Source: Fimbriosthenelais zetlandica
Taxonomy: Eukaryota
Length of the DNA stretch: 64,000 nucleotides
Reading direction: 5' to 3'
Assembly: GCA_977030845.1 (NCBI GenBank)
Contig: OZ365115.1
Span: 24,986,001 to 25,050,000 of the forward strand
Shown: piece after piece, positions 1 to 64,000 of the stretch
Layout of the letters: each line of letters opens with the position of its first letter
Numbering within the stretch: the first letter of the stretch is position 1
Program-made: the position numbers and the translations under genes
The notes under the pieces: model-generated
What the model was told of the DNA's origin: nothing
What the model saw: only the letters and a program-made list of their open reading frames with translations
Databases searched by the model: none

Positions 1-240
1 TGAATTAGACAGCTTATAAGCTTGTCTAAACAGTACAAAAATGAATCAGACAGCTTAGAGGGCTTGTCTAAACAGTACGAAATTGAATCAGACAGCTAGC
101 GGGGTGTCTACAAACTGCATAAAAATGAGTTAAACTGCTAAGAGGCAGGTCCAAACAGCCGAACAATGGGTCAAACAACATAGAGGTTTGTCTAATGCAC
201 CAGCCTACTTAAAGAGATTTGTCTAGACAGCAAAAAAATG
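1..240. repeat. Degenerate 41-42 bp minisatellite (about 5 units, truncated at window start)
   Basis: Units start at 1, 42, 84, 126 and 167 (TGAAT(T/C)AGACAGCT..GCTTGTCTAAACAGTAC..) and diverge progressively rightwards. Confidence 0.85.
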
Positions 241-540
241 TGTTGATCTGACCCAGCAAAAAGTAGATCTATAACACAAGTTATTTAATTAACTTGGATC
301 TCTAATGTCAAGCAAAGGTAAAAGAACTCCGTTAGCATTGATGTGGCAAAACACCGCATGACTGTGACCATTTTACACGTATTTATGTGTTTATGTGAAC
401 AATCTCCTTTTCGTCTTTTGTTTTTCTTATATACATGACTTGTATTATAATTATTTTTCTTATTTCATAGTTCAAAGCATTTCACATGTTTAAAGTATGC
501 ACATATATATACAGGACAACCTTGTGGCTGGTGTTACAAA

Positions 541-749
541 CGACAGTGACGCGACACAAAATGCTGTCGTGGCCTTGTCGGTAGATGTCAAATCGTAGAT
601 GTCAAATCGTTTTGAATTTGCCACCGCAAAATCTTGTCGCAAGATTGTCGCATCAATGGAGGCGTAGAGAAAGGAGTGGAGGCTTCATTTGAGAAGCCTG
701 TCGCGCGACTGTGTCGCGGCCTACAGTGTCGCGGCCTACAGTGGATCAC
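541..749. mobile_element. Degenerate relative of MITE family B, with internal 14-bp and 15-bp duplications
   Basis: TGTCGCAAG and CAGTGGATCAC motifs are shared with the family B copy at 15413. GTAGATGTCAAATC occurs twice and GTGTCGCGGCCTACA twice. Confidence 0.5.
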
Positions 750-1161
750 TCTTGGGCATAGTTAATGGAGTATAGTTGACCTATATCTTATAAATACTTT
801 CCTATTTTTCTGTTCTAGATCTGCGTGATTTTTATAAGCATTTGTATACATATGTGTTTTATATATTTTATGACTTTTATAATGTGAAGACTGTTTGAGG
901 CAGATTTCTATATGATACGGGTCTAAATTTAGCAATCAATTTAATGGTTGTCACATGATCTAATTATGTTTTCTTCTAGTGTCATTCATGCATTGTCTTG
1001 TTTTTATATTATATAGGTTTTCGGCATTGAATGTATGTCAATGTTCATATCTGGATGAAATGATATGCCAAGGTCGTAACAATAGATACGGGTCAAGGAT
1101 TCTTCAGGTTCCAGACCGATTGCCTGTGTTGGTTGTTTCATCTAAACGCTAATCAGTCACT

Positions 1162-1399
1162 CCCCTGTTGTACAAGAAAATCGTCGATGGCGAGGGAACG
1201 GCGAGGGTACCCTCGCGGAGCGATTGCATTGACCAAGAAATGTTTTTGAGAAAACAATGCTTGGACAATGCAATAACAAGCAGTTGTCCAAGCACTTCTT
1301 TCAAATGCTTCTTTCAAAAGCATCACTTCAACAATGCAATCGCTCGACGAGTGTACCCTCGCTGATCCCTCGCCATCGACAATATTCTTGTACAACACC
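1162..1399. mobile_element. MITE family A, symmetric (R/R-arm) copy
   Basis: About 65-bp inverted arms TGTTGTACAAGAAAATCGTCGATGGCGAGGG.. / ..CCCTCGCCATCGACAATATTCTTGTACAACA, and a central TGCTTGGACAA..TTGTCCAAGCA hairpin; 7 related copies in the window. Confidence 0.9.
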
Positions 1400-1401
1400 T
1401 G

Positions 1402-1762
1402 GCTGGTCTCTCTCCTCAATCCCGGTCTCTCTCGCTCGCTCCCTCTTTCTCGTGCTCTCGCTTTCTGGGCCACTCTCGCGCTCTTTCTCTCCCTCGATCT
1501 CTATCTATTTTATATTCAATCTGACTCTGCGTTTCTGACTTTCTATCACTGTCTCTCTATCTGTCTCACTCTCTCCTGTCTCTCCCACTCCCCCTCCCTT
1601 GCTCCCTCCCTCCCACTCTCTCCTGATCCCCCTCTCTATCTGTCTCCCCGCTCTCTCTCTCGCTCTCTCACTGTCTCTACATGACTGTCTTTGATTCAGC
1701 CTGTCCCTCTCTTTCTCGCTTTCTCATCGTTTCCTCGTCCAATCTCTCCTTCTTTCTCTGCC
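1402..1762 (+). repeat. Pyrimidine-rich (CT)-type low-complexity tract
   Basis: Almost exclusively C/T on the plus strand; explains ORFs 1257-1538 and 1334-1684. Confidence 0.9.
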
Positions 1763-2534
1763 TGATGGAGATGCCGTACTGATTCAGACTTGGAACCTTT
1801 ATACAACCAACAAAACACCATTTGAACACTGATCTCTTGTGTTTTTTAAGACAAGACTGGCAATTGAGGCTTGAGATGATTCACTATTTCGACCGCTCAT
1901 ATTTTGGGATTTGGTGTCTTGATTTGTTAATTATGCCTGCAAGTGACATATTCCTAATGGAACAACCTCTTTTTCTTTCCAAATAAAGAATCTTTTCAGG
2001 ACAATTGTTTCGTCCTATAGTCCCTCTACACCACTGGTAAAGCATATAGGTTCACCACATCTTAGATTAGGCACTCCGCATGAAGTTCTCATGCCAACTA
2101 TTTTCTATTTCGAGTCTAATTTAAAATCCAAAATCAGATAATTATGTAAATGATAAATGTGCATGTCCAATGCATATTTATCCTTGTCTTATCATCTGAG
2201 CATAATCTAATCATTTTGGCAGGTCTAAGCTGAGCCATAAGAGCTGATGTTTCGGGGTTGGGTGAATAATAAATTAATTTAACATCCCTTCAACAATTAT
2301 TCAGCTCTCTCGGAACGAGTAGGAAACCCGCTATCGGCACACATTGGTCTGCCCTACTTAAAGAAGAAATTCTATATTAAAGGTTTTTAAAATACATTAT
2401 GTTGCATAGAGTTTTCTGCTATGTCTTCGTCAGGATGAAACCAAAATGATTTAAATCAGCAAAAGGCATTTTAAATTTGCAAAAGACAGGAAGAAAGACT
2501 GTAGACGCTTGAATTCTATCTACTGGTACCGGCA

Positions 2535-2730
2535 CTCGATGACGTAGCATGAATGGCGGTTGCTATGACGGAGTAATCACGTCATCCTTCACTCCTATTG
2601 GCCAGACTAATATGGACAAAGCTCATTAATATTCATCACTTCCATATATGGTCATCCCCACTTCCTTTTTTGGACGACATGGGATTCTACTCGTCAGGGG
2701 GAATGGGCGTGCATTTGTCCATCCAATCAA
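2535..2730. promoter_or_regulatory. Candidate serum-response module: tandem ETS-CArG composites plus CRE-like and CCAAT sites
   Basis: CCATATATGG 2642-2651 and CCTTTTTTGG 2664-2673 each overlap CACTTCC; near-CArG ACTAATATGG 2606-2615; TGACGTAG 2540-2547; CACGTCA 2578-2584; ATTGG 2597-2601. Confidence 0.55.
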
Positions 2731-2954
2731 ATGTTGTCAGCAATTCCAATGAGACAAAGGCTTCCCCAGGACTGCTTTTAGTTTTAGAGATAATTTTCTC
2801 AGCTCAACTCTCAGGATTTATCATAAATCGAAGTGACATGAAATGCCCATGGGAAGTTTTTAGGTTAAATAGGATACTTCCGGAAGTCCTTTGTGATTTT
2901 CTGCTTGCTGTATAATTATTAGTCTTTTGGTTGTATGAGCCTGCATGTATAGAA

Positions 2955-3060
2955 CTTTCATTCATTGATTATATAGTTCATTCATTGATTCAGTCACTCA
3001 TTCATTCATGTATTCTTATGTTGATGTTCAGGATTTCAATTCATTCATATCAGAAATGAA
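2955..3060. repeat. Degenerate (ATTC)n microsatellite
   Basis: Repeated TTCATTCA/ATTGATT units. Confidence 0.7.
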
Positions 3061-3779
3061 AATGACCTGAGAATGAATGAAAGCAAGCGAAGGTAAAGAA
3101 ATGGATGATACTTAATATATAGTTAATATATATCAGAAGGTCCAGAGATATCTTTGATGCGAGCTAGTTTAGCCAAATGCTAACTTGCTAATTAAGATAC
3201 ATTTAAAACCCAAGGCGTTCAATTCCTACGATGTAACTTAATACACTTAGAATATACTTTTAAAAAAGTATAGTGACAATTTTAGGGAATAATAACAATT
3301 TTATTAATATTACCATATTTGGTCTATTGAATTTGCTCTTTGCTTGCAAATAATTTCTGATTAATTTAATAGTTAAAGACTAATCTATAATCTGTAAGTC
3401 CTGATTCCACAACTATTATTGCAGCAATGATCATTACGTAACTCACTATAGGGTCAATGGATTTAACAGTTACAAAATCTGTAAAACTAAGACAAAAACG
3501 AAAATAAGAATAACATGCTTATATAAAGGTGCCAAGACTGATGTATTGTATTTTTCGAACAATATTTATCTCTTATAGTCATACAATTCATCTTAGCTTA
3601 GATTATATCTTAATATCTCTGGCACCCACCCTTTCTCCCGCATAAATATTATATATTTCGCGCTGATTTTTCTTTAAAAAAAAATTTGCATCCCCATGAG
3701 AGGGGACCCCACTGCAAGGCGCCCCAGTCTTCCGCTGCTTTGTCATGGTAACTTACATAACGATGGATGATGAGCTGAT

Positions 3780-3810
3780 GTCATCTCACGTGACATGACG
3801 TCATAGCGTC
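3780..3810. promoter_or_regulatory. Adjacent E-box and CRE palindromes
   Basis: TCACGTGA 3786-3793 is followed by TGACGTCA 3796-3803. Confidence 0.35.
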
Positions 3811-3952
3811 TGGGGTGTCTAGCAAGACTACCAGACGACAGGTAGTGTGAGTCATTTGTTTTTCCCGTGTGCCCCGCCAGCGACCTGATTATTAGCTAGG
3901 TCCCTCCATTGTTGAAGGCATGTTGCCCTGTATTGATTTATACAGGCCCTAT

Positions 3953-4360
3953 ATATGTGACGTGTTTTCACGAAATGAGTCTAAAGTCGCATAGTGCCAT
4001 TTGGAGCTATAGGCCTGAAAGCGTTGTAAACAAACCACTTGTTTCTCTCAGCATTTTCGCACTAAAAGGATACGATGTTTTTACTATTTTCATGACTGAA
4101 ATTGAGAAAAGTTCATCTTTGTGCGTATTGTCCCTTCAGCATTGCTTCCGGTTTGAATTGCCTGAAATGGGTATTTTCTCTAGTTCCTGCAGTCACTGCT
4201 TTTATTCTTTGAAATTGTATTAAAAACGTAAGTATTTTTACATGTCCTTGTACTATACATCACTGAAAAGGTCATAATCTGCTCTATACGAATCAGCCTT
4301 AACTCAAAATCCATTATTGCGACTTTAGACTCATTTCATGAAAACGCAATCATCACATAT
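3953..4360. mobile_element. Non-autonomous TIR element with ATATGTGA..TCACATAT termini
   Basis: TTTTCACGAAATGAGTCTAAAGTCGCA (3965-3991) is the reverse complement of TGCGACTTTAGACTCATTTCATGAAAA (4318-4344) with 1 mismatch; outer ATATGTGA/TCACATAT. Confidence 0.8.
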
Positions 4361-4439
4361 GGTTGATACCAATTGCATCCGAAGGGTCGGAAATTTCCAT
4401 TTTGGTATGTTTACAGAATGCATACTTGCACGCTGAAAG

Positions 4440-4850
4440 GTCATTTCCTTCTTTCCTTCCCCCTTCCGTCTCTCCTTCCCTCCTTTTCCTTCACTCTTTC
4501 CTTCAGTCTATCATTGCTACCTATACTTTTATTACCATCCATCCTGGCTCCGTCCCTCGCTCCCCTTCTTCCTTCCTTCTTCCATCCTTCCATTCTTCAC
4601 TCCTTCCTTCAGCCTGTGATTGATTACTACTTTTATTTCATTCTTCCTGCCCTCCTTCCTGCCCATATGGATCACTTTTGTCCTTACATTCAATTGTATT
4701 TTCTCCCAACATCTCCCTCCAATCCCTCCTTTATTTCTCCCCTTCCATGCATATACCCTTCCTGTCCTTTCTTTCTTTTCTTTCCATTTCCTTCTCTCAT
4801 GGCATTGTACTTCGTTATTCCTCTTTCTTTTCTTTTCTAAACTCCCCTCC
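4440..4850 (+). repeat. Pyrimidine-rich low-complexity tract
   Basis: CCTT/CTT-rich; generates the L/S/F/P-rich ORFs at 4363-5085. Confidence 0.85.
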
Positions 4851-5139
4851 CAACTCTAGATGGAAATGTTCTCATAAGTTACTTTTTAACAAAATAAAAG
4901 CAAAAAAACTATCCTTTGCCCTAAACTGTTTGCAACACCTCCGTCAACCTTTCACCGAACTTCACGACCTTGCCAAAGTTAACTTTAACTGTCAAATAAT
5001 GGTTTCCCTAATTAATACTCCAATATCAACACCTCATGGCAAAGTTGGAAGTGTCATCTTTATTAACTGGCTAATAATAACTTAATAGATAACATCAGAT
5101 AGGCAATCACTGTGATGAGGAAAATGAATGCGTGAGGGT

Positions 5140-5222
5140 TATGCCTTGTTTACTGGGCTTTAGATAAGGGAAGGCCCAAAGCGGAAGTGGCGAGGACCGG
5201 AAGTGGTACGGGGAAGGTCAGT
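5140..5222. promoter_or_regulatory. Tandem ETS/GABP-type sites with FOX, GATA and NR half-sites
   Basis: GCGGAAGTG 5181-5189 and ACCGGAAGTG 5196-5205; TGTTTAC, AGATAAG and AAGGTCA nearby. Confidence 0.35.
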
Positions 5223-6739
5223 GGGGGCACCTGATAGCAAGAGCTGAAGGTACCAAGAAGTACCAAAATGTAGTACCAGAGACACTTTTAAAGGGCATAT
5301 TTTATGTTCTTATGGGCCATATAATTAATTAGGTTTCTAAGCACAAGAGCAGCCATATATATTTCTTCAGAGAGACCCTATGATGTATTAGCCTACCGGT
5401 ACATATAATATATTAATCTATTTTAATATTATACCGATCTAATTCTTATATATATCGTATCCACTTATATCGGTCCCCAAGACTTGAAAATGAAAATCAG
5501 TTTTAAGGTCCTTTAAGTCATGGCATTGTGTTCCCGAATCCTAAAATGTCACTAACAATTCTAGTAATCTACAACTTGTAGATAACCACCTAACCTCCCC
5601 CCCCCCCCCGCCAACCTCCCCTCGAGAGACAAACTGCAGGTCTCAATTATTTTCTAAAGACTTAATCAATTCAATCATGTTTGGTATTTCTCATCCCGAA
5701 ACCATATACAATTAAATAGTTTAAATGGTTAATATATCAAAATTAATTACGAAAATCTTTCCCAAATCTTATGATTACCATAATGAATGTTAATAAATAA
5801 AAAAAGGAAATGTGTTGAGCCTAATTTGGCTCCGTTTATGATTGCTATGACACATTAATTCGTGCATTCAAAATGACAGATTAAGAAATTATTTTTCCTC
5901 TTTTTTCCCCTCAAGAGGTCATCCTTAGAAATTATTTTTTTGATTTTTTTTAATGAATTAGACCGTTGTGGGCAGCCATTGTGGGCCCACTTCCATTATG
6001 CTCCACCCAAATTATCTATCATCTATTTTTCAGCGAGACTGTCCAGACAATGTCCCGCTACCTGTGAGTCAGAGGCAGGGAAAACCACAGAAATGAGAGA
6101 GAAAAACCACAAAATTAATCTCTCACACACCTTCCCTGAGGGCCTAAGCCCCCACCTAGCCCCCTATAGGGGCCCCACCCCTTCCTCAAACCCCACCCCC
6201 AAAACCGGCAGATATAGGAGTTGGGGGATTGTTGGTCGGGGATAGCAATGAATATTGAGAAATTTGAAATCTAAAGCAAAGTGGTGCTTCTTCATGAATT
6301 TGTCCTCGATGATGAAGATAGGGATAATTATTATTATGTTTTTATGACGGCTAAATACATATGGTCAAAGGATTACAAAGACAACAATGACTGCAAAGAG
6401 TCAAGAGAGAAAGTCCCCTTGTAAGTTATAGGATAATTGTAGCTAGATCGAGCAGAAACAGGGTATGTCCCTTGATCCCCTCAGTCCCCTGATGTCTTAG
6501 ATATGAGGAGGAGGTCATTTCAACTGTGCAGAATTCCCCTTGATTTCAAAGAAAAGGGCACTAAATGTGATACAAAAATCATTCAAAATGGATTTTTCAA
6601 ATAGAGAACGAGAATATAGGTGTCAACTTTGGTTCTCAGTGCCCCCCACTCCCTTTCCGGAAACCCCACCCACCCCCGCCCCTTCCCCCATTAGCCCCAC
6701 CCCATCTTGCGAAAGGAAACTCAAATATGTCCACTGATT

Positions 6740-6900
6740 CCCACCCTCATCACGGCCCGCCCCATCATCTGACCCCTCTGACGTCACAAAGAGCCTGAGT
6801 ATGACCTTCAGCACCCCTCAATGACCTACAGATGATGAGGGTATTAGCCGCCGGTAGGGGGCGCTGTTTGTCATTGTTGTCAGGGGGCGGGGTGTCCCCA
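6740..6900. promoter_or_regulatory. GC-rich island with CRE, GC boxes and a CTCF-like motif
   Basis: TGACGTCA 6779-6786; CCGGTAGGGGGCGC 6851-6864 (1 mismatch to CCASYAGRKGGCRS); GGGGCGGGG and two TGACCT sites. Confidence 0.4.
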
Positions 6901-7257
6901 TGGGGACAGGAAAACCTGCAACAAGATCCCCCGCCAAGAGCTGTTGAATTTTATCTTTATTTTCTTTTAAAGTTTTGGTTTCTTTTTTTTCCATTTGTGG
7001 TTTGTTTCTTTGTCTGTGACGAGTTGGGTTGTCTCGTTCAGAGCTTCGTGCTACTGTCAAAATAATACGATCTAATGTTTTCAATTTTTTTTAATGCGGC
7101 AGGCCACTTTTGAAAAATAATTCAGAGAATCACACATTTTCATGAATAAGCAATGTTTAAAAAGTATTAATCAAGTTTAATTCTCACATGGGTAAAAATT
7201 GTATGTTTGTGTTGTAATGTTTATTAATTAAGCAAATATTACTATGGTCTGATGATC

Positions 7258-7436
7258 GGGTAGCTCCACTGGGTTTCATTTGTGTTGCGATTTTGTTGCG
7301 GCAAGCATCGTGGGTAACCTTTGTATATAGCACACTACTCCCAATTAGAGCATATATGCAACCCTCACACATAGCAAGCCCCTGCTAGTGCAGTTACACT
7401 TGCGGCATTTGTGGCAGAAAATCCCAGTGGAATCCC
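7258..7436. mobile_element. MITE family D (GGGTAGCTCCACTG termini)
   Basis: GGGTAGCTCCACTGGG at the left and CCCAGTGGAATCCC at the right; internal GCAAGCCCCTGCTAGTGCAGTTACA is shared with copies at 49.3, 56.05 and 63.66 kb. Confidence 0.75.
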
Positions 7437-7645
7437 AAAGGAATCATTCATAATTATAAATTCATGAAAATCTGTTCTATCTAAACAACACTTTTTCATG
7501 AGCCATGCATTTAAGCTAGGAGATAATAACACATTTTTATCACAAAACACATCCCCTGACATTGTTATTGACAGCAGAGTCCCCTAAGCGGAGAGTGTGT
7601 TTGCCATGATAGGGTGTCATAATTTATATTACCCCCGACCTCCAT

Positions 7646-7693
7646 GGGAAATCCTTGGCCATAACCATGGGTTTAACGTTTCGGGGATTCCCC
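7646..7693. promoter_or_regulatory. Pair of NF-kB-like sites
   Basis: GGGAAATCC 7646-7654 and GGGGATTCCCC 7683-7693. Confidence 0.3.
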
Positions 7694-8519
7694 TTCTACT
7701 CTACAGAATCACCCAAAATTATTTGTACACTTCTACATTTTTTAATTAACAACTTTCAATGCTACAATAGCAGCATGTATCCACCGCAAATATGAATTTC
7801 AGTGCATCATATTAAATCAAGGACTGTATGAATGGGTTCTTCTTTTTCCGTTCTGAAAAAAAGGAATTGAAGCCCCCCCCCCCCCCCCCCCCTCTCCTCC
7901 CCTATAACATCTACTTAGGTCCTAATGCCCATTTAAGGGCCTTAACTTGGAGAGCCAGAGCTTATAAATATTATGCATTTGTCCTATGACATTGCATGGT
8001 TGCTTTATAACAGCCTTAAAATAACATTTTTTTAAATTATACAATATATTTTGGGAGATCCTGCATGTAAGTAGGTCTGCGCCAGTTACTCGAAATGATC
8101 AGACGCTCTTTCTACTCTCCCTTACCGGATTGAATCCATAACATTCCAATTTGATTGGCCCCGACTGGGACAGAATTATGGCCACTCTGGGGTTGTAGAG
8201 AGATTCAAAAAGACATTTAAAAAGACCTTGAAAACGCCCTCAGAATGCTAAACTAGTACTAAAAGAACGACTCGTATATGACTTGAATAAATACAGCGGT
8301 AGTCTGTGAAACATGTATGCAGGACTTTATGCAAATGATGAATATTTTTACCAGACAATATTGCCAAACCTGTAACTAAAATGGGAAATGAATGAGTTTT
8401 ACCTTTATAGTTGAGAAATGAGACTGATTAAGCTCACCTTCCTCCTTGCCCGGTGATCGCAGAACTGATCACAGAAGTTCTGTTTTAGTCCAGTAGTTCA
8501 TTTGTGTGTGTGGCACACA

Positions 8520-8648
8520 GAAGCAATTCTCAAAGCGATATCAGCACGAAGCTATATTTCTAGTGACCCAATGCTTGTAATTTGAACTGTCGTCCTTTAC
8601 ACCTAGCTAAGGCTAACCACTGACAGCTATCGCTTGGAGAATGGCCTA
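8520..8648. mobile_element. MITE family C, internally deleted copy
   Basis: Matches the left arm and core of 34070-34240, then joins TGACA directly to GCTATCGCTTGGAGAATGGCCTA, so most of the right arm is missing. Confidence 0.85.
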
Positions 8649-9557
8649 TTTATGTGCACAGGCAATTAGTCCATGACTTTTCGGAAGAGTACATGACATT
8701 GTGGTGTATTTATAAAAGCAATTCAGGGCCCGGGAAAACAATTCCCATGGACTTAACTTTGCTAATAATTGTTTTGAAACAGGCTTCAGGCTAAACAACC
8801 ACTTCCATGCCACCACCACGATCATTCGTTTTCAAAAGAGGAATGTTTATCAACAGATATTTGAGGCCGTCCTATCCCCCATTTTAAAAATTATTTATTC
8901 CTATTTGTTTTTACAAAGTACTGAATCAGTCTTATCAGAGCCCTAATGAGAGAAAATTTACACTGAAAGGACATTCACCTAAACCGATCATTCACCCTTG
9001 CAATTGTGGATGATTTCAATACTCAGCACGACTTTCCACCCCCTCAGTCCCCAAGTATGGCTGGTTCGATCTTCACTCGAAGAGGTCAATAACCCTAGTC
9101 ATTGTTCCTAAATTTCTGAGCTTCTAAAGAAGAGGAGGAGGAAACAATACAAGATCTGGAAAAAATATGGCCCAATAAAGTCGATGGGACAGATTTGATA
9201 TATCATGTAGGTTTCAATACTGAACGGTCTTATATTATTGGATTTTCCCTTTATTTTGTCCTATATAGGTGTGTAGCGGGGGATGCCATTGCTCCCAACC
9301 CAACTTAAATTCGAACCCCCTTTTGAAATTGCTAGATTCGCCCTATACTCTCTCATCCACTCCCTTCCCCCTTTCCTTCCCCCTCCCTTCCTTTCTCTCC
9401 CCTCCACACCTCAAAGTTACAGCTAAATCATGCCCTCTAGCGTCACTCTTGCGCCACCTATCTGTAGTGAGGGGTTGAGGCAAGCAATGACTAACGTGAC
9501 TAATCAATACTTCACCCCGTCAGGTCATCTTCAGGCCCGCTTTTTTAGGCAGACAGC

Positions 9558-9760
9558 AAGGCGCCAAATCCCCAATCTTACTCATCACAAATTTACTCCA
9601 GTATTTATTAAATCATTCCTTCTTATCATGACATGTCTTTTATTTGAGCTAAAAAGGGATGCTACCTTTGACTTTAAGGCGCCAAATCCCCAATCTTACA
9701 CATCAAACCCATTGTAAATTATATCAAAATTTGTCTATTTACATGCCCTTTCTTATATTG
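9558..9760. repeat. Degenerate tandem duplication of about 119 bp
   Basis: AAGGCGCCAAATCCCCAATCTTAC(T/A)CATCA at 9558 and 9677. Confidence 0.75.
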
Positions 9761-10319
9761 CCAAAATGAGCAGGCAACAACTTTCGTTGGCTGACCTTAA
9801 CATAATTATTTGCCCCTTTCAGTTTCAACAAAATTATACCTAAGATAAATGACTTAATATTATGAATTGCATCTCTTGACTTCACCGACGTTTGAAACAC
9901 TAGGCCTAATATCACATTTAATAAATTCCTGTTATGAAGACGACAGCGTATAGGTCTTTGCTGGTCCAGTAAAAACAATATAATATTTACAATACATGTA
10001 TAACAATTTAATATATTCATATTCTTTTCCGAGATTATCATTAATTATTTAATATTACATTGATAGAGAATAAGGGATTCATATTCATTTATCACCAAGC
10101 TAATTTTAGTTCGTGTATGTCGAGAAAATTATAATGTGTAGGCAGTTTATAATGACTCAAATTCCCTATTCTTTAGTCCAGAGATGTCCATTTGTAAATG
10201 ATTAAATTCCATCACCTTTATAATTTATAAATACCCTTCACTCATATAAACGAAGAGCAACTCATACACAAGTTGGATTGAGACATTCCTGTCAAAATTT
10301 CTCATCAACATTTGAAAAT

Positions 10320-10580
10320 GCTGGTCACCGGTCAAGACGGTGACGCGTGTCCTTGATGAGGCCAGTCATTGTTACGTCATAAAGTGGAGGATGTGTCATC
10401 GAGGATGACCGGTTGACCTGTATATGCAGGACCTCAATACGGATGACCTTCATTCAGCTAAGGTCATGGATGAAGTCAGCAGACGCTGCACAAGAGTTCC
10501 AGCAGCCAGTAGTACAGGGCCTGGTAAAGGCATTGTTACCGGTAACCCCACCTACTATTGTTGTATTGCTGACCTAAACT
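10320..10580. promoter_or_regulatory. Cluster of nuclear-receptor AGGTCA half-sites including a DR2-like element
   Basis: TGACCG-GT-TGACCT 10406-10419; TGACCT 10444; AGGTCA 10461; TGACCT 10570; TGGTCA-C-CGGTCA 10322-10334; TTACGTCA 10372. Confidence 0.4.
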
Positions 10581-11044
10581 TGGGAACAAATGCCGGACGT
10601 GTATTTGGACAGTGCTCAGCTTCCATTATGGATGGATATTAAGGGATGGAGGACAGTTTGTAATTTGGCGAAAATATATTTGAGACCAAAATGTGGGACG
10701 GGGGTCTAAACAAAAAATCCAGCTATAAAATCAGGGTAATACTGACATTATAATTATGACATTAAATTATAATTATGATATTAAAGCATTCCAAAGTAGA
10801 CATAACTGACTTGGAAGATCACATCATAAGAGTAACGAGATCTATCATTAAAAGATATCGGAATGAAGGCTTGATGGTGCCTACATGTGACCCAGCAAAC
10901 ATACTTCAAATTATATTAAATATCATAGAGATTCTTCACATAAGTATAGTGACAGTAAATTGTAACTAAACAGAATTTAATCTTTATAAAATATGTGTCC
11001 AAATATTGAATTTTTTATCTTGTAGAATTCGGTAACGTTTCAAA

Positions 11045-11160
11045 ACTTACCAGGTTACTTGATACGAAGTTAACAGTAAGCTATCTTAGGCCTATTTCTA
11101 TCATTGAGTGGATGAGCGCAAAGACGGAAAATGGCGACGGTGCTTCCGCCTGGTGGACAA
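11045..11160 (-). promoter_or_regulatory. Possible housekeeping-type promoter or first exon (YY1 + ETS motifs, minus-strand donor)
   Basis: AAAATGGCG 11128-11136 and CTTCCG 11143-11148; CTG|GTAAGT donor on the minus strand at 11051/11050. Confidence 0.25.
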
Positions 11161-25450: not shown

Positions 25451-26144
25451 CATTCCACTGACCAGCGCCCAGCAGGCAGCAGCCCATTTAAACTGTATGT
25501 GATGCATTAGGAGCCTTCATTAAATGATAAGCTAGCCAAACCACTCAGTAGTTCGCTCATGTGTATAAAATATGAAATAAATAAAAAAGGGCTTGATTTT
25601 TGCCTCAAATCCCATTTTTATATTGGGTTTTGACTATGTATATCGGAAGTTCCCTATAAAGTGAACAACTAATTTTCAAGGGTGGACATTCAGGGGTAAG
25701 GTCTTTGGGGGACCCCACCCCAACCGTCAACCCTTTTCATAGAGCTGACGCCTCCCACCCACCAACCACCACACTTCTCCACCTCTCCAAAATCCTTCAA
25801 TTTTTTTGTTATAACACTTTATGATATTAGGAACGTATTGCACCGGAATGAGATAACGAGATGACGATAGCATATGACTAAAGTGTCATGGTATGATCAT
25901 TCATTGATAAGATGTCATTCTTATCAAGTTCACTGCGTAAAAATCTACCTGAATGATGGAGTTCATTCATCTCAATCAACGCATTGTTCGTGTTTTTATA
26001 AAGATCAGGATGTGTTTTATAAAATGATAATTATGTTCTATAAGATAACGAATACATGAATGGGTGGCTGGATGAATGAAGGAGCGAATGAATAAATGAA
26101 TGAATGAATGGATGAATGAATGGACGGCTGGTGGATTGACGCCC

Positions 26145-26371
26145 NNNNNNNNNNNNNNNNNNNNNNNNNNNNNNNNNNNNNNNNNNNNNNNNNNNNNNNN
26201 NNNNNNNNNNNNNNNNNNNNNNNNNNNNNNNNNNNNNNNNNNNNNNNNNNNNNNNNNNNNNNNNNNNNNNNNNNNNNNNNNNNNNNNNNNNNNNNNNNNN
26301 NNNNNNNNNNNNNNNNNNNNNNNNNNNNNNNNNNNNNNNNNNNNNNNNNNNNNNNNNNNNNNNNNNNNNNN
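26145..26371. other. Assembly gap (227 N) flanked on the left by a (TGAA/TGGA)n microsatellite
   Basis: Run of N; the ORFs containing X are artefacts. Confidence 0.99.
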
Positions 26372-26714
26372 GATGAGTGTTTGGACCAATGGATGCAGAG
26401 ATCGATCGGCGATTGGTATAGAACAACTTGACTAAGTCCATGTTCTTTAAATTGGAACTTTGTATCTTCCGATATCAATCAATATCAGAATGCCTACCCA
26501 AAACTATCATGTGACGAATTGTAGTGATTAACAGAATGGGTCAATTTTTGTGACACTTGATAATGTTAAGTTTATGGATTATTGTATCATATAATTCTCA
26601 TGAATCAGACCCTTATGGTGATATCTTCGACCGTTATATCTTTTTGACATATATCCAGGAATGTATGTGCGGTTGAAATGACTCAGAAAGGTGGACTTCT
26701 TTCAGATAAAGAAA

Positions 26715-27110
26715 ATATGGAATTTAGCAATGGTTACAAGTGGACTAATACAATTTATAAATAAATTGGTCATTCTTGAAACCACATTGACATTAATTGT
26801 TGAAACGCCCAATATTACAGACACCATACAGAAATATCAATTCAAAAATATCAATGGAAAGGTAAAGTATTTAGTATATATGGACCAATAGCCATTGTAT
26901 TCAGAATACGAAACTACACATTGGGTCACAGATATACATATAGTATAGATCCATAGTGACTAAAATACCCGATTAAAGCTCCTGTACTAAGAAACAATTC
27001 CTCCAGTTTAAAAATGTACAAATTCCAAATAAACCTACCTCATTCTAAGAGGAACAATTAGGAGTAATTTTTGATGGATGTTTACCTTAAGAAATCAGTA
27101 TATTCCTACC
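26715..27110 (+). mobile_element. Heavily decayed CR1/L2-like LINE reverse-transcriptase fragment
   Basis: Frameshifted translation gives, in the correct order, YGI*Q../GLIQF, TIY..IGH..HIDIN, Y/TDTIQKY, CIQN..HWVTD and CTKKQF..QLGVIFDGCL. These resemble the RT motifs GVPQGSxLGPxLF, YADDTQLY, CIxDIxxW and GTKQQL..NLGVIFDxxL. Confidence 0.55.
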
Positions 27111-27344
27111 CAGCATCTGGTGATTCCATAGCTCCGGAGCTCCGAGGACAATACCCACGAACTAGAGAGACAGAGTGGAAGTGGAACAACAGGTAACCCG
27201 ACTAATTCTCTTAGCATCTAAGATGGTTTTCCTCACAGAAATTCGCCCCCACACCACCAACGCCGCCGCCACCGTCGAACACCCACACACTACACTACTC
27301 ATAGGCTTACTATAACCTCCATTCATCCATTCATGAAACTCTCT

Positions 27345-27400
27345 CCTCCCCCACGTGGTCGCAACGTCACACTACTCTTGGCCAATCAGGAGGCGGTGCC
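27345..27400. promoter_or_regulatory. E-box, CRE half-site and CCAAT cluster
   Basis: CCACGTGG 27351, ACGTCA 27364 and GCCAATCAGG 27381. Confidence 0.3.
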
Positions 27401-28544
27401 GTTTGGGAGGGGGGAGGGGGGGGGGGGGGGGGGTAGGACACTCAGAAGTAACATGGACACTCATTTTCCTTTCCGTTTCGAAGGAGAAATGAGGATGTTC
27501 CATTGTCAAGAGAATGGACTGCGAAAAGGTGATATTTTTTTCGGATCCAACTCCTCGAAAATGGTCTATTTTGAGGGTATTTTTAAAGATTTAAAGATAA
27601 GCAGAAATCAGACAAGGGTGTCCCTGAAGAAGAATGGGCAGACCACACAATTAAACTCACATGAGCGTCAGTCATTGACCTGGCAGTCATTGATCAAGTT
27701 CACAAAAATGTTATTTAAAAGAAAAGAAAATATGTCACGAGGTAGTTTTAAATATCAAGATGAATTAAAACGAACTTGTGATATTGCTGCTGAAGCTTTC
27801 AGAAAAAGTCAGTTCAGCAATATAGGAAAAAACATAATTCAATGGTTTGGGACTTCGGGCAAGTCTAATCATACTCAGGAGCGGTCACGGAAGAGAAAGG
27901 GATTATTTATTGAATTACCACATCTATAATTGACAAATGACAACATGATATTTATGTAATCAGACTACAGGATCTGTGAAAAAAGGGAACGACGGGAATT
28001 TCTATAATTATATAATAGGCGCAGACCCTTCCTTCTTCCTCCTGGAACTCCTATTTCCTTCCTTTTCTCTGCCCCCAACTATCCCCCAACCCCCACTTCC
28101 CGGACAACCTATATCTCCTACACCCCCCCCCCCCCCACACCCTCCTGCCTCCCACCCACTACACCACCCCCTGGTTCCCTCCTTCAAGGTTATACACATA
28201 TCCCCTTTCTTTTAGTATAACATCCTTGAATTAAAATATTGTTCTGTCCAAACAAATGCATCTGGCTGTATGATGACTCAGAAAATAGATTCCTTCAGTA
28301 TTAAACCCCGGTGCTACACATCCGAGTACGCGTTAGCGCTGGACTTACACTTAAATAATATTTATTATTATAGATCGAGTGGCACAGTAAAACCCCTTTG
28401 GGGACTGTTGCAAAGTGTTCACAATAATATGCTCGTTTCCAAACGGATATTACCCATAGACTTATCATTGCTAATAATTCCCTTTGAAACATGCTCCTGA
28501 TTATACAAAGGGAGCCGTATACATGACTCAATTCGGTACAGGCC

Positions 28545-28832
28545 CATCAAGAACTTTCGACTTTGCAAAAGTGGGTGTGTTCCCTAATCAGGGGGAGCTG
28601 TATACAACACCTCCCTTGAACAGTTTGTGACTGTGAAAAAGAGTTTATTCAAACAATGTGTTCCCTAATCAGAGGGAGATGTATACAACACCTCAAGAAC
28701 TTCGGACTGTGAGAGAGTGTTCCCTAATCAGAGGAAACAGCTGTATAATGCACCTCAAGATCTTTGGAATTCGAGATAGTGTTCACTATATTGGGGGTGT
28801 TCCCTAATCAGTGGGAGTTCCTTAGGGAACAC
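28545..28832. repeat. Array of four GTGTTCCCTAATCAG-cored units ending in a hairpin
   Basis: Cores at 28577, 28658, 28717 and 28797; inverted TTAGGGAACAC at 28821; a further inverted copy at 30482-30496. Confidence 0.85.
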
Positions 28833-29594
28833 CACTATATGCCACACAAATCACTTGGGAAAAATAGTGTTTACTATACAAAGTGTTTACTGTATTCAGA
28901 GTTGTTCCTTAATATCAGAATACGTCACAAATGAATGTACACCTATTTGTAACATTTTTTCAAGGATAAGAAATGATAAAATTAATGAGCCTAATGTAAC
29001 TAACTGATGTAAAATACAAATGTTAATGTGAAGCTATGAGTGGTAAACGTCAAGTTGAAATAAACAACTTGTGACAAATAAAAAAACAAATGATTCCTCC
29101 CGGACAAGATAAATACAAATCACTTTGTTCTACCTTTAAATGTTAGCATTTAAATTACCTTTAAACGTTCTTTAGCTCACCGTGATATTTGCCTAATCTG
29201 ACTTTCACAGTGATATTCTTAGTAACTGATATTATGAGTTGATCTATTACAGATCAATAGGTCATGTATTTAGTCTAAAGTCAACTTTAGAGTTCACCTT
29301 TTCTGTTTTTATGAAAACAGTGTCATGACACTTCTATACTCAGCGCAAATCAATACCAACTGGGAGAAATAAATTATATTGTTTGCAACCAATCAGTGAG
29401 GTGTTTTTTGCATGAGTGCAAGTAGTGCATCAAAACAAGGCTTTGCGTGCACTCACATAGTTCAATGAACGTTTGAGACCCGTACGTAGATTACCTTCAA
29501 TCCATATGATCTAAATATTTTTCGAATTTTTTTCAAGAAAATATCTGAACAATAAACGTAAACTTAGTGTAAAGTTTTCTGCTGACCAATGCTA

Positions 29595-29807
29595 CTATGG
29601 AGAAAATAACATAAATGTACTATTGACTAACTTTCCCAAAGCAATAGAAACCCAGTTGCCAACTCCTCACCCCACTGTCTTAAAGGCCTGAGTGGTCTAT
29701 GGAGAAAATAACATAAATGTACTATTGACTAACTTTCCCAAAGCAATAGAAACCCAGTTGCCAACTCCTCACCCCACTGTCTTAAAGGCCTGAGTGGTCT
29801 ATGGAGA
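29595..29807. repeat. Perfect 102-bp tandem duplication
   Basis: Units 29595-29696 and 29697-29798 are identical; CTATGGAGA recurs at 29595, 29697 and 29799. Confidence 0.95.
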
Positions 29808-30503
29808 GATTTGCCCCACTAAGCTTTCTGCTGATTCAGCAGTTTATTTCTGACCCAGTGACAAAGGCAAGTTGACCTAGTCCTCGCATAGAAGCGATGC
29901 CAATTGATGCTGTAACGGTAAGGTTATAGAGATTTGCGTTTGTGCTGGTACATGACGGATTTAGAGGGGGCGGGGCCGGGGTAAGTTTGTGGGGGGGGGG
30001 GGGGAGATAAACTTTTGTCGTTCGACTATTTGGGGTATGGGGGGCTTGGGGGGCACATGGGTAACATCCCCCCAAAATCCGTTTCCTCGATCCGCGCTCT
30101 TGGGGAATGTGATGTGTATACATGTATGTATAGGTCAAGGGTTAAGTATTTTCTTTTCATATTTTTTAACACATAGAACATTATCAAACCTTTTAGTTGT
30201 GTTTCACTCCTCATGACTGCCTAAAATAAATGGTATCATTAAATTTTTATACTCTTGGTTTCCTTTTTTTCTATCCTTACGAGCAACATTTAAATTTAAA
30301 ATCATCTTCTTGGAGATACATTTGGATAGATGAAGGTATTTCAAGATTTTCATTTAGGATTTTACCCCTTTCAATGAAAGATGAAACCAGAATTAATTAG
30401 TTTATGGGCATCATGCCATAGATATGATAATCACACATTATTTTTGGTTTGGCGTTCTAGAGGTGTCTTATATGGCTCCCTCTGATTAGGGAACACCTCC
30501 ATA

Positions 30504-30726
30504 CCCCCCGTTGTATAAGGAACCTCGTCAATGGCGAGGGTCGGCAAGGGCAACCTCGTCGAGCGTTTGCTTTGTTAAAGAACTGTTTTCTTGAAAATAT
30601 TGCTTGGAAAATTGCTTGTTATTGCACTGTCCAAGCACTTCTTTCTCAAAAATGTTGCTTGTACAATACATTCGCTCGACGAGGATACCCTCACCGACCC
30701 TCGCCAATGACGATTTTCTTGTACAA
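30504..30726 (+). mobile_element. MITE family A, asymmetric (L/R) copy
   Basis: GTTGTATAAGGAACCTCGTCAATGGCGAGGG.. left arm and ..CCCTCGCCAATGACGATTTTCTTGTACAA right arm. Confidence 0.9.
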
Positions 30727-31060
30727 TTAACCCGATGATAGTTCTTGAACAGTTTCCCACAGTCCCACGGTTCTTGAGGTGCCTAATACGACTCCCCCAG
30801 ATTAGGGAAAATCCATACAGTGAACATTTCTTCTCGGTCACAACATAGAAGTTTTACTGTATATATATTTCCTGCTTCCGTTGAGAAAATTTACTCCCCC
30901 ACTTCAAGCTCCTTCTGTCTCAGAATTTCCCCACCCACGCTGAAATGAGAACTGGGTGACGGAGGTAGCTTTGACAGTGATATAGGGGCGCGCGTTTAGC
31001 ACTGTGAAAAGTAGAACAACACATTGATGTAATACTACACATGACACTCATCACTGACTA

Positions 31061-31320
31061 AGGTGCCCACGCACTAATCCGATTCTTAAGCGCCTTCTAC
31101 ACTATACCGATTTTGATCTGATCAGATTAAAAAATCCGACATGCAAGATCTGCCCCAAATCGCATCAGATCTTACATGCACAGATCTATGAGAGAATCAT
31201 CCTGATCATGATCTTGTCTTCATTCATATTATGCCGATTTTTGTTTTATCTTACTCCAATTTATCTGATGAGACCGTTAAGATCATGAAATCGCACCCCA
31301 GATCGGTTCAGTGATTTGAT
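31061..31320. mobile_element. Element starting with the family C' terminus (Harbinger-like GGTGCCCAC end), GATC-rich body; right end unclear
   Basis: TAAGGTGCCCACGCACTAATCCGATTCT matches the reverse complement of the 56405-56430 end. Confidence 0.5.
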
Positions 31321-31358
31321 TCAGTGGATGAGGTCTTGAACACTTCACCAACAATTCT

Positions 31359-31627
31359 ATTGCAACACAAGCGTCAACTTTGTCCGAATTGTCGCAAGCA
31401 AGATCGTCGCAGTGGAACACTTTAAACATAAACTCTGCGATTTTGCTTTCGACACTACTGCTTGTGTCGCAATAAAATTAATATATTTTCGCAATGTGTC
31501 GCAATAAATTTAATATATTGTGGTCTAAGTGCCCAAGGCCTTAATGTCGTCCTCCACTGGTAGAGGTGAGGTGTCACAAGCAGAGGTGTCACAAGCAAAA
31601 TCGCAGCAGTGGAACACCGCCTTTTTA
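31359..31627. mobile_element. MITE family B: right-half fragment followed by a rearranged full copy
   Basis: TGTCGCAAGCAAGATCGTCGCAGTGG, then GCGATTTTGCTTTCGACAC..AAGGCCTTAA..CAAGCAAAATCGCAGCAGTGG. Confidence 0.8.
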
Positions 31628-32301
31628 GGCAGGCAGGCTCCGGATCTGGCACATTTACCTTAGGAGTTACGTTGAGGGCAATAAAAAATACCCCTTGAGT
31701 TTTTCATCCTATGTACCCCTACCATCCCCCCACCCCCCCCCCCCCCCCCCCCCCATCACCCCTTGTGATTCAAACTCACGGGACTGCGGTTTTCAACCCG
31801 CGCATTCTTGACATTCCAAAGTGATGCATAACTCACCAGGGGGAATCACCCTTGCCTGTATGTATTACACAATGTCCACCTTTTTTTTTTAATTTAAAAC
31901 ATTATTAGATTGATTTTGGTCTGAAATATTTGAGGTTAGCACTGGTTGCATGGACAAGCGAGAGAAAAAATCAGTGGGGATTTTCGTGGATGAAAGGTTT
32001 GTAGTTTCCATGCAGGATACCCTTACCCCTGGCTACCCCTGCCCCTCTTTCCCACACCCGCCCCCCCCCCCACCCCCAACAACCTCTCACCCTCCTCCCC
32101 GAAACCACATCCCGTTCAACTTTATTATTATACAATCGCTTGGCCCAGTTTTTTGGTGACCCGCACTTCGACGAATTTTAATGGCAAATATTCCCAACCA
32201 TTGGTCATAATGCACAAGCGTATATTGCTCACCGGTATTAATATATTCCATAACAATGTTAGCTCTTATATAATTACTATCACGTATTTCATCGACCCGC
32301 A

Positions 32302-32390
32302 GGGGCCTATTGCATAAAAGATGCGCTCATCGGTCAAAGACAACCAATGGAGATAACTTTACCATTATTTCCGTTTGTGAAGCAGACCCC
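32302..32390. mobile_element. Short GGGGCC-terminated MITE-like element (related copy about 32926-33202)
   Basis: GGGGCCTATTGCATAAA / TTTGTGAAGCAGACCCC imperfect TIRs. Confidence 0.45.
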
Positions 32391-33405
32391 ATATGCAAAT
32401 TTGTTTATTATCCCACAGAAACTTTTTCATAGCTTTCATATTTTCTATAGAATATACCTTTTAATGAATTAAAAAGTGATATATCTTTGTATTCACACAA
32501 AAGTGAGTCGTACGCTAGATTTGAAATATTCAATTGATGAATCTTCACGGACAAAAGTGTTAGGTGCAAAACGATCATTTTTCTTTCTAGCAATCTTAAA
32601 TGTAGTCGCGACAAAAAATGACATTTCAATGGAAGGCTGTCTAATTATATCATTTATAAAGAACTAGATTTATGATCCATTTCTATATATACGTCTTATA
32701 AATAACCAAATGTATGACGCCAGATTCGTTTTATAAAATATGACCCTTCATAATATAGGTCTTTTATGATAATTATGATAGGAAAAGTGGAACAACTTGT
32801 AATACATTATTCCACTATTTTTAAGTTACATGTACTTACAAAGGGATCACATAAGGCCATTAGATTATAATTAGTACGATGTAACTGCAAAATAAGTTAT
32901 TATTGTTACAAATCTCAGCATAACAGGGGCCTATTTCAAAACAAATATTAACCATAGACTTAGCACTGCTAATATTCCTTTTGAAAAGGGCCCAGGAAAC
33001 AGTATTTTGTTGTGAAACAATCGATGCAAAAAAAATAATACAGAACGATGATATTTCCTTTGAAATGGGTTCCCATAGACTACTATTATAGTGATGGAAT
33101 TGAAATAATTTGGGCTTATTCTATAACAAAGATAACTACAATCATAGCTATTGATTGTCTATATGGTTTAATGTAGCACATCTTTCTTCTGAAACAGGTC
33201 ACTGATATGTAAATAGTTATGAATCACTGAAGCGCTTTTGATAATTGCAATAAGAGGGTCTAATCTTAGTCGGATGTGGGCAGGATAGGTTCTATAAAGG
33301 CCAATATGAATCACCTATACTCGTACAACATGAAGGCACAGAGCAACTATGAATCACTTTGTCAACACATGGTCAGTGCTATGTGATTATTAGATTCTCA
33401 GTGTA

Positions 33406-33596
33406 TTGTACAAGTAAATCGTCAATGACGAGGGTCGGCGATGGTACCCTCGTCCAACCATTGTATTGTACAAGCAATATATTATTTGAGAAAACAGTGC
33501 TTGGACAATGCGATAATAAACAATAACCATGCACTTTTTCAAGAAAACAGTACTTGAACAAAGCAAACGCTCGCCACTGGCGAGGTTCCTTGTGCA
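33406..33596 (-). mobile_element. MITE family A, asymmetric copy with a deletion in the L arm
   Basis: R arm first (TTGTACAAGTAAATCGTCAATGACGAGGG), core AGTGCTTGGACAA, shortened L arm ..AAAGCAAACGCTCGCCACTGGCGAGGTTCCTTGTGCA. Confidence 0.85.
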
Positions 33597-33604
33597 TGGT
33601 ATTA

Positions 33605-33930
33605 GGGGTCTCTCTTCTCTTTCAGACTCCTTCTCACGCAGTATCACCCACCCGCTCTCTCTTTCCCTCTCTCCCTTTTTGCCTCTCACTACTCTCCCTC
33701 CATGATATACCCACCCTCCCTCTCGCTCTTCTCTCTATCTCTTCCTCCCTGCCTCTCGACATGTCTATATCTGTCTCTCTCAAGATTCCTTTCTTCCCTC
33801 GCTCCTCTCTGCTTTTCCTCTCTCACCCCCTGCCCCGCTCTCGGCATCATTTCTCCCTCTCTTCCCCTATATCAGCCTGCCTCTCCCCTCTTTTTACCAT
33901 AGTTTCTTCCTCTCTATCCCAATCTGCTCA
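33605..33930 (+). repeat. Pyrimidine-rich tract abutting a family A copy
   Basis: CT-rich; explains ORFs 33554 and 33702. Confidence 0.85.
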
Positions 33931-34032
33931 TTTCCTAGGCAGCAGACACAAGGGGTTTTAGTATTAATTAATAGAGAGATACACAGCGACCCTTGTTATG
34001 ACATTAATATAGCGTATTTCTTTATGAAATCA

Positions 34033-34372
34033 CAGGCCCGGATTGAGGGGGGGGGGGGGGTACTCTATATAGGCGATTATCCAAGCGATAGCTGCGCGAA
34101 ACTATATTTCTAGTCGCACCCCATGCTTGTAATTTTAACAGTCCTTTAAACCTAGATAAGGCTAACCACTGACAAAATTACAAGTATTGGGTGTGACTAG
34201 AAATATAGTTTCGTGCAGCTATCGCTTGGAGAATCGCCTATATGGGCGCCCGGCAATAGGTTAAAACCTTAATCCTAGGGGTAAACGCTAACCAATATAA
34301 TAATGTAGGGTAGGTGTTAACCCTAACCCTAACCTGTCACCCCCCTTGTGGAAAAACCTGGATCCGCCCCTG
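34033..34372. mobile_element. Poly-G-bearing element with CAGG(G/C)CGGAT..ATCCGCCCCTG termini, hosting a nested family C MITE
   Basis: Left CAGGCCCGGATTGAGGGGG.., right ..CCTGGATCCGCCCCTG. Confidence 0.6.
34070..34240. mobile_element. MITE family C, intact 171-bp copy with TA target-site duplication
   Basis: About 67-bp TIRs (TAGGCGATTATCCAAGCGATAGCTGCGCGAAACTATATTTCTAG..) with about 5 mismatches, flanked by TA on both sides (Tc1/mariner-type target). Confidence 0.95.
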
Positions 34373-34615
34373 AATATATTCACCTATTTTAGGTGCCTAC
34401 ATAAGTTATAACCAACGTCTGCCTCCCACACAAAATGTGCACATACCGGCAAAAACGCTGGTAATTATGTGGGTGTACTGGAACGACCTTTAATAGTAAC
34501 AACGCATTATAAATAGACTAGGATAACATAAAGGGGTTAATAACTAAAACTGGATATCTACAATCCGCTCAAAAAAATAAGAAGCCACCTGACAATTGTA
34601 CACGTTTCTTTTTCT

Positions 34616-34679
34616 TAGGCCGACACACCACTGCTGCGATTTTGCTTGCGACACTGCTGCGACAAAGGTGATGCTTGTT
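34616..34679. mobile_element. MITE family B, left-arm fragment
   Basis: CCACTGCTGCGATTTTGCTTGCGACACTGCTGCGACAAAGGTGATGCTTGT. Confidence 0.85.
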
Positions 34680-37600
34680 TCTAGAAAAGGACGGCCATTC
34701 GGCCTTGGTTATTTCAACCACAATTCTTTATTACAACACAAACATCACCGGGGTTCCTTTGCTTTGCGAGTGTTACGATTTTGTTGAGGCTAGCCCCATA
34801 ATTTGTGTGACTTACTTAGCCTCGCAACTCGTAAATGGAGCGTATAAATGACAGGCATCCCTTGCAAATAATACAAGAATTTAACGGAAACTGTGATAAT
34901 ATTGAAATTTGGCTTCGTACAAGGGCAGACTTTCGAGAGTCTATAGATATATTTATAAAGTACAAATAAAATCATATACCAACTACAAAGCGCCCTGGGA
35001 GTGTAATTGAGTCATGGCGACTGCTATACCTAAAACAATGTCAACGACTGGCAGAAATAAATTTAGTTACTTTAGAGGGCGACAACATGTTGCGGAAACA
35101 AAAAATAGATAGTAGGGTATCGATGAAAAATAATGAGGACGCTTTTAAAAACGTATTTCTGGGTGACACTGATTTTGACATTGAAACATGATCAAGTGCT
35201 GAAAGGGACAAGTTTAAAAACAGGTATAGCCGTGTATAAGAATAGGTCCTACATATAGTAAGAAGACTTTTGTAACTTTTGCCTATGTGAAAAGTTCTTG
35301 ATGAAATAAACAGATGGAAATGTCCAAATATAACAACGGTTCTCTACTTTGGGAAGGTTTGTTTCTGTGATCCCTGGTACGTTATATTAATTTAGGAACA
35401 TAATTTAATATTAGGATTCTATTTTTGGAAACATGCTATATAAAAATCTAATTGAACAACGCATATTCGCGTGGCATTTATAGGTGTCAATTTAATTACA
35501 AGTAAGGGCTTTGAACCCAATACTGTAATATGAGAATTTAAAAACAAAGGTTATACTTCAGATAATACCAAAATTAACCAATAATTATGTACGCTTCAAA
35601 ATAGACGACCTCGTTCGCCCAAATACTTTTAGGATTTCAAATACTTTTAGGATTTCATAACAAGGTGCGCACTCAAATTACTAATTCTGAGGAACAAAAC
35701 CTGGGTCCTCCGAATGATGAACAATAATAGATTTCCAGCGTTGCAAAAGCATTAATGCTTACGCAATTACGGTTATTAAATGAAGAACTGCTACTTTATG
35801 AAATGGTACTTCAAAACAATGCATAAAAATAACGTATACGCTCTGAAAACCAAAGAATCAACATTGATTTTCCGAGCGCAACTTTTGGGAAGACAAGCCC
35901 TTATTGTGTTGGCACCGGAACCTTATTAATCATTTCCATCACCAAAATGACGAGACACATTTATAAACCTAATATAAGACATATTTTGGCGCAGTTTCAA
36001 GGGGACATAATTTGAACCCTGGTAAAAGTAGACGGTTAGTTTCACCCGAGACAGTGACAGAACCCTCTCTGACAGCCCAGACTTCCTCCCCCTCTCCCCG
36101 CCACTCCCAAACCCAGCGCCCGTCACTCCAACAGTGTGCGCCAAAATATACCATCCCATGTCATAATTATCATATGGTAGGCCTAATTGTCCCCGTTAAC
36201 CTTGACTCACAAATTTTCTTTCTAGTTCACATTTTGAAATTATGAAACGCAATTGTTTTTTTCCATCCCTTACGCTGCAACGCTTCACAGGTGTAAAAGA
36301 AGCGCGTATGGTAGACACCAAATTAAACACCTTATGCCAAATTTAGTAATTACGAAATGGGTTCAAAGCCGAAGGGGTTATGTCGAACATTCACCTGTGA
36401 AATAGGCATTTTTGGTGGGGAGTAATTTTCAGTAATTGTAAGATGACAATTATGTAAAAAGGTTCCGCCTTCTTAGCTTGGACAAAGAAACCTTTCTGAT
36501 CATAAACCACGACTTGTAAATGTGATATGAAGCAACTTAGGAAATACATTAGACACTGGAAGAGGACAATCCCACGTTCAACCGTACGCAAATGCCATCA
36601 ACAGACCCACTTTTATAATTATGGAAAGTTGTCTGTGGTTAAAATGGCTTGTCACGTTCGCCGACTAAGGTCCGAGTAGCTTGGGTTTTGGAAGGAATTT
36701 CCAACATTTTCTTACTTTTGTATACGTTTATGCTACCTTCTAACTAATTTAATGAGTGATTAATGTCGTGAAATATGAGTTATTTAAATTAATATTGGGT
36801 GTGCTTTTGAAGGGGGTGACACTAGTTGGGACAAAATGCAGGTTGGTAGGTTTATAATATTTATATAGTCACAGGTTTGAGTTGCCTATTTTTAAATCGA
36901 AATATTGTAGTTTTATTTGAGATTCTAATGTATATTAAAATGTCCTGTGGATCAGGTAGCATGGGACAATAAGGAAAACACTGAATTTATTCAAAATTGG
37001 AAATTTTAATCTAGTTTCTCTCCATTTTCGTTAGGGCCCGCCGAGCCAGACAAAGAAAGTCTGGGGTTCAGCCCGGCCAACCCGACTTCCTAAATTTACG
37101 TTTTTCTTCCGTGATTCTCAATAAATTACATTAATTCCATCTTTCTAACAACTATCAGGATATGTTCTTTGAATATTTGGGGAAAATTTAATTAGAAATG
37201 TTGAGAATTTGCCGTCACGACATATCTTAGAAAGACGAGTTTGTCTCGTGTCTTCAGAAAATTGTGGTCGGCCGGAATATAGTGTCTCTATTGAAAGCTG
37301 CTTTGTTAAGTATCTAGCCCTGAATCAACCCAACCCGCTCGTGCATATCTTAGTTTAGATCCCCCAAAAGACGACCGTCACGAATAGAAAGCATAATTTT
37401 CTTATTTGGAGACGCAATGATCATTCTCTGCATGACAAGCGTAGCTTTTCACAGAGCAGTGACTGGGCACAAAACAAAATGGAGTCCTGACCAGCCAAAA
37501 GTGACAACAATACACAAGCCGAGATTTTAAGACGAAAATTGCGTCTTAGTTTCACGAAAAAAGTCCGAAATGAAATATACATCGTGTGTACATATATTAG

Positions 37601-38029
37601 AGAACAATATGCAAGCCTTAGTTTTGTACTAAACTACCCTAAAATGTAAAAAGAAACACAAAACTGGGTCCCCTTGGACCAAGAATGCATGCAGAGTTCC
37701 TCGATTTCAAACGGACAAATTCATCTTTGAATTTGTGAGAGGGAACTGCTTGGAACCAATATAAACTAAAAGAATCATTGAAAAGGTTGTTGGTAATTTT
37801 CATGGGATATATAGATTTACAAATGCATGGATATATTAACAAATTAGGGGTGAATCGGATGGTGAATGGAGTTGAAAATTATTACATGCAGGTTACATGG
37901 CTGGGAGGGATAGCTTATAATATGGAAAGGGGAAGTCAAACCTTGAATTTTTCTCTCCTTTCTCGGGTCCATGGAATTTGCGAGGCATATACGCATGTCA
38001 TGTGTACATGTCTGAATGCATGTCATCAG

Positions 38030-38660
38030 GGCATGCTTCTGACGTCACACTAACTGCGTCATAGGGACGCTTGATGACACGCGTCCGGGGGATCTCTGCT
38101 TCTGTGGGGATTCCCTCTGCCTCTCTCTCTCTATGACAGAATTGAACCTGGAAGGGACACTGCCACTGCTGCTGCTGCCGCTGTTGCTTTTCTTGGGAAG
38201 GAGGTGGTGGGAGGGAATCCCTCCTCTTTCCATGCTCATTCAGGCACACTGAATTAAAGCGGGTGTTCATGTGGGTGCTCAGCACTGCAAATCAGATGAT
38301 TTCTGCTCTTTGGAACTGTATTTCTTCAAAGCAATGTACATTAATGTATTTCCCCCCTTTTTCAAGGAGTTCCAATAATGAGAAAGCGTCCCCCTTTTCA
38401 TGGATGGCTCTACCGTTAATACCTTGGCACTGGATAACATAAAATGCTGAAAATGAGACATAACTTCTGGGTATCCACGTCGGCACAGGTTGTCCCAGTC
38501 CTGGCCTCACTCCAGTGTCCTGCTGCCTTTCAGAGGAGGGGAGATCTATGCAAGGGAGATTCCATTGGGGTCTCCCTCCCAGGTGTTAGGAGGGAACTGG
38601 GGAACACCCTCCCACTCACTAAGTGAAGGGAACCCACAAAGGAATGTCCAGGGGGTCTCC
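38030..38660. promoter_or_regulatory. CRE plus NF-kB site cluster
   Basis: TGACGTCA 38040 and TGCGTCA nearby; GGGRNNYYCC matches at 38106, 38554, 38567 and 38651; near-match at 38213. Confidence 0.45.
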
Positions 38661-38999
38661 TGCATGGATACTGTACCGGTGGCTCGAGGAAAGTCTTGTA
38701 TACCACACTGCTTTGTATATATTGTATTTTGAAATTACGCATGTAATCAATGAAATAATGCCTTCAAGCGCTTGCGTACAATCCAAAGCATGGTTGGACA
38801 ATTATAAAAAAACCCTTATAGTAAATAGAAAAAGAGGGTACAATTATGATATTTAAATATAGGGAAAGAGGTGATAATATGAGTTTATGGGTATGGAAAG
38901 ATGGAGCATGAAAAACAAAGGAATTTGATAATCATAATTCAATTCAATTAAAAATGGGATGTTAATCGTTACAGCGTGAGAAATAATGCATATATGCGG

Positions 39000-39022
39000 G
39001 GGGAGGAGAGAGAGACAGAGAG

Positions 39023-39059
<37 letters not shown>

Positions 39060-39230
39060 GAGAGAGCAAGAAAAGGAGAGAGATAGGCAGAGAGTGAGAC
39101 AGAGAGATAGTGGGAGAAAGAGGGGGAGCAACGGAAGAATGAGAGAAAGACAGAGAGAACGATATCATAGGTAGGGAGAGACGTAGAGGGAGATAGGGGA
39201 GGGGGATCCTGTCTGACAGAGAGAATCATC
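39000..39230 (+). repeat. (GA)n microsatellite and purine tract
   Basis: Long AGAGAG run at about 39006-39066. Confidence 0.9.
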
Positions 39231-40534
39231 TTGTCTAGGGGTCAAGAAGCCCTGTACATGCTGATGGTGGTGGGAGGGTATTCCCCCATTGTTGCTGACG
39301 TCATACACCCCTGCCTGGAGCCTCGTTTATTGATCCTGGAGAGCGCGTCACTTCCATGTACTACTACTTAAGGTCCTTCCATGCACCCATGCGTTGTGGG
39401 GCTTTTTCCTTGCGATACTTGCAACTTGTCACTGCAATCTTCGTCTTGTTGGGAGGTCCCTGCCTTCTTGCAGTAGTGGAGCAAGATCTACTCAACTGCA
39501 ATTGCAGAACGAGGCGCAAGAACATTGCACTATTATTGATAGTCAAGAGTGGATCTTTTCCATGCCTCTCACCTTAGGTATATATGGGGAGGCATGACTC
39601 TTTCTCAGGCTAGATAATGCCTCTCACCACAGGCAGTTGGAGACATGGCTGGCTTTTGATGACCCAGTTATCAGCACTTGAGGGTAACATGATAGGCCTG
39701 GAATATAGGCTAGGTCGTAGAAAATGGTCCCATGGGAATTGGGAGATTTCACTACAGACTACTGCTGACTGTTTACGGCAGGACAATTTTAAGTACTAAT
39801 GAGTACTAGCATTTTGTTTAAGGTTTGAGCCCCATAGTCCACAGCCATAACTAGAGCCGAAAAATATAACTGCAAGTGCCACAAGTGTAACAAAGTGCAG
39901 TGGAGTCACCCCATTAAAGCAATACAAATAGGGATCATTTACTAAATAAAGATGCACAGTATCAGCCCCTATAGACTGTTTGCAACTTTAAAAAACAGGC
40001 TGATCTTGTCAATGCGGTGAAATGATAAAAGATAATGCTAAAATGAAAAGAGAGTCGCAAACGCATTTTGTTTGGAGTGACCTTATACGCATAGAGCCTC
40101 GAGTCAGGGGGATTGGGTAAATAGAGAGAGGGTGTGGAGTTGAAAGGCATGCTATAAACGCTTAGAAAAAACACAGAATATACAAATTTAACAGTCAATT
40201 TTGGGCTGTTACAATCCAAAAGAGTATTGCATTGATAGCCAACCAAACAGTGACTGCACAAGCTGCTGTTTTGAAGGTTTTCAAGGGAAGACTTGCATTG
40301 TTTTGTTTAAATCCAAGGCCGCTAGTACAGTATGCTGCAGGTGTAGGATTTCGTCATTGTATTTTGCTGCCGATACTGAAATGTTAAGGACATTGCAAGC
40401 ACATGTATATGCGTATTATTATGTAGATGGGAAGATATTAAGTCATTTATTATCTGAAAAGGAAGCCGGGGTCCGACGTATACATTTTCAGCTGACCTGA
40501 TTGCACGCGCCGGCTGGCGAGGAGGTCAGGAATC

Positions 40535-40582
40535 ACAAGAATGACGTAGGATGATAATTATGACGTCAGACATGCGTCATGG
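40535..40582. promoter_or_regulatory. Triple CRE/ATF-like cluster
   Basis: TGACGTAG 40542, TGACGTCA 40561 and TGCGTCA 40573. Confidence 0.4.
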
Positions 40583-40779
40583 AAGGGCAGGGTGGAGGGT
40601 ACTTGAGGGTGGGAGTGTGGGGAGGAAGGGGAGGGTGGAAAGGGAATGGGGGAGGGTGTAAGGATGGCTGAAGATGGGTAATTGTCGGAGGTACCCTTTC
40701 CAAGCCCCTGGAAGGTGGGAAATATAGCGATTTCTGTGTGGCTTTAGACTGCTTTCTCTATATGTATCTCCTGCTTATA

Positions 40780-40860
40780 GGCTACTGAATACTGGTTAAG
40801 GCTACTGAATGCTATTTAAGGCTACTGAATGTTGTTTAAAGGCTACTGGATGTTGACTGG
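40780..40860. repeat. 20-21 bp minisatellite (AGGCTACTGAAT..), 4 units
   Basis: GGCTACTG(A/G)AT recurs four times at about 20-bp spacing. Confidence 0.85.
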
Positions 40861-40864
40861 ATGA

Positions 40865-41040
40865 CGAGTGAATGAATGACTGATTGGAATGAATGAATAA
40901 TTGAATGCATGCATGCATAAATAAATATTATATATATCATGCACTCATTCATTCATCCACCGGATGAATGGACGGATGAATGGATGAATGAATGGACAGA
41001 TGAACGAATGAATAATGAATGAATGAATGAATAATAGCTT
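40865..41040. repeat. (TGAA/TGGA)n microsatellite
   Basis: Directly visible. Confidence 0.8.
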
Positions 41041-43899
41041 AAATGAATGCATACATGAATAAATATTGCAGCACCTCATTGCCTTCAATGCATCTAGCAG
41101 CATCTATAACACATTTCAATTCTCATATACATGTACATGTACTTCTGTTTGGAGGAACGGAAAAAATATTCAACCCCAATACCATTAGCAAAATATAAAT
41201 GAATGTGTGCACCTATTTCAGATAACCAAGTACCAGAGAGGCATTGTTAATACCATAGCAAATACCATTCTAAACTATTTAAATTATACTTGAATTATTT
41301 GCCGCAATGAGCTATGTACACATCTTAAATTACATTTTGCTAAAAAAAAATAATAAAACGATTAACATGTTTCTTCGTTGCAGCATAGGATGCTATGATC
41401 TAATGTGTTCAAGAAACATTCCACATGACAAAGCCAAGAATGCCAAAAAACTAGAGCCATGCATAGCTGCCCTAACCAATATTTGAATTACTGCCAGGGT
41501 ACATGTGCACTAGATGGGAACAATCCTCTTATATTTTGGGGTAAAATATTTATAAGGGATCCGTCTAAAAGTTTTTCAAAATATACCACTAAATTGTTAA
41601 TCAAATTTATATTAAAAAATAATATACATAGGAGTTATTTTTAAATTATGATGTTGACCTTGAAAAAAGGCTTGAACACTAAATTAAGTACTAATAAAAT
41701 CGTAAGATTGTAAAATTTAGTTCTGAAGTTTTAGTGCACAGTTATTGTTTGTTGATGGATTTCTCAAGTGAGTTTGCAATGGAATTATTGATGTTAAAAA
41801 TAAGCCAAAAATAGACGAAAAATAGTCAGGAAACGTCAGTAGAATATCAGCCTACAGGAAAATGACACTTTAGCTTGTTCATCTGACACGGTTAATAAAA
41901 GACAATGATATCGTTACCAAGGTGATACCATAATAAACAGGCCTGAACATGGATGATGAAATCAGATCCTTAGACAAACAGAGAATCGTGATGTAAACAG
42001 GTGCGCCAGGTGCTTTATAATACATGTATACACACCTAGACCCCATGCGGTATACGTAGATAGACAAATACAAGCGCCTCCCAGATTTATTTGAAATTTG
42101 AATTTCAGTGAGCAATGATTTCAGGGGATTTAATTTATTTGGGCGATGTCTTGAATTAACTACGATATCAGACTGGGGCGATGCCCCCTTTTTTCTTTCT
42201 TTCTTTGGGGGTGGGGGTGGGGGTGGGGGGGGGGGGGGGGGTGAGTAGGGGGCACACAAGGAAAAATTGATATAATACGATTTAAGTCGATAAAAGGTCA
42301 TCCCTTTTGTCCTAGATCTATATCTATAAAATTACATCCATTAAGTTTGAAATTAAAATAAATCTATAAAATTACATCTATTTAGTTTAAAATTAAAATA
42401 ATAAAATAAAACATCCATTAAACAAGATTATCATGCAGATTTAACCGTTGAATTCTTTTGTGACAATTCAGTAATAATACCTCTGTTATAACTGACCATT
42501 TTCTTCAGGGTATGTTCCCACACTGAAGCAAGCAATATGTGGTAACATGCAATCAACATAACTAATTACCCTTCACCTTCAAATGCCCCCTGAATAACCC
42601 AAGAATGCACATTTCCATGGTCACATAGTTATGAATCACAGCGATTCACAACTGCCCGCAAGCATCTTGTTCTGCAAGACAATCTGTCCATGTAAGGAAT
42701 TAACGTTATGCAAGTTTGGCACGAACCTGGACAAAAGTATGCAGCTCGGATTTTTGAGGTAAACCTTGGCACTCGGTGATTCATGTGGCAAGATTGTATA
42801 TTATACACATCACTAATGTCCCGTTTTTTCCTTTGAAACACCAACCCCTTCTTCCCAGCCCAATACTGCACCTGCAAGCCCCCATCCCTGCGCTTCTCCG
42901 TGGCGTTTCAAAGATGCGCACCTTCAAGCAAACGCCAATAACACGAGATTATGTGGAAACCACTCCCTACATATAATAACTGCAATGTATATTTTAGCAC
43001 CCCAAAGGTAAATGGCCATAACCATATCGGAATATCATGTCATTTTCACTAATCTATGTTCTATATTGACAACCAAGCAAGTATTTTTAAACCATTTGCT
43101 AGTCTTTTGGGTTATGTTTCAAACGGATCAAATAATTTCTTACATATATCAAAGGGCAATAAGAATTTTAATTCTTCTTCTTAAAATGTCTTTTGATATG
43201 TAAGGCAATTCCAAATTATCTTTGAGGCATAAAGAACCAAATATATACAAACCCATAGATCATAAATCACACAGGTCTAAGGAAAGGCTGAGGACCTAAG
43301 ACCAGTATGATAATTGCAAGTTATCACCTCATCAAATAGGTTACAAAGTAGCATCTGCTACACATCTGCCAACTCCTATACCACTATTCAAACAGTTGGA
43401 TCTTCTCCAACGGACCCCAGCCCCAGGCTACGGTTCGTTCCCGTTAAGCTTTAACAGTTCTAAATCATAGAATATAGTTTGTGTGTACGTTAATAAGATT
43501 TTAATTTGAAAAAAAACATGTACATGTATACTGAAATCAGCATGAGAAAAGTATGAGATTTGATCGAGATTTGTCCGAGATAGATCTGATAATATGATAA
43601 TTATAGAATTATATTTGGCACAACAAAACGAAGGAAAAGGATAGAAATTGCTATTTTCAAACTTAATGATAAGATGAAAGTTTAGAAAAGTATTTTTAAT
43701 AGTTGTTAATTAAGATTAATCACCACATTCGATTTAACAAGAAATAGATAGGTGAGTACCAAATTTTAGTTGCCAAGAAAGTGACAGATTGTACGAGTGA
43801 CAACTGCATATCAAGGTAAACAAATCTATCTGCCTAGGGGGGCATATTTGTTCACACTAATAATGGGCATAAGAGAAAGCAAAAGCCACAACGATGATG

Positions 43900-44320
43900 C
43901 CTGGTGTGAGGGAGGAAGTGGGGCGAAACAGAGGGTGGGAGAGGAGGGGGAGAGAAGGAGAGGGGGGGGGGGAGGGACATTAGAAGGGAGAGGAAGAATG
44001 GAGAGAAGGGAAGAAGAAGGGAAATGAAAAGACAGAGAACTGAGGGCTAGGGGGATGGGGGAGAGGGAAGGAGAGAGGGAGGGATGAGAAGGGAGAACAA
44101 GAGGGGAGAGAAGGGAGGAAGAAGGGTGGATGAAAAGACAGAAAGGGAGGGATTGAGGGAGAGGGAGGGAGGGAGAGTAAAAAAAGGATAGGGAGAGAGA
44201 TAGTGCTCAGAGATAGGCAGAGAAATTCGAGATGGGGAAGGGAGGGAAATATGGTAAGAGAAAAAACTAAAAACGAGGTAGATAAAGAAAAACGTTGGAA
44301 GATAGGAGAGAGATGGTTGG
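43900..44320 (+). repeat. Purine-rich (GA/GGA) low-complexity tract
   Basis: Almost all A/G; explains ORFs 43980 and 44047. Confidence 0.85.
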
Positions 44321-45102
44321 GAACCCCCTTCTGACTTCCTCTCTTTGTGGATGCTTTGTTTGCGCTGTTCTTGGTAGAAGACCACAAAAATGTTTGACAG
44401 TTGCGACCAGTTGACTGCCTTTGCGGAACTCCCATTTATCTACCTATATTATCAAAGCATTCTTATCATGGACTGGATTCAAATGCAATCATTCTGTGGT
44501 AAGAGGTGCGTGATTACCTATCAGTAATGGAGATGATGATCTCATGAAGTCAAGTATTGTTCCGCAAATTACTTAGTCTATTTTAATCATTTTTATTTCA
44601 TATTTATTATTTGAATATGACCAACTTTTCATACCACATGATATTCATAATTATGAAATTACTAAAGCTCTACTTTATTTGTTCAAGTCATAACTTCGAC
44701 ATGTCGTAGGCCCAAAACTGAATAATTATGTAATTTATGTCTCACCCAATGACATAACATAGGTATAATATTAAAATGGAGCACTCATTTGCCGAGAAAT
44801 TAAAGAGTTCCGAAATAAAGTGAAATTAAAAAATAAATAAATTTAAGGCAATTTCGATAGCCCAGGATAAATCCATGGCATGGGATCATTTTACAATTTT
44901 TCTCCAAATTAAACTCCAACACCCCTTCTCCCCCCCCCCCCCCCCCCCACCCACCGTCCCCCACTCATCCCCATATCAAGGTGACATTCATGGAAAAGAC
45001 ACAAATAAATAGAACATGTTTGAGGTAAAAACTTGGCATAACTTTGGTCTAACGGCCGGTCTTCCTTCCCCTAACCACCACCAGGTGAGGGGGACGGTTT
45101 GT

Positions 45103-45136
45103 GGTCATGTGACCTATATATATTAGTCATGTGACT
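45103..45136. promoter_or_regulatory. Two GTCATGTGAC (CLEAR/M-box-like) sites 22 bp apart
   Basis: GTCATGTGAC at 45104-45113 and 45126-45135, separated by a TA-rich spacer. Confidence 0.4.
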
Positions 45137-47109
45137 TGAGGTTAAGCGAGATCCAGGGGTGCTTTTAAACGGATCCAAAGTGTACCCCATCGTTTTAATT
45201 CAAGCTACCCCCTAATCAACAATAATTTCTGCACATCGCTCAAGCATGAAAAACAGTTTGATATTGCTTTCGGCAGGTGTTTTGGCACTTCTCCGGCTTA
45301 TACTACGTTTCTAATAGGTGACAGAAATGTATTTGGTAAAAACAAACAATAAAACAAGTTCATTATAGTAACACCAAAATGATAACATATATGTTCAGTA
45401 CCGCAATTGTGCAGTGAATCGGGCTAAAACTCAGTAGCAATTGACAATTTTTTTTGCGGTACAATGTAGTCTCATTGTGTTAAGGTGTATTCCAAAATAT
45501 TTCTAAAATATTATTCTAAAATAAGCAGAGTTGTAATGTATGATGCAGGGATGGGAGGTATAGGTCTAATTCTAGTACAAAACTACTATAAATATATCAG
45601 CGAGTTGGATGCATGCCAGGGAACCTGAAGATATGCATCGATATTACTATGTGACATAGATATTAAGACATATCTATAATTAATACAGCTTATAAGAATG
45701 CGAACATTGGATCGCTCCAACAAAATCTATATTTAGCAACATAGATCGCCCAAGACTCTATTTATACACGATTTACTATATATAGTTAGTCATTACTTAT
45801 TGGCATATGCATTTCAAAACGAAATTAACCAGAAACTTAGCATTGCTAAATTCGAATAACGGCCTTTTTGGAATGACGTTCAGGTGTCCCAGTCCTTGCA
45901 ATGTAATTATGCCACGTTTTCTGTAATACATGATTAATTTCAAATTAATTTGGATAATACTGTCACTTGTATTATTAACATGTTTAGTTATAGTCATGTC
46001 ATTTCGACATGATAATTTTTCATTTATATTGCCATGCTTTACCTAAAACTTTCTTGACGATTTCCGATTAATTTGGGCACTACTGCATTATTAATACATA
46101 TTCATTATCATTTTAACTTCATCTTATTTATTACATAAATTCATATTATACTCATTCATAAAATGACTAATTACCTCGTAATCTATAGTTAAATAGCACC
46201 TTATCCTCTTCGCCAAACATTTCTCTCTTTTCAAAAGGTAGATTGGGCGGTGGCAGAGAGGAAGGTGTGAGAAAGGACTAATAGGAATGTACAAGTCCGC
46301 GCCCTAAAGGTATAGGTGAGACCCTCCCAGATCTACAGTCTATAGTCACGATGTTTTCTCTACCTTTCTCCAAGAATCGTGATGGGTGGATGTCTATGAA
46401 AGTGCTAACTCATTGGGAACCCATTCTTTCCGAAAGATCTCTTTTTTGGTTTCAGACAATAGGAACGTTTCAAAATGGCTGCCGAAAAGGGGGATAATGT
46501 TTCATATGTGGTGCCCCCTGTTGCACCAAACCGTCAACATTTGTTTTGATACTGTTGGAAGTAGTTATGAACTTGAAAGTTCAATATACGAAGTACTTTT
46601 TTCTTGATGTAGGCCTATGTCAATTGAGTGTCCGATTGACATACGGTTTGTTTAGACAAATGGCACTGTGTACAGGGTGGTATATTTTGTATCTTTTACG
46701 ACAAAGAAAATCATGATTATTTTGTTTTTCTGTTGTTTTGGGGGAGGACACTGAAGTGCATCAGGAAGTAGTGCATAAAATGGGGGTTCGCCGTAGTGAA
46801 AATGTTGAAAGTTCCAAAATTTGACGTAGAAAATGATAACAACTTTCTAAGGCATCCAAGTGCAAAGCCTCTACTTCAAAATGTTAAAATAATTATCAAA
46901 ATATTACACTGTCATGTATATGAACATTAAATATCAAATCCTGAGCGTCGAAATACTTTATGAAGGAAGATCCAATAAACCATTAATTTCATGAGCAAAT
47001 ATGTTTTATGGGGAAACAGAGAAAATATCGTCGTAGAAGAGCTGCAGCAGTGGAACAAATATATGACTATGTGCACTGGAACGAAGATCTATGGGATCTA
47101 TGGAGAGAA

Positions 47110-47748
47110 ATGGGCAGAAAAGAGAGATAGAAAGAGGGAAAGAGAGAGCAAGATAGACAGTGGGAGATGGAGAGAGAGGTAGATAGATAGAGGGCGCGAG
47201 AGAGAGAGAGAACAAGAGAGAGAGAGAGAGCAATAGTAGGAGAGAGCGAGAGCGAGAGGCGGGGAGAAAGAGGAGAGGCAGATACGGAGAAAAAAAAGAT
47301 AAAAAGATAAATAGCTCATAGGATGACTTGCAATTTAGCTCTTCACTGGATATCAGAGTTTCTGTGATGATTGTGCCACAAAAAGCATGGCAATGACCGT
47401 GACCGTCTTGTGCGTTCGTGAGAACAAACCAAGCAGAACGGACAAAACAATCTAGTTGGAACCAAGTTTTAAAATGTTCGTAAGTGTGGATAACACCCCT
47501 CCCTCCCTTCTCCCTGTCCCAATTCCACTCCCGCCACTCCCCCTATCCCGCTTCCATCACTCCCTCCATCCTTCCTGTCTATCACTCTGTCTAGCTCCCT
47601 CGCCCTCCCCTTCGTCCTCTCTTTTTCTCTCCCTCTTTTTCTCCCCTTGTCTATACCGCTGTCCATCCCCCTCCCCCATTCTCTCTATCTCTTTGTCCCC
47701 CTCTTCCTCTCCCTGCACTTCGTTCTCTCTCCTATGTCTTGCCCCCTC

Positions 47749-47798
<50 letters not shown>

Positions 47799-47815
47799 TC
47801 TCTCTCCCCCACCTG
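47110..47815. repeat. GA tract (47110-47300) and CT tract (47480-47815) in opposite polarity
   Basis: (GA)n-rich, then (CT)n-rich with a pure (CT)n run at about 47752-47794. Confidence 0.85.
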
Positions 47816-49141
47816 CCAATTTATTCCCAGTTGTATTACTATATTGCGCAGTTGGGAGGGGCTAAGTTATTGAGAGAGAGAAACGTAGAAAAGGGGACAG
47901 ATATTATTACTACCACTGGGAGTTTGGAATAACTGGGATTAAATTATATTCCATAATAATTATTATTAAATACCTGTCAAATTGCTATCAAGACGCATTG
48001 GATTCCTATTAAATTTGTTTATAAAATAATATCAATTTCAATAAAATTATTCATCTTAATTTGGAATAACGAAATACGTATCATAACCCATAGTACTTCA
48101 TAAGATGTTTTCAAAAGGGTCAAACCATCAAGAATTATTTTATTTATTTTGATATGACTTTTTAATAAATCATATCATGGATCTTTTTTTAATATTATTA
48201 TTCTTATCGCGGCGGTGGAAATTGTGGAACAAAGGCGGAAATCACACGTCACAAAATAATGAAACGAACAATCTGTGAGTGTCAGGTCTATACTTTCTGA
48301 CCTTCCACTCACAGCCCGATCAGAGTATCGTTGGTGTACTCCGTATTTTGGAATGTAAACTTTGTTTCTTATGTAAGTGTTGGCTAAAAGAGGGCCACGT
48401 GTATCTGTGTCACGCCGAGGAAGACAGATCATAATATATAGCAGGGTATCAATCATGCTGAATTTGAGGTGGTGATAATCTTAAATGATAAACTAGTTAC
48501 ATAATGATTAATATAATTATGTCATACCCCTAATAATCTGTGCTTGATAAACCGAGTAGATCATTATATTTATGTACCGGTAATAAATAAATAACATTTT
48601 GTAATAATATTTTATAGAAGTGATCTTTGGGAGGATCAAGAGGGTAACATAGTCAGGGGCGGGTTCGGGATTTTTTTTTTTTTTTATTTTTTTTTTTTTT
48701 GGGGGGGGGGGGGGGGAGTTGTCGATCAGTCGGGGGGTGTTGGGTCGATAAAGTTCTCGATAAATTGCCCCATACATTCTCAGCCCATACTCCGTTGTTC
48801 AAAAGAATGAGTTATATAAACATGGCGGTTAGTAATGGGTGTAGAGAGACTTGGAAGGCCCAGTACTCACCTTACCCCTGAGTAACCTCACCCCTCCCCT
48901 CACGCCAAATATTACGTCGTGATAAAACGAAATAACAGACTTGCACAGGTCTCAGCGACAAATGGTCAATTTTAGGGTATTTGGCATTATGATAATATAT
49001 ACCTGCTCATATTTGGTGATGGCGAAACAACAATTTTTAATTCAATTTTTATGCTTTTTATGCTGGAATCACCTGATTAATTTTAGCAAATCTTTTCTAA
49101 GATAAGCTTCACAAGAGCTGTTCCAGCAGTAATATTTTATT

Positions 49142-49300
49142 GGTTAGCTCCACTATAGGGTTCTTTGGCTTTCCGATTGTTGTCATTTTGTTCATCTGCC
49201 ATATCTGCCACACCATTCACAAAATAGACCACAACATATTGTATAGGCACCCCTCGTAAAAGAGCAAGCCCTGCTAGTGCAGTTACAATTGCAAGTATAT
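49142..49300. mobile_element. MITE family D, partial
   Basis: GGTTAGCTCCACTATAGGG start; CATCTGCCATATCTGCC and GCAAGCCCTGCTAGTGCAGTTACA internal motifs. Confidence 0.7.
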
Positions 49301-49425
49301 TGTTGCAAGTAAATTGCAGTCAAAACCGTGACACAAAATTAAGGGCAAAGTTAGTTGCAACGCAGTCAGAATTGTTGAAAGTGATAAACATCAACTTGTC
49401 TATCGTAATAGTTGGTTCAACCCTA

Positions 49426-49630
49426 AAGCCTGTACTCCACTGCTGCGATTTTGCTTGCGACACCACAGCGACAAAGGTGATGCTTGTGTGGCAATAAAAT
49501 GTATAAAATTTGGTTGAAGTGTTCAAGGCCTTAAGGCCATCTTTCACTGGTACATTTTTCTTTGCAACACAAGCACCACCTTTGTCGCAATAGTGTCGCA
49601 AGCATAATCGAAACACTGGAGTCCCGGCTT
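49426..49630. mobile_element. MITE family B, full copy with TA target-site duplication
   Basis: TA|AAGCCTGTACTCCACTGCTGCGATTTTGCTTGCGACAC .. GTGTCGCAAGCATAATCGAAACACTGGAGTCCCGGCTT|TA; central AAGGCCTTAAGGCC. Confidence 0.92.
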
Positions 49631-49729
49631 TAGGCAGGGACTAAACTGTCTTGTGTCTGAATGTCACAAGCAGAAAATTGCAATGTGAAATCGCAGTAAT
49701 CGCTCCGCTAAAAAACAAGTTACCCCAAC

Positions 49730-49895
49730 GTAAACCAATACAAAATCTATAATTTGCAGGAGTCCGGAGCAAGTCTCTGCTAGAAAACCACGTGGTCTGA
49801 CCCCGTGCATGTTTTTGTGTCGGTATAAGTTCCGAGAAGAGAGAAAAAACAATAACAGACCAATAAGCGCAATTACATCAATACCAAGATGGCCT
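49730..49895. promoter_or_regulatory. CCAAT / E-box / YY1-like cluster
   Basis: CCAAT 49735 and 49860, CCACGTGG 49788, AAGATGGCC 49886. Confidence 0.25.
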
Positions 49896-51205
49896 TACCT
49901 ACTAAGACAGAATTATAGAAGATTATGAAATAGGTACTGAATCATCAACCATCCTTTGGGAAAAAATCATTGTTTGCAAATAAATATTGACCCCAAGACA
50001 CGAAATCTAAGTTGACGCCCCACTTTTTTTCCTTCTTTTTGTGAAGGAAATCTAACTTGACACGTATAAGGCTTACAAAGTTACAGCGAATTTAATTGGG
50101 AAGTTAAATTATTTATAATTAGAAATATGATAATATGGCAATAATTAACAATACGGTTGGTATTTGTGCTTCGAATTAGCGGCAAATTAGAATTAATTAA
50201 ACGCTCATGTACTTCCATTAATACGTTGCAATTAAGGAAAGTTCTGATCTTTACGTATTATGGTAATGTTTATATAGTTAAATTGGAAACAGTGCTTTTT
50301 AAAAATACGTTATAAATAATAATTATTTATAACCTAAGAACTGTCATCATGAAAATATCATTACCCAAGTCAACATATTAAGTATAAACGATTCAGTCAT
50401 AGAATATTATTATCAATTATTAAAGACAACTGAAAACAGTTTAACACAAAATAATAATAGTTCTGATCACCGAAGACAATTAACATGAAAGATGTTATTT
50501 ATAGAATATAATAATTAATTAGGAATCATGATAAGTAAATCAATTATAAGTAATTAACATAATTATTTAACCTTGTGTTAAGGTGAGTTCAAGTCCATTA
50601 TGTACAATCAATCACCAATTCTCAGAATTGAGAAATGTTCCAAATATAACATTCAAAATCAACAATAATTTAATCAAACCAAGTGTATTGACTTTCAAAA
50701 CCCAAATAAATAGCATGAATAGAACCCACCAGTGCTTGGAATGCGTCCATATTGTTGTAGTACCCACGTGGTTGACTTCTTAGCCTTGCCTTCTTTCTAT
50801 CCATCCTCCGCGCATCCCCTCTCTCCCTCTCTCCACGTGGACCCCGATATCGTAATCCAAAGCCTTGGGCTGCCTGCTACGACTTCTGCAGAGCCTATCC
50901 TCTCTTGATGCTAGGAAAAGCCAGCTATGTGACGGAGATTTCCCTATCCTGAAATCTATGAACCTATGAACGGTTTGCGTCATTTGAACTCGATTCCTTT
51001 GAGTTTGAGTTGAAGGTAAACATTGCTGTGTTGTGAAATTGCAAAGTACTATAGAATGTGTACTTGGATGGGATAGATTCCAAATTGTGATGGCTTGTAA
51101 ATGCATTATAGCAATGGACAATGAGGCAATTGAAATAATTGCAGCAATACTAACAGTGTAGTTCTAATCTCCCAATGTGGTGAGGCCTATAAGGACATGA
51201 TCCAT

Positions 51206-51322
51206 ATAGTGAACACCCCATCGATGTCCATTCCTAAGGACTTGAGGTGTTGTTCCTTCTGACTATGGAATATCTCCATAATAGTGAACGTTTTCCCCTT
51301 TAGTTGTTGAAGTGTTCACTAT
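51206..51322. mobile_element. Small hairpin element (ATAGTGAACAC..GTGTTCACTAT), related to motifs near 28.8 kb
   Basis: 11-bp perfect inverted ends; GTGTTCACTAT also occurs at 28779. Confidence 0.45.
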
Positions 51323-51409
51323 GTTTAGGTTTTACTGCAATGTGTTGTTGTGAATTGAAGGCAAGTCCTGTGGAAGTTTGGGGAAGACATCCCATGTAGG
51401 CCTATGTTG

Positions 51410-52220
51410 TGGAAGGAATTCCCCTCCTCAATGTGTTGCCAGCTTAAGTTGTAGAAGCAAAGAGGGGGAATCCAAAGCCAAGGTAAACAGTGCCATGAGG
51501 ATAGGTAAGGGGGAATCCCCTGCTTCTCCGGCTGAAGGACGGCGAATAGGGAATCCCCGACACGTCCTCTCTCTCCAAGGCACAGGCACAGACAGACCCC
51601 GGTCTCTCATACAAGTATTTCTTTATACCCCCGGTCGCCAATCATAAAATTGGCCACATTTTAAATCAGGGGGTGGTTCGTTGGGCGGGGGATCGGCTGC
51701 TGGCTGCCTGGCTGCAGGCAGGCAGCAAGCAAGGGGATGTCCTCGCCAGGAACGTAAATCCCCCCAGATTGACGTCATTCTATGGGGTTTCCCTCATGGA
51801 AACCTCGTTTTATTTCCATATATGGCAGTGGGGGTGCATACAAAGTGGCTGGTTGCTAGGCGTTGCTAAGGACCGCGGTAATCACATTGGTTCACACTGG
51901 GATCAATAACGCTACAGAATCAGGTGGGGGTCGGGGGTGTCCTCTGACGTCACAGACGCTCTGACGTCAAACCTTAAGTTTTTTATAGCTCCCTATCAGC
52001 AAGTAAAAGCGGCGCAGTGACGTCAATTATTTGTTGCTATTTTGAGCAGCTCTCGTAGGGAATTCCCTCTTGGGGTTGCCCTCTGTGGCGCGAATTATGA
52101 GGTGCTCACAGTGGCTTCGCCTGTGCATGGTTCTCTCTTCATTTTCCCATGACTATGTAGAAGGGAGACCTTTGAATTAATTGATATCAAGTAAGGCTCA
52201 AAATGGAGAGGAATTCCCTG
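51410..52220 (-). promoter_or_regulatory. Candidate inducible promoter/enhancer: TATA, CCAAT x2, GC box, 4 CRE, CArG, X-box-like and 5 NF-kB sites
   Basis: Minus-strand TATAAAG 51621-51627; CCAAT 51638 and ATTGG 51649; GGGCGGGG 51683; TGACGTCA 51770, 51945, 51962 and 52018; CCATATATGG 51816; GTTGCTA(G/A)G 51852 and 51862; kB sites at 51415, 51510, 51549, 51784 and 52058. Confidence 0.6.
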
Positions 52221-53169
52221 TAAGGTTTCAAGCTTCATTCTCTCCCATCACAGCTTTAATTTAAGCTCAAATCTGAGTCGGAATTCCATTGAATTGTATC
52301 ACAATATTCCACATTATTATGTGCACATCCGAACACCCCATTTAGACAATTAAATTGCCATAAAACTGCATTAAAAGTTCCACAACCCCAAAGAAAAACA
52401 TCACAGTAGGAATAATATTCCAAGATTTTGCATTGACCTATAAATTTCAATAAAGCTAAATCCTTGGATATAAAACAACTCCAGCATTGCAAATAATCCA
52501 ATGCTAAATCCAATAATTTCACTATTTGAATTCACTATTTAAATCCAATGGAAAGGAACAAAGTTGTCTGGACGGAAGTCTACACGGGAGTGTGGTAGTT
52601 GTGAGGGGCGGAGAGGGTTATTATAGCAGAGGGGTATAGATGAGCGAAGATGCCCCCTCCCCCCTCCCCCATCTAATCTCCAAGTGGGAGGGCAGGTGTA
52701 GGGGGGTGGGGGTGGAGGGAGGGGCAGACAGGAAGGGGTAGTTTAAGAGGCGGGGTGATTGGGAATGGGGTGGGAGAAGGGGGTGGGGGTTTTGGAAGCA
52801 GGTGGGGCATGGAATACTATTATATAGGGCATTATGATTTGAAGTCCCAAGCTGCACGAAATGTGAATTTTCTCTCAGACAAATAATTTATAATAATTTG
52901 AAATTTCCTTTCGCAGTGCTATAAACGTCAAACACACTTTTAATTATTTTGCTTTTGAGCTAGAACTGTTCAAAGGACTTTGCAAGCTAGAAATATGAAG
53001 TTTACCTCACTTTAAGGTGAATTACTAAACAAAAGATTTATTTAATAGCATGAATAGACGTATAATAATAAATCATATAAAATGTCAAATTAGAGGTATA
53101 TATCATGTCTTTTCCTGTGACAATTGCACATTGCAGATGGAAAAGACATATCTATTGGATGAAAATTAT

Positions 53170-53420
53170 ATTGGAACTATTTACTGTATTCCAAATGAAA
53201 TGAAATAAAATCGAAATTATAATATATTCCAGTGGGAATTGCTTAAGCAATGTAATTATCAATAATTCATCGATTATAAATGAAGAAATCAAGATATGGG
53301 GTTTGTGTATGAACAACCAAAGATAATAATAAGCCACTTGAATGGTTTAAAACAATAATTTGCTATTTCCTCCAAGTGCAAATCTTGAAACATAAATCCT
53401 AAAAGTAAATACTTTTCTGG
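53170..53420 (-). mobile_element. Possible very decayed CR1-like LINE fragment
   Basis: Minus-strand peptides EKYLLLGFMFQD.. and IYYNFDFISFHLEYS resemble the KYLGVxxD and LYYSLIxPHLEY motifs; spacing is imperfect. Confidence 0.25.
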
Positions 53421-53677
53421 TATTAAAACCATTGTTGTCCCTGATGGTGTAATTGCGTTAGACCTGTACATTGTTAATGTATAGATTCCTGGCTTTGAAA
53501 CTGAACTATTGAGTTAACCCATTGATCGAACCCAGTAGTATATGAAAGTGTCCAGTGTGTAGGGCGCAATGCATGGTGCACGCTGAATATGCGAGTAGTG
53601 CAATAAAAGTGAATATTAAATCAGGCAAATAACATTCCCTATAACATATCTATCATTAATTTCATTTAATAAAGACG

Positions 53678-53878
53678 GGAATACACTAATCCGATTCCCC
53701 AATCCGTCGCCAACTCCCATTTCTAATGACATTCAGTAATTGAAATGTTGTCAATTAGCTGATTAGTCTTACCTAGGTGTAACGGACAGTTAAAATTACA
53801 AGCATTTGGTGTGAATAGAAATATAGTTTCGGACAGCTTTCGGATGGAGCCGGATAGAGAATTGGATTAATGTGTTCC
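53678..53878. mobile_element. MITE family C' (family C core with CACTAATCCGATTC termini)
   Basis: GGAATACACTAATCCGATTC / GAATTGGATTAATGTGTTCC ends; core TTACCTAGGTGTAACGGACAGTTAAAATTACAAGCAT..AGAAATATAGTTTCG is shared with family C. Confidence 0.85.
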
Positions 53879-55479
53879 AGGCTTAAGACTAAACATCTTT
53901 TGAATTCATTAAAAATGTCAGAAGATATATCTTGAAACATATCTTGATTTCTTGAAGCTTGTCTTTCCACCTCTGGATATGACACTAAGTCATGCGATCT
54001 GTATTAAATATCATCAGCGCCTCCACCTCTGTTGGTTACCTAGATTACGCTAACAATATACGATTCTTCACGAATTGTAATATGAAACATAAGCTTACCA
54101 TTTCTATTATTGAAAATAATAACCATTAATTTTTGTGAATAGCATTGTCATATTTCGCATATACTTCAAATTGTATTCTAATGTACCAGTTGCATGAATA
54201 GCTAACTTTTGACTCATCATTGCCACTTGGAAATGTCTCTTACTTTCTCTTCTATATTACCATCCCTATGTAATTAAGAATTCAGCTGGGAACCCTAATT
54301 GGTATAACCCAACCATGATTCTGAAACCTAACCCCATTGCTCCCATTATCACAGTCATCCAGACCCATATCACTTAACCCAAGCAAACAGCAATCCCAAA
54401 ATGTCTTAAAACACCACAAGTACATCCCTAAAACCCCAATTCCTTTCCCTGTATCATATCTAAGAGCATTCCCCCTGTTACGCAACACCAATGCATTGTT
54501 TCCTCATGTTTTTCCGGTAGTGCCATGCGAATGCGGCGTATACAATATTAATAGTTGTGTGTTGGTCCAGTCTACCAGCTCAGTTCTACCATCATGCGCC
54601 ATGCACGGGCGTGGTAGGGGAAACCGGCCATCCCTGCCTACCACTACAAGCACCGACGGAACCGTTGGAGGAACGGAAGAGAAAGTATAAGCCAAGCATC
54701 TGTGGTGGCGGGAGCTAATAGGAGGTCTTGGGTACAACTTGAATTTTCAAGGCAAAGCAAGCTGAGGGATTTTGGAGGCCTTGTTCAGGGTTTATATAGG
54801 GTGAGGTGTGATTTTTGTGATTGCAGAGATAAATTGATAAATAAGGATATATATACAGGAGGTATCCGATGCTGGATGATACAATCATAAGGTTACAGTT
54901 TTTGTATAATTTATATTTCCTTATATATTGTATTGTCGCTTTCTAAATTTATTAACTATCATATAATCTGCAGTGTATTTAGGTTTTACCAATCATGTAT
55001 TATCATCCTATTATATTCCTGCCAGTTCAGCACAGTTATCTTTCATTGTGATCTTCGATTGGCAGCTGCAACTGACATAACATAAACTTAAAAGATGGTC
55101 TTAAAAAATTAAAATAAACCTTCGCAGACTATTGCTGGACTATTTAAATTCCAAGATATGTCATGAAAATCGTATTAGACAGGCAATTAAAGAATCCAAA
55201 GGAACATATTTTGGAAGACTCAGCTAGAATGTCCCCAGGCCAGCGATCTAGTACAGTAGATTAAGATTCTCTTTTTTAAAAATCCCCTAAGGTATCATTT
55301 TAATAGATGAGTAGGAATTAACATCCTTGGTAATAATTATGGTGCACACTAGATATAATGGATAAAGAACCATAGGGTTTCATCGCATCCCTGCGGCTCT
55401 TCATTCTCCCTTGGTGACGACCATGATTTCAATCGTATCACCATGGACATTGCCGTGGTGAAGGGTTGTAGGAGGCGGT

Positions 55480-55890
55480 GGGGGAGGGAAGGAGAGGGGG
55501 GGGGGGGGGCAAGGAAGGAGGGATAGGGGAGGGAAAGGGAGGGATTAAAAAGGGGCAGGGAGACAGGGACAAAGAGGGAGAGACAGGAAGGGTTAGGTGA
55601 AGGGATAGGGAACGGATAAAGAGAAAGAGAAAGGGAGGGATAGGAGATAGGGAGAGGGAGGGATAATGAGGGACAGAGCGAGAGGGAAAGAGTTGAATGT
55701 ATATATATAGGGAGTAAGATAGATAGGAAGAGAGATATATACAAAGAGGGGGAGTGAGAGGGGGAGGGGGAAGTTGGGGAGAGGCATATAGAAACAGAGG
55801 GAAAGAGGGAGTGATAGAGAAATGGGAGAGATAGATATAGGAGAGAGAAGGAGACATAGAGGAAGAGGGAGATAGGGAGAGAAAGGAGAT
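55480..55890 (+). repeat. Purine-rich low-complexity tract
   Basis: GGA/GA-rich; explains ORFs 55349, 55438 and 55593. Confidence 0.85.
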
Positions 55891-56044
55891 AGTATTATAG
55901 TAAACCTTTTACAGTATTGTATAATAGTACCTTTTACGGACCAGATCCTGTGACCAATATCCAATAGCTCATAATAATCTTATAGAACTTACTTTGGAAC
56001 AACAAGCCAATTGCCAATTGAACAATGCATTAATTCCAGTGAGG

Positions 56045-56187
56045 CATAGCACAACTGCAACTGCACTAGCATGCTATTTTTGAGGAGTGGCTATATTTGG
56101 TGTGGCAGATATGGCAGGTGAGGCCATATAAAAACATGGCAACAATATCGCAAGGCAATATAACTCCAGTGGAACTAGAGTTACCCC
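56045..56187. mobile_element. MITE family D, partial, inverted
   Basis: AACTGCAACTGCACTAGCA, GGCAGATATGGCAGGTG and CCAGTGGAACT..TTACCCC. Confidence 0.65.
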
Positions 56188-56212
56188 ATTATCAAGAACC
56201 TTGATCAACTAA

Positions 56213-56430
56213 CATGCCCACGCACTGACCCGATTCTCCAATCCGTCACCATGGGATACCCCATTTCTAATGACATCCAACTATTGAAATTGTGTCAGTG
56301 GTTAGCTTTACCTAGGTGTAAAAGACAGTTACAATTAGAAGCATTGGGTGTCACTATAGAAGTACAATATCGGACAGCTATCATTATATATGGAGCCGGA
56401 TAGAGAATCGGATTAGTGTGTGGGCACCTT
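56213..56430. mobile_element. MITE family C'
   Basis: TGCCCACGCACTGACCCGATTCTC / GAGAATCGGATTAGTGTGTGGGCACC ends; collinear with 53678-53878. Confidence 0.88.
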
Positions 56431-56699
56431 TACCATCCCCCTCCCAATTTCTGTTTATAGGGAAGCATGAAACCGATGACGATGTTCATTGCTTTCTGAC
56501 GTCATCATGACAGAAGAGAAGCTGCCATTATATGTGAACTACCATCACCATGGTGAAGCCAAACAAAAGATGCCCATCCTCACATTACCATGAAAATATA
56601 TCCACATTGTGTTCCGAGATATACTAAAATGTTCGGGTGTGTTTATGGGGGTAGCTCCACTGCATGTTTTCTATAGCATATTGCGGGCTTTGCAGAAAG

Positions 56700-56985
56700 A
56701 ATTTTGCTTCGCGAAAAATGTTGGCTTACATAAAGTTTTGCACATGATTCGCCATCGCCAAAAATGGCTTCGCGATTTGCTTCACTGAATCACCCATTTT
56801 TGCCTATTTTTTGCGATGACTTTCGCCAACAACCCATAGAAATACATAGGCTTTGGCCTAATTTTGGCGAGCAGAAATTCGCGAGCGATGGGTTTATGCA
56901 ATGCAATGTATTTTCTGGTCGCATACCGCTCGCTTACACCGTTTTTTGGCGAACAGATTTTGTTTCTGCAAGGCAAATCTGATTC
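56700..56985. mobile_element. Palindromic TTCGCC/GGCGAA-rich MITE-like element
   Basis: TTCGCCATCGCCAAAAA versus TTTTTTGGCGAA; internal CCCATAGAAATACAT. Confidence 0.5.
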
Positions 56986-57071
56986 TGCAACGCCCGCATT
57001 ATGTTTTTTGTTTCGGCTGAATCATATCAAGTGTCACAAGGCCCCATTTTCTAGTCTTGGGAGTCGGTTAT

Positions 57072-57288
57072 CCCCCTCTTGTACAAGGAACCTCGCCAAT
57101 GGCGAGGATCGGCGAGGGCAACCTCGTAAGGCGTTTGCTTTGTTAAAATACGTTTTTTTCTTGAAAAAAAGTGCTTGGATAATTGCCTGTTTTTCCATTG
57201 TCCACGCATTAAATATTGTTTGTACAATACAATCGCTCAACGAAGGTACCCTCGCCGACCCTCGCCATGGCGATTTTCTTGTACAACA
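57072..57288 (+). mobile_element. MITE family A, asymmetric copy
   Basis: CTTGTACAAGGAACCTCGCCAATGGCGAGG.. / ..CCCTCGCCGACCCTCGCCATGGCGATTTTCTTGTACAACA. Confidence 0.9.
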
Positions 57289-57437
57289 CCATGTATAATT
57301 ATATGTCAGACCTTGCGTATGCGTATATAGGAACAAACTCCTAGATGCTGTAAAGTAGAAAGTCGCAGTATTGCCAAATGGAAAACCCAGTGGAGCTACT
57401 CTATTAAAAGCCAAAACGGAAAGCTCTATGTGGAAAG

Positions 57438-57520
57438 TGAAAATCATACGAAAATCTTGAGTAATCGAGAGTGTGAGCTGGTATTCCCCCATAACAGGCT
57501 CTATAAAAATTCTAACTAAA
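57438..57520 (+). repeat. Dispersed repeat of about 80 bp, copy 1
   Basis: TGAAAATCATACGAAA..GAGTAATC(G/A)AGAGTGTGAGCTGGTATTC(C/A)CCCATAACAGGCTCTATAAAAATTCT is nearly identical to 62486-62568. Confidence 0.9.
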
Positions 57521-59639
57521 AAAAAAATTCAATCCAAAATAGTATAATTGTCATAGCAACAAGTGAAATTCAGTGCCCAATATCAGTATTGGGAATGGAG
57601 TAGAATGTAATGTAGCTTATAACCTACAAGCGTTCGTACTCCAATGTTCTGAAAATCGCAACAAATAATTAGCTTTCAGCGACAGAAAACGTTAGGAGAT
57701 ATGTCGTTGCCACCAAGGATATGGGTAATGTTATGCAAGCGGGAGTTAGCGAGGGGTCATTGAACTACACGTGCATGGATGTGTTGTAGATTGTAGTAGT
57801 ATTGAGACAAAGGTATTGGATAATTTTTGTCTTTAACCAAATGCAATTCATGTGTAGATATCCCAACTCTTAATTATCTATGATGAAAAATAAGTAAATC
57901 TCACCATTTACATAAAACTGAGCAAGATATAAGAGTATAAATAATAATATTTAATTTTTCAAATGTCAATTTCAAATGTCCAAGTCAATGTGCCCCCACC
58001 CCTGGCTGACCTGGGTGTTCCGAGCAGTGATGTCTGATCCACACGGAGATTCAGAATATATATTTTTTTAATTTTACATTGGATTATACAGGGAACCATA
58101 TTAAACCATTGGATTGCAGACTAATAATTTTTAGGACACCCTGGGATTCAGACTAATACATTTGATTTGTGTCTGAAACCTCAGATCAGGGTGGGTATGT
58201 GGGCATATTGACTGGTATACAAAACCCACTTTACTTATAGCGTATAGAAAGGGCTAACTGAATTATACCAATGTGCCTTCAAAGCTCCGAGCAGGCAGTG
58301 CTGCTGCTGATGGTAGAACCCATGGCTTCGCTGCACTGGCTGTGGAAGAACCGATTTGGTAGGAGGCGGCTTATAATAGGCAAGTCACAGGCCAGCCGAG
58401 TGCACTGATGCTAAATATAGACCGGTACGAGACCGATATAGAACTGGTGGGGTTTTGGCCGGTTTCTGACCATGTGTGTCAATGGAACTCCAAGATCTTC
58501 ATCGATTTTCGGCAATTACCCTCCCAAAAGGGAGGCAGGGTGTACATAAATAGATGCTAAAGGGTAGGGATGAAGAAAGGGAGGGTTAGATAAGACATTG
58601 TATATATACATCAAGGGAATGGATGAGGGAAGGGTGGGATGGGGTGGGTTGGATGGGAATGGTAGAGGGAATGTTGGGGTAGGAAGAGGGGGAAGGGGGA
58701 AAGGAAGGTGTGCAGGAAGAGCCGAAAGAAAGGAGAACAAGAATGACACGAAGAATAAATGGAACAGAAGAATCCTACGGAATTGTCTGCGACCACTCGC
58801 TGGGCCTCCCAACGAACGAAAACGCTTCGAGGGATGTCCAAATGTTGCGAGAGGTGTCATGTACACTATTGCTGGTGGATGTATCGGTAGTTCCAACGAT
58901 ACTATCGATGCGTTGGACTCCTCGTACAATTTTCTCTATTATTTTATCATTTCTTTTCTACGAAAAATCGCAAGCAAGCAAGTAATTCTAAGGATAGTCC
59001 AACGAAATTCTACGAGCAGTCAAATGACCGGTCGTTGACTCCCACTTGCATATATATATATATGATAACATCACTTGTTAGAACTAACGATGCAACCCCC
59101 AACAATTGTACGACATCTCTACCACCATTTTTCACTTGTAGCCTTTTCGTTAGTTGGAAGCCTACCGAAAATATTGTAGGAATTTTCCTGCGATTTTATT
59201 TTCTACGAGACTTGGCTAGCGAACGCTCTCTGGAATTATGCAAAAAGGGGATTATGTTTTTTCCTACAACATCGAAAATGGGGAAACTTTCTCTGCCCTT
59301 GATACTGTCCCTGCTAGGCTACTGTCACATATATCTCTTGGAGAGGCCTCTTTATATAAAAGAGATTTCAGTTGGACACCACAAGATATTAATATTATAA
59401 GAGGTCAAGCTACCGGAATCTGAGTAATGTATCGGATCAATTATCCACCAGATAAATATTGTCCCACCATTTCTTAGATTCTTGGTCCATTTATTCATGG
59501 TATTCAACAAGTCATCTGTTATATTTGGAATTTCTTATTGATTAACTGATGAATAATATGAGAAGGAATAACAAGCGAGACTGGAGTATAATTATGTTGT
59601 CCTAAAGTAGACTGAAGTCTTGTTCTCTTTTGAAGCAAA

Positions 59640-60385
59640 CTTAACAAATTTCACTTCCTTTGACTTCCTACCTTCCACTAGATATGTCCTTGTTTACATT
59701 AAATTGTATTCACGGTATTCAACAATTTATTTTACTACCTTTGTCTTCCAACCTTTCACCAAATATCGGTTCACTTTTTTCTTGGTCTCTTGCTTCCATT
59801 TATTCGTAGTATTCAACAATTTATTTTACTACCTTTGACTTCCTACCTTCCACTAGATATTGGTCCACTATTTCTTGGTCTCTAATTAAACACGCTTCCC
59901 ACTACAATTAGATCAGAAATAACCACTTATTCATGGTATTCAACATTATTCATTCAACCCAATTTGACTTCCAACTTTCCCCAGACATTGGTCCCATATT
60001 TCTTCGTATCTTGGTTCCATTTATTCATGGTATTCCACAATAAATTTCACTACCTTTGACCTCCTACCTTCCACTAGATATTGGTCCACTATTTCTTGGT
60101 CTCTAGGTTCCATTTATTCATGGTATTCAACAATTCATTCAACCTAATTTGACTTCCAACTTTTTCCCAGACATTGGTCCAATATTTCTTGGTATCTTGG
60201 TTCCATTTATTCATGGTATTCCACAATTTATTTCACAACCTTTTACTCCCTACCTTCCTCCAGATACTGCCCCATTTTTTTGATTTATTCATTAGCAGTA
60301 TTCAACAAATGATTTCAGTTACTTGTCCCCACGTGAAGGTCGACTATTTCTTGGTTCCATTTATTTATCCTATTCAACAAGACAT
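59640..60385. repeat. 93-94 bp minisatellite with alternating A/B units (dimer of about 187 bp)
   Basis: TATTC(A/C)ACA anchors at 59716, 59810, 59937, 60031, 60124, 60217, 60299 and 60371; units alternate CCTACCTTCCACTAGATA and CCAAC(C/T)TT..CA(G/A)A(C/T)AT. Confidence 0.88.
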
Positions 60386-60489
60386 TCCTCTTCTTTTGAC
60401 TTACTATCTAAAGCATCATTATCAAGTGACATTTTTTGTTCTCCTGTCTCAGAATCATCTTGCCTCCTTTACCCTTCATCCCCCCTATA

Positions 60490-60710
60490 TACCTGCTATA
60501 TTTAGCTCTACCATCGAGCCAGAGTTGCCTACCAAACGGCCTGCCACCACCACCCCACCACCACGGCTGGTAGTAGATAGAAAGAGGGATTTTATGCAGG
60601 TTCTAAAAATAGACCGGGCTAGCGCGCAGAGCGGCAGGTTTCCGCTCAGTGCGGTACACCAGTCGCCCATGACCCAGTTTAAGTGGCACTGTTCTATTTT
60701 TAGAACGTGG
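60490..60710. promoter_or_regulatory. Triple MEF2-site cluster around a GC-rich core
   Basis: CTATATTTAG 60496, CTAAAAATAG 60603 and CTATTTTTAG 60694. Confidence 0.45.
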
Positions 60711-60857
60711 AACGAGTGCTGGTGGCCATATAGGTAGAGGGGCATCTGCTGAGAGAAGGTGGTGGTGGTTCTGTGAGTGGGAGTACGTATCAGTTGGGTT
60801 TGATAAGACGATAGTATAAGAAAAATGGTGGGTTTGTGGGTGTTATAATTGTGGGTA

Positions 60858-61099
60858 AAGCCGGGACTCCACTGCCTCGATTTTGCTTGCGACTACTGCA
60901 ACAAATATGATCTTTGTGTGGGAATGAAAAATGTACTAGTTGAGGACGGCCTTAAGAAAAAAGTGCTTGGACAAAGAAATAACAAGCAATTGTCCAAGCA
61001 CTTTTTTTTTCAAGAAAACAGTACTTGAAGAAAGCAAACGCTCGACGAGACTGCCCTCGCCGACCTTCGCCATTGGCGAGATTCCCTGTACAACAGGGG
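60858..61099. mobile_element. Chimeric MITE: family B half (60858-60955) fused to family A core and L arm (60956-61099)
   Basis: TA|AAGCCGGGACTCCACTGCCTCGATTTTGCTTGCGAC..TGAGGACGGCCTTAAG runs directly into AAAAAAGTGCTTGGACAA..CTGTACAACAGGGG. Confidence 0.85.
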
Positions 61100-61194
61100 A
61101 ATATGATAATTAATGTTATCTCCTTATATAGAGCTTCCCTCAGGTATAGGATATCTACTGCGTGTTATAGTATTTAATCTTCTGTGTGTATCTC

Positions 61195-61285
61195 ATCTAC
61201 TGTGTTAATCTACTGTGTGCATCTACTGTGTGCATCTACTGTGTTAATCTACTGTGTGCATCTACTGTGTGCATCTACTGTGTGC
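61195..61285. repeat. 13-bp minisatellite ATCTACTGTGT(TA/GC) x7
   Basis: Units at 61195, 61208, 61221, 61234, 61247, 61260 and 61273; unit ends follow the pattern TA, GC, GC, TA, GC, GC, GC. Confidence 0.95.
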
Positions 61286-61350
61286 TGGACAGATCACAAA
61301 AACGGTTGATGCAATTATGACCACTACGAATTTAACTGAGTATACCAGGC

Positions 61351-61518
61351 GTTGTACAATAAAATCGTCGATGGCGAGGGATCGGCGAGGGTGCATTGTT
61401 GAAGTGCTGCTTTTTTGTCCAAGCACTGTTTTCTCAAAAACATTGCTTGGTGAATGCAATCTCTCCGCGAGGGTACCCTCGCCGATCCCTCGCCATCGAC
61501 GATTTTATTGTACAACAG
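61351..61518. mobile_element. MITE family A, symmetric (R/R) copy with deletion
   Basis: GTTGTACAATAAAATCGTCGATGGCGAGGGATCGGCGAGGGT / ACCCTCGCCGATCCCTCGCCATCGACGATTTTATTGTACAAC: a perfect 42-bp inverted pair. Confidence 0.92.
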
Positions 61519-61534
61519 TGGGATACTCTATTAT

Positions 61535-61772
61535 GCCCCTGTTGTACAAGGAACCTCGCCAATTGCGAGGGTCCGCGAGGGCAACCTGCATGCTCGAGCG
61601 TTTGCTTTGTTCAAACTTGTACTGTTTGTTTTAAAAGGTGTTTGGATTAGTTGTTAATATTGCTTTGTCCAAGCACTGTTTTCACAAAAATATAGCTTGT
61701 ACAATACAATCGCTCGACGAGGGTACCCTCGCCGATCCTTCGCCATCGACGATTTTATCGTACAACAGGGGC
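61535..61772 (+). mobile_element. MITE family A, asymmetric copy
   Basis: GCCCCTGTTGTACAAGGAACCTCGCC.. / ..CATCGACGATTTTATCGTACAACAGGGGC. Confidence 0.92.
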
Positions 61773-62266
61773 TACCCAGAAATACGGTGTGTAAAAATTA
61801 ATGTGGCACGATTGTTGCATGTTGAGTACCAAGAATTAACCGTTCCCACACAGTTGGATCGTTCTGGATTATACCCGAAGGTACACGGGTGTACCTAACA
61901 CCATACCATGCAGTTGAATTAATACGAGACATGTTTTTAAAAAAAACGATATTATGAACGGTTTGCTTATGTTTCTATATGGAAAATGCGAAAATCTGGA
62001 GAGGACCGCCACTACAAGATGCTCTTCAAGGAATGCCGGGTTTGAGTGGTGTGGCTGCCGAACCGACTCTGACAAGCCGGGGAGGGAGGGAAGGTTCATA
62101 ACGGTCTCCTTATTGTTCAGTGGATTGTGCCAGTCATGATTATGGTGAACATTAACTAGTCATTTTTTAGATGTAGAGGGTTTTGCCAGAGTGGGTACGG
62201 TCATTATTGTTCAACAGAGAAATAGAGTTGAAAATTAACAATAAATGAGTATGTTATACAAAGAGA

Positions 62267-62358
62267 GGGGATTTTTCTCCGTTGGTTAGAGCGCCAGCCC
62301 ACACGGGGTGGTTGACCAATGTTCGAAGGGTCGGCGGTTCAATCCCCCGAGCTGTCCA
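62267..62358 (+). mobile_element. tRNA-derived SINE-like head or tRNA pseudogene
   Basis: D-arm/A-box-like CTCCGTTGGTTAGAGCG and T-arm/B-box GGTCGGCGGTTCAATCCCCC; the middle segment is too long and no cloverleaf is evident. Confidence 0.65.
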
Positions 62359-62485
62359 AGGAATTTCTAATGCCTTCCTCCTCAGGGTGTTAGTGCGTTG
62401 TACATTATGTTCTAGAGCACATGCACCTAGAGGTTTCCATTGCACAGAAGGCAATGTAGTAATGCACATAGAAAGAGCCCCCAGC

Positions 62486-62568
62486 TGAAAATCATACGAA
62501 ACACTAGAGTAATCAAGAGTGTGAGCTGGTATTCACCCATAACAGGCTCTATAAAAATTCTTACTAAA
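62486..62568 (+). repeat. Dispersed repeat of about 80 bp, copy 2
   Basis: Near-identical to 57438-57520. Confidence 0.9.
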
Positions 62569-62615
62569 TACCGGTCCTGTACATCGTGTACAGAAAATAT
62601 ACAGAGTTCTGGGAT

Positions 62616-62790
62616 GGGTAGCTCCACTATAGATGGTCTGTCGCAACTGCTGCAAGTTTAAGTGCAATAGCACAGGCCTGCGATTTCTGAGGGGTATACA
62701 TGTATTGTGCTCTATTTGCGACTGGTCAGGCAGATATGGCAGATGAGAAAAGTTAGCCACAAAGGGCTAGCCGCAACAAAATCACAACAT
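62616..62790. mobile_element. MITE family D, partial
   Basis: GGGTAGCTCCACTATAG start; GGCAGATATGGCAGATG internal. Confidence 0.7.
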
Positions 62791-63529
62791 ACGCAAGAAA
62801 AGTTGGTCTACTACGTGGAAGAGTTGGCATGATTCACAAATGATATATCTTAAAATGTTATCAGACACATTTGATGTATGAAGAAGGGATCGTTTCGTTC
62901 ATGAGCTGGTTCATATTAAGTTAAGAAGGCCTATATGATTTAGGTAGATAGTTCATTCTAATATTATATACATCTTCTGAAATTTGAAGGGTATACATAA
63001 TTATGGCAACTTAAATGCAACTAGAACATCAGTAATTCCAACGATCTTACAAGAGAGTTCTCAAACTGTCTTCGTAGTGAAGAACTTGGAGTCTCACTCT
63101 GAATGCATGAACTCTATTCTGAAGAACTTGTTTTGACTCCTATCTTCAAATTGCCTCTTGTTGTGTAGCCAAGTCTCAAATTACAGACCATGCAAATCTG
63201 ATCGTATTCATTCCATATTCCAATTATAAGTTATTCTAAAAATGATTTCACTTTGTTGAATGTCGTAAAAACACACCTTTCCGGAAACCATGACTTCAGA
63301 TTCCATTGTAATTTTATGAGTTTGACGTCATGTCCCAGAGATTATATAGCACAGGTAAATACTAGAATGGCAAGGTAAAAATGTCTATGGCATTGACAAC
63401 AAGAAAAACAAGATGCTACGACAATCAGTATATTATGCTATGGCAAACACTCTTTAAAAAGGTTGCAGAATTTTAATTTTGGAATGTTCTGAACTCCAGG
63501 AAGCTCGGAGTATACCCTCAATTGATATT

Positions 63530-63630
63530 AAAACCTTCAATGTTAATACCTTAAAATGTTAAAACCTTAAATGTTAAAACCTTCAATTTTTAACCAAATT
63601 AATGTTAAAACCTTATATTTTAAAACCTTA
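63530..63630. repeat. 14-15 bp AT-rich minisatellite (AATGTTAAAACCTT)
   Basis: AAAACCTT recurs about 6 times. Confidence 0.8.
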
Positions 63631-63631
63631 T

Positions 63632-63850
63632 GGAGTAGCTCTGCCAGATCTGCTGCAAGTGTAACTGCCCTAGCAGGGGCTAGCTATTTGTGAGGGGTGG
63701 TATATTATTGGGACCCATTTGCAGGTGATATGACAGTTCATGAGATATGACAGTTCAGGCAATAGAACCGTCAGCCACAAATTAAGCCTATAGCCGTGTA
63801 ATAAAAAATCGCAACACTCGCAATGCAAATTACCCCAGTGGAGCTACCCC
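63632..63850. mobile_element. MITE family D
   Basis: GGAGTAGCTC left and CCCAGTGGAGCTACCCC right; internal TGTAACTGCCCTAGCAGGGGCT. Confidence 0.75.
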
Positions 63851-64000
63851 ATAATACCAATTCAATTAGGAATTCGCAATACGTCTTCTGTCATACGCCA
63901 TTAATAGGTGCTTAATTTCTCTCCCATGACAATAACAAGTGTCAAGTGCAAATCTGGATCCCGACATCTCTTCCCTACCCGGGCTTCCCTATTAGCACCA

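What the first reader, a model, noticed from the sequence alone, without database searches (positions are those of the whole stretch)
51410..52220. Promoter-like immediate-early/immune module with TATA, CCAAT, 4 CREs, SRE, X-box and 5 NF-kB sites, but no ORF downstream
Seen: on the minus strand the order from distal to proximal is kB (52058), CRE x3 (52018, 51962, 51945), RFX-like half sites (51852-51873), CArG (51816), kB (51784), CRE (51770), GC box, CCAAT x2 and TATAAAG (51627-51621). Three more kB sites follow just downstream (51549, 51510, 51415). Known: SRE + CRE + TATA is the c-fos/egr architecture, and multiple kB sites mark NF-kB targets such as IkB and cytokines. Inference: a TSS near 51590 firing leftward. 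No coding exon is evident, so this could be an unannotated inducible lncRNA, a gene with a long first intron, or a strong enhancer.
Basis: partly seen in the sequence, partly recalled or inferred. Interest (0 to 1): 0.7.

Follow-up and report, generated by a model that had tools for sequence, protein, structure and literature searches.

The report
Dense CRE/NF-kB regulatory module, no gene
A 900-base stretch of non-coding animal DNA holds far more binding sites for stress- and immune-responsive gene switches (CREB/ATF, NF-kB/Rel) than chance allows. They sit next to a textbook TATA promoter core, so it is probably a real inducible switch, but no transcript or target gene could be shown.

Summary
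Window 51400-52300 contains:
- 4 perfect TGACGTCA palindromes (0.004 expected);
- 5 strict and 8 loose Rel/NF-kB-type sites (about 0.2 expected for each of the two patterns);
- one consensus CArG box;
- five GTTGCY half-sites;

It is the densest such bin in the window, is single-copy within the window, and was partly built by small local duplications.

The promoter grammar is real. However:
- no coding exon, no good splice donor for about 830 nt, no Inr and no known RNA family lies downstream;
- four kB sites lie downstream of the proposed start;
- no sequencing run could be listed, so no start site or inducibility was tested;
- "SRE" and "X-box" are overstated, because there is no adjacent ETS site and no SXY order.

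Two smaller kB/CRE clusters (about 6.8-7.7 kb and 38.0-38.7 kb) and a 15-fold window-wide excess of CREs suggest a signal-responsive regulatory landscape whose gene lies outside the window.

Best reading: an inducible enhancer-promoter unit firing leftward, or nearly as likely a distal enhancer. A transposon- or virus-derived origin is not supported but cannot be excluded. This is an ordinary kind of element. The scan's notes hold no look-alike on other DNA.

The parts
51400..52300 (-). Whole module: GC-richer island (47-53% GC against 33-39% in the flanks) holding all the sites below
   Evidence: it is the top-scoring 900-bp bin of the window
51415..51424 (.). Rel/NF-kB-type site GGAATTCCCC
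51464..51473 (.). Looser Rel-type site GGGGGAATCC
51509..51520 (.). Rel/NF-kB-type palindrome GGGGGAATCCCC. It shares a 23-nt, 74%-identical flank with the 51549 site, which points to a local duplication
   Evidence: (D7)
51549..51558 (.). Rel/NF-kB-type site GGGAATCCCC
51621..51627 (-). TATAAAG box. The predicted start lies about 30 nt downstream (about 51600-51590), and there is no Inr there
51638..51653 (.). Inverted CCAAT pair (CCAAT-N6-ATTGG), read as NF-Y-type boxes
51683..51688 (.). GC box GGGCGG
51754..51804 (.). Compact composite of four parts: a one-mismatch kB-like site (51754-51765), a CRE (51770-51777), a kB site GGGGTTTCCC (51784-51793), and an inverted GGTTTCC/GGAAACC pair. The CRE sits inside a 34-nt imperfect palindrome (51757-51790)
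   Evidence: (I1)
51816..51825 (.). Consensus CArG box CCATATATGG (SRF-type). No ETS core lies beside it
51852..51871 (.). Two direct GTTGCTARG half-sites (RFX-like). The module holds five GTTGCY against 0.6 expected
51886..51890 (-). Third CCAAT box, read on the minus strand
51945..51969 (.). Pair of perfect CREs with starts 17 nt apart. Both read TGACGTCAGAG on the minus strand, which points to a 17-nt tandem duplication
   Evidence: (D4)
51980..51987 (-). Second minus-strand TATA-like box TATAAAAA, 31 nt downstream of the CRE at 52018-52025
52018..52025 (.). Perfect CRE
52058..52067 (.). Perfect palindromic Rel/NF-kB site GGGAATTCCC
52210..52217 (.). GGAATTCC core. Its flank is 79% identical over 19 nt to that of the 52059 site
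   Evidence: (D9)
52280..52287 (.). GGAATTCC core

Best explanation
The stretch is a signal-inducible RNA polymerase II enhancer-promoter unit.

Proposed working, all of it inferred rather than shown:
- Four palindromic CREs would hold CREB/ATF-type bZIP dimers.
- Eight to nine Rel-homology sites would take up NF-kB/Rel dimers once an IkB-type inhibitor is removed.
- One CArG box would hold SRF.
- All of these recruit CBP/p300-type co-activators and act together on a core made of a GC box, a CCAAT pair and TATAAAG on the minus strand.
- Transcription would then start leftward near 51600-51590.
- The product would be non-coding or a long untranslated first exon, since no ORF or splice donor follows for about 830 nt. 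The unit may also act at a distance on a gene outside the window.

Shown here: the sites, their excess over chance, their order and the uniqueness of the core series.
Inferred: factor binding, the start site, inducibility and the target.
For: - Site excess: 4 CREs against 0.004 expected, and 5 strict kB and 7 GGRAWTCC sites against about 0.2 each. No shuffle of 5000 reached these counts.
- It is the top bin of the window, and all four GGAATTCC of the window lie here.
- The ordered GC-box/CCAAT/TATAAA series is found once in 64 kb, at this spot and on the minus strand, against 0.12 expected.
- A full CRE lies 143 nt upstream of TATAAAG and another lies 31 nt upstream of a second TATA. CRE plus TATA is the configuration that responds preferentially to cAMP and activity signals in c-fos, Nr4a1 and Ptgs2 (PMC5740062).
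- No AATAAA or ATTAAA occurs for 923 nt leftward, whereas three occur within 150 nt on the other side. This agrees with leftward elongation but is weak evidence.
- The region is single-copy in the window, with no transposon protein remnants and no viral match.
- Two further kB/CRE clusters and a window-wide excess of CRE (12 against 0.7) and kB-like sites (21 against 5.5) point to a regulated landscape.
Against: - No transcript evidence of any kind; no run was listed.
- No Inr at the predicted start.
- No donor of 5.5 bits or more for 829 nt, and only ORFs of 3-31 aa in the first 490 nt.
- Four kB sites lie downstream of the TATA, so the TATA sits inside the cluster rather than at its edge.
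- CpG observed/expected (0.41-0.65) is no higher than the window mean of 0.62, so there is no CpG-island signature.
- No cross-species or genome-wide copy-number test was possible.
Confidence: 0.42

Rival explanations
1. It is a distal or intronic enhancer with no productive promoter of its own. The same factors bind, but the output is activation of a gene outside the window, possibly together with the smaller kB/CRE clusters at 38.0-38.7 kb and 6.8-7.7 kb. The TATA gives at most short enhancer RNAs.
For: - kB sites flank the TATA on both sides, from 51415 to 52287.
- No exon, donor or ORF lies downstream.
- The window as a whole lacks convincing coding sequence.
- There are three separate kB clusters, and CRE is 15-fold over-represented across the window.
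Against: The complete GC-box/CCAAT/TATAAAG series in canonical order and spacing is unique in the window and unexpected by chance. A pure enhancer does not need it.
Confidence: 0.33
2. It is a relic promoter of a mobile element or virus, such as a solo LTR or a pseudo-LTR of a Penelope-like element. It would carry its own strong enhancer and TATA, now without its genes, and be either neutral or co-opted.
For: - A promoter with nothing downstream is what a solo LTR looks like.
- Short internal duplications resemble viral enhancer repeats.
- The 25-nt double-CRE core matches 24 of 25 letters in a repeated element of about 80 nt on three contigs of one metagenome assembly. One of those contigs (L003) also carries a GIY-YIG ORF in the same orientation, whose stop lies about 900 nt upstream of the repeat.
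- MITE-like repeats lie at 49422-49634 and 53684-53875.
Against: - Homology to those contigs stops at the 25-mer.
- The TG...CA plus target-duplication search gave 3 six-mer cases against 1 expected, none convincing.
- There is no second copy in 64 kb, no transposon protein remnant and no viral-contig match.
- No long ORF lies within 10 kb.
Confidence: 0.13
3. It is a neutral sequence. The motif density would come from local duplication of short GC-rich palindromes, with no regulatory role.
For: - Some sites share flanks and clearly arose by duplication (D4, D7, D9).
- All the main motifs are palindromes.
Against: - Duplication explains at most 3-4 of the 13 or so sites.
- CpG-containing CREs persist intact in a CpG-depleted genome (window observed/expected 0.62).
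- The probabilities stay tiny even at the window's own inflated motif rates.
- A unique core-promoter series coincides with the cluster.
Confidence: 0.1

Closest known systems
Human cytomegalovirus major immediate-early enhancer/promoter
   Same: Both are a compound module of about 550-600 bp upstream of a TATA box. Both mix several CREs, several NF-kB sites and an SRF site, with part of the site set generated by short repeats. The CMV element has five CREs in 19-bp repeats, NF-kB sites in the enhancer repeats, and SRF/Elk-1 in the distal enhancer (PMC7690695).
   Different: - There is no sequence similarity and no viral genes nearby.
- There is no match in viral contigs.
- The repeats here are only 1.5-2 copies.
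- Here kB sites also lie downstream of the TATA.
It is a functional analogue, not a relative.
CRE/TATA immediate-early promoters (c-fos, Nr4a1, Ptgs2, Egr1 type)
   Same: Full palindromic CREs lie within 200 nt of a TATA box, together with a consensus CArG box (PMC5740062 for the CRE/TATA class).
   Different: - Those promoters are followed at once by a coding gene; here nothing follows.
- The c-fos and Egr1 SREs pair the CArG with an ETS site, which is absent here.
- Eight Rel sites is far more than in those promoters.
NF-kB feedback and cytokine-type promoters and the interferon-beta enhanceosome (from general knowledge, not tested here)
   Same: Both have homotypic kB clusters. The tight CRE-kB composite at 51754-51804 recalls ATF-2/c-Jun sitting next to NF-kB.
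   Different: No clear IRF sites, no downstream gene, and a much larger span than the 55-bp enhanceosome.
MHC class I/II SXY module (RFX + CREB + NF-Y)
   Same: It contains the nonamer CCTAGCAAC (minus strand), CCAAT boxes and CREs within 250 nt.
   Different: - The S-X1-X2-Y order and spacing are not present.
- No CRE abuts the RFX-like half-site.
- The half-sites are direct repeats.
- The Y box is 14 nt away and on the other side.
Retroviral or retrotransposon LTR promoters (HIV-1 kB+Sp1+TATA; HTLV-1 triple CRE repeats; from general knowledge)
   Same: An enhancer with kB or CRE repeats lies next to a TATA. A solo copy would have no gene downstream.
   Different: No defined ends, no target-site duplication, no second copy and no element-derived protein remnants were found.

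Membership tests
CRE/TATA inducible promoter | Full TGACGTCA site within about 200 nt upstream of a TATA box on the same strand | tested here: met
   The CRE at 51770-51777 lies 143 nt upstream of TATAAAG (51627). The CRE at 52018-52025 lies 31 nt upstream of TATAAAAA (51987)..
CRE/TATA inducible promoter | Capped transcription start about 30 nt downstream of the TATA | not testable with these tools
   No sequencing run was listed. The sequence shows no Inr at 51605-51590.
CRE/TATA inducible promoter | A transcribed gene (exon with donor, ORF or known RNA) downstream | tested here: not met
   The first donor of 5.5 bits or more is 829 nt downstream. Only ORFs of 3-31 aa start in the first 490 nt; the next, 108 aa from an ATG at 51106, shows no coding features. 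Rfam gives nothing..
NF-kB/Rel-responsive element | Two or more GGGRNWYYCC-type sites in excess of chance | tested here: met
   5 strict and 8 loose sites in 870 nt, against about 0.2 expected for each of the two patterns. The largest count per 900 bp in any shuffled window was 3..
NF-kB/Rel-responsive element | Occupancy by, and response to, a Rel factor | not testable with these tools
   Needs ChIP, a reporter assay or stimulation data.
Serum response element (SRF + ternary complex factor) | CC(A/T)6GG box | tested here: met
   CCATATATGG at 51816. It is not significant alone (P 0.12).
Serum response element (SRF + ternary complex factor) | ETS core (C/A)GGA(A/T) suited to a TCF immediately beside the CArG | tested here: not met
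   Only GGAAAT overlaps the box, and there is no CCGGAAGT in the module. The SRE array at 2640-2675 of the same window does have ACTTCC beside each of its two CArG boxes, overlapping the CC.
MHC-type SXY module | S-X1(RFX)-X2(CRE)-Y(CCAAT) in fixed order and spacing | tested here: not met
   There are two direct half-sites at 51852-51871, no CRE abuts them, and ATTGG lies 14 nt away.
Herpesvirus immediate-early enhancer | Lies in a viral genome next to immediate-early genes, with multiple 17-21-bp repeat families | tested here: not met
   No long ORFs within 10 kb. No viral-contig match. Only 2-copy local repeats.
Solo LTR / transposon-derived promoter | Defined TG...CA ends with a target-site duplication | tested here: inconclusive
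   3 six-mer duplications against 1 expected. The best case (51140-52491, AATAAT) has only a 4-nt terminal inverted repeat.
Solo LTR / transposon-derived promoter | Multiple dispersed copies in the genome | not testable with these tools
   There is no second copy in the 64-kb window. The notes index holds no look-alike, but a blank there means nothing. The whole assembly is not available.
CpG-island promoter | CpG observed/expected clearly above the genomic background | tested here: not met
   0.41-0.65 across the module against 0.62 for the window.

The most novel reading that the evidence does not exclude
This is a cellular counterpart of a viral-type immediate-early enhancer-promoter. It would be a single compound switch that integrates Rel, CREB/ATF and SRF signalling to fire an unannotated, ORF-less immediate-early transcript (an inducible lncRNA or long enhancer RNA). 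It would be the strongest of three Rel/CRE clusters that together make a 64-kb gene-free stretch an NF-kB- and cAMP-responsive regulatory landscape in what its CpG content suggests is a non-vertebrate animal.
Probability: 0.2. Interest if true: 0.5.

Novelty: new member of a known kind. Interest (0 to 1): 0.3.

Why it matters
If the module is active, it marks an inducible element that responds to immune, stress or activity signals in unannotated DNA. It would also give a compact natural test case of how CREB/ATF, Rel and SRF inputs are wired together outside the well-studied vertebrate genes. Its target, either a non-coding transcript or a distant gene, would be worth finding. The element class itself is well known, so the value lies in annotation and as a candidate for reporter work, not in a new principle.

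Tried and rejected
1. RNA and DNA read evidence: both run searches listed nothing, so read laying could not be used.
2. Coding exons: ORF lists, a composition-scored stop-to-stop ORF scan and a 3-base periodicity scan found nothing convincing in the window.
3. Known RNA genes: Rfam at gathering threshold, Rfam at permissive threshold, and tRNA search all gave nothing. The weak miRNA-like hits at 52650-52727 are a low-complexity C-run/G-run hairpin no more stable than shuffles (z -0.3 and -0.9).
4. Repeat or transposon origin:
   - Self-BLAST found no second copy.
   - The TG...CA/TSD scan was unconvincing.
   - tblastn with the transposon-like ORFs of the metagenome contigs found nothing in the window.
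5. Viral origin: two viral-contig pattern scans were negative.
6. Orthologues:
   - One metagenome scan with the CRE-kB composite was negative.
   - The second scan, with the double-CRE 25-mer, gave four contigs that match only over 25-26 nt. One match lies inside a hamartin coding sequence and three lie in a repeated element, on one contig downstream of a GIY-YIG ORF. None is an orthologue.
7. Plus-strand promoter reading: no GC/CCAAT/TATA series on that strand. The nearest TATA-like boxes (52439, 52468) have no sites within 150 nt (the nearest is at 52280), and three poly(A) hexamers lie around them at 52349-52454.
8. The bacterial promoter/terminator scan is irrelevant to an animal genome.

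Full report
**What is there**

- Perfect TGACGTCA palindromes start at 51770, 51945, 51962 and 52018.
- Rel/NF-kB-type decamers lie at 51415, 51509-51520, 51549, 51784 and 52058.
- A consensus CArG box, CCATATATGG, lies at 51816.
- Two direct GTTGCTARG half-sites lie at 51852-51871.
- GGGCGG lies at 51683, and an inverted CCAAT pair at 51638 and 51649.
- TATAAAG lies on the minus strand at 51627-51621.

- Three looser Rel-type sites at 51464-51473, 52210 and 52280.
- A one-mismatch Rel-type site at 51754-51765. Together with the CRE at 51770 and the kB site at 51784 it forms a compact kB-CRE-kB composite inside a 34-nt imperfect palindrome (I1).
- A third CCAAT at 51890-51886.
- A second minus-strand TATAAAAA at 51987-51980, 31 nt downstream of the CRE at 52018.

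**Is it more than chance?**

Yes.
- In 5000 dinucleotide-preserving shuffles of 51400-52300, the expected counts are 0.004 CRE, 0.23 strict kB and 0.20 GGRAWTCC. The observed counts are 4, 5 and 7, and no shuffle reached them.
- The window's own motif rates are themselves inflated. Even so, a 900-bp bin with 4 or more CREs has P about 3e-5, and one with 8 or more kB-like sites has P about 1e-9.
- All four GGAATTCC octamers of the 64-kb window fall inside this stretch.
- It is the top-scoring bin of the window.
- GTTGCY half-sites are also enriched: 5 against 0.6 expected, P 4e-4.
- The single CArG box is not significant alone (P 0.12).
- Some sites share flanks: 17-nt CRE units at 51945 and 51962, 23-nt units at 51498 and 51536, and 19-nt units at 52059 and 52210. 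Part of the array therefore grew by small local duplications, as enhancers often do. This explains only a minority of the sites.

**Promoter or enhancer?**

- I scanned both strands of the window for a GC box followed by a CCAAT-type box followed by TATAAA within canonical distances.
- CRE plus TATA is the configuration that responds preferentially to cAMP and activity signals in c-fos, Nr4a1 and Ptgs2 (PMC5740062). Here one CRE lies 143 nt and another 31 nt upstream of a TATA box.
- Leftward of the proposed start there is no AATAAA or ATTAAA for 923 nt. On the other side of the module three occur within 150 nt. This agrees with leftward elongation but is not significant.

- The predicted start (about 51600-51590) has no Inr.
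- The first splice donor scoring 5.5 bits or more is 829 nt downstream.
- The ORFs that start in the first 490 nt are 3-31 aa, and the 108-aa ORF from the ATG at 51106 shows no coding features.
- Four Rel sites lie at about +39 to +182, so the TATA sits inside the cluster rather than at its edge.
- CpG observed/expected is not raised above the window mean.

No sequencing run could be listed for this stretch. Start sites and inducibility therefore remain untested.

**Surroundings**

- The window has no convincing coding exon on either strand. It also has no Rfam family and no tRNA.
- A C-run/G-run hairpin at 52650-52727 that drew weak miRNA-like hits folds no better than shuffles.
- The module is single-copy within the window. 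MITE-like palindromic repeats flank it at a distance, at 49422-49634 and 53684-53875.
- The window as a whole holds 12 perfect CREs against about 0.7 expected, and 21 Rel-like sites against 5.5 expected.
- The Rel-like sites form three clusters: 6889-7683, 38106-38651 and this one. CREs lie beside the first two clusters at 6779 and 38040.
- Another note of this scan (s1-214146) marks an SRE array at 2535-2730. I read it and saw two CArG boxes, each with ACTTCC overlapping its 5' CC.
- The stretch therefore looks like the regulatory landscape of a signal-responsive gene that lies outside the window. This module is its largest element.

**Mobile-element or viral origin**

- A search for TG...CA ends with target-site duplications gave three six-mer cases against one expected, none convincing.
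- Two pattern scans of viral contigs were negative.
- A metagenome scan with the CRE-kB composite was negative.
- A metagenome scan with the 25-nt double-CRE core found four contigs. In all four, the similarity ends at 25-26 nt.
- One of those matches lies inside a hamartin coding sequence.
- The other three lie in a repeated element of about 80 nt in one metagenome assembly. One of those contigs also carries a GIY-YIG ORF of the kind found in Penelope-like retroelements.
- tblastn with those ORFs finds nothing in the window.
- The recurrence of the 25-mer is unexplained. It keeps a mobile-element origin of the CRE pair alive, but it does not show such an origin for the module.

**How it most likely works**

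The following is inferred from established knowledge of these factor families. CREB/ATF dimers sit on the four CREs and are switched on by cAMP, calcium or stress kinases. Rel dimers enter the nucleus after immune or stress signalling and fill the eight to nine kB sites. SRF sits on the CArG box. All of them recruit CBP/p300-type co-activators, which act on the NF-Y/Sp/TBP core to give rapid, synergistic, immediate-early-type transcription.

My odds are:
- 0.42 for an enhancer-promoter unit firing leftward, with a non-coding product or a long first exon;
- 0.33 for a distal enhancer without a productive promoter;
- 0.13 for a mobile-element or viral promoter relic;
- 0.10 for neutral sequence.

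**Comparison with known systems**

- The closest functional analogue is the human cytomegalovirus major immediate-early enhancer. It has five CREs in 19-bp repeats, NF-kB sites and SRF/Elk-1 sites upstream of a TATA box (PMC7690695). There is no sequence or genomic relation to it.
- The module shares the CRE/TATA/CArG grammar of c-fos-type promoters but lacks their gene and the ETS partner of a true SRE.
- It does not meet the SXY order of MHC promoters.
- It is a new member of a well-known kind of element.

**Verdict**

Interest is modest (0.3). The scan's notes hold no look-alike on other DNA, although a blank there carries no weight.

Noticed in passing
window 38040-38651: A second, smaller cluster. 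It has a perfect CRE plus a TGCGTCA half-site at 38040-38062 and five Rel-like sites (38106, 38213, 38554, 38567, 38651). It may be a companion enhancer of the same landscape.
   Followed up: partly
window 6650-7700: A third cluster. It has GC-rich boxes, a CRE at 6779 with the same CCTCTGACGTCACA flank as the CRE at 51945, and Rel-like sites at 6889, 7429, 7647 and 7683. The 7676-7692 site matches 51549-51565 at 16 of 17 letters in inverted orientation.
   Followed up: partly
window 3780-4230: A promoter-like stretch on the plus strand. It has a CACGTG box and a CRE at 3790-3803, a TATATAT at about 3950, and a GTAAGT donor-like site near 4228. It is a possible non-coding first exon of a rightward gene. 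The string TGACGTCATAGCGTCTG at 3796 repeats the CRE-plus-spacer of the module at 16 of 17 letters.
   Followed up: no
whole window: Palindromic octamers are strongly over-represented: CCACGTGG 9 against 0.33 expected, TGACGTCA 12 against 0.8, TAGGCCTA 9 by the script's tally (8 sites printed) against 0.8. Two CCACGTGG lie at 50764 and 50833, about 800 nt left of the module, and one TAGGCCTA lies at 51397 at its edge.
   Followed up: partly
window 40540-40590: Three CRE-type sites within 50 nt (TGACGTAG, TGACGTCA, TGCGTCA), forming another small CREB-type cluster.
   Followed up: no
window 1166-1397, 30511-30726, 33406-33573, 57072-57288, 60952-61771; also 34067-34243, 49422-49634, 53684-53875 / 56223-56421: Several families of short palindromic, MITE-like repeats, 70-93% identical between copies. 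None overlaps the module.
   Followed up: partly
L001 1-130, L003 1-130, L004 900-1000 (metagenome contigs JAAUYI01...): A shared repeat of about 80 nt carries the double CRE. In L001 the 9-nt spacer between the two CREs is inverted relative to L003 and L004. L003 also carries a GIY-YIG endonuclease ORF (Penelope-like element type), whose stop lies about 900 nt upstream of the repeat in the same orientation.
   Followed up: partly
L002 1487-1512: A 26-nt exact match to the module's double CRE lies inside the coding sequence of a hamartin (TSC1-like) ORF of 1181 aa on a JGI metagenome contig. This is probably coincidence helped by a 17-nt tandem duplication, but it is unexplained.
   Followed up: partly
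window 52650-52727: A C-run/G-run inverted repeat that draws weak miRNA-family hits (E 1-5). Its folding energy is no better than shuffles, so it is low-complexity sequence and not a credible hairpin gene.
   Followed up: yes
window 26145-26371: A run of 227 N (assembly gap or mask). It was left untouched.
   Followed up: no
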